From assembly GCA_016288795.1 (NCBI GenBank), contig JAEELI010000017.1, positions 85,856 to 149,855 on the forward strand: 64,000 nucleotides of DNA, written 5' to 3'. Below, piece by piece: positions 1 to 64,000 of the stretch. The position numbers and the translations under genes are program-made. This DNA comes from Bacillales bacterium (lineage in GTDB: Bacteria > Bacillota_I > Bacilli_A > RF39 > UBA660). How positions within the stretch are numbered: the first letter of the stretch is position 1; each line of letters begins with the position of its first letter. The notes beneath the pieces are model-generated. The model had not been told where the DNA came from, ran no database searches, and worked only from the letters and a program-made list of their open reading frames with translations.

Positions 1-56
1 AAGACTTTGATTCTATCATTAACAAATTAAAAACCATTTTTGGTATTCATGAAATT

Positions 57-1025
57 GTGTTAGCGTATAAACTCGATAATAAAGATCTTAATATAATAAA
101 GCAAAATATTATTGAGTTATTAAAGAATAAAACATTTTCTACTTTTAAAGTTGAAGTTAAAAGAAGTGATAAGGATTATCCAATAGATGGAATGCAATTA
201 AGAAAAGATTTAGGAGCTCATATTTTAAAGAATATTTCTAATATAAAAGTAGATGTTAATAATCCAGAATTAGTGGTTAATATAGAAATTAGAAAAAAAG
301 AAGTTTTATTATTCTTTGATAGTATAAAAGGTTTAGGTGGATATCCAGTAGGAACTCTAGGTAAAGGGCTTCTTATGCTTAGTGGAGGAATAGATTCTCC
401 AGTTGCGGGTTATTTAGCTATGAAAAGGGGAATAAAATTAGAAGCCATTTATTTTGAAAGTCCTCCACATACAAGCGAGGCTGCCTTAAATAAAGTTAAA
501 TCTCTAGCTAAATTATTAGCCAGTTATAATAGTGATATTAAACTACATATTATTAATTTTACTGAAATACAAGAGAATATATATAAAAATATACCTAATG
601 ATTATTTAATAACCATTATGAGAAGAATGATGTATCGTATAAGTGCAATTATTGCTTCTAGAAATAATTGTAAAATAATAGTTAATGGAGAATCTATTGG
701 TCAAGTTGCAAGTCAAACATTAACAAGTATGAACGCAATTAATTCAGTAGTTAATATTCCGGTAATAAGACCCCTAGCGTGTTTTGACAAATTAGAAATA
801 ATATCTCTATCAAAAGATATTAATGCTTATGAAACAAGCATATTACCTTATGAAGATTGTTGCACTATATTTGTTCCAAAACATCCAGTGATTAATCCAG
901 AGAAAAGCAAATGTGAAGAATATGAATCATTAATTCCCTATGAAGATATGATTTATAGAGCTATAAAGAATAAAAATACAATTAAGATAACTAGTAAAGA
1001 AACAAACTATAGTGATTTATTATAA
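57..1025 (+). CDS. thiI: tRNA 4-thiouridine synthase ThiI (THUMP + PP-loop ATPase)
   Basis: PP-loop motif SGGIDSPVA in translation; length and domain order typical of ThiI. Confidence 0.85.
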   Translation: MLAYKLDNKDLNIIKQNIIELLKNKTFSTFKVEVKRSDKDYPIDGMQLRKDLGAHILKNISNIKVDVNNPELVVNIEIRKKEVLLFFDSIKGLGGYPVGTLGKGLLMLSGGIDSPVAGYLAMKRGIKLEAIYFESPPHTSEAALNKVKSLAKLLASYNSDIKLHIINFTEIQENIYKNIPNDYLITIMRRMMYRISAIIASRNNCKIIVNGESIGQVASQTLTSMNAINSVVNIPVIRPLACFDKLEIISLSKDINAYETSILPYEDCCTIFVPKHPVINPEKSKCEEYESLIPYEDMIYRAIKNKNTIKITSKETNYSDLL

Positions 1026-1068
1026 GTATTATTAAGCATAAGCAAACCATAATAATAATGGTGATATT

Positions 1069-1245
1069 ATGTTAAATAATAAAGGAATAGATTTATCTAA
1101 TGAGGATAATAGATATAGAATAAAAGAATTATTAAATCCATATGAGTATAACATTGAAAGAAATAATTCTTCCATAGATGAATCTCAGAAGAGCATATAC
1201 AAAAGTATATGCCACAGTTCTAGAAATATAAAAGCAAAAAAATAA
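1069..1245 (+). CDS. small hypothetical ORF (58 aa), not in ORF track
   Basis: ATG at 1069 to TAA at 1243-1245 in intergenic gap between thiI and the CapA-family gene; no recognisable motif. Confidence 0.2.
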   Translation: MLNNKGIDLSNEDNRYRIKELLNPYEYNIERNNSSIDESQKSIYKSICHSSRNIKAKK

Positions 1246-1270
1246 ATATATAGGAAGCCAAGGAGTTATA

Positions 1271-2452
1271 ATGAAACTAAAAAAGAAGTTTAAAATATTA
1301 ATAATAATAATTGTTATATGCCTTGGTTTTTGTTGGCTTTTAAAACCTAAAGATTCAAAGATTAAAGATATCACAGATTTAGAAAAAAAAGAAATTAAAG
1401 AAGCTAAAAAAAGTATTAAACTAACTTTAGTAGGAGATTTGCTCTTTGAATCTCCATTTTATAATGCAGTGAATAAAGGCTATGATAAAAATGTATATTT
1501 TAGTTTAGTTAAAGATTATTTTAAAGAAGATAACTTATCCATAGGTAATATGGAAGTAGTTATAGGAAATGAAAATTTAAAAGTAAGTGGAGATGGCTAT
1601 AACTTTTGTGCTCCAGAATACATAGGGGATTTAGTTAGTTCTTTAGATTTTGAAGTTTTAGGAACTGCTAATAATCATGCGTATGATCGAGGAACTGATG
1701 GTGTCTATTCTACTTTAGATTACTTTAGAAATAAAAGTGACATAGTTCCAATTGGAACTCATAAAAAAGAAGATTCTAATAGCTTTAATATTTTGGATAT
1801 AGAAGGAATTAAAATAGGTATTACCTCTTGGACTTATGGCACTAATCAAAAACCCCAAGGAGATAATATAGAACTTATTAATTATTATAAAGATATTAAT
1901 TCTAAAGAAATATATAAAGATAAAATAAAAGAAGAGATTAAAGAATTAAAAGAAAAAAGTGATATAGTTTTAGTTATTATTCACTGGGGGAATGAATTCA
2001 CCTTTAAACCAACTCAAGAGCAAAAAGATATAGCTTTATTCTTAAGTGAACTAGGAGTAGATATAATATTAGGAAGTCATTCCCACTCAATTCAGCCAGT
2101 GGAGTTTATTAATAATAAAACCATAGTTTTTTACTCTATGGGTAATTTTACTTCTCAGGATGATGATATAGCTAGAACTCCTAAGGGACAAGAAACTTTT
2201 GATAATGCTTATCAATTCGGTTTATTATCAACTTTAACCATAGATAAGAATAAAGATAGTATTAGTATAAATAATATTAAAACAAATATTATAGTTAATT
2301 ATTTTGATAAAGATTTAAATAATTTTAAATTAATTCCTTTAGATAAATATACCAAAGAATATGAAGAAACTCATTATAGGTATGGTTATGGTTTAACAAA
2401 AGATTTTATTTCAAAAACATATGAGGATGTAGTAGATGAACAATATAGATAA
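1271..2452 (+). CDS. CapA/PgsA-family metallophosphatase-like protein (poly-gamma-glutamate capsule synthesis family), N-terminal membrane anchor
   Basis: N-terminal TM helix; motifs LTLVGDLLFES and GTANNHAYDRG characteristic of CapA family. Confidence 0.6.
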   Translation: MKLKKKFKILIIIIVICLGFCWLLKPKDSKIKDITDLEKKEIKEAKKSIKLTLVGDLLFESPFYNAVNKGYDKNVYFSLVKDYFKEDNLSIGNMEVVIGNENLKVSGDGYNFCAPEYIGDLVSSLDFEVLGTANNHAYDRGTDGVYSTLDYFRNKSDIVPIGTHKKEDSNSFNILDIEGIKIGITSWTYGTNQKPQGDNIELINYYKDINSKEIYKDKIKEEIKELKEKSDIVLVIIHWGNEFTFKPTQEQKDIALFLSELGVDIILGSHSHSIQPVEFINNKTIVFYSMGNFTSQDDDIARTPKGQETFDNAYQFGLLSTLTIDKNKDSISINNIKTNIIVNYFDKDLNNFKLIPLDKYTKEYEETHYRYGYGLTKDFISKTYEDVVDEQYR

Positions 2453-2798
2453 TATATTATTAAAATTATCTAAATCTAAATTTAGAAGTAGTTTTAAATT
2501 AAAAGATAAAGATATAGAGTATATAAAAGATAAAGGATTAAATGTTATAGAAAAACATGCTTATGATTTTATTAAATCAAGAATTGCTCCCGAAAATCCT
2601 CCCAATGATGGCAAGCAAACGCCCACAAAAGGCCATCCTGTATTTATATCTCAACATGCATGTGCTTGCTGTTGTAGAGAGTGTTTATATAAATGGCATC
2701 ATATACCTAAAAATAAAGAATTAAATTCTAAAGAAATTGATTACATAGTTAGAGTATTAATGACATGGATAAAAAAAGAATATAATAATCATTTATGA
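2436..2798 (+). CDS. small Cys-rich conserved hypothetical protein (possibly DUF4186-like)
   Basis: CACCCRECLYKWHHI cysteine cluster; overlaps upstream stop (coupled); family assignment from memory only. Confidence 0.3.
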   Translation: MNNIDNILLKLSKSKFRSSFKLKDKDIEYIKDKGLNVIEKHAYDFIKSRIAPENPPNDGKQTPTKGHPVFISQHACACCCRECLYKWHHIPKNKELNSKEIDYIVRVLMTWIKKEYNNHL

Positions 2799-2844
2799 TT
2801 TAAACAAAAAATGATATAATAAAAAAAGAATAGAAGGTGATAAG

Positions 2845-4356
2845 ATGGCTATAGAAAAATATATTAATGATACTTATGACATGGTTTTCGACCCAATCCC
2901 ATCTTATCCGGGTATTTGGACCTTTAAAGCTGAAAATTTAGCTAAGAATGCCATAAAACAAGATGGTAAAAATTTATTTCAAGAATACTATGCCAAATAC
3001 TATGCAGAATTAAATAAAACATTCAAATATTTGAGCATTTTAGAAAATGGTTTTATTAGTTCATCTAATTATTTTTTAGAATTTTTATCAAATAATAACA
3101 ATAATCGTATTGGTAGAAATCTTAATTTTAATAAAGTTAAGTTTTTTATGGCTTTAGAAGGTTTATTGAATGATGAAATAGATAGGCATGGAAAAACTAA
3201 TGAAGAACATAGAATGATGATAAGAAACTTAGCAGAACATCTAGACGATAATTATGAAGCATTAAACTCGTTCTATTCTGAGGCCATGCGTCATAAAAAA
3301 GAGATTATTAAAGATATATTAGATAATCAAATTCAATCTTCCTATTATGATGTAGCTTTGAAAGATTATGAGCAACACAATTTAAGTGTTGATTTTTCTC
3401 AATACATAAAAAAATTATATGATATCATAGATGATTTCCAAACTGGCTTATTAAAACTAGAAGATTATTTTGATAGAAACTTGGATGTTTCTGAATTATA
3501 CAAATGTTTTGATCCAGATAGATTTTATCTATTATTTGGAGTAATTATATATGAACATAATCTAGAATCGGAAAAAAGAAATAAAAAATTAGCTAATAAT
3601 TTTAATTATTTAAGAGAATATTTTCTGAAAGTTCAAGAAGTTTATAAAGAAGATAAAAGATATAATCCAACTGTTCTTTATGAATGGAAAGATGGCAAAA
3701 AAGAAAGAATAAGTCAAAGAGAATTAGAACGTAGATATTTAGAAATGAAACAAAGACATCCAGAAGAAAAAGAAGTGATTTTGCCAACTGTAGATAACAG
3801 TGATTATTATAAAAATATTGATTTAATAGAAAAAATAGAGAAAATATATGATGATGATATTAAAGTGAATTGGGAATTTTTACCAGCAGGAGAAGGTATT
3901 AAGAAAAGTGATAATAGAGAATCCTCAGTTCAAAGAGATAAAAAAGTAATAAGTGTAAATGATGTTAATTTAAGAATAGAAATAATGGAACATTCAGGAT
4001 TCATTGGCAAGCCAATTAAAGGTAAATCATCATTTTCTAATTATTATGCTTTTATTTATCCAAATGGAAAAGTAATACTAGAAAAGTTTTGGGAAAATGA
4101 AAATGAATTAATACCATCTGTTAACAATGCTACTTATGTAATGACAATAGATCATTTTATGGAAATGAGTAAGATGGCAAAAATAGATTTAATAGAATAT
4201 ATGAAAAAATTTCCAGATATGGGGATGAAAAGAATATTTCATACATCAATAGATAATTGGCAAAAGAATCTATATAAAGAAATAAATGGTAGTTATAGAA
4301 TAGATGATGCCATTAGTTTTATTAATAGTTTGAGGAGTGAGTCTTTAGATGATTAA
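2845..4356 (+). CDS. hypothetical protein, 503 aa, no recognisable domain
   Basis: long uninterrupted ORF with RBS-like GAAGGTG upstream; cytoplasmic (no signal/TM); no motif I can assign. Confidence 0.5.
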   Translation: MAIEKYINDTYDMVFDPIPSYPGIWTFKAENLAKNAIKQDGKNLFQEYYAKYYAELNKTFKYLSILENGFISSSNYFLEFLSNNNNNRIGRNLNFNKVKFFMALEGLLNDEIDRHGKTNEEHRMMIRNLAEHLDDNYEALNSFYSEAMRHKKEIIKDILDNQIQSSYYDVALKDYEQHNLSVDFSQYIKKLYDIIDDFQTGLLKLEDYFDRNLDVSELYKCFDPDRFYLLFGVIIYEHNLESEKRNKKLANNFNYLREYFLKVQEVYKEDKRYNPTVLYEWKDGKKERISQRELERRYLEMKQRHPEEKEVILPTVDNSDYYKNIDLIEKIEKIYDDDIKVNWEFLPAGEGIKKSDNRESSVQRDKKVISVNDVNLRIEIMEHSGFIGKPIKGKSSFSNYYAFIYPNGKVILEKFWENENELIPSVNNATYVMTIDHFMEMSKMAKIDLIEYMKKFPDMGMKRIFHTSIDNWQKNLYKEINGSYRIDDAISFINSLRSESLDD

Positions 4357-4822
4357 TAATGGTATGTTTATAAGATTATTAGAATGTATTAATAATGATA
4401 GAGAAGCTTTTGATTTATTAGTTAAGGCGGATAATACTTTGGGATTAGATATGACTACCGAAGATATTATTAATTATTTGGAGTTTACTAATGTTAATTC
4501 TTTATTATCTAAAGAATTAACTAGTCATATCATTATAACTGAAGGAGATATATTAAGTGTTTTAAAAATAGTTCATGATATAGTTAGTTACAGAGGAGAT
4601 TATATTCTATTTATTAATGAGGATAATGCTGGCACAATTACATATTTAGTAAATAAATCTAATGATATATATGGTGAATATAATTTAGATGTTAAGATTA
4701 ATATTGATTATAGTGCTAATTATAATAGATATGTAGATTCTTCTGTAGATATAATAGGTAGTGAAATATTTGTTAAGACAGCATCTAAAGATTTTAATAA
4801 TCCTAATTTAATAATAGTGTAA
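4349..4822 (+). CDS. hypothetical protein, 157 aa, translationally coupled to upstream ORF
   Basis: ATG overlaps upstream TAA (ATGATTAATAATGG); no recognisable domain. Confidence 0.45.
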   Translation: MINNGMFIRLLECINNDREAFDLLVKADNTLGLDMTTEDIINYLEFTNVNSLLSKELTSHIIITEGDILSVLKIVHDIVSYRGDYILFINEDNAGTITYLVNKSNDIYGEYNLDVKINIDYSANYNRYVDSSVDIIGSEIFVKTASKDFNNPNLIIV

Positions 4823-4898
4823 ATAAAAGTAAATAAAATTAAAAAAATATCTAATATAGATATTTTTTTGTTAGAATTATAGATAGGAGAGTGGTTTT

Positions 4899-5627
4899 AT
4901 GTTTGTTGGAGAAGATCCAATTCATATTAATGCAGAAAAAGGAAGTATTGCTGAACTTGTTTTAATGCCAGGAGATCCTTTAAGAGCTAAATACATTGCT
5001 GAAAACTTCTTAACTGACGCTAAAGAAGTATGTAATTTAAGAAATATGTTAGGTTATACTGGAATTTATAAAGGAGTAAAAGTATCAGTTATTGGTTCAG
5101 GCATGGGAATGCCTAGTATGGGAATTTATTCTTGGGAACTATACCATTATTTCAATGTTAAAAAAATAATCAGAATAGGAACTTGTGGAGTAGTTAGTCC
5201 TGAAGTTAATGTTCCAGAATTAATACTTGCTGAAAAAGCCTATAGCGAATCTAACTTCGCTTGGACTTTTGATAATTATGAAGGTCATATTACATATCCA
5301 TCTAAAGAATTAAATGATATTATTTATGCGAAAAGTAAAGAACTAGGTCTTAAGATACATGTTGGAGATGTAACAACAATGGATGTTTTTGGACCATATA
5401 TAGATTATGATAGAGTTCTAGATAGAATGCCTAAAGACTTAAAAGTTATTGGGGAAGAAATGGAAGCATATGGTTTGTTTCATATAGCTAAACATTTCAA
5501 TCGTGAAGCATCATGTATTTTAACTGCAGTTGATTCTAAATTTAGTGATGTAGTTCTAAGTGGTGAAGAAAGACAAAGTAGTTTAAATGATATGATTACT
5601 TTAGCTTTAGAATCTATTATACAATAA
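4899..5627 (+). CDS. deoD: purine nucleoside phosphorylase, DeoD type
   Basis: PNP family-1 signature region GSGMGMPSMGIY, length 242 aa, GGAG RBS. Confidence 0.8.
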   Translation: MFVGEDPIHINAEKGSIAELVLMPGDPLRAKYIAENFLTDAKEVCNLRNMLGYTGIYKGVKVSVIGSGMGMPSMGIYSWELYHYFNVKKIIRIGTCGVVSPEVNVPELILAEKAYSESNFAWTFDNYEGHITYPSKELNDIIYAKSKELGLKIHVGDVTTMDVFGPYIDYDRVLDRMPKDLKVIGEEMEAYGLFHIAKHFNREASCILTAVDSKFSDVVLSGEERQSSLNDMITLALESIIQ

Positions 5628-5985
5628 ACTTATGACGATTCGGTAAGTTAAGAGAGATAAAGAATTCTTTAGTCTCTCTTTTTAAATGACCAATTTTACC
5701 AATTAATTCACTATCTAAAGGCTTTCGATAATGATTTATCTCCAAGAAAAGCAATTGCCACTCTAGATATAAATCATAATTAATTTGTTCTATTTTATGT
5801 AAAAGTTTATGACTAGTTCTGGATAGAATAGCGCCATTATCTACAGATTCAATGCCCCCATTTCTTTTTTCTAATATATGATGATAGGAAACATAATTCT
5901 TTTGAGTAATTTTATATCCCATCCAATCAGTTTTAGGATTTCCATATATCCTCAACATATCTTCCATAATTTGTCTATTTTTCAT
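5617..5985 (-). CDS. small HNH endonuclease-family protein
   Basis: YHHI...NGG...N...L.RTSHKLLH arrangement resembles HNH nuclease core (His-Asn-His). Confidence 0.5.
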   Translation of the reverse strand: MKNRQIMEDMLRIYGNPKTDWMGYKITQKNYVSYHHILEKRNGGIESVDNGAILSRTSHKLLHKIEQINYDLYLEWQLLFLEINHYRKPLDSELIGKIGHLKRETKEFFISLNLPNRHKFIV

Positions 5986-6054
5986 ACCAAATACCTCTGA
6001 GTTGATATTCTAACACACATTTAAAAATAAAAAAATACTTGTTTGCAAGTATTT

Positions 6055-7410
6055 TTATTTATTAAATAAATTTATTAGAGTAGTGAATAATTTCACTAAA
6101 TTATCTAAATCATTTTGATTTTTAGCTTCACATCTAAGAGTAATATTTGGACCAGTATTACTACATCTAACGTATGCCCAAGAATCTTTAAACATAACTC
6201 TTAAACCATCTATTTCCATTATCTTATAATTATTATTCAAACAGTATTTTTTAATGTTTTCAATAACTTCATATTTTTTAGTATCTGGGGATGCAAACTT
6301 TTCTTCTGGAGAATTTAAATAATGGGGAATAGTTTGCACAAGTTCACTTAATGTTTTATCTGTTTTAGAAAGTATTTCAATTAATCTTAGGGAAGAATAC
6401 ATTGCACTTTCTGTTGAAAATAATCTATCATTTAAAGAAATGTGGCCAACATATTGGATTCCCAATGGAATATTATCTTTTAAAACTTTTTCTTGAGTAT
6501 AACTTGATCCAGTTCTACATATAACTGGTATTCCTCCTAACCTTAAAACCTCATCTTTAAAAGAATCAGAAGATTTAGCATCATATAGAAATGATCTATT
6601 TTTTACTTTATCAATAATATTCCTAAGGATAATTATTCCATAATCTTCGATTGCAACTCGATTTCCTTTTTCATCTACTATGCCAATTCTATCGCCATCA
6701 CCATCAAAACCAATACCTAAATCAGCGTGTATTTCTAAAACTTTGGCTTTTAATTGATCTAAATTACTTTCAATACTTGGATCAGGGTGGTGATTAGGAA
6801 AAGAACCATCGCTTTTCTCATTAATAATTGTTAAATCTATATTTAATTTTTCATAAATATCTCTTGCTATAGTAGTGGTAACTCCATTAGCAGGATCTAA
6901 AACAACTTTAATTCTTTTTTTACCAAACTTTAAAGTATTAATAACATATTCTATATACTCATTTCTAATATCTCTATGTTCAATACTTCCTTTTCCATCT
7001 TTAAATTCGCCCTTTTCAATATATCTTTTTAAATCTTGAATCATCATTCCTCTAGCATTTGCGTATTTATCAAAAGAAAATTTAAATCCATTATCATCCT
7101 TGGGATTATGGCTTGCTGTAATCATAACACCAAATAAATCATTAATATGACGAGCGTAGTAATTCATTGGGGTAGTAGTTAGGCCATAATCAATAACATT
7201 AATACCGGTTTCTAATAGACCTTTTACCATGCTATCATGTAAACTTGGACTTGATAAACGGTTATCATGAGAAAGAACACAAGCATCTTGGCCTAAGAAT
7301 TCTTGTAGAAAAGAGCCATAACCTAAACCAAGCTTATATGCTACTTCTTCATTAATCTCATCTGGATATTTGCCTCTAATGTCGTATTCACGAAAAATAT
7401 TATCTTTCAC
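6055..7410 (-). CDS. phosphohexomutase (phosphoglucomutase/phosphomannomutase/GlmM family)
   Basis: active-site Ser motif TASHNP, metal-binding GFDGDGDR, 451 aa. Confidence 0.8.
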   Translation of the reverse strand: MKDNIFREYDIRGKYPDEINEEVAYKLGLGYGSFLQEFLGQDACVLSHDNRLSSPSLHDSMVKGLLETGINVIDYGLTTTPMNYYARHINDLFGVMITASHNPKDDNGFKFSFDKYANARGMMIQDLKRYIEKGEFKDGKGSIEHRDIRNEYIEYVINTLKFGKKRIKVVLDPANGVTTTIARDIYEKLNIDLTIINEKSDGSFPNHHPDPSIESNLDQLKAKVLEIHADLGIGFDGDGDRIGIVDEKGNRVAIEDYGIIILRNIIDKVKNRSFLYDAKSSDSFKDEVLRLGGIPVICRTGSSYTQEKVLKDNIPLGIQYVGHISLNDRLFSTESAMYSSLRLIEILSKTDKTLSELVQTIPHYLNSPEEKFASPDTKKYEVIENIKKYCLNNNYKIMEIDGLRVMFKDSWAYVRCSNTGPNITLRCEAKNQNDLDNLVKLFTTLINLFNK

Positions 7411-7499
7411 ACTAATCCCTCACTTATTATAAGTTTATCACAAAATAAGAATAATTCCTAGTTGACTTAAATAATATTTTTGCATATAATTGATAATGT

Positions 7500-7730
7500 A
7501 ATTTTTAAGGCGGAACAAGACAAGTAAATTAAAATAGTTTTAAGAGAGTTAGTGATTGGTGAAAACTAATAAATGATGTTTAATTTATATCACTTGGGAG
7601 CTAATTATTTGAAATATAGTAAAATAATTCGTTGATGGCGTTAACATATAGAGATGAATAATTCATGAATTAAGGTGGTACCACGGGTTTACTCGTCCTT
7701 AAGTTATGAATTTTTTTAATTTTTAGAAGG
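7500..7730 (+). promoter_or_regulatory. T-box riboswitch leader of ileS
   Basis: Stem I element AGAGAGTTAGTGATTGGTGAAAACTAATAAATG; T-box sequence AATTAAGGTGGTACCACGG at ~7669-7687 followed by U-rich terminator. Confidence 0.75.
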
Positions 7731-7737
7731 GTGATTT

Positions 7738-10700
7738 ATGAAAAATTTTGAAAGTCTAGATGGAAGAGAAGTTCATTTAGTAGAAAAAGACATTCGCGAA
7801 AGATGGCAAAAAGAAAATATATTAGATAAATGTATTGAGAACCGAAAAGATAATGATAATTGGGTGTTTTATGATGGACCAATTTATGCTAATGCAGCTC
7901 CAGGTATCCACCACGTATTTGCTAAAACAATTAAAGATGCTTTTTGTAAATATAAAACAATGCAAGGATATCGTGTTTTAAGAAAGATTGGGTTGGATAC
8001 CCACGGATTACCAATTGAAGTTAATGTAGAAAAGAAATTAGGTTTTACAAGTAAGGCTGATATTGAAAAATTTGGAGTAGAGAACTTTTGTAAAGAATGT
8101 AATAAAGCAACAGCAATCAATATTGGAGAAATAAATAAAGTTACTGATATGATGGGCCAATTCATTGATTGTGATAATCCTTATGTAACATGCTCAAATG
8201 ATTATATAGAATCTGAATGGTGGATTATTAATGAATTAAATAAAAAAGGATTAATATACCATGGCTCTAAGGTTTTACCTTATTGTCCTCGTTGTGGAAC
8301 TGAACTTTCTTCAAATGAAGTAGCTCAAGGTTATGAAAGTGTTTCTGTAAATACTGTCATAGTGCCATTTAAATTAGTAAATGAAGATACTTATGTACTT
8401 GTTTGGACAACTACACCTTGGACATTAATGGCAAATGTGGCACTTTGCGTTAATCCAAGTTTAGAATATTTAAAAGTTCAATCAATGGGCTATAACTTCA
8501 TTGTTGGAGCATCTCTAGCTAATTCTGTTTTAGGAGATGAATATGAAGTTTTAGATAAATATAAAGGCAAAGACTTAGTAGGATTAAAATATGAACAATT
8601 ATTACCTTTTGTTAAAGTAGAAGGAAAATCTTTTGAAATAGTTGCTGATAATTATGTTACAGATTCTGATGGAACAGGTATTGTTCACATAGCTCCTGCA
8701 TATGGTGAAGATGACAATCGTGTTTGTCGTGAAAATGATATTACTTTTATAAATCCAGTTGGAAAAGATGGAAAATATAATGAAGGTCCTTGGAAGGGTA
8801 GAGTTGTTACATCTTCAGAGTTAGAATTAGATATTATTAAATATTTAAAAGAAAATGATAAATTATTCAAAAAGATTAAAATGACTCATGATTATCCACA
8901 TTGTTGGCGTTGTAAAGAACCATTAATTTATTATGCTAAACCAGCTTGGTATGTAAAAAATACTAAATTAAAAGAAGAAATAATAAAAGAAAACAATAAA
9001 ATTAATTGGTTCCCAGCATATGTTGGTGAAAAACGTTTTGGTAACTGGTTGGATAACATGATTGATTGGAGCATTTCTCGTAATCGTTACTGGGGATGTC
9101 CACTTCCTATTTGGACTTGTGAATGTGGAAACTTTGAATCAATTGGTTCATTAGACGAATTACAAGAAAGACTAATTGAAGATATAGATGTTAGAAAAAT
9201 AGAATTACATAGACCTTATGTAGATGATTTACATATAAAGTGTTCTAAATGTGGAAAAACAATGGAAAGAGTTAAAGATGTTATGGACGTTTGGTTTGAC
9301 TCAGGGGCAATGCCATATGCTCAATTCCATTATCCATTTGAAAATAAAGAGTTATTTGAAAGTCAATTTCCTGCAGATTTCATTGCCGAGGGAATAGATC
9401 AAACTAGAGGATGGTTCTATGTTTTACTAGTAATATCTACACTATTAAGTGGTAAGTCTTCATTTAAAAATGTTGTTGTTAATGATATGATGCTAGATAA
9501 AAATGGCAAGAAAATGAGCAAATCACTTGGTAACATTGTTAATCCAGTGGATATTATGACTAAATATGGAGCAGATGAAGTTAGATTCTATTTAATGTAT
9601 GCCAGCCCTGTATGGACACCATTAAAGTTTGATGAAGAAGGCATAAAAGAAGTTCATTCTAAATTCTTTAATCCATTTAAAAACACTTATAATTTCTTCA
9701 GCATGTATGCCACTACTGATAATATTGATATTAAAGATTGTCAAATTGCAGTTAAAGATAGGGAAGAAATTGATAAATGGTTATTATCAAGATACAATTC
9801 TTTATTAAAGAATGTTTACAATAGTTATGAAGAATACGATCTAAATAAAGTAGTTAAATATGTAACAAACTTTGTATCCGATGATTTATCTAATTGGTAT
9901 ATTAGAAGATGCCGTAATCGTTTCTGGGGAAGTGAATTGAATAATTCTAAAAAATCAGTTTATATAACTACTTATGAAGTTTTAGTAGGATTATCAAAGA
10001 TAATCGCTCCAATAACTCCATACATTTCTGAAGAAATATATACAAAACTAACTAAAGAATATTCTGTTCATACTTCAAATTTTCCTAAATTTGATGAGAA
10101 ATTGATAGATTTAAAACTAGAAGAAAAAATGGATTATGTTAGAAATTTAATTTCTATGGGAAGAATGGTTAGAGAAGAATCTAAAATTAAAGTTAGAACT
10201 CCATTAAGTGAAGCAATTATAGATAAAAATATCTATGATAAAATATCTGATTTAATACCATTAATAGAAGAAGAATTAAATGTTAAAAAGTTAGTTAAAG
10301 AAGATAATCTATCTAGGTATATGAATATGACTATTAAACCAAACTACAAAGTAGTTGGGCGTATATTCGGTTCTAAATTAAAAGAATATGAAGAATTCTT
10401 AAGTTCTTCAGATATAGATGAATTAAATAAAGAAAATGTAGTATTCAACGGAACTACTATAACTAAAGATATGTTTGAAGTTAAAATATCTTCTAAAGAA
10501 GGATTTAATGTTGGAGTTTTAAATAATCTATTTATAGTTTTAAATACTAATTTAACTGAAGATTTAATAAATGAAGGTCATGCTAGGGAATTCGTTTCTA
10601 AGATTCAAAACATGCGAAAAGAAAATTCATTTGAGATTAGTGATAGAATAAATATTTATTATAGTAGTTTAGAATTTAAACCAATAGTTGATCATTTTGG

Positions 10701-10815
10701 AGATTATATTAAAAAAGAAACTTTAGCAATTAATATAGTTGAAAAAGATAACTTAAAAAATGAATTATCTGTTAATGGCATAAAAGTCCTAGTAGATATT
10801 GAAAAAGCAAAATAA
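7738..10815 (+). CDS. ileS: isoleucyl-tRNA synthetase
   Basis: HIGH-type motif (PGIHHVFAKT), KMSKS motif, 1025 aa, zinc-finger Cys clusters. Confidence 0.92.
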   Translation: MKNFESLDGREVHLVEKDIRERWQKENILDKCIENRKDNDNWVFYDGPIYANAAPGIHHVFAKTIKDAFCKYKTMQGYRVLRKIGLDTHGLPIEVNVEKKLGFTSKADIEKFGVENFCKECNKATAINIGEINKVTDMMGQFIDCDNPYVTCSNDYIESEWWIINELNKKGLIYHGSKVLPYCPRCGTELSSNEVAQGYESVSVNTVIVPFKLVNEDTYVLVWTTTPWTLMANVALCVNPSLEYLKVQSMGYNFIVGASLANSVLGDEYEVLDKYKGKDLVGLKYEQLLPFVKVEGKSFEIVADNYVTDSDGTGIVHIAPAYGEDDNRVCRENDITFINPVGKDGKYNEGPWKGRVVTSSELELDIIKYLKENDKLFKKIKMTHDYPHCWRCKEPLIYYAKPAWYVKNTKLKEEIIKENNKINWFPAYVGEKRFGNWLDNMIDWSISRNRYWGCPLPIWTCECGNFESIGSLDELQERLIEDIDVRKIELHRPYVDDLHIKCSKCGKTMERVKDVMDVWFDSGAMPYAQFHYPFENKELFESQFPADFIAEGIDQTRGWFYVLLVISTLLSGKSSFKNVVVNDMMLDKNGKKMSKSLGNIVNPVDIMTKYGADEVRFYLMYASPVWTPLKFDEEGIKEVHSKFFNPFKNTYNFFSMYATTDNIDIKDCQIAVKDREEIDKWLLSRYNSLLKNVYNSYEEYDLNKVVKYVTNFVSDDLSNWYIRRCRNRFWGSELNNSKKSVYITTYEVLVGLSKIIAPITPYISEEIYTKLTKEYSVHTSNFPKFDEKLIDLKLEEKMDYVRNLISMGRMVREESKIKVRTPLSEAIIDKNIYDKISDLIPLIEEELNVKKLVKEDNLSRYMNMTIKPNYKVVGRIFGSKLKEYEEFLSSSDIDELNKENVVFNGTTITKDMFEVKISSKEGFNVGVLNNLFIVLNTNLTEDLINEGHAREFVSKIQNMRKENSFEISDRINIYYSSLEFKPIVDHFGDYIKKETLAINIVEKDNLKNELSVNGIKVLVDIEKAK

Positions 10816-10887
10816 TAACCTTAACGGTTATTATTTTTTTGCTAGTTATTTTTATGTAATTAATTTATAATAGAACTAGGTGATTAT

Positions 10888-11799
10888 ATGAAAGATAAAA
10901 GAGTAGTATTTATGGGAACACCAGAATTTGCTTTAGAGCCATTAAAACTACTAATTGAAAAAACTAATGTAGTTTTAGTTGTAACTAAAAAAGATGCTCC
11001 TGTAGGAAGGAAAAAGATTCTTTCGCCTACACCTGTAAAGAAATTAGCTTTAGATAATAATATTCCGGTGTTTACTCCGGATTCTATAAAAAAAGAATAT
11101 CAAAAAGTTATAGATTATAAACCTGATATTATTATAACTTGTGCTTATGGAAAAATAATTCCTAAAGAATTAATTGATTATCCCAAATATGGTTGCATAA
11201 ATATTCATGCTTCATTACTTCCAAGTTATAGAGGGGCTGCTCCAATGCAATGGGCTCTAATAAATGGAGAAAAAGAAACAGGGATTACTCTTATGTTTAT
11301 GGATGAAACTATGGATACTGGTGATATTATTGGGACTATTAAATATAAAATAGAAGATAGTGATGATATAGGAATATTACATGATAAATTAAGTATATTA
11401 GGAAAAGAATTATTAGATAAAAATCTCAATGATTTATTAACTAATAATGTTAAAAGAATAAAACAAGATAATGAAAAAGCAACATATGCTCCAATGATAA
11501 CTAGAGAAATGGAAGAATTAGATTTTAATAATGAGGGAATAAATATAATTAACAAAATTAAAGCATTTAGTCCATGGCCTTTAGTTAAAACATCAATTTT
11601 AAATGAAGAGGTAAAAATAATAAAGGCTCATTATGAAAAGAAAAAAAGTGAAATAAACAAAGTATATTGTGACAAAAATTCTTTAGGAATCGGTTGTTTA
11701 GATGGTATAATTTATTTAGATATTATTAAACCAGTAGGTAAAAATAGTATGAATATTAAAGATTATCTAAATGGCAAAAAGGGTGATTTAAATGGATAA
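10888..11799 (+). CDS. fmt: methionyl-tRNA formyltransferase
   Basis: N-terminal MGTPEFA and formyltransferase core HASLLP motifs; 303 aa. Confidence 0.85.
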   Translation: MKDKRVVFMGTPEFALEPLKLLIEKTNVVLVVTKKDAPVGRKKILSPTPVKKLALDNNIPVFTPDSIKKEYQKVIDYKPDIIITCAYGKIIPKELIDYPKYGCINIHASLLPSYRGAAPMQWALINGEKETGITLMFMDETMDTGDIIGTIKYKIEDSDDIGILHDKLSILGKELLDKNLNDLLTNNVKRIKQDNEKATYAPMITREMEELDFNNEGINIINKIKAFSPWPLVKTSILNEEVKIIKAHYEKKKSEINKVYCDKNSLGIGCLDGIIYLDIIKPVGKNSMNIKDYLNGKKGDLNG

Positions 11800-12436
11800 T
11801 GATCGTTTTAATGCTTTAATAAGATTTGGTTTATGGATAGCATTTATTGTGGTTTTAGTAGTTATAGCTAGAACATCTCCACAAGTGAAAAAAGAACCAA
11901 TTATTAGTCCTGAGGTAGAAGAGAAAGAAGAAAAAACTGATTTATCTTTAGAAGAGATTTTAAATAACATAAACAATAATTATAGTTACGAATATACTAT
12001 TAGAATTAAAAACTTAGAATATACATATGTTGGAACTAAAATGTTAGATTCTAATGGAAATAATAAAGAGTATGGATTTAGAACAATAAAAAAAGAGAAT
12101 GCTACTGATAGTGATTATTTTGAATACTTTATAGATAATAATTGGACTTATGAAGTTAAAAATGGTGGTTTAGATAAAATAGATAATTCTAAAATATATA
12201 ATGGTATTAATGCTGATAACATAGACTTAAATAAAATAAAAGAGAGTATATTAGATATAGAATATACTCAAAATGATAAAGAATACACATATAATTTAGA
12301 TAAAAAAACCATTGTTATAATAGTCGAAGAAAATAACATCTTTAGTGTTAAAATAGAAGATTCAACAGGAACTTATGATTTAGTATTTAATGATATTAAT
12401 AATATAAAAGAAGTTAATTATAAAAAAGATAATTAA
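11792..12436 (+). CDS. membrane-anchored hypothetical protein (N-terminal TM, Asn/Lys-rich extracellular part)
   Basis: overlaps fmt stop; single N-terminal TM helix; no motif. Confidence 0.4.
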   Translation: MDNDRFNALIRFGLWIAFIVVLVVIARTSPQVKKEPIISPEVEEKEEKTDLSLEEILNNINNNYSYEYTIRIKNLEYTYVGTKMLDSNGNNKEYGFRTIKKENATDSDYFEYFIDNNWTYEVKNGGLDKIDNSKIYNGINADNIDLNKIKESILDIEYTQNDKEYTYNLDKKTIVIIVEENNIFSVKIEDSTGTYDLVFNDINNIKEVNYKKDN

Positions 12437-12443
12437 TTTAGTT

Positions 12444-12935
12444 TTAATTAAATTTAACAGTTATATATTTATTTACAGTGTATAATTCCTGAACGCTTCT
12501 TATTATTTGATTAGCTAAAGAATTATCATGTTTATTTGAGGCAATGACAATACTAATAGTATTGTCTTTTATTTTCACAAAAGAATCTAAACCGTGTTTA
12601 TTCTTAATAGTCATTTTAATTTTATTTTCTTCTGAAGAATTATCATTTAATTTTTGCATATCATCATATGCTTTATTCTTTTCTTCTAGAGAAGTCTCAG
12701 AATTTAATAATACATCTTGATATTCTTCTAATAGAGTCTCTCTTTCTTCTTCTTTTTCTACTTCCAATGCAACCAATTCATCAGATTCACTAATTTCAAT
12801 TACTTCTTTAGATAAATTATCACTTTCAGTTTTAAGAACTTTGGCTGCTTCGTCCCCAATACTAAGATAATAAAGTCCTAGTATAAGAATTAAAGAAAAA
12901 AGAGTTACAAACCATAGATTTTGTTTATTTATCAT
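12444..12935 (-). CDS. membrane-anchored acidic coiled protein, hypothetical
   Basis: N-terminal TM then Glu-rich segment; divergent from bacteriocin ABC transporter. Confidence 0.4.
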   Translation of the reverse strand: MINKQNLWFVTLFSLILILGLYYLSIGDEAAKVLKTESDNLSKEVIEISESDELVALEVEKEEERETLLEEYQDVLLNSETSLEEKNKAYDDMQKLNDNSSEENKIKMTIKNKHGLDSFVKIKDNTISIVIASNKHDNSLANQIIRSVQELYTVNKYITVKFN

Positions 12936-13047
12936 TATTATTTCTCCTAGTCTAATAAATAGTATGATTTTTTTTAAAAAAAATTACATTCAAAAAAAGG
13001 AAATTAACCTCAAGCATGCAAACATTAATAGTGAAGGGAGGAAAAGG

Positions 13048-15117
13048 ATGAAAAAAATAAAGCCTATTTTGCAAAGAGATTTAAAAGATTGTGGTGTTTG
13101 CTCAATGGAGTGGATAATTGAATACTATGATGGTTATGTTTCGTTGGAAAAATTAAGAGAAGATACTTGCACAAGTATCAACGGAACAACAGCTTATCAT
13201 ATAGTTGAAGCCTTTAAAAAGTGGGGATTTGATTCAGTGGGAGTTTTGGTTAATGATTTATTATCGCCCAGTGTTAAGTTTCCTTGCATTGCCCATTTGT
13301 CTTTAAAAAATGGTTTAGAACATTTTGTCGTTATCAAGGAGATATCTAAAAACACAATATATATAATGGATCCAGGTGTTGGCGATATCAAATGGACAAT
13401 CAAGTATTTTTCGGAATTGTGGACTGGACATCTCATAATGGCATATCCAAGAGAAAAGATTATTAAAATGGAAAAAGAAATACATATTAGTGATTTATTT
13501 ATCAAAATTATTAGAAACGAAAAAAGTCTTGTTAAAAAAGTGATAGCCACTAGTATGATTTGGACTATTTTGTTAATTATATCAAGCTATTATTTAAAAA
13601 TAGCAAGTGCTTTATTAACAGAAAATTCTTTATTATTAAAAATAATTATTATAATCTTTGGGATAGTAATTATTATTAAAGTTTGGTCTTTATTTGTTCG
13701 ATCTTATTATGAAAATCATTTAAGCAATTTGGTTGATACTTATATTTATCCAGAGTTTATTCGGCATCTTTTTTTCCTTCCTTTAAAAAGTATCAAGAGT
13801 AGAACTACTGGGGAAATAATTACTAGAGTAAGTGATTTATCAAATATAAAAAGCTTATTCTCTGATATTTTTGTGACAGTTGTATTGGACTCATTAATGA
13901 TACTTATATCCGGTATTATTTTATTAACTATTAATACAAAGTTATTTGCGATATTAATAATATTTATAATTATTTATTCCTTAATTGGGATAATTGTTAG
14001 CAAGATAATGTTTAAAAAAATAATGGCTAATATCAGCTATCAAACAGATTTTAATGGTTTCTTAGTTGAAGCAATTGAAATGTTTGAAAGTGTTAAAAAC
14101 TTAAATTGTTCAGATATTATTTTAAATGTTATAGAAAATAAACTATCAAAGTATTTATTAAGTAATTATGAGTTTATTAATTTTTTTAACAAAAGTAATT
14201 TTGTTAAAGAGTCATTATTAGAATTATGTCTATTTTTAATTAATTCTTTAGGCTTATGGTTAGTTTATTCTCAAAAACTCGCTATAATTGATTTGTTTAC
14301 TTTTAATATAATTATTTCATATTGTTTAGATCCTGTGAAAAATATTATAAACATGTTACCAAAGTATAATTATATAAAAGCAACATTTAAGAAAATCGAA
14401 GAGTTTATCGAATTAGAAGAAGAAAAAATTAATTCTAATAGTGTGATAGATGTTCAAGGGGATATTGTCTTTAGTAATGTAGGTTATTCCTATAATAATT
14501 ATGATTATTTAATAAATGATTGTAATTTAACAATAAAAAAAGGAAGTCATGTTTTATTAAATGGTCCTTCAGGTATAGGAAAATCTACTATATGTAAACT
14601 TATTTATAAAGAAATGGAACCTACTAAAGGAAATATAATGATTGGAAACAATAATACAAAAGATTTGGATATGACTAGTATTAGAAATAGTGTTTTGTAT
14701 ATTGGACAAAATGAAGAGATATTTACAGGTAGTATTAGAGATAATATTGTCTTAAATAGGAAAATATCTGAAAATGAATTTCAAACAATTTGTGATTTGT
14801 GTGAAATTGAAGAGATAGTTTCAAAAAAAGAAATGCGCTTTAATTCTTTAATTGATCCATCTTCCAAAACTATATCCGGCGGTGAGAAACAAAGAATAGT
14901 TTTAGCAAGAGGGTTACTTAAAAGAGCCAATATTATAATTTTAGATGAAGCTCTTTCAGAAGTGGATGAAATGTTAGAAACAAAGATTATTGGTCAACTT
15001 AGGAAACATTTTCAAGACAAAACGATTATTTATATTTCTCATAAGAATCAAATTAATAACTTTAATGACACAATTAATTTAGGAGTTAAAAATGAATTAT
15101 TACAAAATAAATTATGA
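13048..15117 (+). CDS. bacteriocin-processing ABC transporter with N-terminal C39 peptidase domain (double-glycine leader cleavage/export)
   Basis: C39 catalytic Cys context QRDLKDCGVCSM; six TM region; Walker A LNGPSGIGKST, signature ISGGEKQRIVLAR, Walker B IIILDEA; start moved to ATG 13048 after GAAGGGAGG RBS. Confidence 0.85.
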   Translation: MKKIKPILQRDLKDCGVCSMEWIIEYYDGYVSLEKLREDTCTSINGTTAYHIVEAFKKWGFDSVGVLVNDLLSPSVKFPCIAHLSLKNGLEHFVVIKEISKNTIYIMDPGVGDIKWTIKYFSELWTGHLIMAYPREKIIKMEKEIHISDLFIKIIRNEKSLVKKVIATSMIWTILLIISSYYLKIASALLTENSLLLKIIIIIFGIVIIIKVWSLFVRSYYENHLSNLVDTYIYPEFIRHLFFLPLKSIKSRTTGEIITRVSDLSNIKSLFSDIFVTVVLDSLMILISGIILLTINTKLFAILIIFIIIYSLIGIIVSKIMFKKIMANISYQTDFNGFLVEAIEMFESVKNLNCSDIILNVIENKLSKYLLSNYEFINFFNKSNFVKESLLELCLFLINSLGLWLVYSQKLAIIDLFTFNIIISYCLDPVKNIINMLPKYNYIKATFKKIEEFIELEEEKINSNSVIDVQGDIVFSNVGYSYNNYDYLINDCNLTIKKGSHVLLNGPSGIGKSTICKLIYKEMEPTKGNIMIGNNNTKDLDMTSIRNSVLYIGQNEEIFTGSIRDNIVLNRKISENEFQTICDLCEIEEIVSKKEMRFNSLIDPSSKTISGGEKQRIVLARGLLKRANIIILDEALSEVDEMLETKIIGQLRKHFQDKTIIYISHKNQINNFNDTINLGVKNELLQNKL

Positions 15118-15502
15118 TAAATTACTTAATATTAGACAAAAGAAATATTTTTTAGGACTAATGATTTTAATAATGATATTTACTGTTTCTATAATAATAA
15201 TATCTTTGATTGAATTTGATAGTTGGAATGATGTCTATGGTATATATAGCAATAATAGATTACATATAAAGATAAATAAAGCACTTTCTGATGTAGTTAA
15301 AAACAATAAATCTTTAGTGTTCAATCAAAAAATTGTTAATTATAAAATAGATAAATATTTAAATGATGAAATTATAGATAATTATATATATCAAAATATT
15401 GATTTAATTGTTGATAATAATTTTGCGGAAGATGAAATTGTCTTAGTATCTTTTAAAAGTAAAAAGACACTAGGGAAATATATTTTTGAATTATTTAAAT
15501 GA
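15092..15502 (+). CDS. short membrane protein coupled to the C39-ABC gene (truncated accessory-like or immunity candidate)
   Basis: overlaps ABC stop; cytoplasmic N-term + one TM (FLGLMILIMIFTVSIIIISLI) as in LcnD/ComB N-termini but only 136 aa. Confidence 0.4.
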   Translation: MNYYKINYDKLLNIRQKKYFLGLMILIMIFTVSIIIISLIEFDSWNDVYGIYSNNRLHIKINKALSDVVKNNKSLVFNQKIVNYKIDKYLNDEIIDNYIYQNIDLIVDNNFAEDEIVLVSFKSKKTLGKYIFELFK

Positions 15503-15511
15503 GGAGGTAAT

Positions 15512-15652
15512 GTGAGTAAGTTAGATAATGAGGAAATGTTAAATGTTAAAGGTGGTGGAGCGGCCTTATTAACAGCTTTTGAAGTGACAAGTATTTTTAT
15601 ATTTGTTATGGGGTTTATAAAAGGTTATAAGAAAGCCCCTAGATGTCCATAA
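15512..15652 (+). CDS. double-glycine-leader bacteriocin precursor 1 (46 aa, GTG start; not in ORF track)
   Basis: GAGGAGG RBS; leader MSKLDNEEMLNVKGG with hydrophobics at -4/-7/-12/-15 and EE at -8/-9; mature GAALLTAFEVTSIFIFVMGFIKGYKKAPRCP. Confidence 0.7.
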   Translation: MSKLDNEEMLNVKGGGAALLTAFEVTSIFIFVMGFIKGYKKAPRCP

Positions 15653-15661
15653 GGAGGTAAT

Positions 15662-15796
15662 ATGTTAGATAACGAAGAATTATTAACTATTACTGGTGGT
15701 GCTTTTAAATTAAAACTTATCAGTATAGTTGGTGGATTTGTTGTATTTCTAATCGGGGTTGTAGATGGAATTATAAATCCTAAAAAATGTAATTAA
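15662..15796 (+). CDS. double-glycine-leader bacteriocin precursor 2 (44 aa; not in ORF track)
   Basis: AAGGAGG RBS; leader MLDNEELLTITGG; mature AFKLKLISIVGGFVVFLIGVVDGIINPKKCN. Confidence 0.75.
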   Translation: MLDNEELLTITGGAFKLKLISIVGGFVVFLIGVVDGIINPKKCN

Positions 15797-15806
15797 GGAG
15801 GTATTT

Positions 15807-15968
15807 ATGTTAAGTAGTGAAGAATTGCTAGATATTAAAGGTGGATCATGGACTGCAACATTGTTAAATGCTGTTTCTCGTCTAATTACTACAATGTTGG
15901 GTTTAGGCCAAGTTTTTGGTTCATCTGTCAGAAGAGTAGTAACAGGAAAAACATGTAAAATTAATTAA
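15807..15968 (+). CDS. double-glycine-leader bacteriocin precursor 3 (53 aa; not in ORF track)
   Basis: AAGGAGG RBS; leader MLSSEELLDIKGG; mature SWTATLLNAVSRLITTMLGLGQVFGSSVRRVVTGKTCKIN. Confidence 0.75.
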   Translation: MLSSEELLDIKGGSWTATLLNAVSRLITTMLGLGQVFGSSVRRVVTGKTCKIN

Positions 15969-15997
15969 TCGTAATTTTACAAAACTTTGCTTTTTTG

Positions 15998-16026
15998 TTG
16001 TCAAATCAATTTGCTAGTGTTATAAT
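15998..16026 (+). promoter_or_regulatory. sigma-A-type promoter upstream of rpsU
   Basis: TTGTCA, 17-nt spacer, extended -10 TGtTATAAT. Confidence 0.5.
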
Positions 16027-16056
16027 ATCTTCAGTTAAAGGAAGGGAGGGCGAATT

Positions 16057-16242
16057 ATGACAAAGGTTGTTGTTCAAAACGGCAATATTGATGGTGCACT
16101 AAAGAAATTTAAAGCTAAGGTTGCAAGAAGCGGAGTCCCTTCAGAACTTAAGAAAAGAAAATTCCATGTTAAACCTGGAGTTGAAAGAAGAATAAAAAAA
16201 GAAGAAGGAATTAAAAATTCTCATAAAAAAAATCATAATTAA
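16057..16242 (+). CDS. rpsU: 30S ribosomal protein S21
   Basis: 61 aa basic protein, GAGGG RBS, conserved S21 N-terminus and position next to yqeY. Confidence 0.9.
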   Translation: MTKVVVQNGNIDGALKKFKAKVARSGVPSELKKRKFHVKPGVERRIKKEEGIKNSHKKNHN

Positions 16243-16244
16243 GG

Positions 16245-16691
16245 ATGGTTAAAATGTTAGATAAAATAAATGAAGATTTAAAAAGTGCTTTAAAAAGTGG
16301 TGATAGATTTAGATTATCAGTGTTAAGAATGATTAAAAGCGCTCTTCAATTAGAATCTATAAGTAAAAAAGAAGAATTGTCTGATGCTGATATTTGTAAT
16401 GTTTTAAAGAAACAAGTTAAACAAAGAAATGAATCTATTAGAGAATATGAGGAATTAAATAAATCTAGCGTTGTTGCGGATTTAAAAAAGGAAGTAGATA
16501 TTATTAATGAATATCTACCTGAAGAAGCTTCAATTGAACAAATAAACGAAGTCATTGATAAAGCATTCGCAGAAATAAAACCAACTAGTATGAAAGAAAT
16601 GGGATTAATAATGAAATATGTTTCTTCCAACTTAAGCAATGCTGACAATGGAAAAGTAAGTGAAATTGTTAAGAAAAGACTTAGTAATTAA
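16245..16691 (+). CDS. yqeY: GatB/YqeY domain protein
   Basis: 148 aa, conserved rpsU-yqeY synteny, YqeY-like sequence. Confidence 0.75.
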   Translation: MVKMLDKINEDLKSALKSGDRFRLSVLRMIKSALQLESISKKEELSDADICNVLKKQVKQRNESIREYEELNKSSVVADLKKEVDIINEYLPEEASIEQINEVIDKAFAEIKPTSMKEMGLIMKYVSSNLSNADNGKVSEIVKKRLSN

Positions 16692-16727
16692 GTCTTTTTT
16701 CATTTCTATAATAATATATTATTATAG

Positions 16728-16982
16728 ATGAATGGATTACATATTAAGGGAACATTGAAAAGTTTTTTATATGATTTAAATAATTTCATAACTATATATG
16801 ATAATTATTTATATGTATTTAATTATCAAAGTTTAAATAAACTGAGTTCTAAAAAGATAGAACTAGATTTTAGTAATTGGAAAATAGTAATATATGGCGA
16901 AGATTTAAATATAAGACAAATGACTAAACAGGAATTGCTACTACAAGGGACTATATTGAAAGTCGAGTTTAATTATGAATAA
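16728..16982 (+). CDS. YqfC-like sporulation protein (84 aa)
   Basis: size and position upstream of yqfD-like gene as in Bacillus yqfC-yqfD. Confidence 0.4.
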   Translation: MNGLHIKGTLKSFLYDLNNFITIYDNYLYVFNYQSLNKLSSKKIELDFSNWKIVIYGEDLNIRQMTKQELLLQGTILKVEFNYE

Positions 16983-18126
16983 TAACTTAGTTAGAGTAAA
17001 GATAAGAACTAGTAACTATTATAAATTGTTATTAAAAATATCTAAAATGGATATATCAATTTTAGATATTGATAGATATAATAATTATGTAATCATTAAG
17101 ATAACCATTAGTGATTACGAAAAAATAAAAAATGTTTTACAAAACTACAATATAGAAATATATGATGTATTAGGAATTATAAAAATTAAAAATACTATTT
17201 TTAAACATTTAGTATTTTTTATATCTTGTCTTTTAGCTATTAGCTTATTATTCATCGCAAATAATATGATTTTTAAAATCAATATTATTTGCTCTAATGA
17301 AGAAATAAAAGAAATTATTCTTGAGGACTTAAATAGGTTCAATTTAAGTCCAATGCATTTCAAAAAAAGGCATAAAGAAATAGAGGGCATAGTTAAAGAA
17401 ATAACCAAAAAGAATAAAAACCTTATAGAATTTTTGGAAATAGCATATGATGGTCTAATTATGAATGTAGTAGTTCAGGAAAGGATGAACTATATTAGCA
17501 ATAAAGAACATCCCTTTTGTGATATTGTAGCAAAAAAAGAGGCTAAAATAGTAGGAATTAATATTCAAAAAGGAGAAATGTTAAAAACCATTAATGATTA
17601 TGTTTATAAAGGAGAAACTATAATAAGTGGTACAATAAAACATAATGATGAAATAAAAAATACAGTATGTGCCCAAGGGACTATTTATGGAGAAGTATGG
17701 TCTAAAGTAATTATTAATTATCCATTAGAAGAAGAAAGTATTATATATACAGGTAAGAAAAGATATAATATTGAAATAAAAAGCAATAATGATGAATATA
17801 TGGTTTTTAAAAGCAGGGTAAAGTTTCCCAAAAAAGAAAAAGAAAGAATCTATACATATAATAATTTTGAAATAAATTTAGTTAAAGAAGTTGAAACAAA
17901 GAAAATAATGAAAAAACTTAGCGAAAAAGAAGCTTTAAATAAAGCATTAACTAGGGCATTACAAGCAATTAAAATTAAATTAAATTCAAATGAAGAAATA
18001 AAATATCAAAAAGTTTTGAAAAAAGAGATAAATGATAGTAAAATATACTTAGAAGTGTTTGTGATCACAAAAGAAATAATAGGGGAAGTAAAAATACTTG
18101 AGGAGGTAGCTGGTAGTGGTATCTAA
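16975..18126 (+). CDS. YqfD-like (stage IV sporulation-type) membrane protein
   Basis: 383 aa with single TM near residue 80-95, overlaps upstream stop, synteny. Confidence 0.45.
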   Translation: MNNNLVRVKIRTSNYYKLLLKISKMDISILDIDRYNNYVIIKITISDYEKIKNVLQNYNIEIYDVLGIIKIKNTIFKHLVFFISCLLAISLLFIANNMIFKINIICSNEEIKEIILEDLNRFNLSPMHFKKRHKEIEGIVKEITKKNKNLIEFLEIAYDGLIMNVVVQERMNYISNKEHPFCDIVAKKEAKIVGINIQKGEMLKTINDYVYKGETIISGTIKHNDEIKNTVCAQGTIYGEVWSKVIINYPLEEESIIYTGKKRYNIEIKSNNDEYMVFKSRVKFPKKEKERIYTYNNFEINLVKEVETKKIMKKLSEKEALNKALTRALQAIKIKLNSNEEIKYQKVLKKEINDSKIYLEVFVITKEIIGEVKILEEVAGSGI

Positions 18127-18742
18127 GTTAATACTTAAAATAATAAACAGTGTATGGCCAATGATGATGGTATTTATCGTTGTTATATCTTTACTAAGAT
18201 TCTTTTACTTAAAGAATCATCGTGAAAAGTTTTCTTTTTACAAAGAATTTTGGTATGTCTTAGCCATCATGTATATATGGTTATTATTTGAAATATTAAC
18301 TATGACTGAATTAAATAGCACAAGTGGCATTAATTTAGTCCCTTTTTCAGAAATACTTCGTTATAAAATAGGAACTAAAATGTTTAATTATAATGTTTTA
18401 GGAAACATTATAATATTCATTCCCTTCGGTTATTTAGTTGGTTCCTATGTAAATTCTAAAAACATATGGCCAGTTTTATTAACAGCCATTTCTACCAGTG
18501 TAGTAGTTGAATTTGTTCAATTAAGAATAGGTAGAAGTTTTGATATTGATGATATTATTTTAAATATCGTCGGAGCAATTATTGGTTATATAGTGTATAA
18601 AGGATTAAAATGGCTTAATAAGAAGTTACCAGATTTTTTGAAAAGCGAGTTAATAAAAAATCTTATATGTATATTAATAATCGCATTATTCTGTATATAC
18701 ATATTTGGTTATTGGGGAGTTGTATTTAATGCTGGATTATAG
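18116..18742 (+). CDS. VanZ-family membrane protein
   Basis: multi-TM, motif GNIIIFIPFGYLVG typical of VanZ-like proteins. Confidence 0.55.
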   Translation: MVSKLILKIINSVWPMMMVFIVVISLLRFFYLKNHREKFSFYKEFWYVLAIMYIWLLFEILTMTELNSTSGINLVPFSEILRYKIGTKMFNYNVLGNIIIFIPFGYLVGSYVNSKNIWPVLLTAISTSVVVEFVQLRIGRSFDIDDIILNIVGAIIGYIVYKGLKWLNKKLPDFLKSELIKNLICILIIALFCIYIFGYWGVVFNAGL

Positions 18743-19187
18743 TATTACAAATGAATATGGTTACAATAAGGATTATAGTTATTTAGATGATGCAATCAAA
18801 AGAACTTTAAAACATGAAAAAATAGATAATGCTAATTTTAGTGTAGTGTTTGTAGATAATGAAAAAATACAATATTTAAATAAGAATTATCGAAACATAG
18901 ATAAGGTTACTGATGTTATATCATTTGCATTTGAAGATAATGAAAGAATAATATATAATAATATGAGGTTTTTGGGAGAAATATATATATGCATACCAAA
19001 AATGATAGAACAAGCAAAAGAGTATGGTCATAGCGAAGAAAGAGAATTAGCATTCTTAACTGTTCATGGATTATTACATTTGCTAGGATATGATCATATG
19101 ACTAAAGAAGATGAAAAAATAATGTTTGGATTACAGGAGTTGATATTAAATGAAGATGAACGAACAAAAAGAAGTAGGATTAGTTAG
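18729..19187 (+). CDS. ybeY: rRNA maturation endoribonuclease YbeY
   Basis: metal-binding motif HGLLHLLGYDH; start set at MLDYS to avoid overlap artefact. Confidence 0.8.
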   Translation: MLDYSITNEYGYNKDYSYLDDAIKRTLKHEKIDNANFSVVFVDNEKIQYLNKNYRNIDKVTDVISFAFEDNERIIYNNMRFLGEIYICIPKMIEQAKEYGHSEERELAFLTVHGLLHLLGYDHMTKEDEKIMFGLQELILNEDERTKRSRIS

Positions 19188-19545
19188 AAATGCTTTAAAT
19201 AAATGCAAATATACAATGCAAGGATTAAAATACTGCTTTAGAAATGAATCTAGTTTTGTTTTAGTAGCATTTTGTGGCTGTTTAATTATAATCCTAGGAA
19301 TTTGTTTTGATATTTCATTTTTAGAATGGGTATTTTCTTTTGGAAGTATGGCTTTAATTATGATAATTGAACTATTAAACACTGCAATTGAAGCCACTGT
19401 AGACATGGTTACACAAGAGTATAATGAATATGCGAAAATTGCTAAGGATTGTGGTAGTGCAGCAACTGGATTAATGAGTATTTTATCTATTGTAGTTAAT
19501 CTAATAATTTTTATTCCATATATTATAAAATTCATAATAAAATAA
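19150..19545 (+). CDS. dgkA: diacylglycerol/undecaprenol kinase (DgkA family)
   Basis: 3-TM small kinase, position ybeY-dgkA-era conserved. Confidence 0.7.
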   Translation: MKMNEQKEVGLVRNALNKCKYTMQGLKYCFRNESSFVLVAFCGCLIIILGICFDISFLEWVFSFGSMALIMIIELLNTAIEATVDMVTQEYNEYAKIAKDCGSAATGLMSILSIVVNLIIFIPYIIKFIIK

Positions 19546-19564
19546 AAAATATCTATTACTGGGG

Positions 19565-20455
19565 ATGATTAAATTGAAGAGTGGTTTTGTTAGTATTGTT
19601 GGTAGACCAAATGTTGGTAAATCAACATTAATAAATTGTATAATTAATCGTAAAATTGCTATTACAAGTCCCGTTTCTGGAACAACAAGAAACTTAATCG
19701 AGGGCATATATAATGATAGTGATGTACAAATAATATTTGTTGATACCCCAGGAATATCTAAACCATTGAATAGATTAGGGAAAGTTTTAAATAAACAAGC
19801 ATATTCCCAAATGCAAGATGTAGATGCAATATTATTAGTAGTGGATATTGAGTCAGGGATTGGTAAAGGAGATAAATATCTAATGGATCAATTATTAGAT
19901 AATCATATCCCAGTTATATTAGTTATTAATAAAATAGATAAAGTATCAAATGAAACATTAATCATGGCAATAAATGAATTTAAAGATTATCATTTTGCCG
20001 AGATTGTTCCAGTATCAGCTTTAACTAATGACAATGTTGCTCACCTAATTAGAGTTATAACTAAATATTTAAAAGATGATGTGCAATATTATGATAAAGG
20101 AACTTGGACAAGTAACTCAGTTCCATTTATGGCATCTGAACTTGTTAGAGAAAAATTACTTCAAAATACTAATGAAGAAGTTCCTCATGCCATTACTTGT
20201 CATTGCACTAACATAGATTATAAAAAAGATATTATAAATATTAATGTAGATATAATTGTTGATAGACAAAATATCAAAAAAATAATTATTGGTCATAATG
20301 GGGAAATGTTAAAGAAAGTTGGAACTTTAGCAAGACAAGATTTAGAAAAAATGTTTGGTAAGAAAGTTTATCTAGAATTATATGTTAAAGTAATAGAAAA
20401 TTGGAAAGATAAAGAAAGATACTTAAAAGAGCTTGGCTTCTTTGATAATGAATAA
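19565..20455 (+). CDS. era: GTPase Era
   Basis: G1 GRPNVGKST, G3 DTPG, G4 NKID, C-terminal KH domain; 296 aa. Confidence 0.9.
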   Translation: MIKLKSGFVSIVGRPNVGKSTLINCIINRKIAITSPVSGTTRNLIEGIYNDSDVQIIFVDTPGISKPLNRLGKVLNKQAYSQMQDVDAILLVVDIESGIGKGDKYLMDQLLDNHIPVILVINKIDKVSNETLIMAINEFKDYHFAEIVPVSALTNDNVAHLIRVITKYLKDDVQYYDKGTWTSNSVPFMASELVREKLLQNTNEEVPHAITCHCTNIDYKKDIININVDIIVDRQNIKKIIIGHNGEMLKKVGTLARQDLEKMFGKKVYLELYVKVIENWKDKERYLKELGFFDNE

Positions 20456-20500
20456 AAAATTCATCACCTTCTCAATATATAAGTAGGAAGGTGATTTTTT

Positions 20501-20581
20501 ATGAATAAAAAAGAAGCTTGGGACAAGTTTAAAAAAACTGGTTCAATTATTGATTACTTAAACTATAAAAGAATAAAATAG
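20501..20581 (+). CDS. YqzL-like micro-protein (26 aa), not in ORF track
   Basis: MNKKEAWDKFKKTGSIIDYLNYKRIK resembles YqzL family (W..F..TGSID.YL) and sits between era and recO as yqzL does in Bacillus. Confidence 0.4.
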   Translation: MNKKEAWDKFKKTGSIIDYLNYKRIK

Positions 20582-20635
20582 ATTGTTGTTTAATAAAGGC
20601 ATTTATGCTATATTAAAAATATGTAAGGTGTCCAT

Positions 20636-21919
20636 ATGAAACGGAAATTAATTCTACTATTATTATTTTTATTAATTGGTATTTTTACATTTACTTTAGC
20701 ATTTGCTCCCAAACGTATTGAACTCTTTGGTAAGATTTTTTTATCTAATTCTACAGAGTTAAAATTGAATGATGTAAATGTTAATTCCATTTCTAATTTA
20801 ACTAAAGAATTGGTTAATTTTACGGATTTAAAAAAAGTTGATTTCGGTAAAAATTATATTAAAATTGATGATTACAATGAATTAATTAAAAAGTATCCTA
20901 AAGTCCATTTTAATGCTTTAAAAATTTATAATATTTATAATGAAGATATTAAAGAAGATGCTTTAGCTATAGATTTTAATAATACTAAAGTAGATGATAA
21001 ATTAATAGATTATTTAGTATTGTTTCCCAAATTAAAAAAAGTTAATTTATCTAATCAAGAACTATCTTTAGATGAAGAATTAGATTTAATGAATAGGTAT
21101 TCCAACATCGATTTTTTGTTTAATGTTCCCATTGGAAGCAAAAAAGTTTTATCTAACGTCTCCAAATTAGAATTAGAAAAAGAAACTATAGATGATGTTG
21201 ATTCATTTTATAAATCATTAAAAGTTTTATCTAAATTAACTTATTTAAAATTAGGGTATTCTAATTTAAGTAATGATGTCCTAGGGAAAATGCAAAAGGA
21301 TTTTCCTAACATAAAAATATCTTGGACAATTAAAATTGGAGTTTGGCATATTAATACTGATGATGTTGCATTTTCTGTGTTAATATCAAATTTTCCTTAT
21401 AAGAGATTAACTTCAGCAGATTTAGAATTTTTAAAATATTGCCCAGACTTACAAGCTTTAGATTTAGGACATCAAAGGATAACTGATTTAAATGTAATTG
21501 TTGATAACTTGCCAAATTTGAGAGTATTAATATTAGCTGATAATAAAATAAGTGATTTGACACCATTGAAAAAATTACAACATTTACATTATTTAGAACT
21601 ATTTATTAATGATATAACCGATATAAGTCCTTTGGAAGCTAATAAAGAACTAGTGGATGTTAATTTATGCTTTAATAGAATTACTTCTATCGAATCTTTA
21701 GAGAATTTACCAAAACTAGAAAGAGTTTGGTTAGTGGGAACCAGAGTTCCAGATAAAATAGCTAATGATTTTACTTATAGACATAAATCAATTGAATTAG
21801 TTCGGCATGGAATTGGTTCAACCGGAAATGGTTGGAGAACACATGAACGTTATGATAGTATGATAGATATGTTTCATAAGCGAAACTATATTAGTGAAAA
21901 CTTTAGTAAATTTGGTTAG
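20636..21919 (+). CDS. secreted leucine-rich-repeat (internalin-like LRR) protein
   Basis: signal peptide MKRKLILLLLFLLIGIFTFTLAFA; repeated LxxLxLxxNxIxDLxPL units (LQALDLGHQRITDLN..LRVLILADNKISDLTPL..). Confidence 0.6.
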   Translation: MKRKLILLLLFLLIGIFTFTLAFAPKRIELFGKIFLSNSTELKLNDVNVNSISNLTKELVNFTDLKKVDFGKNYIKIDDYNELIKKYPKVHFNALKIYNIYNEDIKEDALAIDFNNTKVDDKLIDYLVLFPKLKKVNLSNQELSLDEELDLMNRYSNIDFLFNVPIGSKKVLSNVSKLELEKETIDDVDSFYKSLKVLSKLTYLKLGYSNLSNDVLGKMQKDFPNIKISWTIKIGVWHINTDDVAFSVLISNFPYKRLTSADLEFLKYCPDLQALDLGHQRITDLNVIVDNLPNLRVLILADNKISDLTPLKKLQHLHYLELFINDITDISPLEANKELVDVNLCFNRITSIESLENLPKLERVWLVGTRVPDKIANDFTYRHKSIELVRHGIGSTGNGWRTHERYDSMIDMFHKRNYISENFSKFG

Positions 21920-21928
21920 GGTGGTTTT

Positions 21929-22660
21929 ATGATTACAAAAGTAGAAGGGATAATTCTTACAGAAACAAAGTATGGTGAAACGTCGAAAATAATTAATGTT
22001 TTAACTAAAGAACGTGGTTTAATAGGCATAATGGCTAAAGGCGTTTTAGGTGCTAAGTCGAAGTTAAGAGGAGTAACTAATAAACTTTGTTATGGAACAT
22101 TTAATATTTATTATAAAGAAGATAAATTATCGACATTAGTTTCTGTAGACATTATCAATCATTTTAAAAATATAATGAAAGATATTGTTTTAATTAGTTA
22201 TGCATCTTATTTAAGTGAACTTGTTAATCAAGTTCTAAAGCAAACCAATAATAATGATATTTATGATGATTTTATTAATAGTTTATTAAAAATAGAAGAG
22301 GGATTAAATCCCATGGTAATAACTAATATTTTAGAAGTAAAACTATTAGATTATTTAGGAGTTGGTCTTAATTTAACTGGATGTACAATATGTGGTAGCA
22401 AAAAAGATATAGTTACATTATCTAGTGAAAAAGGTGGTTTAATATGTAAAAATTGTTACCAAGGAGAAAGAATATTACCAATAAGTTATGTAAAAATATT
22501 AAATATGTATTACTTAGTAGATATTAAAAGTATATCTACATTAGCATTAAAAGATAATATAATAAAAGAGATAAATAATTTTATAAATAGTTACTATGAT
22601 GATTATACAGGATTATATTTAAAGAGCAAAGATTTTCTAAAAACTATTGAGAAATTATAG
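21929..22660 (+). CDS. recO: DNA repair protein RecO
   Basis: OB-fold N-term and CxxC...CxxC zinc finger (CTICGSKK..ICKNC), 243 aa, era-recO synteny. Confidence 0.8.
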   Translation: MITKVEGIILTETKYGETSKIINVLTKERGLIGIMAKGVLGAKSKLRGVTNKLCYGTFNIYYKEDKLSTLVSVDIINHFKNIMKDIVLISYASYLSELVNQVLKQTNNNDIYDDFINSLLKIEEGLNPMVITNILEVKLLDYLGVGLNLTGCTICGSKKDIVTLSSEKGGLICKNCYQGERILPISYVKILNMYYLVDIKSISTLALKDNIIKEINNFINSYYDDYTGLYLKSKDFLKTIEKL

Positions 22661-22750
22661 AAAGAGTATTAGTGGTGAGTACTATTAAGATTAAGTATTA
22701 ATTTGCTAATTAATACTTTTTATTTTATACTATACTTAGGGTGATAAATA

Positions 22751-23392
22751 ATGGCTGATATGGTATTCAAGTATAGTGCAATGAATGGTGGAAAAACATT
22801 AAATATATTGCAAACTATATATAGTTATGAAGAGAATAACTTTAAGGTAGTCTTAATTAAATCTATTAAAGATACTAAAGGGAAAGATAGTGTTTTATCT
22901 AGAAATGGTATGAGTAGAAAAGTTGATATACTGTTAAAAGAAGATGAATCTTTATTAACTGAAAAAAATTATAAAAAATACTATACCGCCAAAGTTATTT
23001 TGATTGATGAGGTTGAGTTATTGAGCAAAGAACAAGTAAAAGAATTGTGGACAATATCTCATTTAATAAATATTCCAATTATTTGTTATGGATTAAAGAG
23101 CAATTTTAAAGGTGAGATATTTGGTGATGGAATATCTCAAATATTTGCTATGGCTGATCACATAGAAGAAATAGGAAGTAGTAGTCTTTGTTCATGTGGT
23201 AAAAAAGCAATCTTTAATGCAAGAAAAGAAAATGATAAATGGCAAGATGTTGGACCAGATATTGTAATAGATGATGGAAAAAACAAAAATATTTGCTATG
23301 TTCCTTTATGTTCTGATTGTTACCTAAAATATGTTAAAATAAGTTCTCCAGAAACAAAAAAATTAGCAAATTTAGTTGAAAAAATAAGATAG
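22751..23392 (+). CDS. tdk: thymidine kinase-like protein with divergent P-loop
   Basis: TK-like layout: P-loop-like SAMNGGKT, VILIDEVELL (cf. IDEAQFF), C-terminal zinc ribbon CSCG...CSDCY. Confidence 0.5.
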   Translation: MADMVFKYSAMNGGKTLNILQTIYSYEENNFKVVLIKSIKDTKGKDSVLSRNGMSRKVDILLKEDESLLTEKNYKKYYTAKVILIDEVELLSKEQVKELWTISHLINIPIICYGLKSNFKGEIFGDGISQIFAMADHIEEIGSSSLCSCGKKAIFNARKENDKWQDVGPDIVIDDGKNKNICYVPLCSDCYLKYVKISSPETKKLANLVEKIR

Positions 23393-23395
23393 GTA

Positions 23396-23540
23396 ATATA
23401 TAATTTTTATATAAAAGTGATGACGGGGGTGGAATCCCAGAGCTATATAGTAAATGAGATTCTTCTAAGAATAATTAGGGTGGAACCGTGGTTATATATC
23501 ACCCCTAGAGATTTTTAGAAGTTTTTTCTTTAAAGGAGAG
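23396..23540 (+). promoter_or_regulatory. T-box riboswitch leader of glyQS
   Basis: T-box sequence AATTAGGGTGGAACCGTGG at ~23473-23491 followed by terminator/U-tract. Confidence 0.7.
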
Positions 23541-23545
23541 ATATT

Positions 23546-24922
23546 ATGGAAAAATTAACAATGGATGAATTGGTAAATTATTGCAAGCAATATGGATTTA
23601 TTTACCAAGGTAGTGAAATATATGGAGGACTTGCTAATGCTTGGGACTATGGTCCTTTGGGAAGTTTATTAAAACAAAATATTAAAAATGCTTGGTGGAA
23701 AAAATTCATTCAAGAATGTTCATATAATTACGGATTAGATTCAGCGATACTTATGAATCCTAAAGTATGGGTTGCTTCAGGACATGTAGCGTCATTTTCT
23801 GATCCTTTAATTGATTGCAAACATTGTAAGAGTCGTTTTAGAGCAGATAATTTAATTGCAGACGCTACTAAGGGTAGCATCAATGGAGATGGACTAAGTT
23901 CTGATGAATTAGTTGAGTTAATTAAGGAAAAAGATATTAAATGTCCTAAATGTGGTAATAAAGATTGGACTGGAATAAGAAAATTTAATTTATTATTTGA
24001 AACATATCAAGGAGTAACTGAAGATGCTAAGAATAAAGTGTATCTTCGTGGAGAAACAGCCCAAGGAATTTTTGTTAATTTTAAGAATGTTGAAAGAAGT
24101 ATGAGAGCAAAAATTCCATTCGGAATAGGACAATATGGTAAAAGTTTCCGTAATGAAATAACTCCAGGTAATTTTATATTTAGAACTAGAGAATTTGAAC
24201 AAATGGAATTAGAGTTCTTCTGTTTGCCAGGAACTGATTTGGAATGGTTTGGTTTTTGGAGAGCTTATTGTTTAGATTTTTTGAAATTATTAGGAATTAA
24301 TAAAGATAATTTAAGATTTAGAGATCATAAAAAAGAAGAATTATCATTCTATAGCAATGCTACTACTGATATAGAGTATAATTTTCCGTTTGGATGGGGA
24401 GAACTATGGGGAATAGCAGATAGAACTGATTATGACCTTGGGGTTCATATGGAATCTTCTGGCGAAGATTTAAGAGTTATTAATCCAGAAACTAACGAAA
24501 AGTATTTACCTTATGTTATTGAACCCTCTGTGGGAGTAGATCGTCTTCTACTAACAGCTATATGTGATGCTTACTCTAAAGAACTAGTAGATGATGAAGA
24601 AAGAGTAGTTTTAAAAATAAAACCATATCTTGCTCCAATTAAAGTTACTGTGCTACCTTTAATTAAAAAGATTCATGGTGAAAAAGCTTATGAATTATAT
24701 GAAACATTAACTAAATATTTCTCATGTAGTTATGATGATGCAGGTAGTATAGGAAAACGATATAGAAGAAGTGATGCGGTCGGAACACCTTGGACTATTA
24801 CAGTTGATGATGAGACTTTAAACAATAATGTAGTAACAATTAGAGATAGAGACACAATGAAACAAATATCTCTAAATATTAATGAAATAAAAGATTATGT
24901 TGAGTCAAAAATAGTCTTGTAA
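23546..24922 (+). CDS. glyQS: glycyl-tRNA synthetase (alpha2 type)
   Basis: class II aaRS motifs, 458 aa, zinc-ribbon insertion, T-box upstream. Confidence 0.9.
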
Positions 24923-24971
24923 AAAACAACTTTATTTGATATTATTAAGTAGTAATCTAGGAGGAATAAAA

Positions 24972-25382
24972 ATGGCGCTAGGAAAGATAAAAAAATGGTT
25001 AAAAGAAGATGAAGATGCTGATGTAGTTGGAACTGAAGACGAATTTTATTCAGTTTCATCAGAAACTGCACTAAAAGAGGCAGATAAAGTTGGTAATCAA
25101 ATGATTCTATTAGAACCAAGAAGTTTTTCAGAAGCTCAAGCCATTGCTGATCATTTAAAAAGTCGTAATAGTGTAGTTGTTAACTTAAAAAGAGTAACAA
25201 GTGCCCAAGCAAAAAGAATAATTGACTTTTTAAGTGGATGTATATATGCAATTGGGGGAAATATGCAAAAGATTGGTGTGGGTATATATTTGTGTACACC
25301 TAAGAATGTTAATGTTCAAGGTAAAATAACAGATGATAATGATAAAGCTAAAGCAGGAGCAGAAGACGAATTAGAGTGGTAA
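24972..25382 (+). CDS. sepF: cell division protein SepF
   Basis: start at MALGKIKKW after AGGAGG RBS; conserved SepF C-terminal core (RSFSEAQAIADHLKSRNSVVVNL). Confidence 0.7.
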   Translation: MALGKIKKWLKEDEDADVVGTEDEFYSVSSETALKEADKVGNQMILLEPRSFSEAQAIADHLKSRNSVVVNLKRVTSAQAKRIIDFLSGCIYAIGGNMQKIGVGIYLCTPKNVNVQGKITDDNDKAKAGAEDELEW

Positions 25383-25402
25383 AAGAAACGGTTGTGATAT
25401 AA

Positions 25403-25828
25403 GTGAGAAAATTTAATAATGGTTTTCCAGGTTATAATAAAAATGAAGTAAATTCTTTTGTTAAAAATGTTACAACTGAATATGAAAGTATGCTAGAAAA
25501 GCTTAAAGTTCGTGATAAAGAAATAGAAAATTTAAGAAAGGAATTAGAGCATTATAAAGATTTGGAAAGCACTTTAAATAGAGCTATTTTAATCGCTGAA
25601 GAATCTTCTCATAGCATTAAAAAGACTGCATTTGATGAGTCTAGATTAATAATAGAAGATGCTAAAAAGAATGCTTCTCGTATATTAAATAATGCTTTAA
25701 TTAAAGCAGAAAAGATAGAAAATGAATCTAATTTATTAAAAAGAAAAGTTATTCAATATAAAAAGAGATATAAAAGTATATTAGAAGAACAATTAGATGA
25801 AATAGAAAGATTAGATGTTGAAAATTAG
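25403..25828 (+). CDS. DivIVA-domain protein
   Basis: GTG start; N-terminal FPGYNKNEVNSFV (DivIVA F..GY...EV..F motif) and coiled-coil. Confidence 0.6.
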   Translation: MRKFNNGFPGYNKNEVNSFVKNVTTEYESMLEKLKVRDKEIENLRKELEHYKDLESTLNRAILIAEESSHSIKKTAFDESRLIIEDAKKNASRILNNALIKAEKIENESNLLKRKVIQYKKRYKSILEEQLDEIERLDVEN

Positions 25829-25909
25829 TGTAGGTAACTGCACTTTTTCTTTACTATGTTTTTAAATAATAGTATACTTTATTTAGAGTGTTAAATATTG
25901 GAGGTTTAA

Positions 25910-26698
25910 ATGAAAGTAAGAATTATTAGTGCTTTTATAGCGATTTTAATCTTGATTCCTTTTGTTTATATTGGGGGACTACCTTTTCTATTTATTATAA
26001 GTATAATAGGTATTCAAGCATACAAAGAAATGTTAGATTTAAAGGTTGCTCATCAGGAAATTCCTAATATAGCTAGATTTCTAGGTTTAGTGGCACTTTT
26101 ATATTTAATTATGAGCAATTATAATGGGCTTTTAATCCCTCAAGTGCTTAGTTTTTCTAAAGTATTAATACCAATACTTTTAGTTTTATTACCTACAGTA
26201 TTTTATGATAAAAATAAATATACGACACAAGATGCATTATATATGCTTGGTTTTATTTACCTTATTGGTTTTTTCTTTAATTTAATTGTAACTATTCGTA
26301 ATAATAACTTATATTTATTACTATATTTATTATGTATAGCTGTTATGACAGATACATTTGCATATTCTATAGGTAGTTTAATAGGCAAACATAAGATGTC
26401 ATTAATAAGCCCAAATAAATCTTGGGAAGGTTCAATAGCAGGATTAATTGGAGGAACAATCACATCTTTAATAGTGTATCAAACTTTAATAAATCCAATT
26501 AGCATAAAAATAGTTATTGTCACAATAGTTTTATCCGTAGTAGGTCAATTGGGAGATCTATTCTTTAGCAAGATAAAAAGAGAAAATGACATAAAAGATT
26601 TTTCTAATATTATGCCTGGTCATGGTGGAATATTAGACCGTATTGATAGTTTATCATTTATTACATTTGCTTATGTAGCAATCATGTGGTTTATTTAA
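25910..26698 (+). CDS. cdsA: phosphatidate cytidylyltransferase
   Basis: multi-TM, C-terminal CTP-transferase signature region SKIKRENDIKDFSNIMPGHGGILDRIDS. Confidence 0.8.
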   Translation: MKVRIISAFIAILILIPFVYIGGLPFLFIISIIGIQAYKEMLDLKVAHQEIPNIARFLGLVALLYLIMSNYNGLLIPQVLSFSKVLIPILLVLLPTVFYDKNKYTTQDALYMLGFIYLIGFFFNLIVTIRNNNLYLLLYLLCIAVMTDTFAYSIGSLIGKHKMSLISPNKSWEGSIAGLIGGTITSLIVYQTLINPISIKIVIVTIVLSVVGQLGDLFFSKIKRENDIKDFSNIMPGHGGILDRIDSLSFITFAYVAIMWFI

Positions 26699-26711
26699 GG
26701 AGATTGATAAT

Positions 26712-27755
26712 ATGTGGTTTTTAACATTATTATTATTTATATTTATTTTAGGAATAATAGTTTTAGTTCACGAAGTAGGACATTTTTTATGGGCTAAAAA
26801 ATTTGGCGTATTTATTTATGAGTTTTCTATAGGTATGGGACCAAAGATATGGACTAAAAAAGGAAAAGATGGAATCAATTATAACATTAGAGCATTGCCA
26901 ATAGGAGGCTTTGTTGCAATGGCTGGTGAAGTCTATGAAGATGATAAGGAAGTTCCTAAAGAAAGATGCCTATGTAATAAACCAGTATGGCAAAGAATTA
27001 TTGTTATGGCTGCTGGAGTTATAAATAACTTTATATTAGCCATTATTTTATTATTTGTTTTTGGTATTTGGAATAGCACAACTTTTGATACTAAAATAAA
27101 TGTTATGAAAGATTATCCAATGGCTGAAGCTGGTATTGTTAATGGTGATAGAATTGTTGCAATTAACAATCATAAAGTTCACAATTGGGATGAAGCTCAA
27201 ATAATTTTATATTATAAGAATAAAAGTGAGAATTATAATTTTAAAATTAAACATAAAGATGGCTCAGTTGAAGATTATAAAATAACTCCTAAAGAAGAAG
27301 AGGATGCTAAGGGTAATAAAGTAAAAGTATTTGGTATAGTTGTTAAACAAGAAAAAACAAAAGGATTATGGAATAAAATAAAGTTTGCGTTCCAAAAGTT
27401 TTGGTCAATTGTTAATGTTATGTGGTTAACGATAGTAGGTTTAATAACAGGCAAAATATCAGTATCGGCATTATCTGGCCCTGTAGGAATATATTCAGTA
27501 GTTGGTCAAAGTATGAAATATGGATTATTAAATGTTATTTATTTAGTTTCATACCTATCAATTAATGTTGGAGTAATAAATATATTACCATTCCCAGCAT
27601 TTGATGGTGGTAGAATATTCTTCCTAATAATAGAGAAAATTAAAGGAAGTCCAGTTAATCAAAAATTTGAGAATTGGTGTCATACAATTGGATTTATATT
27701 ATTAATGTTATTAATCCTATATGTAACAATTCATGATGTTATAAATTTATTTTAG
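26712..27755 (+). CDS. rseP: RIP site-2 zinc metalloprotease (RseP/RasP family) with PDZ domain
   Basis: HEVGHF zinc motif in TM1, PDZ region, cdsA-rseP synteny. Confidence 0.8.
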   Translation: MWFLTLLLFIFILGIIVLVHEVGHFLWAKKFGVFIYEFSIGMGPKIWTKKGKDGINYNIRALPIGGFVAMAGEVYEDDKEVPKERCLCNKPVWQRIIVMAAGVINNFILAIILLFVFGIWNSTTFDTKINVMKDYPMAEAGIVNGDRIVAINNHKVHNWDEAQIILYYKNKSENYNFKIKHKDGSVEDYKITPKEEEDAKGNKVKVFGIVVKQEKTKGLWNKIKFAFQKFWSIVNVMWLTIVGLITGKISVSALSGPVGIYSVVGQSMKYGLLNVIYLVSYLSINVGVINILPFPAFDGGRIFFLIIEKIKGSPVNQKFENWCHTIGFILLMLLILYVTIHDVINLF

Positions 27756-27773
27756 TTATGTTATAATAAAGGT

Positions 27774-27850
27774 GTTCTTGTAGCTTAGTTGGATAAAGCG
27801 GATGCCTCCGACGCATCAGATTGAGGGTTCAAATCCCTCCAAGAACACCA
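27774..27850 (+). tRNA. tRNA-Arg (anticodon CCG), CCA encoded
   Basis: cloverleaf folded by hand: acceptor GTTCTTG/CAAGAAC, D-stem GCTT/AAGC, anticodon stem GATGC/GCATC with loop CTCCGAC, T-arm GAGGG-TTCAAAT-CCCTC. Confidence 0.85.
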
Positions 27851-27868
27851 TTTTTATTGGGAGGGTTT

Positions 27869-29668
27869 ATGGATAACGAAAAAAAATTAAAAATAGTTGA
27901 AAGCATTAAAAAGGGAAGTAACATCCTGTTGGAAGAATATAAGATTAGTGAGTCGGATTTATTGGATATATCTAATATTCTTTTACAAGATAGTAATTTT
28001 GAAGTTAAAGAATTAATAGATATTATATTGAATAATCCAATAGGAGAAAATTGTGATTGGAATATTGGTAGCCTTTTACAACACTTTGATTATAGTGAAA
28101 TAGTTGAGGCATTATTAAATGTTAAACCAAACAAAAGAGGATACTTATATGATTCTATAGGATTTTGTTGGGCAATGGGTGAATGTCCATACAAGGATGA
28201 TGAGGTTATCCAATTTTTATATGAGGTTATATATAATAGTAGAAATCCAGAAGCTTGGTGGAGAGCTGGATTTGCTTTGGAAAAGATAACTGGAAAAAAT
28301 GCAATTAATAATTTAAAAAGAAGTTTAAAAAATAATGAAACTATTTCGCTTCAGGAAAGTTTGAAAGATTTATCAAATAAAAAGAACATAATTAATATAC
28401 TTTTAAAATCTAATAGTAGTGCTATTAAAGATGAAGTTTATCCAGCATTAAAAGAAAAGTTTAATGAATCAACTACTGAAAAAGAACTTATAAATATAAT
28501 ATGGTTACTAGGAAGATTACGCTTGTATGATAGAGAGATGTTAGAAAAATCGATGCAATTATTAGATACCACCAAGAGTTACGAAATGAAATATTATATT
28601 TTACAAGCAATGATTGATGATCCGAAAAATATGTATTTGGAGCATTTTAAAAAATACCTTTATTCTGATGATAAATTAATTAAAAAGATGGCTATTGCTG
28701 GTATAGGAGAAATTGGAACTAGCATTGAAGCAATGGAATTAGAAAAAGCATTAGAAACAGAGAGTGATCCTTCAGTTGTCTCTTCATTGACCAAAGCTAT
28801 TTACATGATTAAAGGAAATTATTTTAATGAAAGAAACAATTATATTCGAAAATATATGGTTAATGAGAATGGATTAATCGGTGATGATTCAGATAAATGG
28901 TATGCTGATGCATCAATTTACAATTTGTTTTCTGAAGCCGAAGATCCACAAAATTTATGCTTTTCAATGATTTTTAAAAGAATATTACAAAGCAAATTAG
29001 AAATTAACAATCCTATAGATTTAGCAACTGGAACTGGTCGTGCAGCCAAATATGTACTAAATAATATTCCATATACAGGAACGCTATATGCTGTAGATTA
29101 TAGTCAACAAATGTTGGATTATTTTGAGAGAACCATAAATAGACAAAAGTATTATGTTAAAAGTATAGAGTTAGTTCATTCAAAGATACAAGATTTTAAA
29201 TTGCCAAATTATGAAAAGTCATCATTTATTATTAGTTCTTTTGGGTTCCCAAGTAAAATAACTGACGAAGAAAGATGCTTTGAAGAATTAAATAACGTAT
29301 ATGAACTACTTTCTGATGAAGGAGTATTTGTCACTTTAGGATGGGACGAAACGTTTAATGATGACTTAAATAATATGTGGTATAAGTATATCCCTGATAA
29401 TATAAAAGCTTCTAATTTTGAAGAATGGAGAAGGGCAAGGGAGAGTCTAATTAAGACGCCAAGAAATTGTGATTTAACTTGGTATAGAACTAATATAAGA
29501 GTTCCTTTATTATATGATACTTTAGAAGAAACAATTAATGTAATGGGACATTTGTTTGGAAGAGATGCTGCTATAGAAATATTGAATAATAAAAAAACCA
29601 TGTGGTGGATGTCTTTAGGTATTACTTGGGATACCAAAGAGAGTTTGGCTAGAGCGTTAAAGAAGTAG
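27869..29668 (+). CDS. fusion protein: N-terminal alpha-helical (HEAT-like) repeat region + C-terminal class I SAM-dependent methyltransferase
   Basis: start moved to MDNEKK (GGAGGG RBS) because track start overlaps the tRNA; MTase motif I-like IDLATGTGRAAKYV and post-I acidic AVDYSQQML. Confidence 0.5.
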   Translation: MDNEKKLKIVESIKKGSNILLEEYKISESDLLDISNILLQDSNFEVKELIDIILNNPIGENCDWNIGSLLQHFDYSEIVEALLNVKPNKRGYLYDSIGFCWAMGECPYKDDEVIQFLYEVIYNSRNPEAWWRAGFALEKITGKNAINNLKRSLKNNETISLQESLKDLSNKKNIINILLKSNSSAIKDEVYPALKEKFNESTTEKELINIIWLLGRLRLYDREMLEKSMQLLDTTKSYEMKYYILQAMIDDPKNMYLEHFKKYLYSDDKLIKKMAIAGIGEIGTSIEAMELEKALETESDPSVVSSLTKAIYMIKGNYFNERNNYIRKYMVNENGLIGDDSDKWYADASIYNLFSEAEDPQNLCFSMIFKRILQSKLEINNPIDLATGTGRAAKYVLNNIPYTGTLYAVDYSQQMLDYFERTINRQKYYVKSIELVHSKIQDFKLPNYEKSSFIISSFGFPSKITDEERCFEELNNVYELLSDEGVFVTLGWDETFNDDLNNMWYKYIPDNIKASNFEEWRRARESLIKTPRNCDLTWYRTNIRVPLLYDTLEETINVMGHLFGRDAAIEILNNKKTMWWMSLGITWDTKESLARALKK

Positions 29669-29685
29669 GTTAAAAAGAGGTAAAT

Positions 29686-30252
29686 ATGAAAGAAATAGAA
29701 ATACTAGTTGAAGTTTTTGATGAAAAAGCTAAAGTTAAAAGGGCCTTAAAAAAGTATAATTATAAAGGTATAAAAAAAACTATAGATGAATATTATTATG
29801 ATCCATTAAGGAGTGAACTAAAACCTGATAAAAACAACAAAATTTATAATTGCTTACGAGTTAGAGAAAAAGATGGTATTTATTCATTCACATATAAAGA
29901 TGATGTGTATGAAAATGGTATATGGATATATTCTAACGAGTATGAAACTATAGTTGAATCAAAAGACATAGTAAAAAACATAATTGAAAAATTAGGATTA
30001 ATAAAGTTTATAGAAATCAACAATAAAAAAGAAACTTATGTAACAGATAAGTATGAAATAGTATTGGAAGATGTAAAAGATTTAGGATTGTTTTTAGAAG
30101 TAGAATCAGTTTCTAAAGACGAAGATGTTTTAAAAGTAAAAAAAGAAATACAAGAGTTTATTGATTCTCTAAATATCAAAGTTTCTGAAGAATTAAATAT
30201 GGGAAAACCAGAGATGTTTTTAAAAAAACATAACATAAAAATAGATAATTAG
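29686..30252 (+). CDS. CYTH-domain (triphosphate tunnel metalloenzyme / CyaB-like) protein
   Basis: N-terminal EIEIL (ExExK-like, Lys replaced) and C-terminal YEIVLEDVKDLGLFLEVE matching CYTH end motif. Confidence 0.55.
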   Translation: MKEIEILVEVFDEKAKVKRALKKYNYKGIKKTIDEYYYDPLRSELKPDKNNKIYNCLRVREKDGIYSFTYKDDVYENGIWIYSNEYETIVESKDIVKNIIEKLGLIKFIEINNKKETYVTDKYEIVLEDVKDLGLFLEVESVSKDEDVLKVKKEIQEFIDSLNIKVSEELNMGKPEMFLKKHNIKIDN

Positions 30253-30329
30253 TATATATCAATAAGCAGATGCTATACTGAATGCACTAGAAAAACAATA
30301 TATTAGCAACTTAGAAAGGTCGTGATAAT

Positions 30330-31052
30330 TTGAAAACATATATTGTTTTAGATGAATCTGGAGCCATGCATTTAAAAAATGAAAGATATTTTATAATCGG
30401 TGGCTTTGTTACTCAAGAATTACATAAAGTAACCTCAGCTCACAAAAGGGTTGAAGCTGTAGTAAAAAGAATTAAAAATATTCCTTTGAATAATAGAGTA
30501 GAATTAAAATCTTCAAAAATAAGCTTTAGTCAACAATTGATGTTTATAAATGAGTTATTATCTATAAAGGGAGTAATTCCAATAGTTATTATTGTTGATA
30601 AAGATAATTTAACTAGATTTACAGCTTCAGAGAATATGGCTTATAATTTCTTTGTTAAAAATATGCTAAATTATTTATTTAAATGTCCAATTAAACTATT
30701 AAAAAATAAAGATATAGAATTAAGAGTAGATAACCGGAGCACTTCTGTGAAGGCTAGAAAAGATTTAGAAACATTTTTAACTTGGGAGTTTGAAAAGAAG
30801 AAATTAGATTTAAAAGTGCACTACCTAAATTCTAAGTATAATCGTGATATCCAAATGGCTGACTATATTGCTAATATGTTTTGGAAAAAATATAATTCTC
30901 CTAAAATAGAAATAACATCAAGAATAAAGAAAATCAAAAAAATATATATATCCAAATTTCCTTACAAAGATTTTGGTAAAAATCCTAGTTTAAGAGAGAA
31001 AACTATTGTTAATTATAACAATAATGATATAATACTTAAAGAAGACCTTTAA
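30330..31052 (+). CDS. DUF3800-like protein (TTG start)
   Basis: N-terminal YIVLDESG motif typical of DUF3800; family call from memory. Confidence 0.45.
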   Translation: MKTYIVLDESGAMHLKNERYFIIGGFVTQELHKVTSAHKRVEAVVKRIKNIPLNNRVELKSSKISFSQQLMFINELLSIKGVIPIVIIVDKDNLTRFTASENMAYNFFVKNMLNYLFKCPIKLLKNKDIELRVDNRSTSVKARKDLETFLTWEFEKKKLDLKVHYLNSKYNRDIQMADYIANMFWKKYNSPKIEITSRIKKIKKIYISKFPYKDFGKNPSLREKTIVNYNNNDIILKEDL

Positions 31053-31106
31053 GGAGTATCGAATTAATATAAATAAGTTCTAATCGTATGTTAAGTACGA
31101 GATCCC

Positions 31107-31150
31107 TTGGGCAAGAAAAGTAACCTGTAAAGGTTATTTTTCTTTGCCTA
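31107..31150. terminator. long imperfect hairpin between DUF3800-like gene and pcrA
   Basis: GGCAAGAAAAG ... CTTTTCTTTGCC arms enclosing nested palindrome AACCTGTAAAGGTT. Confidence 0.4.
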
Positions 31151-31216
31151 AAATATAGTGTTTTTAATGACTTGAATGTTAGAAAATGATATAATTTATC
31201 TAGAGGTAGATGGCTC

Positions 31217-33303
31217 ATGAATAATTATTTAGACAACCTTAATAAAGAACAATTGCAAGCAGTAAAACATATAGATGGACCTTGTTTAGTAGTGGCAGGA
31301 GCAGGTTCTGGTAAAACTAAAGTCTTAACAACTAGAATTGCTTATTTAATAAATCAGGGAATACCAAGTGGTTCTATTTTAGCTATTACTTTTACTAATA
31401 AAGCTAGTAAAGAAATGAAAGATAGAATTAATAAATTAGTCGATAACAATTATGCTTTTGTTGGAACATTTCATTCTTTTGGATTGAGATTACTAAAAGA
31501 AAACTATGAAGAAGTAGGATTACATAAAAACTTTACTATTCTAGATAGTGATGATGTTTTATCTGTTATAAAAAAAATAATGAAGAATTTAGATATTAAT
31601 ATTAAAGAGATATCTCCATCATACATTAGAAATAGAATTAGTTTTATTAAAAATGAGATGCTAACTGATGCCGAAATAACCAGATTTTTTGATACTGAAG
31701 TAGAAAAAATAGCAGCAAAAGTCTATTTCGAATATGAAAAAGTTTTAAAGAAAAATAATGCCGTTGATTTTGATGATTTGTTAAAAAAACCAGTTGAATT
31801 GTTTCAAAAGAATGATGATATATTAAATAAATATCAAGATAAGTATCAATACATATTAATAGATGAATATCAAGATACCAATGAAGTTCAATATAAACTT
31901 GTTAAATTGTTGGCCAGTAAATATCGTAATATATTTGTAGTAGGGGATCAAAACCAAGCAATTTATGGTTTTAGACAAGCTAATTATAAAAATATTGTAA
32001 ATTTTGAAAATGATTATGAAGAGGCTAAAGTATTTGTTTTAAATCAAAACTATCGTAGCACAACTAATATATTAAATGTTGCTAATTCGGTTATTTCTCA
32101 TAATGAACATCGTAAAGAAGTAAACTTGTTTAGTGATTTAGGTGAAGGCGTTAAAATAAAATATTTAAGAAGTAATGATGATAAGCAAGAAGTAAATATA
32201 GTTGTTAATGAAATAAAAGACTTATTAAATAATGGGTATAAAAAAGAAGATATAGCGATATTCTATCGCACTAATGCTCAGTCAAGAATATATGAAGAAG
32301 CAATGTTAAAAAATAATTATGCTTATAAAGTAGTTGGAGCGTTTTATTTCTATAAAAGAAAAGAAATTAAAGATTTAATTGCTTATTTAAGATTAATTAA
32401 TAATCATGATGATGATGTAGCATTAAAAAGGATTATTAATGAACCAAAAAGAGGTATTGGTTTAAAGACTATAGAAAATCTAGAAAAAGAAGCAGAGAAT
32501 AATCAAACATCAATATTTGAAACAATATCTAAAGGAAAAGAATTAGAATTTAAAAAATTGATTGAAACTTTAACCAAAGATAGTGAATCACTATCACTTA
32601 CAGAAATCATAGATAATGTTTTAGATAAAACTGGAATGAAAGATAGTTTATCTAATATGAGTACTGAAGATATAGATAGATTAGATTATTTGATGGAATT
32701 TAGAAGTATAACAGAAGAATATCAAAATAGAACAGGAAGTGTTAATCTTCAAGATTTCTTAGATGAAATAAGCCTAATATCAGATATATCAGAACATAAA
32801 GAAGAAAGTGATGCAATAACATTGATGACTTTGCATTCTGCCAAGGGCCTAGAGTTTAAAGTAGTGTTCATGGTAGGAATGGAAGATGGTTTATTACCAC
32901 ACTCTAATTCATTTGATGAAAAAGATGGGATTGAAGAAGAAAGAAGATTATGTTATGTTGGTATTACAAGGGCTAAAGAAAGATTATATTTGACTAATGC
33001 TAAATATAGAATGCTCTATGGAAAAGATATTTCTAATCCACCATCTAGATTTATTGCTGAAATAGATAAAAAATATTTAGATTCAAGTGAACTACAAGGA
33101 GAAGAAAATAGATTAAATAAAGAATTACTGTATGGTGATGATAATGAAATATATAAATGTGGAGATGTAGTTAATCATTTATCATTTGGTAGAGGCGTAG
33201 TTATATCACATGATGAGAGATTTGTAACCGTGGCATTTAATAAAAGATTTGGAATTAAGAAATTTTTAAAAAACTATAAAGGTTTAATAAAGGAGGAAAA
33301 GAA

Positions 33304-33307
<4 letters not shown>
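31217..33307 (+). CDS. pcrA: ATP-dependent DNA helicase PcrA (UvrD family)
   Basis: Walker A AGAGSGKT, helicase motifs, 696 aa, upstream of ligA. Confidence 0.9.
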
Positions 33308-36210
<2,903 letters not shown>

Positions 36211-36224
<14 letters not shown>

Positions 36225-36369
36225 TAGCTTCTCTTGCACTAATAATTACTTTTTTACCATCAATTGTTTTCTTTTGTAAATTTGGCTTTTGAACCATTTT
36301 GGTAGCATTTAAAGCATGACTTCTTTTATTACCTGTTAAAGGTTTTTTAGTTGTAATTTTCTTTGCCAT
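36211..36369 (-). CDS. rpmB: 50S ribosomal protein L28 (52 aa; absent from ORF track)
   Basis: reverse-strand translation [52 protein letters not shown] matches L28 (GNxxSHAxNxTKR..PNLQ); GGAGG RBS. Confidence 0.8.
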
Positions 36370-36557
36370 AGATAGAAAGCCTCCTTTTTCTCTTTAAAAA
36401 TTTTACTATATTATATATGATATGTCAAATGTTTTGCGGGAATTAGCAATTAAAAAAAGGAAAATTATTTATTCAAAACAAACATTAATATTAGGGGGGA
36501 TAAGATTATAGATTACTATGGGGAAATTATGTTATAATTACATTAAGGAGGGTTTAC

Positions 36558-39419
36558 ATGATTGCGCCATTAAAAGTAACAACCGATTTCAGTCTTTTAA
36601 AAAGCTTAATTAAAATAGATGACTTAATTAGTTTTTGCATTGAAAAAAACATTAAAGAATGCGCAATCTGTGACTCAAATCTTTTTGGAAGCATAGAATT
36701 TTATAAAAAATGTATTAGTAATAATATTAAACCAATAATAGGTTTAGAATTAAATATTAATGATAATATAATTTATTTATATGCTGAAAATTATGATGGA
36801 TATAAAAATATGTTGAAGATTAACTCTTTAATCTTTGATGGTTTAATAACTATAGATATTCTAAAAAAATATAAGGAAAATGTTTTATTGGTTGTTCCTT
36901 ATAAATATATAAATATAATCGATACTTTGGATTTTTATAATAATAGATATATTGGCTATAAAAATGAATATGAGGAACAAAATAGTTTAATTAAAGGTGA
37001 AAATGTTATTTATATTAATGACATTAAAGTTTTAGATGCAAAAGATATAAAGTATTTGAATTATTTAGATAAACTAGCCGAAAGAGAAGAAGTTAATTAT
37101 CAAGATTGTTATTATAATTCTAAAATAGAAGAACCTCCTAAAAATAGAGAGGTCATATCTAAATTAAATTTAGAAATGCCTATTAATACATACTATATTC
37201 CAAAATATAAAGAAAATATTGATTCATTTGAATTATTATCTAAACTATGTTTTAAAGGATTACAAAAGAGATTAAATAATAATGTAACTCCTAATTATGT
37301 TGAAAGATTGAAATATGAGTTATCAGTTATAAATAAGATGGGATATGTGGATTACTTCTTAATAGTGTATGACTATGTTTTATATGCTAAAAAGAATAAT
37401 ATATTAGTTGGCCCAGGAAGAGGAAGTGCCGCGGGTTCTTTGGTTTCATATGTAATAGGAATTACAGATATAGATCCAATTAAATATAATTTATTGTTTG
37501 AAAGATTTTTAAACTATGAAAGAGTATCTATGCCAGATATAGATATTGACTTTGAAAATTTAAAAAGAGAAGATGTTATAAATTATGTTAAGAATAAATA
37601 TGGACATAATAATGTCTCTGGAGGATTAACTTGGACAACATATAAAACTAGATTAGTCTTGAGAGATGTTTCTAAATTATTAAAAGTAGATGATAGATTA
37701 TTAAATAAGTTTATTAAAGTTGTAAATAGGGATATTTCTTTAAGTGAAAATCTTAATAAAAAAGAAGTTAAAGAATATTTAAATAGTTATAGTGAATTAA
37801 AGAAAGTATATGAAATATCACTACACTTAGAGGGGTTAAAGAAAAACATTTCTACTCATGCTGCTGGTATAGTAATTGCAGATCGTCCTTTGGATGATAT
37901 TATCCCTATGTATAAAAAAGAAGATATATATTTAACAGGAATAGATTTAGTATTTTTAGAAGATATGGGGTTATTAAAGATGGATTTCTTAGCTATTAGA
38001 AATCTCAGCACTATAAGTGCAATTATTAATAAGATAGATAATTTTAAATTAAGTGAAATTCCTTTAGATGATAAGCATGTTTATAAATTATTTTGTGAAG
38101 CAAAAACAGATGGGATATTTCAATTTGAAACCTACTCATTTAAAAATATATTACCAAAGTTTAGGCCAAAGAATTTTTCAGAATTAATTGCATTGATTGC
38201 CTTAAATAGGCCAGGTCCTTCTCAAGAATTAGAGTCATATATAAAAAGAAAAGATAATAAAGAAAAAATAACTTATTATCATGAGTCATTAAAAGATATA
38301 TTAGAAGAAACTTATGGAGTAATAGTTTATCAAGAACAAGTTATTAATATTTTAGTTAGGGTAGCTAAGTTTAGCTACGCTGAAGCTGATAATATTAGAA
38401 GAGCTATGTCTAAGAAAAAAGAAAGTATTATTCTAGAAGAAAAAGATAATTTTATAAAAAGAGCCACAGCGAATGGTTATAGCACTGATATAGCTAATGA
38501 TATCTTTAATCATATATTAAAGTTTGCTTCTTATGGATTTAATAAATCCCATAGTGTTTCATATGCGACAGTATCTTATTGGATGGCATATTTAAAAGTT
38601 CACTATAATACATTATTTACCTTTGAATTACTAAACAATTCTTTAGGTAGTAGTGAGCAAATAAAAAAATATTTAAATGAGTTAAAATCTAATGATATAA
38701 AAATAGAAAAAACAAGTATTAATTATTCAGAAAAAAGATTTGGTATAAAGTATAATTATTTGTTTTTACCATTTAAATTAATTAGAGGTTTTCGTTCTGA
38801 GACTATTGATAAAATAGTAAGTGATAGAGAAACCCTAGGCATTTATAAAGATATATTTGATTTCTTTGGAAGAACATCTACTTTCTTAACTAGAAATGAA
38901 TATATTATGCTAATAAATGCCTCTGCTTTAAGAGAGTTTAAAATAAACAACAAGACCTTAATGGAGAATTTAGACAGTTTAATTAACTATGGCTCTATCT
39001 ATAATGAATTAAAAGAATTTGCATTGAAACCAGAAATTAATTATAAAGATGAATATGAAGAAAATAAACTTAGAGATAGTGAAATAAATAGTTATGGTTT
39101 CTTTATTAGTAATCATCCAGCTAGTAAATATAATGGTCAAGATATTGTCAAATTAAATAATATTAATAATCATCTATTTAAGAATATAATTTGTTATGTT
39201 ATGGTTGAAAGCATTCACTCAATTAAGACTAAAAAGGGTGAAGATATGGCATTTTTGACAGGTAGTGATGAAACAGGCTATTGTGATTTTACTGTGTTTC
39301 CAAAAAACTATAATTTATTACAAAATATAAATAAAAATGATATTATAAAAATATGGGGTCAAGTTTCTAAAAGATATGATAAAATTAGTGTGGTTGTAAA
39401 TAACATCATAAAGGAGTAA
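36558..39419 (+). CDS. dnaE: DNA polymerase III alpha subunit DnaE (short, 953 aa)
   Basis: N-terminal PHP domain, polymerase core, C-terminal OB region; AAGGAGGG RBS. Confidence 0.8.
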   Translation: MIAPLKVTTDFSLLKSLIKIDDLISFCIEKNIKECAICDSNLFGSIEFYKKCISNNIKPIIGLELNINDNIIYLYAENYDGYKNMLKINSLIFDGLITIDILKKYKENVLLVVPYKYINIIDTLDFYNNRYIGYKNEYEEQNSLIKGENVIYINDIKVLDAKDIKYLNYLDKLAEREEVNYQDCYYNSKIEEPPKNREVISKLNLEMPINTYYIPKYKENIDSFELLSKLCFKGLQKRLNNNVTPNYVERLKYELSVINKMGYVDYFLIVYDYVLYAKKNNILVGPGRGSAAGSLVSYVIGITDIDPIKYNLLFERFLNYERVSMPDIDIDFENLKREDVINYVKNKYGHNNVSGGLTWTTYKTRLVLRDVSKLLKVDDRLLNKFIKVVNRDISLSENLNKKEVKEYLNSYSELKKVYEISLHLEGLKKNISTHAAGIVIADRPLDDIIPMYKKEDIYLTGIDLVFLEDMGLLKMDFLAIRNLSTISAIINKIDNFKLSEIPLDDKHVYKLFCEAKTDGIFQFETYSFKNILPKFRPKNFSELIALIALNRPGPSQELESYIKRKDNKEKITYYHESLKDILEETYGVIVYQEQVINILVRVAKFSYAEADNIRRAMSKKKESIILEEKDNFIKRATANGYSTDIANDIFNHILKFASYGFNKSHSVSYATVSYWMAYLKVHYNTLFTFELLNNSLGSSEQIKKYLNELKSNDIKIEKTSINYSEKRFGIKYNYLFLPFKLIRGFRSETIDKIVSDRETLGIYKDIFDFFGRTSTFLTRNEYIMLINASALREFKINNKTLMENLDSLINYGSIYNELKEFALKPEINYKDEYEENKLRDSEINSYGFFISNHPASKYNGQDIVKLNNINNHLFKNIICYVMVESIHSIKTKKGEDMAFLTGSDETGYCDFTVFPKNYNLLQNINKNDIIKIWGQVSKRYDKISVVVNNIIKE

Positions 39420-39422
39420 AAC

Positions 39423-42400
39423 ATGGAAGAATTAAAGAGATTTTTAGCATCAATTAATTTTGATTATTGTGATGATTTAAATAGAACTATTATAGATAAA
39501 GTAGTCTTAAAAAAGGATACAGAAACTTATAATGTATATTTAAAAAGCGAAAATGTTTTAGATTACGACTTAGTCATAAGTCTTTTTAATGCTGCCAAAA
39601 AAGGAATTAATGGAACATATAAGTGTTTTATTGAACTTAGTTATGATAATATCACTGATAACGACATTAATGGTTATATTAATCATATTTTAAGCGCTAT
39701 TGTATTTGAACACCCATCTTTAATGGGATTAGAAAACTCATTTAAAAAATTAGAAGATGATATTATTTACTTAGAAGTAGCAAATAAAGACGAAGAAAAA
39801 TCATTAAAAAGATATCGGGCTAAACTAATTAATGAACTTATTAATTTAGGCATTGGATCTTATGATGTTAGTGTCTATATTAATGAAGAATTAGAAAAAG
39901 ATATTAAAAAAGAAATAGAAGAATCTAAGATAGTTAAAATAAATACTAAAGAGGATAATCCAGTTATCTTTGGCTTTCATAAAGATGGGGAAGTAACCCA
40001 AATAAAGAATATAATGGGAGAACAAAAAAATATCATAATAGAAGGATATATTTTTGGAATTGATGAAAGCGTTCGTAAAGGACAAAAAGGAACGGCCTAT
40101 ATTATTAATTTAAAGGTTAGTGATAAAACAGATAGCTTCCTAGTTAAGTTTGTCAGATTTAAAGAAGAAGAGTATAACGCGATAAGAAAAGGTGTTAAAG
40201 TAGGAAAATGGTATAGAATTGTTGGCAATGTTGAAATGGATAACTTCTTAAGACAAATGGTTCTAGTAGGTAGAAGTATCGAATCAATTAATAGTAAAGA
40301 CATTGCAATTGCTGATGATGAAAAAGATAAAAGAGTTGAATTACATGCTCATACAATGATGAGTGCAATGGATGGAGTTATTGATGCTGCTTCATTAGTT
40401 AAGTTTGCTCATTCTCTAGGTCATAAAGCAGTAGCAGTTACAGATCACAATTGTCTGCAAGCATATCCTGATTTATATCATACTGTATGCGACATAAATA
40501 AAGGTATAGAAAAAGAAGAAGATAAGTTTAAAGTTATTTATGGCGCTGAGATGAGTGTTGTTAACAATGAAAATGATTTAATCCACAATTTAAAAGATTA
40601 TTCTTTATTAGAACAAGAATATGTTGTTTTTGATACAGAAACAACAGGTTTTACCCCTTATTCTGATCAAATGATTGAAATCGGGGCAGTAACTATTAAA
40701 AATGGTGAGATATTATCGAGATTTGATGAGTTAATAAATCCAGGAAGAAAATTACCAGAAAGAATTGTAGAATTAACTAATATTACTGATGACATGTTAG
40801 TTGATTGTGATATAGAAGAAAATGTAGTTCAAAGATTTTTAGAATATGTCCAAGATAAACCTATGGTTGCTCATAATGCCAAGTTTGATATTGGGTTTAT
40901 CAGTGCCGCGATGAATAAATATAATTTAGGAGAATTCACTAATACAGTTTTAGATACAATGAGTATGGCAAGAATGCTATATCCTAATTGGCGAAATCAC
41001 AAATTATCAACATTAGTTAAAGAATTGGATGTTCCATGGGATGAATCAGCTCATCATAGAGCAGATTATGATAGTGAAGGCACTGCCATAGGCTTTTATA
41101 AAATGTGTAAAGTTCTCTATAATAGAAATGTTGAAACAACTAAAAAATTATATGATTCTGTTGATTTAGAGGAATTATTAAAATTCTCTAGGCCATTCCA
41201 TATGTCAGTTTTAGTTGAAAACAAAACAGGATTAAAAAACTTATTTAAAATAATTAGTTATGCAAATACTAAATATTTATATAAAGGTGACCAAGTAAAA
41301 CTCCCTCGAAACGAGTTAAACGAACATCGTGAAGGATTACTTTTTGGAAGTGGTTGTGTCAATGGTGAAATATTTGAATCTGCATTTTCAAAAGAAGACG
41401 AAGAGTTAGCTAAAATGATGCAATATTATGATTATATTGAAGTCCAACCACCTGAGGTATATTCATTCTTAGTAGATATGGAAAGTAGCCCTATTAAATC
41501 ACTTGCGGATATTTATACTCAAATTAAGAAAATAGTTCGTGTTGCAGAAGAGGCTGGAGTAATGGTTTGCGCTACTAGTGATGCTCATCATTTAACCAGA
41601 GAAGATAAAATATATAGAGAAATTATTATAAATCAAAAATTTAATGGTAGATTACATCCTTTAAATAAAAGAGATGTTAGAGTTCCTGATATGCATTTTC
41701 GAACAACTAAAGAGATGCTGGATGATTTTGCTTTTTTAGGCGAAGATAAAGCTAAAGAAATTGTTATAGATAACCCAAATAAAATAGCTAGTAAATGTGA
41801 AATAGTTGAAGTTATTATTGAAACCGGGGGAGTTCCATTTTCTCCTAAAATAAAAGACTCAGCTAAAATAGTTGAAGATATGGTATATAAAAAAGCTAAA
41901 GAGTGGTATGGTGACCCACTTCCTGATAATATTCAAGATAGAATTGAACAAGAATTAAAAGGTATTATTGGCGGAGGATTCGATGTAATATATTTAATTG
42001 CCCAAAAACTAGTTAAAAAAAGTAATGATGATGGATTCTTAGTTGGAAGTAGAGGGTCCGTCGGTTCTTCTTTTGTTGCTACTATGATGGGTATAACTGA
42101 GGTTAATCCTTTACCAAGCCATTATCGTTGTCCTAAATGTAAACATAGTATATTTAAAAATGATCAAGGAGAAGATTTAGCAATAGAGTTTGGTATTGGC
42201 TTTGACCTTCCTGATAAAGATTGTCCAAAATGTGGAGCAAAGATGATTAAAGATGGAGAAGATATGCCATTTGCAACATTCCTTGGATTTAATGCAGATA
42301 AAGTTCCCGATATTGATTTAAACTTTTCGGATTTAAATCAAGCTGCTGCTCACGAATATACAAAAGTGTTATTTGGAGAAGATAATGTATATCGTGCTGG

Positions 42401-43748
42401 AACTATAGGAACAGTTGCTGAAAAAACAGCATATGGATTCGTTAAAGGTTATTGTGAAGATAATAATATTATCATGAGAGATATAGAAGTTGAAAGATTA
42501 GCTAGAGGATGTGTTGGCGTAAAAAGAACTACTGGCCAACACCCAGGAGGTATTGTTGTTATCCCTGATTATATGGATGTATTTGATTTTACACCATATC
42601 AATATCCTGCTGAAGATGTAGATGCAGCGTGGAGAACAACACATTTTGATTACCACGCTATTGATCAAGATGTTTTAAAACTAGATATTCTAGGACATAC
42701 TGATCCAACTCAATTAAGAATGTTGCAAGATTTAACTGGAATTGATGTTCGAACAGTTCCATTTGATGATAAAGAAACTATGGGATTATTCTTATCGCCT
42801 AAGCCACTTGGAGTAACATCAGATCAAATAATGAATGAAACTGGAACTCTAGGAGTGCCTGAATTTGGAACTAACTTTACAATAGGTATGTTAAAGGATA
42901 CTAAACCAACTACTTTTGGTGAATTAATTAAAATATCAGGCTTATCTCACGGAACTGATGTTTGGTTAGGTAATGCTCAAGAATTGATAAGAAGAGGAGT
43001 TGTTCCTTTTAAAGAAGTAATTGGTTGTCGTGATGACATTATGGTATTTTTAATTCAATCAGGCCTAGAGCCATTAAAAGCATTTAAAATAATGGAATTT
43101 GTTCGTAAGGGCAAAGCCTCAAAAGACCCAGATGGCTGGGCTAAGCATAAAGAAACCATGCAAGATGCTGGCATTCCAGATTGGTATATAGATTCATGTC
43201 AAAAGATAAAATATATGTTCCCTAAAGCACATGCTGCTGCATATGTTATGAGTGCATTTAGAATTGCTTGGTTTAAAGTTCATAAACCAGCCGAGTATTA
43301 TGCTTCATACTTTTCAACAAGATTTGATGACTTTGAAATAGAAACTATGATTAAAGGTTATGATGCAATTAGAACAAGAATAACTGAAATTATTGGTAAA
43401 GGATATGAGGCCACAACCAAGGAAGTATCTTTATTAGAAACATTAAAATTAGCCCTAGAGGCAACAGCTAGAGGATTTAAGTTTGGTAATATTGATATTA
43501 AAAAAAGTCAAGCAAAGAATTATATTATTGATGATGATGGTAAAACCCTAATATCTCCATTTAGAACATTAGATGGCCTTGGAGATGCTGTTGCCAATCA
43601 AATAGTAGATGAAAGAAGCAAAAAAGAATTCTATTGTATAGAAGATTTCCAAATAAGAGGAAAAGTAAATGTATCTACTATGGATAAATTAAGAAACTTA
43701 GGTGTATTTAAAGATATGCCAGAATCAGCTCAATTAAGTTTATTTTAA
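39423..43748 (+). CDS. polC: DNA polymerase III PolC-type
   Basis: 1441 aa; 3'-5' exonuclease motif VVFDTETTGF, PHP and polymerase domains, Zn finger CPKCKH...CPKCG. Confidence 0.92.
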   Translation: MEELKRFLASINFDYCDDLNRTIIDKVVLKKDTETYNVYLKSENVLDYDLVISLFNAAKKGINGTYKCFIELSYDNITDNDINGYINHILSAIVFEHPSLMGLENSFKKLEDDIIYLEVANKDEEKSLKRYRAKLINELINLGIGSYDVSVYINEELEKDIKKEIEESKIVKINTKEDNPVIFGFHKDGEVTQIKNIMGEQKNIIIEGYIFGIDESVRKGQKGTAYIINLKVSDKTDSFLVKFVRFKEEEYNAIRKGVKVGKWYRIVGNVEMDNFLRQMVLVGRSIESINSKDIAIADDEKDKRVELHAHTMMSAMDGVIDAASLVKFAHSLGHKAVAVTDHNCLQAYPDLYHTVCDINKGIEKEEDKFKVIYGAEMSVVNNENDLIHNLKDYSLLEQEYVVFDTETTGFTPYSDQMIEIGAVTIKNGEILSRFDELINPGRKLPERIVELTNITDDMLVDCDIEENVVQRFLEYVQDKPMVAHNAKFDIGFISAAMNKYNLGEFTNTVLDTMSMARMLYPNWRNHKLSTLVKELDVPWDESAHHRADYDSEGTAIGFYKMCKVLYNRNVETTKKLYDSVDLEELLKFSRPFHMSVLVENKTGLKNLFKIISYANTKYLYKGDQVKLPRNELNEHREGLLFGSGCVNGEIFESAFSKEDEELAKMMQYYDYIEVQPPEVYSFLVDMESSPIKSLADIYTQIKKIVRVAEEAGVMVCATSDAHHLTREDKIYREIIINQKFNGRLHPLNKRDVRVPDMHFRTTKEMLDDFAFLGEDKAKEIVIDNPNKIASKCEIVEVIIETGGVPFSPKIKDSAKIVEDMVYKKAKEWYGDPLPDNIQDRIEQELKGIIGGGFDVIYLIAQKLVKKSNDDGFLVGSRGSVGSSFVATMMGITEVNPLPSHYRCPKCKHSIFKNDQGEDLAIEFGIGFDLPDKDCPKCGAKMIKDGEDMPFATFLGFNADKVPDIDLNFSDLNQAAAHEYTKVLFGEDNVYRAGTIGTVAEKTAYGFVKGYCEDNNIIMRDIEVERLARGCVGVKRTTGQHPGGIVVIPDYMDVFDFTPYQYPAEDVDAAWRTTHFDYHAIDQDVLKLDILGHTDPTQLRMLQDLTGIDVRTVPFDDKETMGLFLSPKPLGVTSDQIMNETGTLGVPEFGTNFTIGMLKDTKPTTFGELIKISGLSHGTDVWLGNAQELIRRGVVPFKEVIGCRDDIMVFLIQSGLEPLKAFKIMEFVRKGKASKDPDGWAKHKETMQDAGIPDWYIDSCQKIKYMFPKAHAAAYVMSAFRIAWFKVHKPAEYYASYFSTRFDDFEIETMIKGYDAIRTRITEIIGKGYEATTKEVSLLETLKLALEATARGFKFGNIDIKKSQAKNYIIDDDGKTLISPFRTLDGLGDAVANQIVDERSKKEFYCIEDFQIRGKVNVSTMDKLRNLGVFKDMPESAQLSLF

Positions 43749-43781
43749 AAACACTTAGATAATTATCTAAGTGTTTTTTTG
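43749..43781 (+). terminator. rho-independent terminator after polC
   Basis: AAACACTTAGATAATTATCTAAGTGTTTTTTTG perfect hairpin + U-tract. Confidence 0.75.
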
Positions 43782-43986
43782 TCTAATAATTATTATTACT
43801 TTTAAGCAAAATAATAGATGCCGTTGTGATACTAGTATTATTACTAGTAACTCAATAGCGTCGCAACAATATAAATTGGCGGCGCGAGAATCACGATGCT
43901 TACTTATATATATGCTATTTTATAAGCATTATCACTTAATTAATATATCTTTTTTATTTATCTTTTCTTATATCTTTGATAAAATT

Positions 43987-44526
43987 ATGTATGAGGATGT
44001 GTTAGTAATGGACAATTTTTATCCAGATAAATATCAAAAGAGTATTTATAGCATAAATTATAAAAAGCTTAAGAAAAATGGTATTAAATGTATACTATTT
44101 GATTTAAATAATACTTTAGTTAGTTATGAATGTGATTATCCTGATGATAAATTAAGAGAATTTATATATAATTTGGGCAAAGATTTTAAGATTATTATTG
44201 TTTCTAATAGTCCTAAAAATAGAATAAGACCATTTAAAGAAATATTAAATGTTGATGCATCTTTTTCATCAAAGAAACCTTTCAGTAAAAAATTTAAAAA
44301 AATAATGAAACTATATAATTTTAAAGATACAGAAATAGTTATGATTGGTGATAGAATAATCACTGATATTTATGGTGGTAATAAAATGAACTTTACAACA
44401 ATCCTAGTTAATAGCGTTAGCGAAAGTGAACCTTTTTTGAATAGAATAGTTAGGCACTTTGATCGTTCAATAATAAAGAGATTTAATAAAAGAGGATTGT
44501 TAATAAAGGGGGAATATTATGAGTAA
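43987..44526 (+). CDS. yqeG: YqeG-family HAD phosphatase
   Basis: HAD motif I ILFDLNNTLV; start moved from 43771 (track) to MYEDV because the upstream part overlaps terminator/low-complexity sequence. Confidence 0.6.
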   Translation: MYEDVLVMDNFYPDKYQKSIYSINYKKLKKNGIKCILFDLNNTLVSYECDYPDDKLREFIYNLGKDFKIIIVSNSPKNRIRPFKEILNVDASFSSKKPFSKKFKKIMKLYNFKDTEIVMIGDRIITDIYGGNKMNFTTILVNSVSESEPFLNRIVRHFDRSIIKRFNKRGLLIKGEYYE

Positions 44527-45400
44527 GTGCATCGGTTGTGGAATAAAACTTCAATCATTTGATAGTGGTAAACTTGGTTGGACAGAAAATCCTAAAAATA
44601 AGTATTGTGAACGATGCTTTAAGACTATTCATTATAATCAAGAAATAGTTGTAAATAATTTTGATAACAATAAAATTATAGATAGAATAAATAAGTTAGG
44701 AATGTTTACTATATTTATTACGGATTTATTAAATATTAATGGAAAATTAATTGAATATTATAAAAGAATTAATAATAAAAAAGTATTAGTAATAAATAAG
44801 TGTGATTTAATACCTAAGAATCTAAAATTAGAGCATATTGAAGATAATATTAAGAAAAGTTATCAAATAGATGAAGAAATATTTTTCGTAAGTGCTAAGA
44901 AAGATTTATATCTTAATAGAATTAAAGATAAATTATTGCTAGAAAAAAACATATTATTATGTGGTGAAACATCCTCTGGAAAGAGCACCATAATTAATAA
45001 ATTAATTGGAAGTTCTTTGACTATTAGTCATTATAATAATACTACCTTGGATTTTATCAGATTAAGTTTAGAAGATTATATTTTATATGATACTCCAGGA
45101 CTACTTATAGATAAAGATAAGAATAGTTATGATAAAATCATTGTTAGCATCAAAAAAATAAACAAAGATTATTTATTAAATATAGATAATATTAAATTAA
45201 TTGTTCAAAGTCCAATTACAATTTTTGGTAATGAGTTCATGAGTATTAAGAGTAAAAAAGAAGAATTAAAGGGAAAAGAAATAGATATTCCAGATAATAG
45301 TGATATAGTTTTAAATAATGGATTTATATATATAAAAAAGGGGTGCAAAGTTCTTTCTAATAAAGATTTAGAAATTAGAAAATCTATTATAGGTGGGTAG
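44519..45400 (+). CDS. yqeH: ribosome biogenesis GTPase YqeH-like (circularly permuted GTPase with N-terminal zinc finger)
   Basis: CIGCG...CERC zinc ribbon, permuted G4 (NKCD) before G1 (GETSSGKST), overlaps yqeG stop. Confidence 0.65.
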   Translation: MSKCIGCGIKLQSFDSGKLGWTENPKNKYCERCFKTIHYNQEIVVNNFDNNKIIDRINKLGMFTIFITDLLNINGKLIEYYKRINNKKVLVINKCDLIPKNLKLEHIEDNIKKSYQIDEEIFFVSAKKDLYLNRIKDKLLLEKNILLCGETSSGKSTIINKLIGSSLTISHYNNTTLDFIRLSLEDYILYDTPGLLIDKDKNSYDKIIVSIKKINKDYLLNIDNIKLIVQSPITIFGNEFMSIKSKKEELKGKEIDIPDNSDIVLNNGFIYIKKGCKVLSNKDLEIRKSIIGG

Positions 45401-45403
45401 TAT

Positions 45404-47125
45404 ATGAGTGTTATAAGAGTAATGAGTGAAAACTTAGCTAATAAAATTGCTGCAGGAGAAGTAGTTGAAAAATGTGCTTCTGTAGTTAAAGAATTGGTTG
45501 AGAATAGTATTGATGCTAAAAGTTCTAATATTAAAATCAACTTACTTAAAGGTGGCTTAGAAGAAATAACTGTTATTGATGATGGTGTTGGTATGGATGA
45601 AAGTGATGCTGAATTAGCATTTCAAAGGCATGCCACCAGTAAGATTTATAAAGATGACGATTTATTCTTTATTGGCACTTTAGGCTTCAGAGGTGAAGCA
45701 TTACCTTCCATAGCAGCAGTATCTGAAGTTATTTTAGAAACTTGTAAAGAAGATATTGGAACCCATATACATATTAAAGGTGGAAGTTTAGTTGAAAAAA
45801 AAGCTGCTAGTGCTAGAGTTGGAACAAGAATAACTATAACCAATTTATTTTTTAATACTCCAGCAAGATTAAAGCATTTAAAAAGTGAAACTGGAGAATT
45901 AGCGGGAGTAGTCCAATTTATTGAGAAATTAGCCTTAGCAAAACCAAATATTGGTTTTGCCTTGACTAACAATGATAAAGTATTAGTTAAAACTACTGGA
46001 AGTGGAGATTTATTAAAAACAATTCATGAAATATATGGATTAAATGTATCTAGTAATATGATGGAAATAAAAAGCGTTAATGATGATTTTGAAATAAGAG
46101 GATATATAAGTAAACCTTCAGTCTTAAAAAAGAATAGAAATCATTTTAATACTTTTGTTAATGAAAGATTAGTAAAAAACAATGATATTAATAGAGCAAT
46201 TAATGATGCTTATGGAACATACAAACATGAAGGATATTATCCAATTGTAGTTATTAATATTTATACAGATCCAACTATAGTGGATGTTAATATTCATCCA
46301 ACTAAACAAGATGTTAAAATTAGTAAGATTAATGATTTAACAAAGTTAATATATGAAACAATTAAAGAAACATTATATAAAAATTTACTGATACCTGATG
46401 CTTTGGTTGATGATAAAAACGAATCTTCAAGTATTAATGATGAAGTAGATAATAAAAAAGAAGTTAAACAATTTGTTATGGATTTAGCTTCAGAAGAAGT
46501 TGCAATAGAAGAAAAAGAAGAAAAAAACATAGAATTAAAAAAATTAAAATTATTTCCAGTAGCACAAGTTCATGGAACATTTATTATAGCCGAAAATGAA
46601 GAGGGAATGTATATAATAGATCAGCATGCTGCTCATGAAAGAGTTAACTATGAAATGATTACTAAAGAGTTTAAGCAAAGTGAAGTTCAAGTTACAGATT
46701 TATTAGTTCCCATTACTATTGAATTATCTCCAAGTGATTATTTAATATTTATGGACAATAAAAATGTTTTAGAAGAGTTAGGGTTTAAGTTTAGTGAATA
46801 TGGTATAAATACTATAGCGATAAAATCGCATCCAACTTGGTTGAAGATGAATTATGAAGGAGATAATTTAAAATATATTGTAGATTTATTATTAGAAACT
46901 GGTTCTAATTTTAGTAAAGAAAAATACTTAGATAGTTTAGCCAAAATGGCCTCTTGCAAGATGAGTGTTAAAGCTAATGAGCATTTAAGTTTAAAACAGA
47001 TGGAAAAATTATTAGATGATTTAATGAAATGTGATAATCCATACAATTGTTGTCACGGAAGACCATCCATAGTTAAATTTAACAATTATGAATTAGATAA
47101 AATGTTCAAAAGAATATTGGATTAA
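45404..47125 (+). CDS. mutL: DNA mismatch repair protein MutL
   Basis: GHKL ATPase N-terminus (IRVMSENLANKIAAGEVVE), C-terminal dimerisation with CCHGRP endonuclease-type motif. Confidence 0.9.
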   Translation: MSVIRVMSENLANKIAAGEVVEKCASVVKELVENSIDAKSSNIKINLLKGGLEEITVIDDGVGMDESDAELAFQRHATSKIYKDDDLFFIGTLGFRGEALPSIAAVSEVILETCKEDIGTHIHIKGGSLVEKKAASARVGTRITITNLFFNTPARLKHLKSETGELAGVVQFIEKLALAKPNIGFALTNNDKVLVKTTGSGDLLKTIHEIYGLNVSSNMMEIKSVNDDFEIRGYISKPSVLKKNRNHFNTFVNERLVKNNDINRAINDAYGTYKHEGYYPIVVINIYTDPTIVDVNIHPTKQDVKISKINDLTKLIYETIKETLYKNLLIPDALVDDKNESSSINDEVDNKKEVKQFVMDLASEEVAIEEKEEKNIELKKLKLFPVAQVHGTFIIAENEEGMYIIDQHAAHERVNYEMITKEFKQSEVQVTDLLVPITIELSPSDYLIFMDNKNVLEELGFKFSEYGINTIAIKSHPTWLKMNYEGDNLKYIVDLLLETGSNFSKEKYLDSLAKMASCKMSVKANEHLSLKQMEKLLDDLMKCDNPYNCCHGRPSIVKFNNYELDKMFKRILD

Positions 47126-47185
47126 TATAGCATTTTTATTGAAAATATAAAAAAATTATAATAAAATAAGTCTAGGTGAGGAAAA

Positions 47186-47629
47186 ATGATAAAAGAATTT
47201 AAAGAATTTATTTCAAAAGGTAATGTTATGGACATGGCAGTTGGTGTAATTATAGGTGGAGCTTTTGCTTCAATAGTTACAGCACTTACTGATTCATTTA
47301 TTCAACCATTACTAAATTTAATTGGAGGTGCAGAAGTAAAAGGAACTATTCCTCTAGGTAATACAGGGGAAGCATTAAATTATGGTTCGTTTATTACTGC
47401 AGTTATTAATTTCTTAATTATTGCTTTTATATTATTCTTAATAATTAAAGCATTTAATGGAGCTAGTAAAAAAGCAGAAGCAAGAATTGCAAAGATTGCT
47501 AAAAAGACTGGTAAATCAATTGAAGAAGTTAAAGCAGAAGAAACTCCAGCAGTTCAAAAAAGTGATGAAGTTATTTTACTTGAAGAAATTAGAGATTTAT
47601 TGAAAAAAAATTCGAAAGGAAATAAATAA
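47186..47629 (+). CDS. mscL: large-conductance mechanosensitive channel
   Basis: [31 protein letters not shown] classic MscL N-terminus. Confidence 0.85.
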
Positions 47630-47838
47630 TGTTACAAAACATATTATATTTAATCGGGGGATTAATAGTTGGAATCATTATTGGTTTTCTAATTGCTAGA
47701 TTAATTATGAAAAAATATTTGACTAAGAATCCACCAATCAATGAAAAAATGATTGAAACTATGATGAGCAGCATGGGAAGAAAACCTAGTCAAAAACAAG
47801 TTAAACAAGTAATGAACCAAATGAATAGAATAAAATAA
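47629..47838 (+). CDS. UPF0154/YneF-family small membrane protein
   Basis: 69 aa; [39 protein letters not shown] matches YneF family core. Confidence 0.6.
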
Positions 47839-47874
47839 TATTATTAAATTGAAGACGAAAGAATAGTAACAATA

Positions 47875-48060
47875 ATATATTTTAAAAGAGAATTAGTGGT
47901 TGGTGAGAACTAATAAATAGTTATTGTGAATCTACTTTTAGAGAGTGTTCAAAAAACACCGGAGAAATAATCCGTTAAAAGTTAATAAGTAATATATGGG
48001 ATGGTACCGCAGAATTGCTCCTTGAGTAGTTTTGTGGTCCTTTTTAATAGAAAGGAAATA
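47875..48060 (+). promoter_or_regulatory. T-box riboswitch leader of serS
   Basis: Stem I AGAGAATTAGTGGTTGGTGAGAACTAATAAATAG; T-box GGGATGGTACCGCAG at ~47998-48012. Confidence 0.7.
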
Positions 48061-48062
48061 AT

Positions 48063-49352
48063 ATGATAGATATTAAATTAATAAGAGAGAATAGAGAATT
48101 AGTTAAAGAAAATATTAAGAAAAAGTTTCAAGATAAAAAATTGCCTTTAGTTGATGAAGTATATAATTTAGATATAGAATTTCGTGAATTAAAAACTAAA
48201 GCAGATAATTTAAGAAATGAAAGAAATAGTTTAAGTCAAGAAATTGGCTTATTAATGAAAGATAAAAAAATAGATGAAGCAAACAAAGTAAAAGAACATG
48301 TTAAAGAGATTAATGAAGAAATACCTAAATTAGAATTAGAAGAAGAAAGGCTATCTAATGAAATAAAAGAAAGAATGATGGTTATTCCAAATATTATTGC
48401 CGACGATGTTCCGATTGGTAAAGATGATTCTGAAAACGTTGAAGAACAAAGATTTGGTGAACCAGTTGTGCCATCATTTGAAATACCTTATCATGCAGAT
48501 ATTATGGCTTCATTTAATGGTTTAGATAAAGAATCAGCTGGAAAAGCTGCTGGAAATGGTTTTTATTATCTAATGGGAGATATTGCTAGACTTCATTCTG
48601 CAATATTAACTTATGCTAGAGATTTTATGATTGATAAGGGATTTACATATTGTATTCCTCCATTCATGATTAGAAGTGATGCAGTAGATGGAGTAATGAG
48701 TTTTGAAGAAAAAGAAAATATGATGTATAAAATAGAAGGAGAAGATTTATATTTAATCGGAACTTCTGAACATTCAATGATTGCTAAGTATAAAGATCAA
48801 TTATTAAAAGAAAGTGATTTACCAATCACAATGACTTCATATTCTCCTTGTTTTCGTAAAGAAGTTGGAGCTCATGGTATAGAAGAAAGAGGAATATATC
48901 GTATTCATCAATTCGAAAAACAAGAAATGATTGTTCTATGCTTACCAGAAGAAAGCGAAAAATGGTATGAAAAAATGTGGAATTATTCTGTTGAATTATT
49001 TAGAAGTTTAGACATACCAGTTCGTAAGTTGGTTTGTTGTTCTGGAGACTTAGCTGACTTAAAATATCGTTCATGTGATATAGAAGCATGGAGTCCAAGA
49101 CAACAAAAATATTTTGAAGTATGTTCTTGTTCAAATCTAACTAGTGCTCAAGCAAGAAGAATGGGTATACGTTACAAAAAAGAAGATGGCAACAAAGAAT
49201 TTGTTCATACATTAAATAATACTGTAGTAGCACCTCCACGTATGTTGATTGCTTTTCTAGAAAACAATCTATGTGAAGATGGTAGTGTTAAAATACCTGA
49301 GGTCTTAAGACCATACATGGGTGGAAAGGAATTTATAAAGAAAAATAAATAA
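48063..49352 (+). CDS. serS: seryl-tRNA synthetase
   Basis: N-terminal coiled-coil arm, class II motifs, 429 aa. Confidence 0.9.
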   Translation: MIDIKLIRENRELVKENIKKKFQDKKLPLVDEVYNLDIEFRELKTKADNLRNERNSLSQEIGLLMKDKKIDEANKVKEHVKEINEEIPKLELEEERLSNEIKERMMVIPNIIADDVPIGKDDSENVEEQRFGEPVVPSFEIPYHADIMASFNGLDKESAGKAAGNGFYYLMGDIARLHSAILTYARDFMIDKGFTYCIPPFMIRSDAVDGVMSFEEKENMMYKIEGEDLYLIGTSEHSMIAKYKDQLLKESDLPITMTSYSPCFRKEVGAHGIEERGIYRIHQFEKQEMIVLCLPEESEKWYEKMWNYSVELFRSLDIPVRKLVCCSGDLADLKYRSCDIEAWSPRQQKYFEVCSCSNLTSAQARRMGIRYKKEDGNKEFVHTLNNTVVAPPRMLIAFLENNLCEDGSVKIPEVLRPYMGGKEFIKKNK

Positions 49353-49590
49353 TTATTTTTCTTTTTTTGTCGAATAAATAGAAGTTTTGATAACCTTTGT
49401 CGAAGGTATTGCAACATCAAATAATTAAGTCTATAGTTAATCATGAAAGCGGGGATTTGGTTGATTTCATATTAACTATTTTCTTTTATTTTTAAATATT
49501 GTTCTACCCTTACTAAATATCCTAATTTCAACAACCCGCTTTCATATTTTACTTTAGTATGATAAAATATCGGGGATAGGAAGTGTTATT

Positions 49591-50994
49591 ATGCATTTAC
49601 CAGATTTGAATGTTGCTAAGGATAGAACTAAAAAAGAGAATATATATATTGATTTAAATGAAAACTATAATAAAGTTTTTTCTAATAAAAAATATTTTTT
49701 AAGAACTTATGGTTGCCAAATGAATGTTCATGATAGTGAACAAATAAGACATTATTTGGAAACCTTGGGCTTAAAAAGCACAGATAAGATTGAAGAAGCA
49801 AACATAGTTGTTTTGAATACTTGTGCAATTAGAGAAAATGCTAGGGATAAAGTAGTTGGATTCTTAGGGAAATGCAAATATTTAAAAAAGAATCATGAAG
49901 ATTTTAAAATTATTCTTACTGGTTGTATGAGCGAACAGCCAGATTTTATTGAACTTATTCAAAAAAAACATCCATATGTGGATGTTGTCATTGGAACTCA
50001 TAATATTCATCAATTACCTAAATTACTTATAAATAATAACCCAAAACAAGATATAGAGGTATATTCTAATAGTGATGAAGTTATTGAAAATATTCAATAT
50101 GCTAGAGATTCTAAAATATCTGCTTGGGTTAATATCATGTTTGGCTGCGATAAGTTTTGTACATATTGTATTGTTCCATACACAAGAGGTAGAGAAAGAA
50201 GTAGAAAACCAGAAGAAATTATTAAAGAGGTTAAGGATTTAAAAAAGAATGGTTATAAAGAAGTTACTTTACTTGGTCAAAATGTTAATGCCTATGGAAA
50301 AGACATTGGTGAGAAGTTTAGTGATTTATTAGAGAAAGTTGCTCAAACAGGTATTGAAAGAATAAGATTTGTAACTTCTCACCCCTGGAATTTTACTGAT
50401 GAAATGATTGATGTGATCGCTAAGTATAAAAATATAATGCCTTATATCCATTTGCCTATTCAATCTGGAAGTAATGAAATATTAAAAAGAATGAATAGAA
50501 GATATACTAAGGAAGAATACTTAGAATTGTTTAATAAAATGAAAAAGAAAATTAATAATGTTTCTATTACAACGGATATAATAGTGGGATTCCCTGGTGA
50601 AACTGATAAAGATTTCCAAGAAACATTAGATGTTGTCCGAAAATGTGAATTTGATGGTGCTTATACTTTTATTTTTTCACCTCGAGAGGGAACCCCTGCG
50701 GCTAAAATGAAAGATAATATATCTTTAAAAGAAAAAGAAAAAAGATTACATGAATTAAACGAAGTAGTTAATTATTATGCTAATAAAAGTAATCAAAAAT
50801 TATTAAATAAGACCTTGGATGTCTTAGTCACTGGAGTATCAGATAAAGATAATAATAAATTATGTGGCTATACTGAAGGAATGAAATTAGTTAATATATC
50901 AGGGCCTAAAGACATCATCGGTTCGATAGTAAAGATTAAAATAACAGACGCTAAAAGTTTTAGCTTAGATGGAGAATATGTAGATGAAAGATAA
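49591..50994 (+). CDS. miaB: tRNA-i6A37 methylthiotransferase MiaB (radical SAM)
   Basis: MTTase N-domain RTYGCQMN, radical SAM CDKFCTYC, TRAM C-terminus. Confidence 0.85.
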   Translation: MHLPDLNVAKDRTKKENIYIDLNENYNKVFSNKKYFLRTYGCQMNVHDSEQIRHYLETLGLKSTDKIEEANIVVLNTCAIRENARDKVVGFLGKCKYLKKNHEDFKIILTGCMSEQPDFIELIQKKHPYVDVVIGTHNIHQLPKLLINNNPKQDIEVYSNSDEVIENIQYARDSKISAWVNIMFGCDKFCTYCIVPYTRGRERSRKPEEIIKEVKDLKKNGYKEVTLLGQNVNAYGKDIGEKFSDLLEKVAQTGIERIRFVTSHPWNFTDEMIDVIAKYKNIMPYIHLPIQSGSNEILKRMNRRYTKEEYLELFNKMKKKINNVSITTDIIVGFPGETDKDFQETLDVVRKCEFDGAYTFIFSPREGTPAAKMKDNISLKEKEKRLHELNEVVNYYANKSNQKLLNKTLDVLVTGVSDKDNNKLCGYTEGMKLVNISGPKDIIGSIVKIKITDAKSFSLDGEYVDER

Positions 50995-51568
50995 AATAGA
51001 ATTAATAAATAAAAGTATTGCCGCTAGTTTATTAATAAGCCTTGGCAATTATGCTTTATTAAAGTTAGGCAATCCAATTGGACCAATAATATTTGCCTTT
51101 GGATTGCTAGGGGTATGCTATATGGGCCTTAATTTATTTACCGGTAAATGTGGTTTTATATTTCAAGATAAAATTAAAATAGTAGATATATTATTAATAT
51201 TATTATTTAATTTAATTGGAGGATATTTATTTGGTTTATTATTTAGTTTTACAGATAAAGAATTAATAAGTGTAGCTATTAATAAGATATCCACTTGGAG
51301 TTTCTCCTTTTCATATTTTAGCAAATCATTCTTATGTGGAATTATAATGTATATTGCAGTTTATATGTATAAAAAAGGAACTCCTTTGGGAATAATATTT
51401 GGTATTCCGTTATTTATCTTCTGTGGTTTTCAACATTCCATAGCAAATATAATAACCCTAGGTGTTGCTAGATCATTTAATTTTTCTATAATCATATGTA
51501 TATTGGGTAACCTCTTGGGTTCATTATTTATATGGTTTATATCTAAAGACATAAAAAAATCCTCATAA
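50984..51568 (+). CDS. short formate/nitrite-transporter-family-like membrane protein
   Basis: 194 aa multi-TM; GFQHSIANI resembles FNT family GFEHSIANM loop; overlaps miaB stop. Confidence 0.35.
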   Translation: MKDKIELINKSIAASLLISLGNYALLKLGNPIGPIIFAFGLLGVCYMGLNLFTGKCGFIFQDKIKIVDILLILLFNLIGGYLFGLLFSFTDKELISVAINKISTWSFSFSYFSKSFLCGIIMYIAVYMYKKGTPLGIIFGIPLFIFCGFQHSIANIITLGVARSFNFSIIICILGNLLGSLFIWFISKDIKKSS

Positions 51569-51580
51569 GAGGATTTTTTA

Positions 51581-52183
51581 TTATCTATTATAGAATTCAA
51601 CGATTAATTGTTCATTAATTTCGCTATTAAGTTCATTTCTTTCAGGAACTCTAACATATTTACCATTTAATTTTTTGTTATCAAATTCTAAATAAGCTGG
51701 AACATTTCTTTTATCTTCAAGAGAAACTTGAATAGCTGGATGATTAATTGAGTTTTCTTTTACAGAAACAGTATCACCAGGCATAACACGATAAGAAGGA
51801 ATGTCTACTTTTTTACCATTTACTAAAATATGACCATGATTTACAAGTTGTCTTGCACCACGACGAGTTCTAGCTAAACCTAAACGATAAACAATATTAT
51901 CCAATCTAGATTCAAGTAACATAAGTAAGTTTTCACCAGCAATACCATGCATTTTTTGAGCTTTATCAAAAACTTTATGGAATTGTTTTTCAGTTAAACC
52001 ATACATAAATCTTACTTTTTGTTTTTCTTGTAATTGAACACCATATTCTGATGATTTCTTTTTACGATCCTTGCCATGCATTCCAGGAGCATAAGGACGA
52101 CGAGCCAAATCTTTACCATTTTCTAAAGTAGAAAAAGCCAGTCTTCTAGATTTTTTGTAAGCAGGTCCAGTATATCTTGCCAT
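51581..52183 (-). CDS. rpsD: 30S ribosomal protein S4
   Basis: [16 protein letters not shown]-terminus; start trimmed from track (MERRYF...) to canonical MARYTGP with GGAGA RBS. Confidence 0.9.
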
Positions 52184-52438
52184 AAAATATCTCCTTTCCA
52201 TTAAATTACAAAATTATTTAGTTTTTATCTTAAAGATATCATAGGGAGTTTCAATTAATTTCACTTAGGCAGTCTAAGTTACTTTATTATTTAAGAAACA
52301 CATTATAATTCTTTAAAATAACTGCCAAATCAAATTGCATAATTATTATACTATATTTCTTCGTAATGTCAAATAGAACCTTATTTTAAACTTGTCAAAA
52401 AATATAAGATATGGTATATTATATATGCACTTGGAAAT

Positions 52439-52515
52439 GGCGCTGTAGCTCAGCTGGCTAGAGCATCCGGTTCATACCCGGCAGGTCGAGAGTTCGAATC
52501 TCCCCGGCGCTACCA
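52439..52515 (+). tRNA. tRNA-Met (anticodon CAT), elongator type, CCA encoded
   Basis: hand fold: D-arm GCTC-AGCTGGCTA-GAGC, anticodon loop TTCATAC, T-loop TTCGAAT, G1:U72 so not initiator; Ile2-lysidine tRNA not excluded. Confidence 0.8.
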
Positions 52516-52526
52516 TTTTATAATTA

Positions 52527-52552
52527 AAGTTCTATTTATAGAACTTTTTTTA
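52527..52552 (+). terminator. terminator after tRNA-Met
   Basis: AAAGTTCTATTTATAGAACTTTTTTT hairpin + U-tract. Confidence 0.6.
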
Positions 52553-52623
52553 TTAAATCAATTAAAAGATATACTATACTTTTTTATTGAATATATAATA
52601 TAATTATTTAGAAAGAGGTCAAT

Positions 52624-54360
52624 ATGATAAAGACATTAGCTAAAAGTATTAGAGAGTATAAAAAAGAATCGATATTATCATGTGTGTTGATTGTTATCGA
52701 AGTAATAATGGAAGTTATTATTCCTTTAATAATGGCTTTTTTATTAGATGAGGGCATTCATAAAGGTAATAAAACAGTAATTTGGCAAAGTAGTTTTTTA
52801 TTACTAATTGTTGCTATTATTTCTTTAGTATGTGGAACTATAGCTAGTTTATTATCTGCTAAAGCAAGTTGTGGTTTTGCCAAGAACCTAAGGAAAGATA
52901 TGTATTATAAAGTTCAGGATTATTCATTTTCTAATATAGATAAGTTTTCTTCTTCAAGTATCGTAACTAGATTAACCACAGATGTTTCTTATGTTCAAAT
53001 GGCATATCAAATGATTATTAGAACAGCTCTTAGAGCGCCATTTATGTTATTATTCTCTTTAATAATGGCTTTTTATATTAATAGTAAAGTTGCTTTAATA
53101 TTTTTAGTAGTTATGCCATTTTTGGCAATTGCGCTCTTCATTATTAGTTCTAAAGCGCATCCAATATTTAGGGAAGTATTTAAAACTTATGATGATTTAA
53201 ATACTGTAGTTCAAGAAAACGTTCGTGGAATTAGAGTAGTTAAATCTTATGTTAAAGAAGATTATGAAAAAGAAAAATTTAGTAAAATATCTCAAAAAAT
53301 ATTTACTAAATTTAGTAAAGCCGAAAAAATCGTAGCATATAATGCTCCGGTTATGCAATTAAGTATGTATACCTGTATCTTATTAATATCTTGGTTTGGT
53401 TCCAAATTAATTGTTGGAGGTTCATTAACAACGGGAGAATTAACTAGTTTATTCTCCTATACTGGAGCCATTTTAACTAGTTTAATGATGTGTTCAATGA
53501 TTTATGTTATGTGTATTATTTCTTGGACAAGCGCTCAAAGAATAGTAGAAATTTTAAAAGAAACCCCAGATTTAACTAATCCAACTAATCCAGTTCAAAA
53601 AGTTCTAGATGGAAGAATAGAATTTAATAATGTAACATTTAGCTATGCTAAAGATGATGAAAAACTAAGTTTAAAAAATGTAAGTTTTAAGATTAATTCT
53701 GGAGAAGTAATAGGGATAATCGGGGGAACTGGTAGTTCAAAATCAACTTTAGTTAGTTTAATAAACCGTTTATATGATGTAACTAAGGGTTCAGTTTCAG
53801 TTGGAGGAGTAGATGTTAAAGATTATGATTTAGCATCACTACGTGATGGAGTATCAGTTGTATTACAAAAGAATGTATTATTCTCGGGCACAATTATTGA
53901 AAACTTAAGATGGGGAAATAAAAATGCAAGTCTAAAAGATATAAAAAATGTATGTAAGATAGCTTGTGCCTCTGAGTTTATTGAAAATCTTCCAAATAAA
54001 TATGAATATGTTTTAGACCAAGGAGGAACCAATGTATCTGGAGGTCAAAAACAAAGATTATGTATAGCAAGAGCATTATTAAAAGAGCCAAAAATATTAA
54101 TATTAGATGACTCAACTAGTGCAGTAGATACTGCGACTGATGCTAAGATAATGGATGGATTAAGTAAGTATTTGCCTAATGTTACTAAAATTATTATTGC
54201 TCAAAGAATATCTAGCGTAGAAAACGCGGATAGAGTTATTGTTATGGATAAAGGAAAGATTAATGATATTGGAACTCCAGAAGAATTATTAAAGAAAAAT
54301 AAAATTTATCAAGAAGTATATAATTCGCAAAAGAAAGGAGCTAACAATAATGAAAAATAA
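52624..54360 (+). CDS. ABC transporter permease/ATPase (type I exporter, half-transporter A)
   Basis: 6-TM domain then Walker A GGTGSSKST, signature VSGGQKQRLCIARAL, Walker B ILILDDSTSAVD. Confidence 0.85.
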   Translation: MIKTLAKSIREYKKESILSCVLIVIEVIMEVIIPLIMAFLLDEGIHKGNKTVIWQSSFLLLIVAIISLVCGTIASLLSAKASCGFAKNLRKDMYYKVQDYSFSNIDKFSSSSIVTRLTTDVSYVQMAYQMIIRTALRAPFMLLFSLIMAFYINSKVALIFLVVMPFLAIALFIISSKAHPIFREVFKTYDDLNTVVQENVRGIRVVKSYVKEDYEKEKFSKISQKIFTKFSKAEKIVAYNAPVMQLSMYTCILLISWFGSKLIVGGSLTTGELTSLFSYTGAILTSLMMCSMIYVMCIISWTSAQRIVEILKETPDLTNPTNPVQKVLDGRIEFNNVTFSYAKDDEKLSLKNVSFKINSGEVIGIIGGTGSSKSTLVSLINRLYDVTKGSVSVGGVDVKDYDLASLRDGVSVVLQKNVLFSGTIIENLRWGNKNASLKDIKNVCKIACASEFIENLPNKYEYVLDQGGTNVSGGQKQRLCIARALLKEPKILILDDSTSAVDTATDAKIMDGLSKYLPNVTKIIIAQRISSVENADRVIVMDKGKINDIGTPEELLKKNKIYQEVYNSQKKGANNNEK

Positions 54361-56197
54361 TAAGAAATTTAACTTAGGAACTGTTAAAAGATTATTGAAA
54401 TATATGGCTAAATATAAAGTTCAATATTTTATAGTTTTAATATGTATTATAATCAGTTCCATTGTTTCAGTTATGAGTCAAATGTTTTTAAAATCACTAA
54501 TAGATGATTATATAACTCCTTTATTAGCAGAGCAAATACCAATATACACTAATTTACTTAAGTTTTTAGGTTTTGTTTCAATATTATATTTAATAGGAAT
54601 ATTATCTACATTCATCTACAATAGAATAATGGTAAATGTATCTCAAGGAGTTCTTAAAAATATTAGAGATGATATGTTTAATCATATGCAAACATTACCA
54701 ATATCGTATTTTGATCAAAATACCCATGGTGATATTATGAGTAGATATACAAATGATACTGATACATTAGAACAAATGGTTAGTCAAAGTATGCCTGCTT
54801 TAGTTAGTTCAATTATTTCCATAGTTACTGTATTTACATCTATGTTAATATTGAATATACCATTAACCTTAGTAGTAATTTTAGGTATTTTTGGAATGAT
54901 ATCAGTAACCAAGGGATTAGTTAAAAAAAGTGGATTATATTTTGTTAAGCATCAAAATGCCCTTGGAGCTTTAAATGGTTTTGTTGAAGAGATGATAGAT
55001 GGACAAAAGGTTATTAAAGTATTCAATCATGAAAATATATCTAAAAAAGATTTTGATAAATTGAATGAAAAATTATATGAGACAAGTAGTAAAGCTCACG
55101 GCTATAGCAATATGATTGGACCAGTAACTGTTAATATAGGTCACATGTTATATGTATTCATTGCTTTAGTTGGAGGTCTAATGGCCATTAATGGTGGATC
55201 GTTTACTCTTGGAGCCATTGCGTCTTTCTTAGCTTTAACAAATAGTTTTACTAGACCTATTATGCAAATAACTAATCAATTTAATTCAATAATCAGAGCC
55301 CTAGCTGGAGCAGAAAGAATATTCAATTTAATGGATGAAAAATCAGAAGAGAATACTGGATCAGTTGTTTTGGTTAACGTTAAAGAAAAAGATGGCAAGT
55401 TAATTGAAACATCAAAATCAACGGGAGCTTGGGCTTGGAAAAGAAATAATGAATTAATTCCTTTAAAAGGTGATGTTAGATTTTATAATGTTCATTTTAG
55501 TTATGTTGAAGGAAAAGAAGTTATTCATGATATATCACTTTATGCTAAGCCAGGGCAAAAGATTGCTTTTGTTGGTCAAACTGGCGCAGGTAAAACAACT
55601 ATATCTAATTTAATTAATAGATTTTATGATATAGATTCTGGTGCTATAACTTATGATGGTATAGATATAAAAGAAATAAATAAATTAGATTTGAGAAAAT
55701 CTTTGGGAATTGTTTTACAAGATACTAATTTGTGGACAGGAACAATAATGGATAATATTCGTTATGGAAGAGATAATGCAACTGATGAAGAGTGTATTGA
55801 AGCGGCAAAACTTGCTAATGCCGATTCATTTATTAATTTATTACCAGAAGGATATAATACTTTATTAACTGGAAATGGTGCTAATTTATCTCAAGGACAA
55901 AGGCAGTTATTAGCAATAGCAAGATGTGCAGTTGCTAATCCTCCGGTAATGATTTTAGATGAAGCAACTTCATCAATAGATACCAGAACAGAAAAAATAG
56001 TTCAAGATGGTATGGATAGATTAATGAAGGGAAGAACTGTATTTGTAATAGCTCATAGATTATCAACTATTCAAAACTCTAAAGCAATAATGGTTATGGA
56101 AAATGGACGCATTATTGAAAGAGGAGAACATGAAGCATTAATAAAGGAAAAAGGCAAGTATTATAAACTATGGACCGGAGTTCTAGAATTAGATTAA
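54350..56197 (+). CDS. ABC transporter permease/ATPase (type I exporter, half-transporter B; heterodimer partner)
   Basis: overlaps upstream stop; Walker A GQTGAGKTT, signature LSQGQRQLLAIARC, Walker B MILDEATSSID. Confidence 0.85.
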   Translation: MKNNKKFNLGTVKRLLKYMAKYKVQYFIVLICIIISSIVSVMSQMFLKSLIDDYITPLLAEQIPIYTNLLKFLGFVSILYLIGILSTFIYNRIMVNVSQGVLKNIRDDMFNHMQTLPISYFDQNTHGDIMSRYTNDTDTLEQMVSQSMPALVSSIISIVTVFTSMLILNIPLTLVVILGIFGMISVTKGLVKKSGLYFVKHQNALGALNGFVEEMIDGQKVIKVFNHENISKKDFDKLNEKLYETSSKAHGYSNMIGPVTVNIGHMLYVFIALVGGLMAINGGSFTLGAIASFLALTNSFTRPIMQITNQFNSIIRALAGAERIFNLMDEKSEENTGSVVLVNVKEKDGKLIETSKSTGAWAWKRNNELIPLKGDVRFYNVHFSYVEGKEVIHDISLYAKPGQKIAFVGQTGAGKTTISNLINRFYDIDSGAITYDGIDIKEINKLDLRKSLGIVLQDTNLWTGTIMDNIRYGRDNATDEECIEAAKLANADSFINLLPEGYNTLLTGNGANLSQGQRQLLAIARCAVANPPVMILDEATSSIDTRTEKIVQDGMDRLMKGRTVFVIAHRLSTIQNSKAIMVMENGRIIERGEHEALIKEKGKYYKLWTGVLELD

Positions 56198-56294
56198 ACA
56201 AAGTATTTAATACTTTGTTTTTTTATACCGATGTGTATTGATTCTCGAGTGTGTATATGGTATGCTTTAAATAGTAGGGTAATGGGTAATAAAT

Positions 56295-58328
56295 ATGAAT
56301 CCAATGATAAAAAAAATTGCTATATATTTATTAACTCTAGCAGGTATATTAATGGTATTTATAATGCCCATGACATATGCCTATTTTAGTGTGCAAACAA
56401 ATAATAATTCATCGTCATTTTTAATTCAAAGTAGTATAGAAGAAATTCGGCCTGATATAACAATCAATATAAATGGAACAGTAAACAAATCAGCTAATTA
56501 TACAAGAAGTATAAGTTGTTCAACAGGAGCAACCCCATATTGGAATAGAAAATGGGATAGTTTAGTATTTAGTAATGTTGCAGATGAAGAAGAGGAATGT
56601 GGCTTAACTTATACTCAGGATACTAGTAATCATAGTAGTGCACTACTTTCTACAGTAGTTCAAAACAATGCTGCAGATAATACTAATCTCTTTTTATTAG
56701 ATTATTCTAATTCTGTTGACAAGACATCTCTTTTAGGGAATGTTCAACAATTTGATAGTTCTAGTAATATTGATACTCCATCAACATCAGGTATAGGTTC
56801 AATATCAGTATGGAGTTTAAATGCAAATAATGAATATCAGGCAAATCCAAGTGCAATGACATATAGTGGGAATAGATATTACCATATATACGCAACAGTT
56901 TCGGAAAATGGGTATTATCGAGTGTGCTATACAATTTCAACTGGAACATCCTCCACTAGTAATGGTATACACATAGGCGTTAACTCAACAAGAAAAAGCG
57001 TTGAGTATGCATCACAGTCACAAAGCGTATCGAATTGCGCTGATATAGGCGGTCTATCTATTTATGATAACATAAACATATCTGTATATAGAAAATCTGG
57101 TACAACCATGCCTACATTTTCTTTTAAAATATATAAATATTCTGGAACAACAAATAAAACAAGTAATTTGAATTCTACGCAATTTCATAATTCGACTTCG
57201 ACAGCTACGAGCGGAACATCATTATCTATATGGAGTTTGAACGCTAATAATGAATATCAATCAGATCCTAGCGCAATGACATATAATGGATCGAGATTTT
57301 ACCATATATATGCTCAAGTTCCAGAATTAGGCTACTACCAAGTGTGCTACACTATTAATTCTGGAACTGGAAGCACTAACAACAAATTGATGATAACATT
57401 GAATGATGTATCTAAAACTTCTATAAATTCATCTCAAAGTGACACAGTGACCGGGTGCTTTTATTTGGGATTGCTGGACACAACAGATTATGTCAATATT
57501 TCCCAATATAGATATAGTTCATATACATCTCCAGTAATGACATGGAAATTGGAAGAAGCATCCCAAACCACAAGTATTAATGCTGGATACCATTATTATG
57601 GTTCAAATCCAAACAATTATATATGGTTTAATAATGAAATGTGGAGAATTATAGGGCTGGTCCCAACATGCACAAGTTCAAATTGTGGAACTTCAGCAAA
57701 TCTTGTTAAGATTATAAGGAAATATCCGCTTTCATCTTTATTGGCCTATGATGCAAAGAGTTCGGGGAATAGCAGCACCTGGGGGGATAATACTTTGTAT
57801 TCTTTACTTAATGATTATTATTATGGAAAGCAAAATGCAATTTCTACTGACTATTGTAAGATTTTAACAAATAATACCCATAAGAATTGTGACTTTAGTG
57901 AAATAGGAATTAATCCTCAAGATTATTATGGAAGTATGGTAGAGAATGCTTACTGGAATACAGGTCCGGCAAATTTAGATAATATTGTGTCATATTCGGT
58001 TCAATTAGAAAGAGAAAAACAAACAGTTTCTGGACATGTTGGATTAGCAAGTGCTAGTGACTGTGAATTAACTAAAGCAAATTATAAAAGAGTGATAAAT
58101 GGAACATTGCCGAATGAAGAATATGCAAATTTTTGGATGGCTGCGGGATATACATTAAACCCTCAATCATACATAGGACATAATAGCGTTACTACATGTT
58201 CTGAAAGCGTTAGTTCCATTAATTCCAATAATGATGGTTCAATTTTTCCAGTAGTTTATTTATCACCAAATGTGTATGTAGTTAGCGGAACAGGAACAGA
58301 AGCAAATCCATATATAATAGCCAAATAA
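56295..58328 (+). CDS. secreted/anchored Ser-Thr-Asn-rich Cys-containing protein, paralog A (677 aa), unknown repeat domain x2 + conserved C-terminal domain
   Basis: N-terminal hydrophobic segment ending TYAYFS (TasA/CalY SipW-type-like); internal ~120-aa duplication; shared C-terminus with next gene. Confidence 0.6.
   Translation: MNPMIKKIAIYLLTLAGILMVFIMPMTYAYFSVQTNNNSSSFLIQSSIEEIRPDITININGTVNKSANYTRSISCSTGATPYWNRKWDSLVFSNVADEEEECGLTYTQDTSNHSSALLSTVVQNNAADNTNLFLLDYSNSVDKTSLLGNVQQFDSSSNIDTPSTSGIGSISVWSLNANNEYQANPSAMTYSGNRYYHIYATVSENGYYRVCYTISTGTSSTSNGIHIGVNSTRKSVEYASQSQSVSNCADIGGLSIYDNINISVYRKSGTTMPTFSFKIYKYSGTTNKTSNLNSTQFHNSTSTATSGTSLSIWSLNANNEYQSDPSAMTYNGSRFYHIYAQVPELGYYQVCYTINSGTGSTNNKLMITLNDVSKTSINSSQSDTVTGCFYLGLLDTTDYVNISQYRYSSYTSPVMTWKLEEASQTTSINAGYHYYGSNPNNYIWFNNEMWRIIGLVPTCTSSNCGTSANLVKIIRKYPLSSLLAYDAKSSGNSSTWGDNTLYSLLNDYYYGKQNAISTDYCKILTNNTHKNCDFSEIGINPQDYYGSMVENAYWNTGPANLDNIVSYSVQLEREKQTVSGHVGLASASDCELTKANYKRVINGTLPNEEYANFWMAAGYTLNPQSYIGHNSVTTCSESVSSINSNNDGSIFPVVYLSPNVYVVSGTGTEANPYIIAK
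56785..57150 (+). repeat. internal repeat unit 1 of paralog A (WSLNANNEY...YYRVCYTI...)
   Basis: direct comparison of translation; repeated again at 57210-57560 and in paralog B 58780-59135. Confidence 0.6.
57210..57560 (+). repeat. internal repeat unit 2 of paralog A
   Basis: SIWSLNANNEYQSDPSAMTYNGSRFYHIYAQV...YYQVCYTINSGTGST aligns with unit 1. Confidence 0.6.
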
Positions 58329-58347
58329 AAAAGAAAGGAGGAACTCA

Positions 58348-59904
58348 ATGAAAAAGAAATATATATTATTAATTGTAATAGGAATAATATTAACAACATC
58401 TTTATTAATTGTTTTAGTAAGCAAAAATAAATCAAAAAAGTTTGTGCAAGATGGAGTTATGTTTGCAGTAAAAGTAGACGGAGTTCCTCAGGATCATTTT
58501 CCAAATGATGGAAAAAAATACTATGTAGATATAGAATGCGAAAATGCAAGAGGTCAATGGAAGAGAATGCCTGATTCAAATGGTAACAATGATAATTTTA
58601 AAATATCAATAGATAATATAACTGGGGATGTAGAATGTAATGTTGATTTTCAATCAATTAATTTAAATGATAGCGAAGATGAACATTTGCTAAGCAATAT
58701 AATAAAAAATGGTGTAAATGAAGACATTAGTCCCTATAATTCAACTCAATACGATTATAGTGATGCCTATGCAACACCGGAGACTTCAGGAATAGGGAAT
58801 ATAGAAGCATGGAGTCTGAATGCGAATAATGAATATGAATCAGATCCAAGTTTGATGACATACGGAAGTAGATATTATCATCTATATACAACTATTTCTA
58901 TTCAGGGATCATATAGAATTTGTTATACAATCAAGAGTGGAACTAGCACAACTTCTAATAGATTATATGTATTTGTAAATGGAACCAGAGTTGTAAATCG
59001 TCAATCCTCAACTTCAACTGAAATATCTTCGTGTACCAATTTGGGATATCTCGTTGAAGGCTCTGATATTAACATATCTGCATATAAATATAGTGGAACA
59101 TTTCCGGTTATTTCGTTGCGTCTTGAGAAAGTAAATATTGCATATGAAGAGACAGGAGGATATCGATATCAGGGACTCAATCCAAATAACTATATATGGT
59201 TTAATAATGATAAGTGGAGGATTATAGGACTAATTCCAACATGCACATCGTCTGGATGCGCAACATCAAACAATTTAGTTAAAATAATTAAAGTGGATTC
59301 TTCTAAACGAATAGCATATGATGCACATCCTTATAGTAGTTCAAGTGCTGTATGGGGAAGTAATACATTATATTCTTTACTAAATAGTTATTATTGGGGA
59401 AAATTGGATGGAACTAATACTTCATATTGCAGTAATAGCGCAGAACAAAAACCAACCTCATGTGATTTTACCGCTACTGGAATATTACCAAGTGATGACT
59501 ACGGAAGCATGGTAGAAAATGTGTTCTGGAACACTGGAAATGCCGCATCATCTACGGGAAACACTGCAGCTACTTTTTTTGAAAGCGAATCTCAAAAACA
59601 GGATGTTCAAGGACGCGTTGGATTTATAAATTCTAGCGACTTTATATATGCATCTCCTAATTATTCAATTACTAGTGGTCACTCTGAAGATAATTGGATG
59701 TTTATGAATAAAGGGATTCCAACAGTATCTACACGTAGCGATAGACAATTTATAATGGTTTCAGGAAGCAATACTGTTGGTTATAACAATGCTGACTCAT
59801 CTGTTTTGGTTATACCAGTAGTTTACCTATCACCAAATGTTTATGTAGTTGGTGGCAATGGAACCGAGGCTACTCCATACCAAATTGCAAAATATTCTAG
59901 TTAG
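58348..59904 (+). CDS. secreted/anchored Cys-containing protein, paralog B (518 aa), one repeat unit + conserved C-terminal domain
   Basis: signal-anchor MKKKYILLIVIGIILTTSLLIVLV; AWSLNANNEYESDPSLMTYGSRYYHLYTTI...YRICYTIKSGTSTT; C-terminus ...PVVYLSPNVYVVGGNGTEATPYQIAK nearly identical to paralog A. Confidence 0.6.
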   Translation: MKKKYILLIVIGIILTTSLLIVLVSKNKSKKFVQDGVMFAVKVDGVPQDHFPNDGKKYYVDIECENARGQWKRMPDSNGNNDNFKISIDNITGDVECNVDFQSINLNDSEDEHLLSNIIKNGVNEDISPYNSTQYDYSDAYATPETSGIGNIEAWSLNANNEYESDPSLMTYGSRYYHLYTTISIQGSYRICYTIKSGTSTTSNRLYVFVNGTRVVNRQSSTSTEISSCTNLGYLVEGSDINISAYKYSGTFPVISLRLEKVNIAYEETGGYRYQGLNPNNYIWFNNDKWRIIGLIPTCTSSGCATSNNLVKIIKVDSSKRIAYDAHPYSSSSAVWGSNTLYSLLNSYYWGKLDGTNTSYCSNSAEQKPTSCDFTATGILPSDDYGSMVENVFWNTGNAASSTGNTAATFFESESQKQDVQGRVGFINSSDFIYASPNYSITSGHSEDNWMFMNKGIPTVSTRSDRQFIMVSGSNTVGYNNADSSVLVIPVVYLSPNVYVVGGNGTEATPYQIAKYSS

Positions 59905-59998
59905 TAATGCTCTATAAATCATTACTCTTTTCATTTATTTATAAATAATAGAATATTATGTTAAAATAATTATGTAAAAAAAAGAAGAAAGGATTATT

Positions 59999-60886
59999 AT
60001 GGAAAAACCTAAAGTTTATTGGACAAAAGAAATAACTGCAGAGAGTTTAATAAAAATATATGAGGCCCTTGGAGTTACTTTAAAGGGAAAAGTTGGAGTG
60101 AAAGTTTCAACTGGTGAGAAAGGATCTAAAGGATATTTAAAGGCAGATTTAATCGGGCCATTAGTTAAAAAGTTAAATGGAACTATATTAGAATGTAATA
60201 CTGCCTATCCTGGAAAAAGAAACAATGCTAAAGACCATTTAAAAGTTGCCGAAGAGCATGGCTTTACTTCTTTTGCTGAAGTAGATATTATGGATGCTAA
60301 AGGCGATTTTAAAATACCTGTTCATAATGGAAAACATTTAAAATATGATCTAATTGGAGAAAATTTTAAAAACTATGATTCAATAATAAATTTAGCTCAT
60401 GGAAAAGGCCATGCAATGGGAGGCTTTGGCGCTAACCTTAAAAATCAATCAATAGGTATTGCGTCTCGTAAGGGTAAAGCTTATATTCATTCATGTGGTA
60501 AAACAGAGAGTCCAACACTTTGCTGGGTATCTAAACATGATCAAATAGATTTTATTGAAAGCATGGCTGAGGCTGCTAAAGCTGTCAGCGATTATATAAA
60601 AGAAAATAATAAGCAAATAGTTTATATAACTGTTGCCAATGCTTTATCTGTAGACTGTGATTGTGATGCTCACCAAGGAGATCCAGTAATGAATGATATC
60701 GGCATATTTGCATCTTTAGATCCAGTAGCAAATGATCAAGCATTTATTGATGCTATATGGATCAATACTGATCCTGGTAAAGAAGAATTAAAGAAGAGAA
60801 TTGATAGACAGTTAGGTAGAGAAATTCTTCCTTATGCTGAGAGTATAGGATTAGGTTCAACTAACTATGAATTTATTGAAATATAA
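59999..60886 (+). CDS. hypothetical protein, possibly DUF362-like
   Basis: 295 aa; LAHGKGHAMGGFGANLKNQSIG resembles DUF362 conserved stretch; CDCDAH Cys cluster; weak call. Confidence 0.3.
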   Translation: MEKPKVYWTKEITAESLIKIYEALGVTLKGKVGVKVSTGEKGSKGYLKADLIGPLVKKLNGTILECNTAYPGKRNNAKDHLKVAEEHGFTSFAEVDIMDAKGDFKIPVHNGKHLKYDLIGENFKNYDSIINLAHGKGHAMGGFGANLKNQSIGIASRKGKAYIHSCGKTESPTLCWVSKHDQIDFIESMAEAAKAVSDYIKENNKQIVYITVANALSVDCDCDAHQGDPVMNDIGIFASLDPVANDQAFIDAIWINTDPGKEELKKRIDRQLGREILPYAESIGLGSTNYEFIEI

Positions 60887-60973
60887 TCAACCAAAAATTT
60901 AGTTATTCAACTATAAATTTATAGACTATATATATTATAGGATATATAATGTATGTATTGAGAGGAAGTTATT

Positions 60974-61642
60974 ATGAAAAGAAAAGTTGTATTAAGTCTA
61001 GTATTGGTATTATTAATATCTATGACTATGGGGTGTGCTAGTAAAGCTGGTAAAGATTTTAAAGAAGAATATGAATCTGTTAATGGCAAAGAAAACGCTA
61101 AAGGTTCAATTCATCGTGTAATAGAAATTCCTGAAGATAATCCATATGAAAAAATAACTACTGCTGAGTTATTAAAAAAGATTGATAAGAAAGAAACTTT
61201 TTATGTTTATTTTGGTGATAAGTTATGTCCATGGTGTCGTTCTGTTATTGAAAAATCGATCGAGGTTGCCAAGGATAAAAAAGTTAAAAAAATATATTAT
61301 ATTAACATTTGGGATGACGAAGGAAATGAAATATTAAGAGATAAATATGAACTAGTTGATGGCAAACTTAAAAAGACAATTAAGGGAACAGATGACTATA
61401 AAAAATTGTTAAAAATATTTGATAAAGTTTTAACTGATTATAACTTAACTGATGAAAAAGGAGAAAAAATATCTACTGGTGAGAAGAGAATATTTGCTCC
61501 TAATTATATGTTTGTTGAAAAAGGAAAAGTTAAGAGTTTAGTTACAGGTATTTCAGAAAAACAAAAAGAATCTAGAGAAGAATTAACAGATGAAATTTTA
61601 AAAGATGAAGCAAAAATATTTAAAGATTTCTTTAAAAAATAA
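60974..61642 (+). CDS. thioredoxin-like lipoprotein with CPWC motif
   Basis: lipobox MTMGCAS after signal peptide; redox motif CPWC in FYVYFGDKLCPWCRS context. Confidence 0.55.
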   Translation: MKRKVVLSLVLVLLISMTMGCASKAGKDFKEEYESVNGKENAKGSIHRVIEIPEDNPYEKITTAELLKKIDKKETFYVYFGDKLCPWCRSVIEKSIEVAKDKKVKKIYYINIWDDEGNEILRDKYELVDGKLKKTIKGTDDYKKLLKIFDKVLTDYNLTDEKGEKISTGEKRIFAPNYMFVEKGKVKSLVTGISEKQKESREELTDEILKDEAKIFKDFFKK

Positions 61643-61726
61643 TTAAGTAAGAATTAAGCAAGTTATTCTTGCTTTTTTATTTGCTTTGTTATATAATACC
61701 TTCCATATCAAAAAGGGGGTTTTGAT

Positions 61727-62542
61727 ATGAATAATAATAGTTATATAATTACAGATAATATCTTAAATAAAATATCTAGTATTATGAAAAGCTTAGGATC
61801 AATAAGCAATAGTTTTTATGAAGTAAATGTAAATAAAAACTTAAACTATCTATTTAAAATGGAAGGTATAAAAGATGAAGATTTTATATCCAAGTATACT
61901 CAGGTATATAATGATTTAGATAACATAAATATTAATGATTTCTTTTCTAAATTAAAATATCGTGAGTGTAATTTAAAAGATACTTTTACTCACCCAAGAG
62001 TAGAATTAATTCCTAATTTATTTTCTAATTTAAATACCTTCATTAATCACACTGGTGACACTCATCCATTTTTGATGGCATCATTATTCTACTATGGGTT
62101 TATTTTTATTAGTCCATTTGAAGATAACAATCACATAGTAGCAATGGTATGGTTAAATAAATATTTGAGAGATTATAATGAAGCATTTAAATATTTGTCT
62201 TTAGAGTCTTACATATATAAATATAAGGTTGAGTACTATGAGTCATTAAAAAGTGATAAGACATTTATCGATTTTTTATTAAAGATAATTGACTTAGCAT
62301 TAAAAGATTTATTATCTCATCCTATATATATAGAAGATAAGTTTTTGAAAGTTGATAAATTATTAAAGGTTATGGAAAAGAACAAACCAATGACTGCATA
62401 TGAGATAATGAATAAATTAAATATTAAATCTAAAGAAACTTTTAGAAATTCATATTTAAATTATGCCATAGAAGAAAAATTAGTTAATTTAACAGTTCCA
62501 GATAAACCAACTAGTAGGAATCAAATGTATTATAAAGTATAA
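61727..62542 (+). CDS. Fic/Doc-family-like protein with degenerate active-site motif and C-terminal winged-helix
   Basis: HPFLMAS...SPFEDNNHIVAM in place of canonical HPFx[DE]GNGRxxR; C-terminal KPMTAYEIMNKLNIKSKETFRNSYL wHTH-like. Confidence 0.45.
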   Translation: MNNNSYIITDNILNKISSIMKSLGSISNSFYEVNVNKNLNYLFKMEGIKDEDFISKYTQVYNDLDNININDFFSKLKYRECNLKDTFTHPRVELIPNLFSNLNTFINHTGDTHPFLMASLFYYGFIFISPFEDNNHIVAMVWLNKYLRDYNEAFKYLSLESYIYKYKVEYYESLKSDKTFIDFLLKIIDLALKDLLSHPIYIEDKFLKVDKLLKVMEKNKPMTAYEIMNKLNIKSKETFRNSYLNYAIEEKLVNLTVPDKPTSRNQMYYKV

Positions 62543-62546
62543 GATA

Positions 62547-62575
62547 AGAGTCTGACTATAGACTCTTTTTTTTGA
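62547..62575 (+). terminator. terminator after Fic-like gene
   Basis: AGAGTCTGACTATAGACTCTTTTTTTT hairpin + U-tract. Confidence 0.7.
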
Positions 62576-62595
62576 CAAAAATCGACAAAAGACTA

Positions 62596-62623
62596 TTGAC
62601 AAAAAAAAATTATTTGGTAAGAT
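62596..62623 (+). promoter_or_regulatory. candidate sigma-A promoter for sortase operon (second TTGACA 24 nt upstream)
   Basis: TTGACA, 16-nt spacer, TAAGAT; duplicated TTGACA at 62572-62577. Confidence 0.4.
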
Positions 62624-62817
62624 ATGTCCTTAACAGGGGGTTTATGGTTTCTATATGTCTCCATAAATCTAAAAATATATTTAGAAAATATGTATTATTT
62701 TTTAGGCTAACAATATAATAAGTAATGTTGGTCAAACAAATTTTAAAAACATGAATAAAAAACAAAATATTTAAACATTAAATATTTGGATATTTAGAAA
62801 TGGAGATGTAGGTTATA

Positions 62818-63531
62818 GTGAAGAAAAAAATTATTCTTATAAGTTTAGCTTTACTATTAGCAATGATTGAAATTCTAGTTATACCTATAGGTTCAAAAGA
62901 CATTGTCTTATTAGACACGGTAGTGGCGGAATCTAAAAAAGAAAATGAACTAGGATATGAAGTCAAAGCCGCCAAGGAAAAATATAAAAATGATGATATA
63001 GTTGGTTTATTAGAAATACCTAATACCACTTATAGAACTTTAGTCCCGCAGGGAGATAATAATACATTTTATTTATCTAGAGGATTAGATAAAAAGAAGA
63101 ATAAAATAGGAACTCCATTTTTAGATTATAGAGTCGACTTGGACTCATCTAAAAAGTTATTAATATATGGACATAATTCTAGATATACAGAAATGCCTTT
63201 TCAAATATTAGAAGAATATTATGATGAGTCTTACTTGAAAGAACATCGATATATAATTTTAAAAACAGAAAGCAAAACAAATATATATGAAGTATTCTCG
63301 GTCTTCATTGAAACTAAAGATTGGACTTATACCAATATAAAATTTAAAGACGATGATGATTGGTTAGAGCATATCAATAAGCTTAAAGAAAAATCAATTC
63401 ATAAAACTGATATTGAGCTTAATAAGGATGATGAAATTTTAGTTCTGCAGACGTGCTCGACGAAAAAAGAATATTTAAAATTTAAAAAGAAATTTTTATT
63501 AGTTATAGCAAGGAAGGTTGATAATATATGA
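62818..63531 (+). CDS. srtB: class B sortase
   Basis: GTG start; signal anchor; catalytic motifs LLIYGHN (His) and ILVLQTCS (TLxTC Cys) typical of SrtB. Confidence 0.65.
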   Translation: MKKKIILISLALLLAMIEILVIPIGSKDIVLLDTVVAESKKENELGYEVKAAKEKYKNDDIVGLLEIPNTTYRTLVPQGDNNTFYLSRGLDKKKNKIGTPFLDYRVDLDSSKKLLIYGHNSRYTEMPFQILEEYYDESYLKEHRYIILKTESKTNIYEVFSVFIETKDWTYTNIKFKDDDDWLEHINKLKEKSIHKTDIELNKDDEILVLQTCSTKKEYLKFKKKFLLVIARKVDNI

Positions 63532-64000
63532 AAAAGATATTAACTAACATAGTGTTGTTTTTATTAATGTCATTTGTATTTATTCCAAACATTCATGCTG
63601 AAATAAATGTTGATAATGTCAACAATGTAGAAGCAGTTGAAGAAATAGTTACAAGTGATGACTTAATAAATACAGAAGAGGAAATTATTGAGGAAGAAGA
63701 GGAAGAAAAAGAGACAGCTGAAGATGAAGCTGTAGAAGAGTTAACAGACACTGTTTCTGAACAAGCAAATCAAACCGCTGAAACAGAAGAAGTTGGAACG
63801 ACAACTGAAACTGAAGAACCAGTTATGACATTAGCAGCATCTGATAATGCTTCTAGTAATGATGAAGGAAGCGGAAATAATAATTATAATGTTAAATTTT
63901 GGACAAATGATAATAAGCATTATATTGCAGGTGTTGAAAGTGTTAGTCTTTCAACATTAAACGAAAAATTATCTTTGAATATTAATTTAAATAATATTAC
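63528..64000 (+). CDS. secreted acidic protein (Glu/Thr-rich), 3'-truncated at window edge; possible sortase substrate
   Basis: ATGA overlap with sortase stop; signal peptide MKKILTNIVLFLLMSFVFIPNIHA; EEEEEKETAEDE acidic tract. Confidence 0.5.
   Translation, partial: MKKILTNIVLFLLMSFVFIPNIHAEINVDNVNNVEAVEEIVTSDDLINTEEEIIEEEEEEKETAEDEAVEELTDTVSEQANQTAETEEVGTTTETEEPVMTLAASDNASSNDEGSGNNNYNVKFWTNDNKHYIAGVESVSLSTLNEKLSLNINLNNI

Follow-up and report, generated by a model that had tools for sequence, protein, structure and literature searches.

Positions 13048-15968 of the 64,000-nucleotide stretch of bacterial DNA that was analyzed (the window) hold an operon-like module of four gene types, encoding a PCAT, a miniature accessory protein and two different small peptides, alpha and beta, to which the window adds an alpha-like paralogue. 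On balance, the module probably encodes two-peptide bacteriocins of a new, class IIb-like family that are cleaved and exported by their own exporter and, as such, it is a variant not seen before of a system type that is already known.

Organization of the locus

An earlier reading of the letters alone (the sequence-only reading) had placed in this interval an exporter gene, a 136-aa ORF and three tandem genes for peptides with double-glycine (GG) leaders, and all were recovered where it had located them; the 136-aa ORF, which it had passed over as a part of the system, is the accessory protein of the module. On the forward strand, the exporter gene (13048..15117; 689 aa) is followed by the mini-accessory gene (15092..15502; 136 aa), the start of which overlaps the exporter end by 26 nt, suggesting that the two are translationally coupled, and then by the genes for pep1 (15512..15652; 46 aa, with a GTG start), pep2 or alpha (15662..15796; 44 aa) and pep3 or beta (15807..15968; 53 aa). 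As had also been claimed, all three peptide genes have a ribosome binding site (RBS), GGAGG, 6-9 nt 5' of the start, which for pep1 reads GAGGAGG. The exporter ORF can be extended to 12964 (717 aa), but that start has no RBS, whereas the start at 13048 has one (GAAGGGAGG); the exporter's homologues are 684-686 aa long. The description of the locus as unannotated holds in the sense that nothing in it is named, but the genes have been called, all five proteins being present in the protein collection as NCBI-sourced entries without names.

Between fmt and the exporter lie a gene for a 214-aa membrane protein and a divergent SpoIIIAH-like gene, and the base composition of the locus is not island-like, in agreement with the earlier impression that there was no obvious island. 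No terminator was found after the beta gene and before rpsU. Upstream, a conserved AAAGGAAAT box (12996..13004, forward strand), identified by phylogenetic footprinting only, lies 43 nt before the exporter start codon. In seven of seven distinct loci, including one in another genomic context (L038), the same box precedes the exporter ATG by 41-43 nt, and it travels with the module as a unit. Judged from this conservation, it probably serves the module as a promoter or regulatory element; the motif is not enriched in the window (six observed versus four expected). The box matches the sigma-H -35 consensus; a sigma-H promoter was nonetheless unsupported, as a matching -10 (CGAAT) was seen in L021 alone. 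No sigma-70-type promoter was found in the spacer upstream of the exporter.

The exporter

The exporter has an N-terminal C39 Cys protease, a six-helix ABC membrane domain and a nucleotide-binding domain, and Pfam accordingly identified Peptidase_C39 (5e-30), ABC_membrane and ABC_tran. It aligned over its full length with PCAT1 (4ry2; E 1e-92) and with ComA (8hf4; E 1e-84), its second-best structural relative. The claim of a complete C39 peptidase domain was borne out, as the protease-site residues Gln, Cys (DCGVCS), His (EHFVV) and Asp (IMDPG) all align with their PCAT1 counterparts; Walker A, the signature motif and Walker B are likewise conserved in the alignment to PCAT1 and ComA. The protein thus has the three domains and the catalytic Cys, His and Asp that define a PCAT. 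It scored 385 bits against TIGR01193 (bacteriocin_ABC), the cut-off of which is 523.85, and we therefore place it in a divergent PCAT branch. A second model, NF045998 (Mbov_0121 family), matched the whole length of the exporter at 302 bits, below its curated cut-off of 500.

The mini-accessory protein

The 136-aa protein consists of an N-terminal TM helix and a six-stranded beta-barrel of the MFP-type fold, and it has no coiled-coil hairpin. It is always coupled to the exporter in the loci, and its family comprises at least 230 clusters at 50% identity. Accessory proteins of the HlyD/LcnD/ComB type have about 450 aa, and the mini-accessory protein is about one third the size of the usual MFPs or periplasmic adaptor proteins. 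Of the beta-barrel, alpha-helical hairpin and lipoyl domain expected of a membrane fusion protein of the HlyD family, it has the barrel; compared with HlyD, MacA, AcrA and Spr0693, it lacks the alpha-helical hairpin, lipoyl and membrane-proximal domains. Profile searches of PDB and Pfam with it gave nothing meaningful, and no HlyD-type entry of either matched it at the sequence level. A thioredoxin-like accessory of the PedC type was considered as a candidate for this protein and was rejected, as the protein has no Cys and has the MFP barrel fold. Across nearly all of the 126 positions of the profile, NF045999 (MAG1140 family) was matched by 11 of 22 mini-accessory proteins at E <= 1, the best family member reaching 29.9 bits against a cut-off of 35 bits; the 136-aa protein of the window gave no match.

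The peptides

The leaders of pep1, pep2 and pep3 have 15, 13 and 13 residues, respectively, and each ends in GG. They are MSKLDNEEMLNVKGG in pep1, MLDNEELLTITGG in pep2 and MLSSEELLDIKGG in pep3, and their assignment to the GG type was upheld by the hydrophobic character of positions -4, -7 and -12 and by Glu at both -8 and -9. The leader model TIGR01847 gave 11.4 bits versus its cut-off of 15.7. The pep2 leader resembles that of the PCAT1 substrate CtA (ELTDEELMEMTGG versus LNNEEMLEVKGG), which was the sole match in PDB profile searches with the peptides. The mature parts of 31, 31 and 40 aa are, as had been described, hydrophobic or amphipathic, and they are cationic, with net charges of +3, +3 and +5; that of pep2 is hydrophobic and ends in ...IGVVDGIINPKKCN, and that of pep3 is amphipathic and strongly cationic and ends in ...LGQVFGSSVRRVVTGKTCKIN.

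Within the alpha family, G32xxxG36 and C43 never vary and P40 hardly does, with GxxxG in 10 of 10 sequences, pep1 included. Within the beta family, G34xxxG38, R42R43 and C50 are invariant, with GxxxG in nine of nine sequences. Each family therefore has one invariant Cys near the C-terminus. A CaaX-like C-terminal processing signal (CKIS/CKIN) was ruled out, as the number of residues after the Cys ranges between 0 and 4.

The sequence-only reading had taken the three mature regions to be unlike one another, and in this it was mistaken, as pep1 and pep2 are similar: with an HMM of mature alpha from which window sequences had been left out, pep1 scored 11.3 bits, which none of 1000 shuffles reached. 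It also retains GxxxG (GFIKG) and the C-terminal Cys, and it was absent from all 10 of the other distinct loci. On the strength of these comparisons, pep1 is assigned as a diverged, lineage-specific paralogue of alpha found in the window and not as a third peptide type. The suggestion of a multi-component bacteriocin or a set of distinct bacteriocins can accordingly be narrowed: the multi-component option fits best, given an alpha/beta pair with GxxxG in both chains, and the idea of three unrelated peptides is dropped.

For the window peptides, every match to a curated bacteriocin model was below the cut-off of that model. With TIGR03949 (lactobin A/cerein 7B; cut-off 21.5 bits) the scores were 20.6 for pep2, which is short by 0.9 bit, 17.5 for pep1 and 12.4 for pep3, and the model was matched by 9 of 10 alpha family members (best E 9.4e-6). 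With NF038034 and NF038035 (lactococcin G/enterocin 1071; cut-off 37 bits) the best score was 22.1 bits, for pep2. The beta family matched no curated model. A single-sequence search of a set of 5.8 billion proteins with pep3 returned only pep3 itself, and the beta family was seen only by profile, which gave 168 clusters at E <= 1 (at least 168 at 90% identity); the 120 listed all had E < 1e-15, were 47-59 aa long, were unnamed and had no Pfam match. Mature beta is strongly conserved in more than 100 clusters, and a nearly identical ...LGRTVGSSIRRIYSKNYC is common to many of the sequences.

Conservation and genomic context

Orthologues of both alpha and beta were identified in all 10 of the other distinct loci, always in the order alpha then beta, and in all 11 loci, which represent two genomic contexts, the two genes adjoin on the same strand with a gap of 8-17 nt. 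The median dN/dS values of the exporter, accessory protein, alpha and beta were 0.25, 0.49, 0.33 and 0.32, respectively. The fixed order of the pep2 and pep3 orthologues, together with this purifying selection, excludes chance ORFs, and the selection on its genes indicates that the module is functional and not a relic. Identity to orthologues was 54-63% for the exporter, 55-63% for alpha and 38-62% for beta, versus 61-68% and 47-48% for the neighboring YqeY and YqfD, and the evolutionary rates of the module thus resemble those of neighboring core genes.

The module is inherited vertically and clade-wide at a fixed place, preceding rpsU in the lineage of the window, and it occupies another genomic context, behind polC, in another lineage (L038). 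The housekeeping surroundings noted previously are syntenic in the clade, and the locus is not a one-off insertion among them, in view of this inheritance and of the second location. A functional tie to the SpoIIIAH-like gene and the downstream sporulation genes was also ruled out, as L038-L041 have the module but not these genes. The module is widespread among uncultured low-GC gut-type bacteria. The genome-contig scan yielded one true relative (L001), its other 14 matches being generic ABC ATPases, and the metagenome scan yielded two further loci only. Exact-match look-ups of the exporter, with either start, and of pep1 gave no match, and those of pep3 gave 100%-identical contigs shorter than 1 kb alone.

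The earlier statement that no kinase, regulator or recognizable immunity gene lies nearby was confirmed. No kinase, regulator or Rgg/PlcR-type receptor was found in the module or within ~10 kb of it at any locus, and the conserved module lacks an immunity gene in all 11 loci. The gene after beta is rpsU in the clade of the window, but encodes a 249-aa protein in L038 and a 292-aa protein in L034; these two proteins are not homologous, and neither has a Pfam match or a copy in the window. For bacteriocins, a missing immunity gene and such strong conservation of the peptides are atypical, and the latter, together with synteny across the clade, is more reminiscent of a core function than of a toxin engaged in an arms race.

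Interpretation of the module

The class IIb-like reading is favored by the GG leaders, GxxxG in both chains, the small cationic peptides and the PCAT, and further by the fixed alpha-beta order, the TIGR03949 matches of the alpha family, the MFP-type fold of the accessory protein, the purifying selection and the movement of the module together with its box. It is weakened by the missing immunity gene, by 13-residue leaders that are below the range of 15-30 residues, by model matches that are below their cut-offs and by the strong conservation. The gene content, domain integrity, accessory fold, conservation, purifying selection and pairing of the two peptide families are established by the analysis, whereas the cleavage, export and heterodimer formation and, above all, the antibacterial activity that the following scheme supposes are inferred. 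Precursors would be made with leaders of 13-15 residues, the C39 domain of the exporter would cut after GG and the ABC core would export cationic peptides of 31-40 residues. The single-pass 136-aa protein, with its MFP-type barrel outside the membrane, would help export and may add to self-protection. Outside the cell, hydrophobic alpha and amphipathic beta would pair via the invariant GxxxG and act jointly, in class IIb fashion, on the membrane or on a membrane-protein target. The one Cys that is invariant close to the C-terminus of either peptide may join the chains or be required as a free thiol.

The alternative that deserves most attention, although we regard it as unlikely, is that the alpha/beta pair serves its own producer, as an envelope or membrane heterodimer or as a developmental or stationary-phase factor of spore-formers, with the PCAT and mini-accessory protein as its route. 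The absence of an immunity gene in 11 of 11 loci, the fixed position, vertical inheritance and near-core divergence of the module, the conservation of mature beta, the single invariant Cys per chain and the lack of a terminator between beta and rpsU all point this way, as does the existence of a related PCAT/MAG1140-like pair in Mycoplasma, which is not known as a bacteriocin producer. In addition, developmental PCATs exist, such as HetC in Nostoc (PMC10986499). Conversely, the GG leader, GxxxG in both chains and the cationic peptides also fit class IIb, the adjacency of the SpoIIIAH-like gene, yabP and yqfD is lineage synteny that the L038 module behind polC does without, the window-specific duplication of alpha that gave pep1 resembles the diversification of toxin loci, and a housekeeping peptide pair of such a kind has no known precedent. 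A more specific proposal, which is less probable again, is that an immunity-less, vertically inherited unit of low-GC Bacilli and Mollicutes-related bacteria, kin of Mbov_0121/MAG1140, delivers a disulfide-linked (Cys-Cys) alpha/beta heterodimer that is self-directed (to envelope, stationary phase or sporulation), with the ~135-aa one-domain adaptor as a minimal type of partner for ABC exporters that had gone unrecognized.

We think it improbable that a single exporter serves three independent bacteriocins, each of the one-peptide (class IId) type. Such an arrangement would suit the separate RBS of each gene and the restriction of pep1 to the window genome, which indicates that the number of peptides can vary, but alpha and beta always occur together, side by side and in a fixed order, in 11 loci and two contexts, their shared invariant GxxxG and single Cys point to an obligate pair, and pep1 is not a third type. 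Secreted pheromones of the ComC/BlpC kind in place of effectors are very improbable: PCATs do export pheromones, ComA is the second-best structural relative of the exporter and pep2 weakly matched PF03047, a search proposed by the sequence-only reading, but that match (13 bits, E 0.09) covers the leader alone and is below the cut-off of 20.4, neither a histidine kinase nor a response regulator nor an Rgg/PlcR-type receptor occurs in the module or ~10 kb around it at any locus, the mature peptides are hydrophobic, GxxxG-bearing and 31-40 aa long as against 8-25 aa for typical pheromones, and a strict pair of two different peptides is foreign to such systems.

If the class IIb-like reading is true, four unnamed families, namely a PCAT branch, the mini-accessory protein, alpha and beta, would be defined jointly as one widespread module that offers ready candidates for new two-peptide antimicrobials and a minimal natural adaptor with which to probe the role of accessory proteins with Gram-positive PCATs. 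An immunity-less, Cys-bearing pair would pose the question of how producers escape self-killing, and its conservation raises that of whether some bacteriocin-like loci serve non-antagonistic roles. The distant link to Mbov_0121/MAG1140 of Mycoplasma would provide the first functional hypothesis for those genes.

Comparison with known systems

Neither the peptide motifs nor the assembly accessions nor the Mycoplasma locus tags led to any information on function in the literature, and no paper mentioning these sequences was found. The Mycoplasma families NF045998 (Mbov_0121) and NF045999 (MAG1140) likewise combine a PCAT with a ~130-aa protein in low-GC Bacilli/Mollicutes, with both family scores below the curated cut-offs (500 and 35); their consecutive accession numbers suggest that the two genes may adjoin in Mycoplasma. 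No function has been published for either, and only entries in VFDB-style tables were found. Clostridium (Hungateiclostridium) thermocellum has PCAT1 and its substrate CtA (PDB 4ry2, 7s5j), and Streptococcus pneumoniae has ComA (8hf4); both exporters share full-length homology, the domain order and the C39 catalytic residues with the window exporter, and CtA has a similar leader. Relative to both, the cargo differs and the window exporter has a dedicated mini-accessory protein.

The closest parallel is with class IIb bacteriocins (lactococcin G, plantaricin EF/JK, enterocin 1071; PMC2850506), from which the module departs in several respects. According to the class IIb review (PMC2850506), the peptide operon always includes an immunity gene and leaders have 15-30 residues, whereas the window module has no immunity gene in that operon. 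Its leaders, of 13, 13 and 15 residues, are at or below the lower end of that range, and GG is present and conserved. The same review calls the role of Gram-positive accessory proteins for PCATs unresolved; the accessory protein here is of a miniature MFP type (~135 aa), unlike the HlyD/LcnD/ComB type. Each window peptide also has one invariant Cys near its C-terminus, the beta family matches no curated model, and the locus is core-like and syntenic in the clade, not strain-variable or plasmid-borne. Shared with class IIb are an adjacent pair of different peptide genes in one operon, GG leaders, a dedicated ABC exporter with a C39 leader peptidase alongside an accessory gene, and cationic, helical or hydrophobic mature peptides of 30-40 aa, with the alpha family at the edge of TIGR03949. 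Both chains have GxxxG (the class IIb motif also being allowed as AxxxA or SxxxS), a motif reported for all characterized two-peptide bacteriocins (PMC2850506).

Gene content of the locus and its exporter

The locus that the sequence-only reading had proposed as a bacteriocin locus was recovered at positions 13048–15968, both among the listed ORFs and in the nucleotide sequence itself. Its first gene encodes a 689-aa exporter (13048–15117, + strand) with GAAGGGAGG just before the start; since the alternative 717-aa ORF from position 12964 lacks an RBS and the exporter homologues are 684–686 aa, the start was set at 13048. The gene for a 136-aa protein (15092–15502, +) overlaps the end of the exporter gene by 26 nt and is followed by ORFs of 46 aa (pep1, 15512–15652, +, starting with GTG), 44 aa (pep2, 15662–15796, +) and 53 aa (pep3, 15807–15968, +), each with GGAGG 6–9 nt upstream. 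Upstream lie ileS, fmt (10888–11799), a gene for a 214-aa membrane protein (11792–12436) and, divergently on the minus strand, a SpoIIIAH-like gene (12444–12935; Pfam, 2.4e-12). No difference in GC content or skew was found between the locus and its flanks. Elsewhere in the window there are a T-box leader upstream of ileS (7504–7703, +; 115.5 bits) and tRNA genes at 27774–27847 and 52439–52512.

The exporter has the Pfam domains Peptidase_C39, ABC_membrane and ABC_tran and aligns over its full length with the solved structures of PCAT1 (4ry2, E 1e-92) and ComA (8hf4, E 1e-84). The C39 domain is complete, as had been claimed from the sequence alone: the oxyanion Gln, the catalytic Cys (DCGVCS), the His (EHFVV) and the Asp (IMDPG) all align with those of PCAT1, and the Walker A, signature and Walker B motifs of the ABC core are intact. 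The score against TIGR01193 was 385 bits, below the cut-off of 523.85, and the third-best NCBIfam model was that of a Mycoplasma "Mbov_0121 family" PCAT (302 against a cut-off of 500). The exporter thus belongs to a divergent branch of these C39-peptidase ABC exporters (PCATs).

The 136-aa protein, here called the mini-accessory, had no match in Pfam or NCBIfam. Its AlphaFold2 model was confident (pLDDT 83.7) and comprises a transmembrane helix (residues 2–39) followed by six strands and two short helices, with no space for an alpha-hairpin or lipoyl domain. By word-indexed search, 25 homologues were found, nearly all of 133–140 aa; their alignment (A3), used as the query of an exhaustive HMMER search, gave 230 representatives at E <= 1e-3. 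Among the 150 of these that were listed, most were ~130–156 aa, with a few shorter fragments, and there was no long HlyD-type protein; distant members were likewise without a Pfam match. NCBIfam NF045999, the "MAG1140 family protein" of Mycoplasma agalactiae, was matched by 11 of 22 members over nearly the whole profile, with all scores below the 35-bit cut-off (best, 29.9). Based on fold, size and these family searches, we read the 136-aa protein as a minimal MFP-like accessory of the exporter from an unnamed family.

A conserved pair of peptides and an additional paralogue

Among the species-level genomes a single close relative was found, L001, whose MAG carries the label "Bacilli bacterium"; its gene order is exporter, 137-aa gene, two double-glycine (GG) peptides, rpsU, yqeY and yabP. 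Ten further distinct loci were obtained from the contexts of eight homologues of the 137-aa and beta families and from two metagenome loci (L021, L024, L025, L028, L031, L032, L034, L036, L037, in which alpha is truncated, and L038). All ten have the fixed order of exporter, mini-accessory, alpha (45–47 aa, pep2-like) and beta (51–55 aa, pep3-like), hereafter the module. In the alpha alignment (A4; consensus ...IGGAIVFVIGVIDGLINPKKCN) G32xxxG36 and C43 are invariant and P40 nearly so, and in the beta alignment (A5; consensus ...LLNSVSR...LGQxVGSSIRRxxSKxxCKIx) G34xxxG38, R42R43 and C50 are invariant. Each chain of both families carries an invariant single Cys 0–4 residues from the C-terminus. 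The beta profile retrieved 168 clusters at E <= 1, and the 120 listed were all at E < 1e-15, 47–59 aa long, unnamed and without Pfam assignment; in many of their sequences the Cys is the last residue.

No counterpart of pep1 was found outside the genome of the window. Its mature part scored 11.3 bits against an alpha-mature HMM from which the window sequences had been left out, a value that none of 1000 shuffles reached (maximum, 9.2), whereas pep3 gave no score. Since pep1 scores beyond all shuffles, the earlier view that the mature regions are unrelated stands for alpha versus beta and fails for pep1 versus pep2. pep1 also retains GxxxG and the C-terminal Cys; it is an extra alpha variant, a paralogue of the alpha peptide. 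The mature forms of pep1, pep2 and pep3 are 31, 31 and 40 aa, with net charges of +3, +3 and +5 and a pI of 9.6–11.7; the first two are hydrophobic and that of pep3 is amphipathic.

Five contigs of <1 kb (L016–L020), 99.7–100% identical to the peptide region of the window (15251–16224), come from the very large NCBI assemblies JAEEGF, JAEEGH, JAEEGI, JAEEGJ and JAEEGK. In JAEEGF and JAEEGI there is, in addition, another version of the module that is 40% diverged (L036, L037), and therefore two related organisms coexist in those samples. On the metagenome contig of L037 (1820–4547), the alpha gene is 99% identical to that of L036 (2037–2180) up to the codon ...GLVNG, past which there is foreign DNA coding for an HTH_36 protein, ParA and ParB; the junction reflects integration of a mobile or plasmid-like element into the 3' end of alpha, or else an assembly chimera.

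Synteny and divergence of the module

Within the clade of the window (L021, L024, L025, L031, L032), synteny extends all the way from the SpoIIIAH-like gene through recO. The module has other contexts elsewhere: a GerA operon lies upstream of it in L028, in L038–L041 it sits behind polC and is followed by a gene for a 249-aa protein, and in L034 by one for a 292-aa protein. Adjacency to sporulation genes therefore reflects synteny rather than linkage. Because the 249-aa (L038) and 292-aa proteins are mutually unrelated, without a Pfam match and without a copy in the window, there is no fifth gene in the module.

Window proteins were compared with those of five relatives (identity; median dN/dS). 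The exporter (54–63%; 0.25), mini-accessory (38–46%; 0.49), alpha (55–63%; 0.33) and beta (38–62%; 0.32) can be set beside RpsU (89–93%; 0.09), Era (79–80%; 0.14), Fmt (72–74% identity), YqeY (61–68%; 0.26) and YqfD (47–48%; 0.37). The module is functional, with a divergence about equal to that of moderately conserved core genes.

Several neighboring features were also recorded. The SpoIIIAH-like gene stands alone, outside any spoIIIA operon, and is 63–74% identical across relatives; directly before it in L021, L025, L031 and L032 is a CDP-alcohol phosphatidyltransferase gene (238–241 aa), which is absent from the window at 12436–12444 and has no copy in its 64 kb by tblastn. A 427-aa leucine-rich-repeat protein is encoded between era and recO (20636–21919, +), a gap that is empty in L021, L024, L025 and L031 and holds an unrelated-looking 469-aa gene in L032; other unknown genes lie just past recO in L024 and L031. 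Within a region that is otherwise syntenic, this gap looks like a spot of variable insertion. Three ORFs at 2845–4822 and 5617–5985 (503 aa, 157 aa and, on the minus strand, 122 aa) had no Pfam match at E <= 1e-5 and neighbor ThiI, PGA_cap, DUF4186, PNP_UDP_1 and GlmM-like genes.

Candidate regulatory elements

The 112-nt spacer in front of the exporter yielded no sigma-70-type promoter. When six orthologous spacers were aligned, a conserved RBS and a conserved AAAAAGGAAAT box emerged, the latter 41–43 nt upstream of the exporter ATG in each of the seven distinct loci, L038 with its different context among them. The box matches the sigma-H -35 consensus; a matching sigma-H-type -10 was present only in L021, and the motif showed no enrichment across the window. 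At ~12–25 nt upstream of the AAAGGAAAT box lies an A/T palindrome with the pattern TTTTTTnAAAAAA (12955–12990); it recurs at equivalent positions in L021, L025, L031, L032 and L038 and could serve the module as an operator or a UP-like element. In the spacer 12936–12990, a conserved TCATAAnaTTTA element upstream of the SpoIIIAH-like gene, on its own strand, resembles the -10 motif CATAnnnT that sporulation sigma factors recognize.

As no terminator was found after pep3, read-through into rpsU is possible. A strong sigma-70-type promoter (TTGTCA-17-TATAAT with TG, 15998–16026) lies downstream of pep3 and precedes rpsU, yqeY, yabP/yqfC, yqfD, vanZ, ybeY, dgkA and era.

Interpretation and relation to class IIb bacteriocins

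The best-supported interpretation of the module is a class IIb-like two-peptide system. In it, the C39 domain would cleave the precursors after GG, the ABC core would export them with the mini-accessory assisting, and alpha and beta would then pair via the GxxxG motif of each and act on a membrane target; the Cys of each chain might join the two in a disulfide or be needed as a free thiol. It is unusual for such a system that the module contains no immunity gene, that its peptides show strong, core-like conservation and that each chain has one invariant Cys near its C-terminus. These features leave room for a less likely alternative, in which alpha and beta serve the producing cell itself. A role as pheromones is unlikely given the absence of a receptor system and the length, hydrophobicity and GxxxG motifs of the peptides.

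Double-glycine peptides with a PCAT, as in two-peptide bacteriocins, are a well-known kind of system; neither the families of the peptides and the mini-accessory nor such a core-like organization without an immunity gene are described in Pfam, NCBIfam or the searchable literature. The module is solid, widespread and uncharacterized and as such a useful lead, and it would be a conceptual surprise only if the non-antagonistic reading were true.

Among curated models, TIGR03949 (class IIb, lactobin A/cerein 7B; cut-off, 21.5 bits) was matched by nine of ten alpha members (best E 9.4e-6) and gave 20.6 bits for pep2, which scored 22.1 bits against NF038034 (cut-off, 37). pep2 also fell below the cut-offs of both models that the sequence-only reading had named, PF10439 (16.1 against 27.1) and PF03047 (ComC; 13 against 20.4). 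The beta family matched essentially no curated model, and the sole PDB sequence match of the peptides was the leader of CtA, the PCAT1 substrate. Class IIb systems are defined by two adjacent peptide genes with an immunity gene in their operon, and they have GG-type leaders of 15–30 residues, a dedicated ABC transporter with an accessory protein and, in all characterized members, GxxxG motifs (PMC2850506). The locus lacks the immunity gene and shares the adjacent peptide pair, the dedicated ABC transporter with its accessory and the GxxxG motifs. Its leaders end in GG and are short, with 13–15 residues at or below the lower end of that range.

Follow-up and report, generated by a model that had tools for sequence, protein, structure and literature searches.

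The window analysed here, a stretch of 64,000 nucleotides, encodes a small export cassette whose three double-glycine (GG) leader peptides belong to two undescribed partner families, A and B, of uncultured low-GC gut bacteria, and in both families a cysteine is conserved just as strictly as the site of GG cleavage and as both glycines of a GxxxG motif. The best reading of the pair, drawn from sequence comparison, is that of a cysteine-dependent variant of the class IIb-like two-peptide bacteriocins, with a formal membership of that class that would be incomplete. A and B may form a class IIb-like two-peptide agent, packed through its GxxxG motifs and locked after export by an A-B disulfide, a tentative reading to which a probability of roughly 0.45 is given. 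What appears to be new is the presence, in a class IIb-like pair, of one invariant cysteine per peptide located C-terminal to GxxxG; to our knowledge, no earlier class II two-peptide system has been known as a covalent heterodimer.

The cassette and its immediate surroundings contain the following features.

12996-13004, forward strand: AAAGGAAAT motif, about 50 nt 5' of the start codon of PCAT, a putative -35 or regulatory element of the cassette.
13048-15117, forward strand: PCAT, ABC exporter whose N-terminal domain is a C39 peptidase (Pfam Peptidase_C39 5e-30, ABC_membrane 1e-23, ABC_tran 2e-27).
15092-15502, forward strand: orphan protein of 136 aa with one N-terminal transmembrane segment, its gene overlapping the 3' end of the PCAT gene by 26 nt.
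15512-15652, forward strand: pep1 (A'), GTG start, 46 codons; leader MSKLDNEEMLNVKGG, mature peptide GAALLTAFEVTSIFIFVMGFIKGYKKAPRCP (31 aa), Cys at -2.
15662-15796, forward strand: pep2 (A-type peptide), 44 codons; leader MLDNEELLTITGG, mature peptide AFKLKLISIVGGFVVFLIGVVDGIINPKKCN (31 aa), Cys at -2.
15807-15968, forward strand: pep3 (B-type partner), 53 codons; leader MLSSEELLDIKGG, mature peptide SWTATLLNAVSRLITTMLGLGQVFGSSVRRVVTGKTCKIN (40 aa), Cys at -4.
15998-16026, forward strand: strong sigma-70-type promoter serving rpsU, TG-extended, TTGTCA-17-TATAAT (11/12 positions, best in the region).
16057-16242: rpsU (Ribosomal_S21, 8.5e-18).

The reading frame of PCAT as called begins at 12964, the ATG at 13048 being its likely start, as judged from homologues of 678-687 aa. 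The protein reaches 385 bits against the NCBIfam model TIGR01193, below the 524-bit cutoff, and contains Q9, C15 (DCG), H92 (HFVV) and D108 (DP), with a spacing that is presumably that of the catalytic residues of the ComA peptidase, as well as a Walker A motif at 506, SGG at 610 and LDE at 632. Since the peptidase keeps its catalytic residues and the ATPase its Walker A, signature and Walker B motifs, PCAT should be an active leader peptidase and exporter. The 136-aa protein may serve as an accessory of export or in immunity. Its homologues (131-143 aa) occupy the same position in many cassettes, not in all, and sequence and profile searches with it gave no match in Pfam, NCBIfam, PADLOC or the PDB; in its AlphaFold model, residues 49-136, beyond the transmembrane helix, have a pLDDT below 50. 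Downstream, the rpsU promoter marks the boundary of the cassette.

The first-pass annotation had reported that each GG-leader peptide carries one cysteine, two to four residues from its C-terminus, and the three reading frames listed above bear this out, the peptides ending in KAPRCP (pep1), NPKKCN (pep2) and GKTCKIN (pep3). The 64-kb window has no other ORF with such a leader. The three leaders are 13-15 residues long and end in NVKGG, TITGG and DIKGG, respectively; GGAGGT is found 5' of all three start codons, with GGAGGTAAT preceding the GTG start of pep1 at the same spacing as for pep2, and pep2 and pep3 are separated by a gap of 10 nt. Mature pep2 is hydrophobic (Kyte-Doolittle 19-residue maximum 2.47, net charge +3) and contains G32-x3-G36, P40 and C43, a transmembrane-type helix being predicted, while mature pep3, amphipathic (hydrophobic moment 0.47, net charge +5) and containing G34-x3-G38 and C50, is predicted to be a cationic amphipathic helix.

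The description of the three peptides as unrelated has to be abandoned, as pep1 and pep2 are paralogues of the A family (32-37% identity, with the common register F-x2-G-x3-G-x3-P-x2-C) and pep3 belongs to an obligate partner family. The extra, diverged A copy, pep1, is restricted to the organism of the window, and the exact sequences of pep1, pep2 and pep3 are limited to a few NCBI assemblies belonging to this same organism. Cysteine has a frequency of 1.2% in the long ORFs of the window, the GC content of which is 27%. By our own arithmetic, the chance of finding one cysteine, and within the last four residues, in three independent peptides is about 3e-5, a figure whose assumption of independence fails because pep1 and pep2 are paralogues; what decides the significance of the cysteine is its conservation, and the observation is much stronger with the conservation data than from the window alone.

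A profile made from pep1, pep2 and the pep2 orthologue of a metagenome-assembled genome (L006) retrieved 38 further A-family sequences. In the 39-sequence alignment, columns G12, G13, F29, G32, G36 and C43 are invariant and P40 is conserved in at least 90%, so that the mature motif of the family is F-x2-G-x3-G-x3-P-x2-C. The cysteine is present in 39/39 sequences, always at +7 from GxxxG, and nearly all A homologues have exactly one. For the B family, 1.84 billion cluster representatives were scanned in full with HMMER, using a profile of pep3 and one homologue, which gave 300 clusters (50% identity) at E<=1e-3. The only invariant columns in an alignment of 91 B sequences are G12, G13, G34, G38 and C50. 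Among the 150 best of the 300 cluster representatives, the motif G-x3-G-x11-C is matched by 140, the spacing between glycine and cysteine is exactly 12 in 138, and 147 are short peptides. The mature parts of these 147 contain one cysteine in 124 cases, two in 20, three in one and none in two, both of the latter being truncated sequences; no intact member devoid of cysteine was found among the more than 180 A and B representatives. Within the near clade, pN/pS values are close to 0.45-0.5 and pS is saturated, which points to purifying selection.

These data refine what was said about the placement of the cysteine. Its proximity to the C-terminus holds in the window, and the tail following it has 0-4 residues in nearly all homologues and is longer in a few; family-wide, what is fixed is its distance to GxxxG instead. 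The earlier remark that a single C-terminal cysteine is unusual, and different from the cysteine pairs of the disulfide-containing class II bacteriocins, is sustained; its invariance in both families shows the cysteine to be non-random.

When the A and B profiles were compared with one another only the leaders could be aligned, which indicates that A and B are complementary families and not mutual duplicates. For pep3 and the 136-aa protein, no word-indexed homologues were returned from 5.8 billion proteins other than the queries themselves. Within the A family, 31 of the 39 sequences match TIGR03949 (class IIb, lactobin A/cerein 7B) and 25 of them lactococcin G-beta at E<=0.01, and some members reach an E-value of about 2e-6 against curated class IIb models, being sub-threshold to threshold for TIGR03949 and NF038034. 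The scores of pep2 (20.6 bits with a cutoff of 21.5 for TIGR03949, 22.1 with 37 for NF038034, and 16.1 with 27.1 for PF10439) stay below these cutoffs, as do pep1 and pep3, which score lower than pep2 or give no match, and the B family matches no Pfam or NCBIfam model beyond its leader. Neither the PDB, in which no match to the peptide families was found, nor the literature searched, in which motif strings such as NPRKCN or GSSIRR gave no match, contains them. The opinion that this is not a described family can thus be maintained, with matches in Pfam and NCBIfam that are sub-threshold only.

The association between both families is constant. An A gene followed by a B gene was found in about 28 distinct loci, obtained from context look-ups and a metagenome scan, and in two more reached from members of the B family; every locus with a complete pair sequence contains one A-type and then one B-type gene. 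Their spacing varies from a gap of 7-24 nt to an overlap of 1-16 nt, an arrangement in which A and B are probably translationally coupled, and PCAT directly precedes the pair wherever the upstream flank sequence was examined. Taking into account that the extra A copy is confined to the organism of the window, the ancestral unit would be the A+B pair and not a trio. A close relative of the cassette was reached through a PCAT scan of species-representative genomes in L006 (a MAG named 'Bacilli bacterium'), with a PCAT 61% identical, a 137-aa homologue of the 136-aa protein (38%), orthologues of pep2 (57%, ending in VIDGLLNPRKCN) and pep3 (60%, ending in SKKACKIS), and then rpsU. In this near clade, therefore, the peptides (57-60%) are about as conserved as PCAT (61%) and more than the accessory protein (38%). 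Minimal cassettes consisting of PCAT, A and B, with no third gene, occur in L027, L052, L053 and L057. A contig of 506 nt (P0127) contains an in-frame A-B fusion, to which little weight is given as it could be a sequencing error. An inspection by eye of the covariation between A and B residues (e.g., an acidic residue inside the GxxxG of A against residues of B) revealed no consistent pattern, with too few pairs.

According to the preferred reading, an operon of four to five genes, encoding PCAT, the 136-aa single-pass membrane protein, pep1 (A'), pep2 (A) and pep3 (B), would supply both the peptides and their exporter. The precursors would be cut after Gly-Gly by the cysteine-protease domain of PCAT, which would then export the mature peptides; the A and B helices would pack via GxxxG in a membrane and make it leaky, as has been proposed for class IIb bacteriocins of the lactococcin G type, and an interpeptide A-B disulfide, formed after export, would lock a parallel 1:1 heterodimer. 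The data show the anatomy of the genes, the intact motifs of peptidase and ATPase, the obligate pairing of A with B and the invariance of GG, GxxxG and the cysteine; the membrane activity, the antagonistic function and the A-B disulfide are what we infer.

The interpeptide disulfide is a plausible element of this proposal and the reading that would best fit the comparative data. Both families have one cysteine, which lies C-terminal to GxxxG, is separated from it by a constant distance and has a basic context, and with one cysteine per peptide an intramolecular bridge is excluded. Basic neighbours favour the reactive thiolate of a cysteine by lowering the pKa of the thiol. Following the second glycine of GxxxG, A has three helical residues, a proline and three extended residues and B has twelve helical residues, according to a rough estimate of ours, from which the span between GxxxG and the cysteine is about 17-18 Å in both peptides; given such similar spans, the thiols could meet in a parallel, GxxxG-packed dimer. 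Were the bridge real, it would explain how a 1:1 stoichiometry and a parallel register are enforced. No interpeptide or interchain disulfide of a bacteriocin was found in the literature searched.

Several observations disfavour the disulfide. The hosts seem to be anaerobes of gut or rumen, judging from the sources of the samples, and disulfides are less favoured in such habitats; neither the cassette nor the 64-kb window encodes a thiol-disulfide oxidoreductase; and the model for lactococcin G places the C-termini in the cytoplasm of the target cell, which is reducing. The AlphaFold model of the natural A-B fusion of P0127 is of low confidence (pLDDT 57) and thus lends A-B pairing no structural support. 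The peptides are short, unmodified and easily synthesised, so the hypothesis is directly testable. The family is large (300 B clusters at 50% identity), has been missed by annotation pipelines and is restricted to little-studied low-GC bacteria of gut and rumen, most of them uncultured.

The resemblance to class IIb bacteriocins lies in the genes and in the peptides themselves. As in the systems of lactococcin G, enterocin 1071 and plantaricin, adjacent genes encode two GG-leader peptides, an exporter combining C39 and ABC domains and a small accessory gene product, and each peptide is helical, hydrophobic or amphipathic, with a GxxxG motif and a cationic C-terminal end. Motifs of the GxxxG type are present in all the characterised two-peptide bacteriocins, and the parallel pair of helices has cationic C-termini (PMC2850506). 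The leaders of class IIb peptides comprise 15-30 residues (PMC2850506), those found here being slightly shorter (13-15). Several traits set the present pair apart from this class: each peptide has an invariant cysteine, whereas the review of class IIb makes no mention of cysteine (PMC2850506); no immunity gene is recognised, the 136-aa protein being a candidate; and the chromosomal position beside rpsU is conserved. Class IIb operons encode an ABC transporter and an accessory protein and always contain an immunity gene (PMC2850506), and the bacteriocin reading is therefore weakened by the cassettes made up of PCAT, A and B only.

Gallocin A and its relatives (brochocin C, thermophilin 13, as well as ABP-118) constitute the closest precedent for required disulfides. 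They are also two-peptide systems with GG leaders and near-terminal cysteines needed for activity. Intramolecular disulfides in class IIb bacteriocins were presented as a first in gallocin A, the reduction of which abolishes activity, with the involvement of a surface protein resembling thioredoxin (PMC10100652). In contrast to the peptides described here, those of this subclass have two cysteines each, forming an intramolecular bridge within a helical hairpin, whereas with one cysteine only an intermolecular bridge is possible; they are also longer (42-60 aa, compared with 31-40 aa), have few charges instead of being cationic, and are accompanied by an immunity peptide, GIP.

A different role for the pair has to be weighed at this point. 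It could be a domesticated, vertically inherited pair working for the biology of its own producer (for example in signalling tied to stationary phase or sporulation, in sibling killing or in the envelope), in which the cysteines would serve for A-B pairing or receptor binding. We consider this rather unlikely. The evidence that speaks for it includes the position on the chromosome. In the window, the cassette is followed by rpsU, yqeY, yabP and yqfD and preceded, on the opposite strand, by a SpoIIIAH-like gene, before which an ORF with no Pfam match, fmt and ileS are found. In the near clade this order is conserved, the cassette (PCAT, accessory gene, A and B) being placed between ileS-fmt-…-spoIIIAH(-), the last of these divergent, and rpsU-yqeY-yabP-yqfD-…-era-recO, with IleRS only 67-72% identical despite the kept gene order. 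The place beside rpsU persists across deep divergence: the cassette is directly 5' of rpsU in most of the loci with downstream flank sequence, and among the distant ones L027 and L058 are in direct contact with this gene, L044 has one gene between and L062 lies between dnaJ and rpsU. Moreover, the identity of PCAT decreases from 64% to 27% while that of RpsU decreases from 97% to 59%, a co-divergence that fits vertical inheritance; cassette and flanks have the same GC content, and the cassette was not found in a scan of viral contigs or by tblastn in plasmids. A position beside rpsU and a divergence that tracks housekeeping genes would be expected of a core function passed on vertically more than of the usual accessory locus for a bacteriocin.

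The role in the producer would also agree with the fact that no recognisable immunity gene was found in the cassettes examined, and with a conserved AGGAAAT element 5' of PCAT, accompanied in two loci by a matching GAAT -10. This element resembles the -35 box of sigma-H promoters, although a sigma-H-like -10 is missing in most loci, which goes against the proposal. The MAM protein of Faecalibacterium offers a precedent, being a PCAT substrate with a GG-type leader and a neighbouring PCAT gene, always near sporulation genes and not known as a bacteriocin (PMC8836110). In contrast to the pair of peptides of 30-40 aa described here, MAM is a single protein with neither the GxxxG nor the cysteine signature. 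It is also much longer than the A and B peptides.

Other facts fit poorly with such a role. The distant cassettes of L052, L053 and L057 are located elsewhere in the genome, in unrelated, non-sporulation contexts; a mobile element breaks up the A gene in L047 and P0038, which belong to two different lineages, so that this gene is dispensable; and the cassette has no linked receptor kinase or regulator, since genes for histidine kinases (HisKA, HATPase) or response regulators (Response_reg) were absent from the cassettes and from the flanks of 5-8 kb with Pfam calls. Pheromones with GG leaders (ComC/BlpC) are short, unstructured peptides with adjacent genes for a cognate histidine kinase and response regulator, whereas the A and B peptides are predicted membrane-type helices of 31-40 aa and, being hydrophobic or amphipathic, cationic and endowed with GxxxG, resemble pore-forming class IIb peptides and not short pheromones. 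It is also possible, if unlikely, that a large class of GG-leader peptides, joined by disulfides into covalent heterodimers and inherited vertically beside rpsU, with no immunity gene, across a deep lineage of uncultured low-GC gut Bacilli, serves the physiology of the producer (such as the transition to stationary phase or sporulation) or kin discrimination, and is no classical bacteriocin. The conserved place on the chromosome and the lack of a recognisable immunity gene leave room for a role other than antagonism, and they raise the question of whether all GG peptide pairs exported by a PCAT are weapons or some of them perform housekeeping tasks.

The preferred reading of A and B as a disulfide-locked bacteriocin must also be compared with that of a two-peptide bacteriocin whose cysteines would remain free thiols or would join identical peptides in homodimers (A-A, B-B), for instance because a reduced state is needed or because they contact a metal or a receptor. 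The apparently anaerobic, reducing gut habitats of the hosts and the lack of an oxidoreductase linked to the cassette would suit free thiols, as would the basic residues beside both cysteines, which lower the thiol pKa and make them reactive. A related case exists in lactococcin B, a thiol-dependent class IId bacteriocin: this GG-leader peptide is unmodified and has just one cysteine, the redox state of which matters. Lactococcin B differs from the present system in being one peptide with no partner, with its cysteine in the middle of the sequence and no sequence similarity to A or B. Against free thiols or homodimers, both families independently fix exactly one cysteine, on the same side of GxxxG and with constant spacing, a coincidence that is hard to explain unless the two cysteines act together, and we regard this alternative as improbable.

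Much less credible is that the cysteine is the modification site of an enzyme encoded elsewhere, by S-glycosylation, lipidation or formation of a thioether. In favour of this, the local motif is conserved within each family (P-x-x-C in A, a K/R-rich-x-C context in B) and could be a recognition site. Glycocins such as sublancin and glycocin F have a GG leader, export by a PCAT and an essential S-glycosylated cysteine, which in glycocin F is C-terminal. Glycocin loci, unlike those studied here, have an adjacent glycosyltransferase gene, and their products have two nested disulfides. Furthermore, the motifs around the cysteine differ between A and B, and no gene for a modifying enzyme (glycosyltransferase, LanB/C/M/D, radical SAM enzyme or acyltransferase) lies consistently near the roughly 30 cassettes, some of them examined with flanks of 5-8 kb and Pfam calls, which disfavours the suggestion of another modification made in the first-pass annotation. 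Finally, the idea that the three C-terminal cysteines arose by chance in ordinary class II peptides, which could appeal to the shortness of the peptides and to the paralogy (hence non-independence) of pep1 and pep2, is effectively refuted by the invariance of the cysteine in both families down to a PCAT identity of about 27%.

With regard to the signals surrounding the cassette, AAAGGAAAT is found at about -50 in at least 13 related loci, some of them distant. Nothing but this conserved position carries weight, for the motif as such is no rarity in the window (6 copies, with about 4 expected). In the spacer 5' of PCAT no sigma-70-type promoter was found. The interpretation of AAAGGAAAT as part of a sigma-H promoter is offered as a side remark, given the frequency of the motif in the window and the presence of a matching -10 only in L031 and L033. 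A readthrough of the TGA codon from the 136-aa ORF into pep1, which is in frame with it, was also discarded. Gene calls on short contigs fuse both, which was judged an artefact of gene calling with code 4, since TGA terminates 3 of the 39 long ORFs of the window and reading with code 11 leaves the long housekeeping ORFs unbroken.

Comparison of the related loci L047 (positions 1813-3748) and L036 (2030-2420) reveals that their identity ends at the codon for the second Gly of the GxxxG motif in the A peptide, which, with its partner B, forms the pair of GG-leader peptide families presumably exported by the peptidase-containing ABC exporter PCAT. Beyond this codon, L047 carries foreign DNA that specifies a replication-like protein of 275 aa together with a ParA-like ATPase. 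The resulting junction peptide, QIKLK-W/stop-QNRKNTEFKG…, is common to L047 and P0038, a protein from a different species. Since they share this peptide, it seems that one mobile element has been inserted at an identical A-gene site in two lineages.

P0127 (102 aa, from a 506-nt ENA contig) appears to be a naturally occurring fusion, in frame, between an A and a B peptide, reading …ARPFNCRQEEKN-MEKEELQEINGG-TSITG…, in which both GG sites are retained; this fusion could be real, or else an assembly error. Additionally, a strain-level variant of pep2, the second A-type peptide of the window, is found at L003:127-261, with G-to-V and D-to-E replacements (…IVVGFVVFLIGVVEGIINPKKCN), the Cys being retained and an acidic residue still lying within GxxxG.

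The first A-type peptide, pep1, is in frame with the preceding 136-aa membrane protein ORF, from which it is separated by only a TGA and 9 nt (window 15500-15514). In public gene calls on short contigs (L001:3-371, L002:1-402), both appear fused, with the TGA being read through. Taking into account that TGA ends 3 of the 39 long ORFs in the window, this fusion is probably an artefact of gene calling under genetic code 4 in AT-rich contigs.

With regard to the region upstream of PCAT, the following features have been found in the window and in some distant cassettes:

Window 12444-12935, - strand: stand-alone SpoIIIAH-like gene (Pfam 2.3e-12)
Window 12996-13004: AAAGGAAAT (R-W-AGGA-x-x-T) motif, lying ~50 nt ahead of the PCAT start codon, conserved in near and distant loci
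L044:1642-2097 and L059:883-1344: protein of ~150 aa that bears a signal peptide as well as a hydrophobic region
L044:2116-2892 and L043:1749-2486: multi-pass membrane protein of ~250 aa containing the motif GP-x2-P-IYG-x-G

The SpoIIIAH-like gene is divergent from PCAT and remote from any spoIIIA operon, both in the window and in L021-L043, and this pairing persists despite changes in the other upstream genes (L027, L038, L043). The last two families are recurrent just upstream of PCAT in L043, L044 and L059.

The AAAGGAAAT motif occupies an equivalent position in L021, L024, L025, L027, L031, L033, L038, L042, L043, L044, L056 and L059, and resembles a sigma-H -35 box. A correctly spaced CGAAT -10 matching sigma-H is present only in L031 and L033, and the spacer upstream of PCAT yielded no sigma-70 promoter.

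Elsewhere in the window, the isoleucyl-tRNA synthetase gene (7738-10815) is preceded by a T-box leader (7504-7703, 115 bits).

Follow-up and report, generated by a model that had tools for sequence, protein, structure and literature searches.

Does a tRNA gene that is directly followed by three tightly spaced accessory genes mark an island carrying one system, or do independent units adjoin here by position? We addressed this for a locus in a 64,000-nucleotide stretch of DNA from a Bacillales bacterium (the window). The original prediction had listed a tRNA-Arg(CCG), three genes, a long hairpin and pcrA, and all were found, at the following window positions:

27774-27850, + strand: tRNA-Arg(CCG) (ARAGORN; Rfam tRNA, 71.1 bits)
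27869-29668, + strand: gene for a HEAT plus class I SAM methyltransferase (MTase) protein, 599 aa (Pfam, profile match, AF2 model)
29686-30252, + strand: gene for a CYTH (triphosphate-tunnel) protein of the ExExL subfamily, 188 aa (PF01928, TIGR00318)
30330-31052, + strand: DUF3800 gene, 240 aa, TTG start (PF12686, 6e-10; phrog_9243, 2e-16)
31027-31156, + strand: DUF3800-I-like structured RNA (RF02969 alignment, our own model R1, covariation)
31110-31149, + strand: long hairpin, the intrinsic-terminator stem-loop of the DUF3800-I-like RNA (GGCAAGAAAAGTAACC/GGTTATTTTTCTTTGCC)
31167-31195: pcrA promoter-like site, after the hairpin (promoter scan)
From 31217: pcrA

Pfam, ARAGORN and Rfam bear out the domain calls (HEAT and MTase, CYTH, DUF3800) and the adjacency to the tRNA gene. 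The features share one strand, with gaps of 18 nt between the tRNA and MTase genes, 17 nt between MTase and CYTH, 77 nt between CYTH and DUF3800, and 164 nt between DUF3800 and pcrA. A -10-like TATAAT can be read upstream of the tRNA-Arg gene at 27762-27767. The analyses below reveal that the locus consists of two units side by side, a mobile MTase-CYTH pair and a resident DUF3800 gene with its own RNA.

Linkage of the methyltransferase and CYTH genes

We identified CYTH directly 3' of MTase in 29 loci from Bacilli, Alphaproteobacteria, CPR bacteria, Bacteroidota-like elements and conjugative elements; one Nanoarchaeota contig has the reverse order, with CYTH before MTase. Among genome loci, CYTH directly follows MTase in 24 of 28 (the exceptions include two contig edges and one reversal), and every additional metagenome context that we inspected has this arrangement. 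In 20 of the 29 loci the start of CYTH overlaps the MTase stop; elsewhere no more than 17 nt separate the two genes. MTase and CYTH are an obligate, translationally coupled enzyme pair, of which we found no description in the literature searched. Among the loci compared there is no third conserved neighbour, and the neighbourhoods are mostly housekeeping. Defence genes are few (a type IIG R-M enzyme, AbiLi/AbiLii), and in 6 of about 28 loci, the window included, the pair has a tRNA gene at a distance of about 700 nt or less.

DUF3800 does not belong to this linkage. The three genes had been proposed to form one system, and their co-conservation was a suggested check; the pair is linked in essentially every locus, but DUF3800 occurs in none of the 30 pair-containing loci, the pair occurs in none of the DUF3800 loci examined, and DUF3800 homologues at other sites stand alone. 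It could still be argued that tRNA-Arg is an integration site and that HEAT-MTase, CYTH and DUF3800 make up a single island-borne system, as the genes are tightly spaced on the same strand and all three are accessory and patchily distributed. There is also no terminator between CYTH and DUF3800, and the three genes may therefore be co-transcribed here. Against this, the nearest relative has DUF3800 at the site without the pair, no att repeat or integrase was detected, and DUF3800 has a partner of its own in the adjoining RNA. We regard a three-gene system as scarcely credible, and as a conserved system the trio is refuted. A comparison with known defence systems, also suggested at the outset, matched no PADLOC-DB 2.0 family (E<=1) to any of the three proteins.

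Insertion and mobility of the pair

In the nearest relative (PcrA 83% identity) the order is RseP-tRNA-Arg-DUF3800-RNA-PcrA, without the pair, and the tRNA-Arg is kept at the RseP/PcrA junction (L048:6978-7054, identical at 65 of 77 nt). Loci L048/49/64/67, where DUF3800 is present, lack the pair, as do L050-52; relatives that carry MTase-CYTH have it at other sites. Because the closest relative has the same site order without it, we conclude that the pair is a 2.4-kb insertion directly after tRNA-Arg. The pair has no anomalous composition in the window, and its loss in the relative is a less likely alternative.

The proposal that the whole region was inserted at the tRNA gene holds in part: comparison of relatives at the tRNA-Arg/pcrA junction shows the pair missing from the nearest one, but DUF3800 is still there. 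The att-like repeat looked for in support of an island was not found, as the tRNA 3' end (last 15-23 nt) has no second copy in the 64 kb with 2-3 mismatches allowed. No integrase was present in the window and no recombinase ORF at 25-35 kb, and the pair had neither repeats nor conserved flanks around it.

The pair spreads horizontally among very different prokaryotes, also on conjugative elements. The GC content of the flanks ranges from 0.24 to 0.62 across its hosts, and in 28 of 30 loci the pair is poorer in GC than the flanking DNA (0.36 vs 0.51 in one case). In L035 a TraG/TrwB-type coupling protein and a serine recombinase flank the pair, in L038/39 it has ArdC with a C5 DNA methylase on one side and a TrwC relaxase on the other, and in L005/6 it lies within a Bacteroidota-type element. 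It was absent from the phage, plasmid and IMG/VR collections.

The resident DUF3800 gene and its RNA

The DUF3800 protein has the DE motif (D8-E9), the QxxD motif (Q175-D178) and the RNase H2-like fold of its family. It is resident at the site and independent of the MTase-CYTH pair. The hairpin downstream does not mark a boundary but is the terminator of a structured RNA associated with DUF3800. This RNA, transcribed over approximately 31040-31150, is served by a separate -10 box (TATAAT, 31028-31033) and closes with a 3' terminator; promoter and 5' end overlap the final codons of DUF3800. The core contains multiple stems, including the UCGUAUGUUAAGUACGA hairpin, and the window copy lacks a small variable hairpin.

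RF02969 aligned over all of model positions 1-115 with 29.6 bits, below the gathering score of 44.2 (E=0.007, 251-nt search), and did not match the related copies in L062, L053, L056, L059 and L065 at E<=0.01 (36-kb search). Our own model R1 scores the window RNA at 118.5 bits. In alignment A9, 16 of 32 pairs have compensatory changes and 96.8% of cells are paired, compared with 42-47% when the alignment is slid by 1-2 columns and 27-28% when slid by 3; none of 500 shuffles reached the observed covariation. Covariation was found in 6 of the 7 pairs of helix 5, the terminator hairpin. The RNA adjoins DUF3800 in the window, in L040, L043, L045 and L048, and in 11 of 20 metagenome loci. It is a conserved structured RNA resembling Rfam DUF3800-I.

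The HEAT-methyltransferase

The MTase gene starts at ATG 27869, preceded by GGAGGG at 27860-27865, and the resulting 599-aa product has the same length as its homologues. A mechanical ORF call placed the start at TTG 27821, which falls within the tRNA and was rejected. The protein begins with a HEAT solenoid (residues ~1-330), in which many Trp, Lys and Arg residues are invariant; a conserved linker (NENGLIxDDSDKWY) connects it to a class I SAM methyltransferase domain. The solenoid is supported by an AF2 model with ~22 consecutive helices within residues 3-329 (pLDDT 91.8) and by a match of the family profile to HEAT-based alphaRep proteins (E=7e-14), and HEAT_2 scored 27.4 bits, just under its gathering score of 27.7. 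The catalytic domain has the glycine-rich motif I DLATGTGR, the acidic post-I AVD, an invariant SFGFP loop and a Rossmann-like fold, as expected of class I enzymes. Pfam finds Methyltransf_25/11 and Ubie_methyltran, and the fold is nearest to generic small-molecule methyltransferases rather than DNA or rRNA methyltransferases; no specific family cut-off was reached in NCBIfam. A PHROG named 'tRNA methyltransferase' matches the domain at 6e-9. The architecture had been flagged as unusual and is indeed so, as the PDB holds no structure combining HEAT repeats with a methyltransferase.

The CYTH protein is a predicted phosphohydrolase

The CYTH protein matches PF01928 (7.3e-11, residues 1-165) and belongs to this family. 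In a profile search of the PDB it matched the solved TTMs 7ns8, 2een and 3n0y; SaTTM (7ns8) was closest (2e-17), and PH1819 and YpAC-IV (1e-9) were also matched. Its N-terminus reads MKEIEIL, confirming the altered hallmark motif noted originally, with Leu7 in place of the ExExK lysine. The change is not an oddity of one protein but defines a whole subfamily: Leu7 is invariant in 21 paired homologues (alignment A3), and ExExL occurs in 108 of approximately 119 full-length subfamily representatives, ExExK in none. A second tunnel lysine is also lost, the position equivalent to YpAC-IV K111 being Asn113. The residues present include E3, E5, R58, R60, K71, E85, E87, K115, E128, E138 and E140. Among these, E138-V-E140 (the strand beta8 ExE) and R58-V-R60 are invariant; in the superfamily, the former coordinates metals 1 and 2, and the arginines of the latter hold the beta and gamma phosphates (PMC8233210).

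Class IV adenylate cyclases are distinguished by an HFxxxxExExK motif and by two substitutions, a small residue for the first Arg in xRxR and Ala for the second Glu in ExE (PMC8233210). The CYTH protein has no HF motif, starting M-K-E-I-E with just two residues ahead of the ExEx motif, and it keeps R58 and E140 where the cyclases carry replacements. Given the missing HF motif, both arginines of CxRxR and the intact beta8 ExE, we predict by the published determinants (PMC8233210) that CYTH is a metal-dependent phosphohydrolase and not an adenylate cyclase. If it were CyaB, the pair would form a cAMP signalling unit, as a marginal hit to TIGR00318 (cyaB, an NCBIfam equivalog; 59.3 bits vs a cut-off of 57.95) and the YpAC-IV profile match might suggest. 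All three cyclase determinants fail, however, and SaTTM, the nearest relative of solved structure, is a triphosphatase that shows no cyclase activity, so a cyclase appears very unlikely. The protein should not be annotated as 'adenylate cyclase', since the residue-level determinants outweigh the marginal score.

We also considered thiamine triphosphatase, whose hallmark is W/YxRxR with an aromatic residue that stacks the thiazole (PMC8233210). This identity was rejected, as the aromatic position is a nearly invariant Cys56.

A putative nucleotide module

Fusions of CYTH with Nuc_deoxyrib_tr/DUF4406 turned up in three independent clusters at 50% identity, as well as in L026; in L023, DUF4406 is encoded by a separate gene immediately upstream of the pair. 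In L016, a Q_salvage/Qng1-like gene (3.6e-61) takes CYTH's place, 13 nt after MTase; Qng1 cleaves nucleoside 5'-monophosphate (PMC9881137). Elsewhere the immediate neighbours are an adenylate-kinase-like gene (L011), a P-loop kinase (L014) and NDK (L022). Nucleotide-enzyme neighbours occur in about 6 of 30 loci, and some (NDK, ADK) may be chance housekeeping neighbours.

As the subfamily is repeatedly fused or adjacent to nucleotide N-glycosidases and kinases, methylation plus dephosphorylation of a nucleotide is the most likely activity of the pair. We favour, at somewhat under an even chance, a composite locus in which the inserted pair acts on one nucleotide-type substrate by methylation and phosphohydrolysis; of this, the linkage, mobility, insertion, residue pattern and fusions are shown by the comparisons above, and the substrate class and the order of steps are what we infer. 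The resident unit between rseP and pcrA comprises tRNA-Arg(CCG), the DUF3800 RNase-H2-like gene and the DUF3800-I-like RNA, with the 2.4-kb two-gene cassette inserted directly after tRNA-Arg. We recognised no promoter of its own upstream of the cassette and no terminator; it is therefore probably expressed by read-through from the tRNA promoter. CYTH would hydrolyse the phosphoanhydride chain of the substrate by a two-metal TTM mechanism, and its tunnel, lacking two cationic residues, would therefore suit a less negatively charged or end-blocked polyphosphate. MTase would methylate the same molecule, with the HEAT solenoid and linker as a binding platform for substrate or partner. In some lineages the pathway may be extended by a base-releasing NMP N-glycosidase (the NDT/DUF4406-CYTH fusion or the Qng1-like gene), and in some by nucleotide kinases. 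In this way the pair might edit, sanitise or salvage the nucleotide pool. Two further points weigh against this reading: HEAT solenoids usually bind macromolecules, and the lost ExExK lysine could mean a non-catalytic, ligand-binding CYTH.

In one alternative, HEAT recruits to MTase a target common to all cells (protein, rRNA or tRNA), and CYTH, short of one catalytic lysine, is regulatory, sensing a phosphorylated ligand or making or consuming a small signal that gates MTase; the pair would then serve mobile elements as an accessory module for conflict or addiction. HEAT repeats commonly act as scaffolds for protein interactions, and binding of cAMP, an adenine nucleotide, to the SAM-dependent methyltransferase TrmD (PMC5217690) offers a precedent. 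The positions on conjugative elements, next to ArdC and an orphan DNA methylase in one case and to a coupling protein and recombinase in another, would also fit, as would the type IIG R-M enzyme and AbiLi/AbiLii among the few neighbours. However, no metal-binding glutamate of CYTH varies, nor do most of its basic tunnel residues, a pattern that speaks for catalysis. Moreover, MTase and CYTH have no PADLOC matches, most neighbourhoods are housekeeping, the phage, plasmid and IMG/VR collections lack the pair, and the recurrent N-glycosidase fusions would be left unexplained. We consider a regulatory CYTH unlikely.

In another alternative, the pair would modify RNA 5' ends in a capping-like manner, the TTM trimming the 5'-triphosphate while HEAT-MTase holds the RNA and methylates the 5' phosphate or first nucleotide, protecting or marking transcripts or tRNAs. 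MePCE and BCDIN3D, which methylate the 5' phosphate of RNA, are precedents. The eukaryotic and viral RNA triphosphatases that partner cap methyltransferases have the CYTH/TTM fold (PMC8233210), and an esterified terminal phosphate would agree with a tunnel that is two cationic residues short. The many invariant Trp, Lys and Arg residues of the solenoid and the 'tRNA methyltransferase' PHROG match are in keeping with an RNA substrate, as is the tRNA gene near the pair in 6 of ~28 loci, but mobile DNA inserting near tRNA genes would explain those tRNAs equally well. CYTH matches PF01928 and not the Cet1-like PF02940, no guanylyltransferase or RNA-binding domain is linked to the pair, and the fusions and neighbours are mononucleotide enzymes (NDT, Qng1-like, kinases) rather than RNA enzymes. 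On balance, action on RNA ends seems a little less probable still than a regulatory CYTH.

Beyond our favoured nucleotide reading, we speculate, as an unlikely extension, that the pair is a self-contained mobile module that makes or destroys a methylated nucleotide for use in genetic conflict. It might edit the (d)NTP pool so that conjugative DNA or host nucleic acid carries or avoids a modification, or it might methyl-cap 5'-phosphorylated RNA ends. If true, either option would represent nucleotide chemistry not yet described in prokaryotes and common to CPR bacteria, DPANN archaea, gut Bacilli and conjugative elements.

Comparison with known systems

The resident unit resembles the described association of DUF3800 protein and DUF3800-I RNA (Weinberg et al. 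2017; PMC5737381) in that a canonical DUF3800 is followed by a terminator-ended structured RNA; the window RNA differs in scoring below the gathering threshold and in missing one hairpin. DUF3800 is also associated with type VII retrons and Cas12a2/a3, whereas the window locus has no reverse transcriptase or Cas12 nearby.

For the inserted unit, the CYTH-family TTMs (SaTTM/Saci_0718, CthTTM, NeuTTM) share the PF01928 fold, the beta1/beta8 metal-binding glutamates and the RxR arginines. The window subfamily differs from them in having ExExL for ExExK and Asn at the YpAC-IV K111 position, in its coupling to a HEAT-MTase gene and, for some members, in an NDT-like N-glycosidase domain. CyaB (TIGR00318) belongs to the same superfamily, but the window CYTH lacks HFxxxxExExK and keeps the gate-keeper arginine and ExE. 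Compared with mRNA capping (a Cet1-type TTM with a cap methyltransferase, or vaccinia D1), the pair lacks a guanylyltransferase, its CYTH is not Cet1-like and its neighbours are mononucleotide enzymes.

The sets with which phages edit nucleotide pools, such as T4 dCTPase/dCMP hydroxymethylase/dNMP kinase and MazZ/DatZ/PurZ, follow the same logic: mobile DNA encodes a specific (d)NTP phosphohydrolase beside a base-modifying enzyme, in some cases along with NMP kinases. A nucleotide-pool role has also been proposed for CYTH triphosphatases in jumbo phages (PMC7824862). The modifier here is a HEAT-fused class I SAM MTase rather than a thymidylate-synthase-like or PurA-like enzyme, and the pair is absent from phage collections. 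Unlike in the phage sets, the N-glycosidases in variants of the pair suggest release of the base rather than its incorporation into DNA.

Organization of the locus

The window has a GC content of ~27% and comes from an uncultured Bacilli-type genome; records of its relatives carry the labels "Bacilli bacterium", Ca. Faecisoma or Ca. Coprosoma. The original prediction described a tRNA-Arg gene followed by three genes, a long hairpin and pcrA, and we identified every one of these features.

Features of the window locus
27774-27850: tRNA-Arg(CCG)
27869-29668: HEAT-repeat SAM methyltransferase (HEAT-MTase) ORF, 599 aa, from ATG 27869
29686-30252: CYTH ORF, 188 aa, N-terminus MKEIEIL
30330-31052: DUF3800 ORF, 240 aa
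31110-31149: hairpin, 40 nt
31217: start of pcrA

The ATG of the HEAT-MTase gene at 27869 is preceded by a GGAGGG box, and the mechanical TTG start at 27821 falls inside the tRNA; homologues of the protein are likewise 598-600 aa long. The proposed fusion of a HEAT N-terminus to a class I methyltransferase is borne out. Residues 1-330 form a HEAT-type solenoid: the Pfam HEAT_2 score is just below threshold, a profile of the family hits the alphaRep proteins, which derive from HEAT repeats (7e-14), and the AF2 model of the protein (pLDDT 91.8) has ~22 helices in this part. The C-terminal part (260 residues) is a class I SAM methyltransferase domain in which both motif I and the post-I residues are intact. 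Invariant positions of the HEAT-MTase include D63, W64, N65, W130, W131, K150, E333-Y345 and S456-P461. We also noted a sub-threshold match to Rfam n00280 inside pcrA (32906-33003, + strand; 55.3 bits versus a gathering score of 65.2, E=3e-7). Rfam describes this family as 'Clostridioides difficile sRNA included into helicase gene', and the match probably reflects conserved pcrA coding sequence and not an RNA gene.

Linkage of the methyltransferase and CYTH genes

Homologues of the HEAT-MTase fall into 215 clusters (43-75% identity). We surveyed its linkage to CYTH in 28 genome loci from widely differing metagenome-assembled genomes (MAGs), together with additional metagenome contexts (compared loci carry L numbers below). 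The hosts of the 28 loci include Bacilli, gut Alphaproteobacteria, Saccharibacteria, Kerfeld-, Uhr- and Kaiserbacteria, Gammaproteobacteria, Chitinophagales, Thermoanaerobaculia and Nanoarchaeota. In 24 of the 28, the methyltransferase is immediately followed by a CYTH gene belonging to the subfamily of the window protein, the exceptions being two loci at a contig edge, one with CYTH in front and two without CYTH; in all the additional metagenome contexts examined, CYTH directly follows the methyltransferase. The two reading frames overlap at the methyltransferase stop and CYTH start in 20 of 29 loci, and at most 17 nt separate them in the others, which argues for translational coupling of the two proteins and their association in a complex. 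Between bacterial phyla and Nanoarchaeota the gene pair retains 35-75% identity; it also travels on conjugative elements, and is enriched in organisms with reduced genomes.

All-against-all clustering of neighbours and a Pfam survey of 122 of them revealed no third recurrent partner. Apparent extra neighbour families were rejected as antisense shadows of the two genes or as generic ABC transporters. The original prediction had treated HEAT-MTase, CYTH and DUF3800 as one island-borne system. Co-conservation holds for the first two genes; DUF3800 is absent from all the pair-carrying loci examined, and in related Bacilli its homologues (~65% identity) occur by themselves elsewhere in the chromosome. 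The three-gene reading is thus unsupported, and the first two genes alone form the unit.

Insertion of the pair beside tRNA-Arg

The closest relatives by PcrA (83% identity; L048, L049, L064, L067 and one NCBI assembly) share the order SepF-DivIVA-CdsA-RseP-tRNA-Arg(CCG)-DUF3800-RNA-PcrA-NTP_transferase-LigA. In these, DUF3800 starts 36 nt past tRNA-Arg, and neither methyltransferase nor CYTH is present. At this junction these relatives lack the pair and keep DUF3800 and its RNA. Pair-bearing Bacilli (70-73% identity) carry the pair at other sites, never adjoining RseP or PcrA. The pair is thus best read as an insertion in the window; its loss from the sister lineage would be the less parsimonious account.

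The original prediction had also pointed to tRNA genes as common integration sites and proposed a search for an att-like repeat of the tRNA 3' end; none was found. A search of the whole window for repeats of the tRNA 3' end (≤3 mismatches) and a general search for direct or inverted repeats over 27-32 kb returned chance matches only, and no recombinase was found in the window. Nor did the Bacilli cassettes show conserved flanks or inverted repeats outside their coding regions. We note separately that the content of the RseP-PcrA junction varies: at 79% PcrA identity, relatives have a GT4 glycosyltransferase in this position (L050:5628-8001, L051 and L052), and neither tRNA-Arg nor DUF3800.

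Bacilli cassettes elsewhere have a -10-like box upstream and, in most loci examined, a terminator hairpin downstream. The window cassette starts 18 nt past the tRNA and has neither a recognisable promoter nor a terminator ahead of DUF3800, and is therefore probably transcribed from the tRNA promoter.

Mobility and distribution of the pair

The pair spreads horizontally. GC of the host flanks spans 0.24 to 0.62, and in 28 of 30 loci the pair itself is richer in AT than the flanking DNA, with a GC deficit of up to 15 percentage points (0.36 versus 0.51 in L032; 0.48 versus 0.62 in L024). This lower GC is a consistent foreign-DNA signature across L001-L038; the window copy, which shows no compositional deviation, lacks it. 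Several copies lie among mobility genes. In L035 the pair is flanked by a TraG/TrwB-type coupling protein on one side and a serine recombinase on the other. In L038/39 an ArdC anti-restriction gene and an orphan C5 DNA methylase lie on one side and a TrwC relaxase on the other, and an integrase is close by. In L005/6 the pair is inside a Bacteroidota-type element with integrase, HU-HIG and VapE/DUF3874. Neighbours elsewhere include serine recombinases, DUF2924, TraG, a type IIG restriction-modification enzyme and AbiL, and most neighbourhoods are housekeeping.

A phage or plasmid origin was rejected: tblastn found no matches to the pair in INPHARED phages or PLSDB plasmids, and IMG/VR held no relatives. 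A link to known defence systems, raised by the original prediction, found no backing, as no PADLOC model matched the HEAT-MTase, CYTH or DUF3800 protein; a PADLOC scan of the 122 neighbours revealed real defence genes only sporadically. One locus calls for caution with MAG taxon labels. L008 (CAZVUP010000008.1), labelled 'uncultured Muribaculaceae', carries a pair 71% identical to those of Bacilli between flanks of 26% GC, and so looks like a mis-binned Bacilli contig.

Predicted activity of the CYTH protein

Among solved structures, the CYTH protein is nearest to the Sulfolobus triphosphatase SaTTM (2e-17); PH1819 and the Yersinia class IV adenylate cyclase (AC-IV) come next. The determinants of AC-IV are HFxxxxExExK, substitution of a small residue for the first xRxR arginine, and ExA instead of ExE (Vogt et al., PMC8233210). 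In contrast, the window CYTH has no room for the HF motif and retains both Arg residues (C56-x-R58-x-R60) and ExE (E138-x-E140), features that are invariant in the paired family. We therefore predict a TTM-type phosphohydrolase and not a cyclase. Class IV adenylate cyclase was rejected on these determinants despite a marginal TIGR00318 score, and cAMP signalling by the pair is held with lower confidence. Automated annotation will nevertheless give this protein the cyclase name, which the residue determinants contradict. Thiamine triphosphatases require W/YxRxR (PMC8233210), whereas the aromatic position is Cys56 here.

Two cationic tunnel residues are gone: the lysine of the superfamily hallmark ExExK (Leu7), as the original prediction had claimed, and the equivalent of YpAC-IV K111 (Asn113). 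In an exhaustive search of 1.84 billion representatives, with the motif read in the ~119 full-length proteins among the best 150 matches, 108 had ExExL and none had ExExK. The Lys-to-Leu change is thus a trait of the subfamily, which comprises at least 100 clusters at 50% identity and lacks the hallmark lysine. An altered substrate and a non-catalytic protein had both been proposed. The plant TTM1/2 cluster, which prefers pyrophosphate, likewise lacks ExExK (PMC8233210), and by this analogy loss of activity is less likely than a changed substrate, one that carries less negative charge or is blocked at its end.

Predicted function of the pair

Clues to the substrate come from fusions and neighbours. 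A C-terminal nucleoside 2-deoxyribosyltransferase-like domain (PF05014/DUF4406) occurs on ExExL CYTH proteins in three independent 50%-identity clusters (P0380, P0455 and P0468); in Saccharibacteria the fused gene is still 3' of HEAT-MTase (L026:1542-2528). A standalone DUF4406 gene lies immediately upstream of the pair in L023 (312-758). In a Chitinophagales MAG, a Q_salvage/Qng1-like gene (L016:9744-10712; 3.6e-61) replaces CYTH 13 nt past the methyltransferase; Qng1 acts on a nucleoside 5'-monophosphate, whose glycosidic bond it cuts (PMC9881137). Immediately adjacent kinases comprise an adenylate-kinase-like protein (L011), another P-loop kinase (L014) and NDK (L022). Such nucleotide-enzyme neighbours occur in ~6 of 30 loci, and some may be coincidental.

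Together these observations favour a nucleotide as the most plausible substrate of the pair. CYTH would remove phosphates from the nucleotide and the methyltransferase would methylate it; in some lineages an N-glycosidase might release the base, or kinases might re-phosphorylate the product. We hold with lower confidence that the pair modifies RNA 5' ends in the manner of capping enzymes, or that it is a macromolecular methyltransferase with a regulatory CYTH. The more specific proposal of a mobile nucleotide-methylating conflict or salvage module is speculative and, in our view, improbable. The L011 kinase gene after CYTH (7696-8322, Ca. Coprosoma) has no in-frame ATG, and an in-frame start needs a shift within a ten-A run at the CYTH stop; either a sequencing error or a start codon other than ATG could account for this.

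We found nothing relevant in the literature on the pair, on CYTH in defence or conjugation, or on CYTH with deoxyribosyltransferase. The HEAT-MTase/ExExL-CYTH module is tightly coupled, cross-domain, mobile and uncharacterised, and identifying its substrate could point to a novel way of modifying, salvaging or sanitising nucleotides, or to a novel mechanism of conflict.

The DUF3800 gene and its RNA

The 164-nt spacer ahead of pcrA is strongly conserved 3' of DUF3800 at four other chromosomal sites, where the DUF3800 proteins are only ~65% identical. A metagenome search with a 26-nt core of the RNA recovered 20 more copies, and the alignment (n=21) supports a five-helix structure, terminator included. 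Its helices have 96.8% of cells paired, versus 42-47% after a shift of one or two columns and 27-28% after three; compensatory changes occur in 16 of 32 pairs, and 0 of 500 shuffles match the observed covariation. Searched with a covariance model derived from this alignment, the window contains a single copy (31027-31156), which lacks a small variable hairpin. The "long hairpin" ahead of pcrA is thus present as described, and on this model is the predicted terminator of the RNA. A conserved TATAAT lies 7-10 nt upstream of the conserved 5' end of the RNA (31028-31033 in the window, within the end of the DUF3800 ORF), and we therefore predict that the RNA has its own promoter, with a transcript of ~110 nt beginning near 31040.

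In this clade, DUF3800(+RNA) cassettes lie directly 3' of same-strand tRNA genes at several different sites in the chromosome, with gaps of 36-200 nt.

DUF3800(+RNA) cassettes adjoining tRNA genes
27774-31156: window
6978-7958: L048
6770-7868: L040
6724-7860: L043
6548-8982: L045
further loci: L053, L057, L066, L070

The tRNAs involved are tRNA-Arg(CCG), tRNA-Leu(CAA), tRNA-Thr(GGU) and a four-tRNA cluster; four metagenome copies have no tRNA (L061, L062, L068 and L072). This adjacency suggests that the cassettes either target the 3' flanks of tRNA genes or are expressed by read-through from them.

The RNA also occurs without an intact DUF3800 gene (L054:1340-1475, L056:1749-2061 and L058:1730-2042). 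In L054 the first eight DUF3800 codons (ATGAAAACTTATATTGTGTTAGAT) are joined directly to the RNA core, an internal ORF deletion, and in L056 and L058 the RNA lies ~100 nt past tRNA-Leu with no DUF3800. A three-part variant (L045:7001-8982) has DUF3800, then an overlapping DUF3644 + EC042_2821 gene, then the RNA (8847-8982).

DUF3800 genes have been associated with such RNAs (Weinberg et al. 2017), and the recurrence of the cassettes 3' of tRNA genes at independent sites offers a lead on the role of this RNA/protein pair, described in 2017. The window spacer aligns to Rfam DUF3800-I (RF02969) across the whole family model, with a score below the gathering threshold (29.6 versus 44.2 bits). The DUF3800 and RNA part of the locus is a divergent member of this known association.

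Follow-up and report, generated by a model that had tools for sequence, protein, structure and literature searches.

The question raised by this locus is what two adjacent genes, here called A and B, encode, and whether their base composition marks them as foreign to the genome that carries them. They lie in a window of 64,000 nucleotides (the whole stretch of DNA analysed), and their host would be an uncultured-type, low-GC (27%), spore-forming gut member of the Bacillota, in which A and B are predicted to form a co-transcribed, paralogous cell-surface pair. We consider it on balance probable that the two products are surface proteins which bind a ligand and are either anchored by the N-terminus or secreted, and that they are non-diversified members of a family which serves elsewhere as the target of diversity-generating retroelements (DGRs).

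Domains of the gene pair

The features of the pair, all on the + strand and with a gap of 19 nt between the two ORFs, are as follows.

56198..56294, + strand: intergenic region upstream of A, read from the sequence as an AT-rich hairpin and then a T-run (aaagtatttaatactttgttttttt), directly after the stop codon of an ABC-transporter gene
56295..58328, + strand: gene A, 677 aa; begins with a hydrophobic helix that ends TYAYF, followed by a small beta domain with two Cys, a pair of jelly-roll modules and a DUF6273-like C-terminal domain (from the ORF, the AF2 model and paralogy to B)
56736..57143, + strand: module 1 of A, aa 148-283, modelled as a jelly-roll beta-sandwich (alignment A2); strands 173-281, pLDDT 65-80
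57162..57566, + strand: module 2 of A, aa 290-424, modelled as a jelly-roll beta-sandwich (alignment A2); strands 313-421, pLDDT ~90
57582..58325, + strand: C-terminal DUF6273-like (C-type-lectin-like) domain of A, aa 430-677; pLDDT >90
58348..59904, + strand: gene B, 518 aa; begins with a TM anchor, followed by a small beta domain with two Cys, a single jelly-roll module and a DUF6273-like C-terminal domain (from the ORF and the AF2 model)
58438..58656, + strand: small N-proximal beta domain of B, aa 31-103, with Cys64 and Cys97; homologous to A aa ~58-110; pLDDT ~90-95
58735..59136, + strand: module of B, aa 130-263, modelled as a jelly-roll beta-sandwich
59149..59892, + strand: C-terminal DUF6273-like (C-type-lectin-like) domain of B, aa 268-515

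A and B are paralogues. In BLASTP, residues 284-677 of A match 122-515 of B at 46% identity across 401 aa (E 7e-100); residues 64-281 of A also align to 53-261 of B (38%, E 3e-35). A preliminary description, made from the letters of this DNA, had pointed out a shared C-terminal domain of ~250 aa and a module of ~120 aa, of which A has two copies and B one, and both are confirmed: the C-terminal domains are 50% identical to one another, and the three copies of the module are 48-51% identical over ~135 aa (71-78% at the DNA level), with 48 invariant columns in alignment A2 which include WSLNANNEY, CYTI and NIS.Y. The AF2 model of A (mcddecd477f35) has a mean pLDDT of 78, rising to ~90 in the C-terminal domain and module 2, while that of B (me5ed5b9c7629) has a mean pLDDT of 88.4 and a pTM of 0.77. 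The conserved cysteines, also remarked upon earlier, fall in pairs within each domain: 75/102, 211/248, 351/388, 459/464 and 521/532 in A, together with 590 and 635, and 64/97, 192/229, 299/304 and 361/372 in B, where C361 and C372 are ≥90% conserved across the family. The small N-proximal beta domain is found in most family members of ~375 aa. The position of the hairpin and T-run between the ABC-transporter gene and A points to a separate transcription unit for the pair, whose two genes would be co-transcribed; a scan for terminators of the consensus type missed this hairpin, the stem of which is AT-rich.

Direct scans with full-length A and B gave no significant Pfam or NCBIfam match, and DUF6273 (PF19789; gathering score 23.5 bits) did not match either protein in Pfam at E up to 1. 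The same model recognizes individually only 3 of 63 family members (best E 1.1e-10). The connection is made through P0071, a protein retrieved with B as the query (E 1.2e-8 among 5.8e9 sequences searched): B 272-513 aligns to its residues 271-503 (E 4e-13) and 550-782 (E 2e-14), and PF19789 covers residues 309-485 (42.1 bits). In a second relative, P0067, PF19789 covers residues 384-563 with a score under the cutoff (19.2 bits). The models of the A and B C-terminal domains share their fold with the solved DUF6273 domain (9qa6), a link which is structural only, because the profile of the C-terminal domain (A3) finds nothing significant among PDB sequences. Since A and B are under the Pfam threshold as well, the placement is transitive and structural, and on the models we regard the domain as a divergent DUF6273 with a C-type-lectin-like fold. 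Its family-invariant residues, in the numbering of A, are G436, N441, R451-G454, W496, W554, S588 and D589.

DUF6273 is the N-terminal domain (residues 31-322) of the Thomasclavelia ramosa IgA protease (PDB 9qa6), in which it is dispensable for catalysis (PMC12402451). Identity to A and B in the structural alignment is only 15%. In the protease the domain is N-terminal on a sortase-anchored M64 peptidase, whereas in A and B it is C-terminal on a small protein with a predicted N-terminal anchor, and is preceded by a conserved extension (YRY.G.NPNNYIWFN...WRIIG) that sets it apart from the protease.

The repeated module matches no curated family (Pfam, NCBIfam), and its profile (A2) found nothing significant among PDB sequences, the best E being 0.22, to BclA. 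At the level of the modelled fold it is a jelly roll of the CBM/C1q type. It resembles CBM51, CBM32, CBM35, CBM61, MAM and C1q/TNF-like domains, including the C-terminal domain of Bacillus anthracis BclA, without significant sequence similarity to them, and the CBM and C1q types are alike at this level. Profile matches in giant repeat proteins (P0080, P0082 and others) were rejected as homologues; they cover only ~30-50 profile positions around a G-Y-Y-x-V-x-Y-T-I hairpin and are motif-level or compositional. The additional modules carried by A and B are rare and private to the family, and may serve as spacers, as a second binding site or for oligomerisation. The earlier statement that these domains could be placed in no family thus holds for the module and not for the C-terminal domain.

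Base composition, anchoring and processing

The DNA of the pair had been described as notably GC-richer than its flanks, and horizontal acquisition had been proposed. The G+C content is indeed raised (A 0.324, B 0.327, window 0.270). The excess is in codon position 2 (0.43 in A, 0.41 in B) and reflects the abundance of Ser, Thr, Asn and Gly in the proteins, Ser alone accounting for 13-14.5% of residues vs 6% elsewhere. Amino-acid composition alone predicts values of 0.305 (A) and 0.309 (B) and so accounts for about two-thirds of the excess, leaving a residual of +0.02 (z 2.1 and 1.9). With an excess that is mostly amino-acid composition, a residual of ~2 SD and no flanking mobility genes, the case for horizontal transfer is weak at best.

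It is accordingly unlikely, in our estimation, that the pair is a recently acquired island. The residual, together with the synonymous-codon log-likelihood (z -2.6 for A, -2.2 for B), does place both genes among the four ORFs, out of 52, that deviate most, two other ORFs in the window being equally or more atypical; a tRNA gene lies 3.8 kb upstream; and the neighbourhood of the pair differs between genomes, a check of 82 related loci having shown no synteny to the window flanks beyond generic ABC-ATPase similarity. Set against these points, GC3 (0.21 and 0.19; z 2.1 for A and 1.5 for B) is within the window range of 0.08-0.225, the borders carry no integrase, transposase, direct repeat or phage gene, and the flanks consist of housekeeping or ordinary genes, with ABC-transporter genes between the tRNA and the pair. 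The family is, moreover, endemic to this bacterial group, and deviations of such size are common in weakly expressed surface genes. The preliminary description had named average codon usage, together with clear homology to a characterised family, as what would speak against its reading; this was borne out only by half, the C-terminal domain having been traced to DUF6273, a named but uncharacterised family.

The two proteins begin differently.

56295..56393, + strand: N-terminus of A, residues 1-33; n-region KK, hydrophobic core of ~19 aa, then T-Y-A|Y-F-S (read from the sequence; helix 3-36 in the model)
58348..58422, + strand: N-terminus of B, residues 1-25; KKK, then a hydrophobic helix of 20 aa lacking an obvious cleavage site (modelled as helix 2-25)

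The N-terminus of A, which carries ...MPMTYAYFSV as first described and continues with NNNSSSF after TYAYFS, may be either a signal peptide, possibly cleaved after TYA, or a signal anchor; that of B is probably an uncleaved signal anchor. A hydrophobic helix with the motif [ST][YF]A[YLFI][FW] is present in 24 of 121 family ORFs, and the plain TM anchor of the B type in 68. Because Lys-rich sequence flanks the TM helix of B on both sides, its orientation is taken from the homology to DGR targets and from the cysteine pairs, by which A and B would be extracytoplasmic. A regular-expression scan detected no LPXTG-type sorting signal in A (ending ...NPYIIAK) or B (ending ...PYQIAKYSS), and both were rejected as sortase substrates. 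The window does hold a sortase gene at 62818-63531; its likely substrate starts at ~63540.

The end of the hydrophobic segment of A had also been likened to the TasA/CalY class of SipW-cognate signals. The N-terminus of A resembles those of the class, which combine a hydrophobic helix, an aromatic-Ala-aromatic-aromatic motif (TYAYF in A) and an Asn/Ser-rich stretch. The comparison goes no further: neither full-length A nor its first 65 residues gave a hit with the NCBIfam TasA and SipW-cognate signal models at E up to 10, Pfam found no Peptidase_M73 (camelysin) match in A, and A contains no TasA or camelysin domain. The absence of sipW from the window, noted earlier, was borne out by the lack of any signal-peptidase-I motif, and it extends further: motif (not HMM) searches of the window, translated in six frames, and of every ORF at the 82 related loci turned up no S26/SipW catalytic motif, and there was no sipW within 6-10 kb of any of ~120 family members. 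The link to TasA/CalY and SipW is, on the sequence, a resemblance only.

We give little credence to A (perhaps with B) being a TasA/CalY-like or pilin-like fibre subunit assembled by donor-strand exchange, with its SipW-type peptidase encoded elsewhere. What speaks for such a fibre, besides the N-terminus of A and the 24 relatives of the helix-plus-[ST]YA[YL][FW] type, comes from two family members. One of the 24, L080, matches the TasA model from the signal peptide through the first strand, at E 7.8e-5 and 22 bits, far short of the 450-bit cutoff. The distant member P0067 starts with a genuine type IV prepilin N-terminus, and the gene after it is also prepilin-like, so that in some relatives the head domain sits on N-termini of the fibre type. 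Apart from the failure of the signal models and the missing peptidase motif, it is countered by the plain TM anchor of B and most of the family, and by models that show globular beta domains without a TasA-like fold match. The prepilin motif (G|F-T-L-x-E; PF07963) is absent from A and B by Pfam and motif search, and from the window by motif search; regular expressions for the catalytic motifs of prepilin peptidase found none in the window or the 82 loci. Among the possibilities raised in the preliminary description, that of a lectin or adhesin is made plausible by the C-type-lectin-like fold and the CBM/C1q jelly roll.

Relatives associated with diversity-generating retroelements

The family comprises at least 459 stretches, confined to MAGs of uncultured gut Bacilli/'Tenericutes' in lineages from human, chicken, rabbit and mouse, and its members usually come as an adjacent pair. 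It is cellular and not phage-borne; a scan of IMG/VR gave one marginal match of 25 residues, and one of JGI metagenomes with B gave no relatives. In ~20 of 80 loci a complete DGR, made up of a MutS-I-like (MSL) protein, a bAvd-like protein, an RT and a TR, is located between the two paralogues, and both C-termini are mutagenised. The variable region (VR) lies ~26 residues before the C-terminus, its mismatches are adenine-specific, and every TR-matched VR has a G+C content of 0.48-0.69. DGRs with MSL and avd have been termed 'architecture D' (PMC5758913), and C-type-lectin-fold variable proteins of DGRs include the DUF6273 'tentaclins' and target2 proteins (PMC10743442). The named systems nearest to the targets in the relatives are Mtd of the Bordetella phage and Treponema TvpA, likewise C-type-lectin-fold variable proteins. 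A limited literature search found no description of a DGR cassette sandwiched by two paralogous targets.

The corresponding segments of A and B are the following.

58155..58250, + strand: segment of A, homologue of the variable region that DGRs rewrite in relatives, aa ~621-652, ending ...FPVVYL; positional homology to VR1/VR2 of locus L021; no VR signature
59722..59817, + strand: segment of B, homologue of the variable region that DGRs rewrite in relatives, aa ~459-490, ...NTVGYNNADSSVLVIP; no VR signature

Here A and B depart from the variable proteins of DGRs, the window being without RT, Avd, MSL, TR or GC-rich VR. The VR-equivalents have G+C contents of 0.32 in A, equal to the gene average, and 0.35 in B (gene average 0.33), vs 0.48-0.69 in true VRs, and where the family conserves 'VRP', A reads 'IFP' and B 'VIP'. 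Searched against the window by tblastn, the RT of the relatives had no match and their Avd, MSL and C4 proteins gave only noise; no TR-like copy of the 3' segments of A or B occurs in the window outside the two genes. A DGR within the window was rejected on these grounds, and the best reading is that, on the evidence of the 64 kb, the pair belongs to a DGR-target family without being diversified itself.

Diversification in trans, by a DGR elsewhere in the genome acting on the C-terminal segments as on the remote targets of other DGR systems, strikes us as improbable. The homologues are bona fide targets, the view is limited to 64 kb of the genome, many members without a local TR keep GC-rich VR-equivalents (0.48-0.64), as remote targeting within the family would produce, and locus L045 has DGR-linked and DGR-less pairs side by side. 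It is the flat G+C content of the VR-equivalents in A and B, the loss of 'VRP' from both and the lack of RT, Avd and TR in the window that tell against it.

A proposed role for the pair

As non-diversified surface proteins, A and B would be mounted as follows. B would be held in the membrane by its uncleaved signal anchor, while the hydrophobic helix of A, ending TYA|YF, may be cleaved, so holding A at the cell or releasing it. Outward from the membrane there would follow the small, disulfide-type beta domain, one (B) or two (A) jelly-roll modules and the C-terminal DUF6273 domain, a predicted ligand-binding head of adhesin- or lectin-like character. The ancestral unit of the family is probably an adjacent pair of ~450 aa and ~377 aa; in about a quarter of the sampled loci the DGR between the two genes rewrites ~30 residues near both C-termini, and A and B would be fixed-sequence copies that gained jelly-roll modules instead.

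A bolder version, which we rate as speculative and unlikely in its entirety, would make A/B the 'frozen' descendant of a two-component surface receptor which DGRs diversify and which is specific to gut Bacilli that are uncultured and have reduced genomes. The two proteins would form a hetero-oligomer with BclA/C1q-like trimerising spacers, A being released or processed at TYA|YF, and would attach to a ligand of the host, the diet or a partner cell. The wider family would then constitute an undescribed programmable adhesin system, with a DGR between two paralogous targets on three mounts (TM anchor, TasA-like signal and type IV prepilin).

Taken alone, the A/B locus encodes two surface proteins, uncharacterised but now placed among the DUF6273/C-type-lectin-fold proteins. 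It is an entry point to a large unnamed family, which in uncultured gut Bacilli/'Tenericutes' appears to be the chief surface receptor diversified by DGRs. In this family diversified pairs occur alongside fixed ones, sometimes at one locus, which offers a natural comparison for what the hypervariable heads bind, and through it DUF6273, a domain with no known ligand, gains a testable context.

Gene pair, domain structure and relatives

The two genes lie on the forward strand exactly where the preliminary description had placed them, with 19 nt between them:

56295–58328, +, gene A, ORF of 677 aa
58348–59904, +, gene B, ORF of 518 aa

Co-transcription is the best-supported reading, because an AT-rich hairpin with a T-run lies upstream of A and the gap between the genes is short. 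BLASTP aligned A 284–677 with B 122–515 (46% identity, 401 residues, E 7e-100) and, in a second alignment, A 64–281 with B 53–261 (38%, E 3e-35), which indicates an additional internal copy of a module in A. The paralogous segments are 71–78% identical at the DNA level and are not repeated elsewhere in the window. The three copies of the module, two in A and one in B, share 48–51% identity over about 135 residues; the paralogy and shared module originally observed are real, beyond chance.

Neither protein matched Pfam or NCBIfam. The AlphaFold2 model of B, built with good confidence on a 63-sequence alignment (mean pLDDT 88.4), contains:

aa 2–25, transmembrane helix
aa 31–103, small beta domain
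aa about 130–262, beta-sandwich (the module)
aa 270–515, alpha/beta domain

For A (mean pLDDT 78) the modelled plan is that of B, except that there are two beta-sandwich modules. Each domain has one pair of cysteines. That the proteins are extracytoplasmic and lectin-like, with an uncurated module, had been proposed correctly, but the C-terminal domain then considered unplaceable is a DUF6273-like (C-type-lectin-fold) head. Among 1.84 billion cluster representatives, a profile of the three module copies matched 83 proteins (E up to 1e-3). About 40 carry the full-length module, followed in 32 by a DUF6273-like domain, and the N-termini of these 32 are of the kinds seen in the A/B family; the remaining matches are multi-stretch and partial, on a short hairpin motif of giant repeat proteins. 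These results make the module a rare accessory domain that is exclusive to this family; its fold is an ordinary jelly roll.

A scan of GTDB, one genome per species, confirmed at least 459 stretches encoding the family. The best 79 loci are nearly all from metagenome-assembled genomes (MAGs) labelled uncultured Bacilli, Tenericutes or Mycoplasma, from guts of humans (Hadza, Brazilian), chicken, rabbit and mouse; a few carry the labels Muribaculaceae, Clostridia or Agathobacter, which may reflect binning errors. Among 121 family ORFs from 80 loci, 68 begin with a plain transmembrane or signal helix, 24 with an A-like helix ending in [ST][YF]A[YLFI][FW] and two (the same protein) with a genuine type IV prepilin motif, 27 being partial or unclassifiable. 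This prepilin-type protein, P0067 (694–2442 in loci L001/L047; MNKKGFTLIELL; PF07963, 2e-7), shows that the DUF6273-like head is pilin-mounted in some gut MAGs; a second prepilin-type gene (MSRGFTLVELL) follows at 2531–3553.

Of the 80 loci, 34 contain two or more members, typically one of about 450 aa with one of about 377 aa after it; B corresponds to the 377-aa type with a single module added, and A to the upstream type with two added. Pairing also seems to apply to the closest relatives (P0002 with P0006, P0003 with P0005), as judged solely from matching contig sizes (52,649 and 42,961). In P0006, at 648 aa the closest relative of the A type, there is a single module instead of two, and a Cys-rich C-terminal tail of about 130 aa (...YCNYGDGRRTCQVVNGVPSCRNNM) comes after the DUF6273-like domain, so that module number and tails differ between close relatives.

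Diversity-generating retroelements in the family

When every ORF up to 6 kb away from a family member was clustered, the commonest neighbour, in 20 of 80 loci, was a reverse transcriptase (RT; RVT_1, 8e-19), preceded by bAvd-like (1e-6) and MutS-domain-I-like (MSL; 4e-3) ORFs. After the RT comes C4, a conserved ORF of 90 aa. This cassette sits between the two paralogous targets. A complete diversity-generating retroelement (DGR) targeting both paralogues was found in L021 (1–6000) and in L008, L011, L013, L015, L019, L028, L032, L034, L040, L044, L045, L048, L050 and L068. The features of L021 are:

1535–1628, variable region (VR), near the 3' end of the first paralogue, matching the TR
3712–3805, template repeat (TR), directly after the RT
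5172–5265, VR, near the 3' end of the second paralogue, matching the TR

Eighteen of its 24 TR/VR mismatches fall at TR adenines, the TR encoding ...NSSNSNNVFNLNNNGNLNNNNANNGYSVSP and the VRs ...YSSSSSNVFYLNGDGYLSGSIASGGSSVRP. Its two VRs are 100% identical to each other and the 3' halves of the genes 91–95% identical, pointing to a recent gene conversion or duplication.

The combination of MSL and avd is known as "architecture D" of DGRs (PMC5758913), and the cassettes beside the relatives of A and B have this content. Since the family is essentially absent from IMG/VR, its DGRs are cellular. A local TR is present for 31 of 112 full-length ORFs, and TR-matched VRs have a GC content of 48–69% in genes of about 30–36%. 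GC-rich VR-equivalents (0.52–0.64) with no TR in the fetched locus occur in many family ORFs, at L003, L014, L016, L017, L035, L058, L059, L061 and others; these ORFs are candidate targets of remote (trans) DGRs. In L045 (7688–15311) a pair without a DGR (VR-equivalent GC 0.34 and 0.33) comes immediately after a pair linked to one (VR GC 0.55 and 0.48), so that fixed and diversified copies coexist in one genome.

The window contains no homologue of RT, Avd, MSL or C4 and no TR-like copy. The VR-homologous segments have the GC content of their genes:

58155–58250, +, in A, GC 0.32
59722–59817, +, in B, GC 0.35

The VRP otherwise conserved in the family is IFP in A and VIP in B, and about one third of the family resembles the pair in its DGR-less features. 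A DGR elsewhere in the genome, outside these 64 kb, acting on A and B is conceivable but improbable; the missing components, flat GC and lost VRP make non-diversified members of a DGR-target family the best reading within the window.

Composition, anchoring and neighbouring genes

The GC-richness from which horizontal acquisition had been proposed is numerically true (A 0.324, B 0.327, window 0.270). The excess lies mainly at codon position 2 (0.43 and 0.41), because Ser, Thr, Asn and Gly are abundant in the proteins; amino-acid composition alone, with the window's own synonymous-codon frequencies, predicts 0.305 and 0.309, leaving a residual of +0.02 (z about 2). GC3 (z 2.1 for A, 1.5 for B) and synonymous-choice log-likelihood (z -2.6 and -2.2) are equalled or exceeded in deviation by ORF 5617–5985 and the sortase ORF 62818–63531, the latter deviating more in codon usage than any other ORF of the window (z -3.2). 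No mobility genes surround the pair, which is flanked by a two-gene ABC exporter, a DUF362 gene, a lipoprotein, a Fic gene and the sortase. The compositional evidence for horizontal acquisition is therefore weak.

The TYAYF motif behind the suggested TasA/SipW link is real and recurs within the family, but A, though alike in this motif, matches no TasA/SipW-signal-type model, and B carries a plain anchor. In a distant member, L080, the signal peptide and first strand matched the TasA model weakly (E 7.8e-5; 22 bits, where the cutoff is 450 bits). As had been stated for sipW, no S26-type peptidase motif occurs in the window, nor in any of 82 related loci, and machinery for the proposed pilin- or TasA-type fibre was not found. 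The likeness of A to TasA is a resemblance; at most it hints at cleavage of A after TYA, with B remaining anchored.

Neither protein contains LPXTG. The sortase (+ strand; Pfam Sortase 3e-10, VLQTC motif) is directly followed by an acidic, Glu-rich ORF (+) running from about 63540 past the window end at 64000, with a classical signal peptide (MKKILTNIVLFLLMSFVFIPNIHA|EINV...); this secreted protein is probably its substrate. Between the lipoprotein gene and the sortase is the Fic/DOC-family ORF (61727–62542), whose C-terminal domain is Fic-like. Elsewhere in the window are a T-box leader (7504–7703) upstream of an ileS-like ORF (7738–10815) and tRNA genes at 27774–27847 and 52439–52512, the second accounting for a sharp GC peak (0.59) at about 52396–52545. 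A YqfD (stage IV sporulation) ORF (16975–18126; Pfam, 5.6e-48), polC- and dnaE-like ORFs and the 27% GC point to a spore-forming low-GC Bacillota as host.

The putative surface pair and its family

A and B are best interpreted as surface proteins, co-transcribed as a pair, that are secreted or anchored by their N-termini and carry DUF6273 heads, putatively ligand-binding. They belong to a family of gut Bacilli which DGRs target in related genomes, with no diversification visible here. The family pattern is of more interest than this locus: a DGR between paired targets, three alternative kinds of N-terminal mount, and fixed and diversified pairs that coexist.
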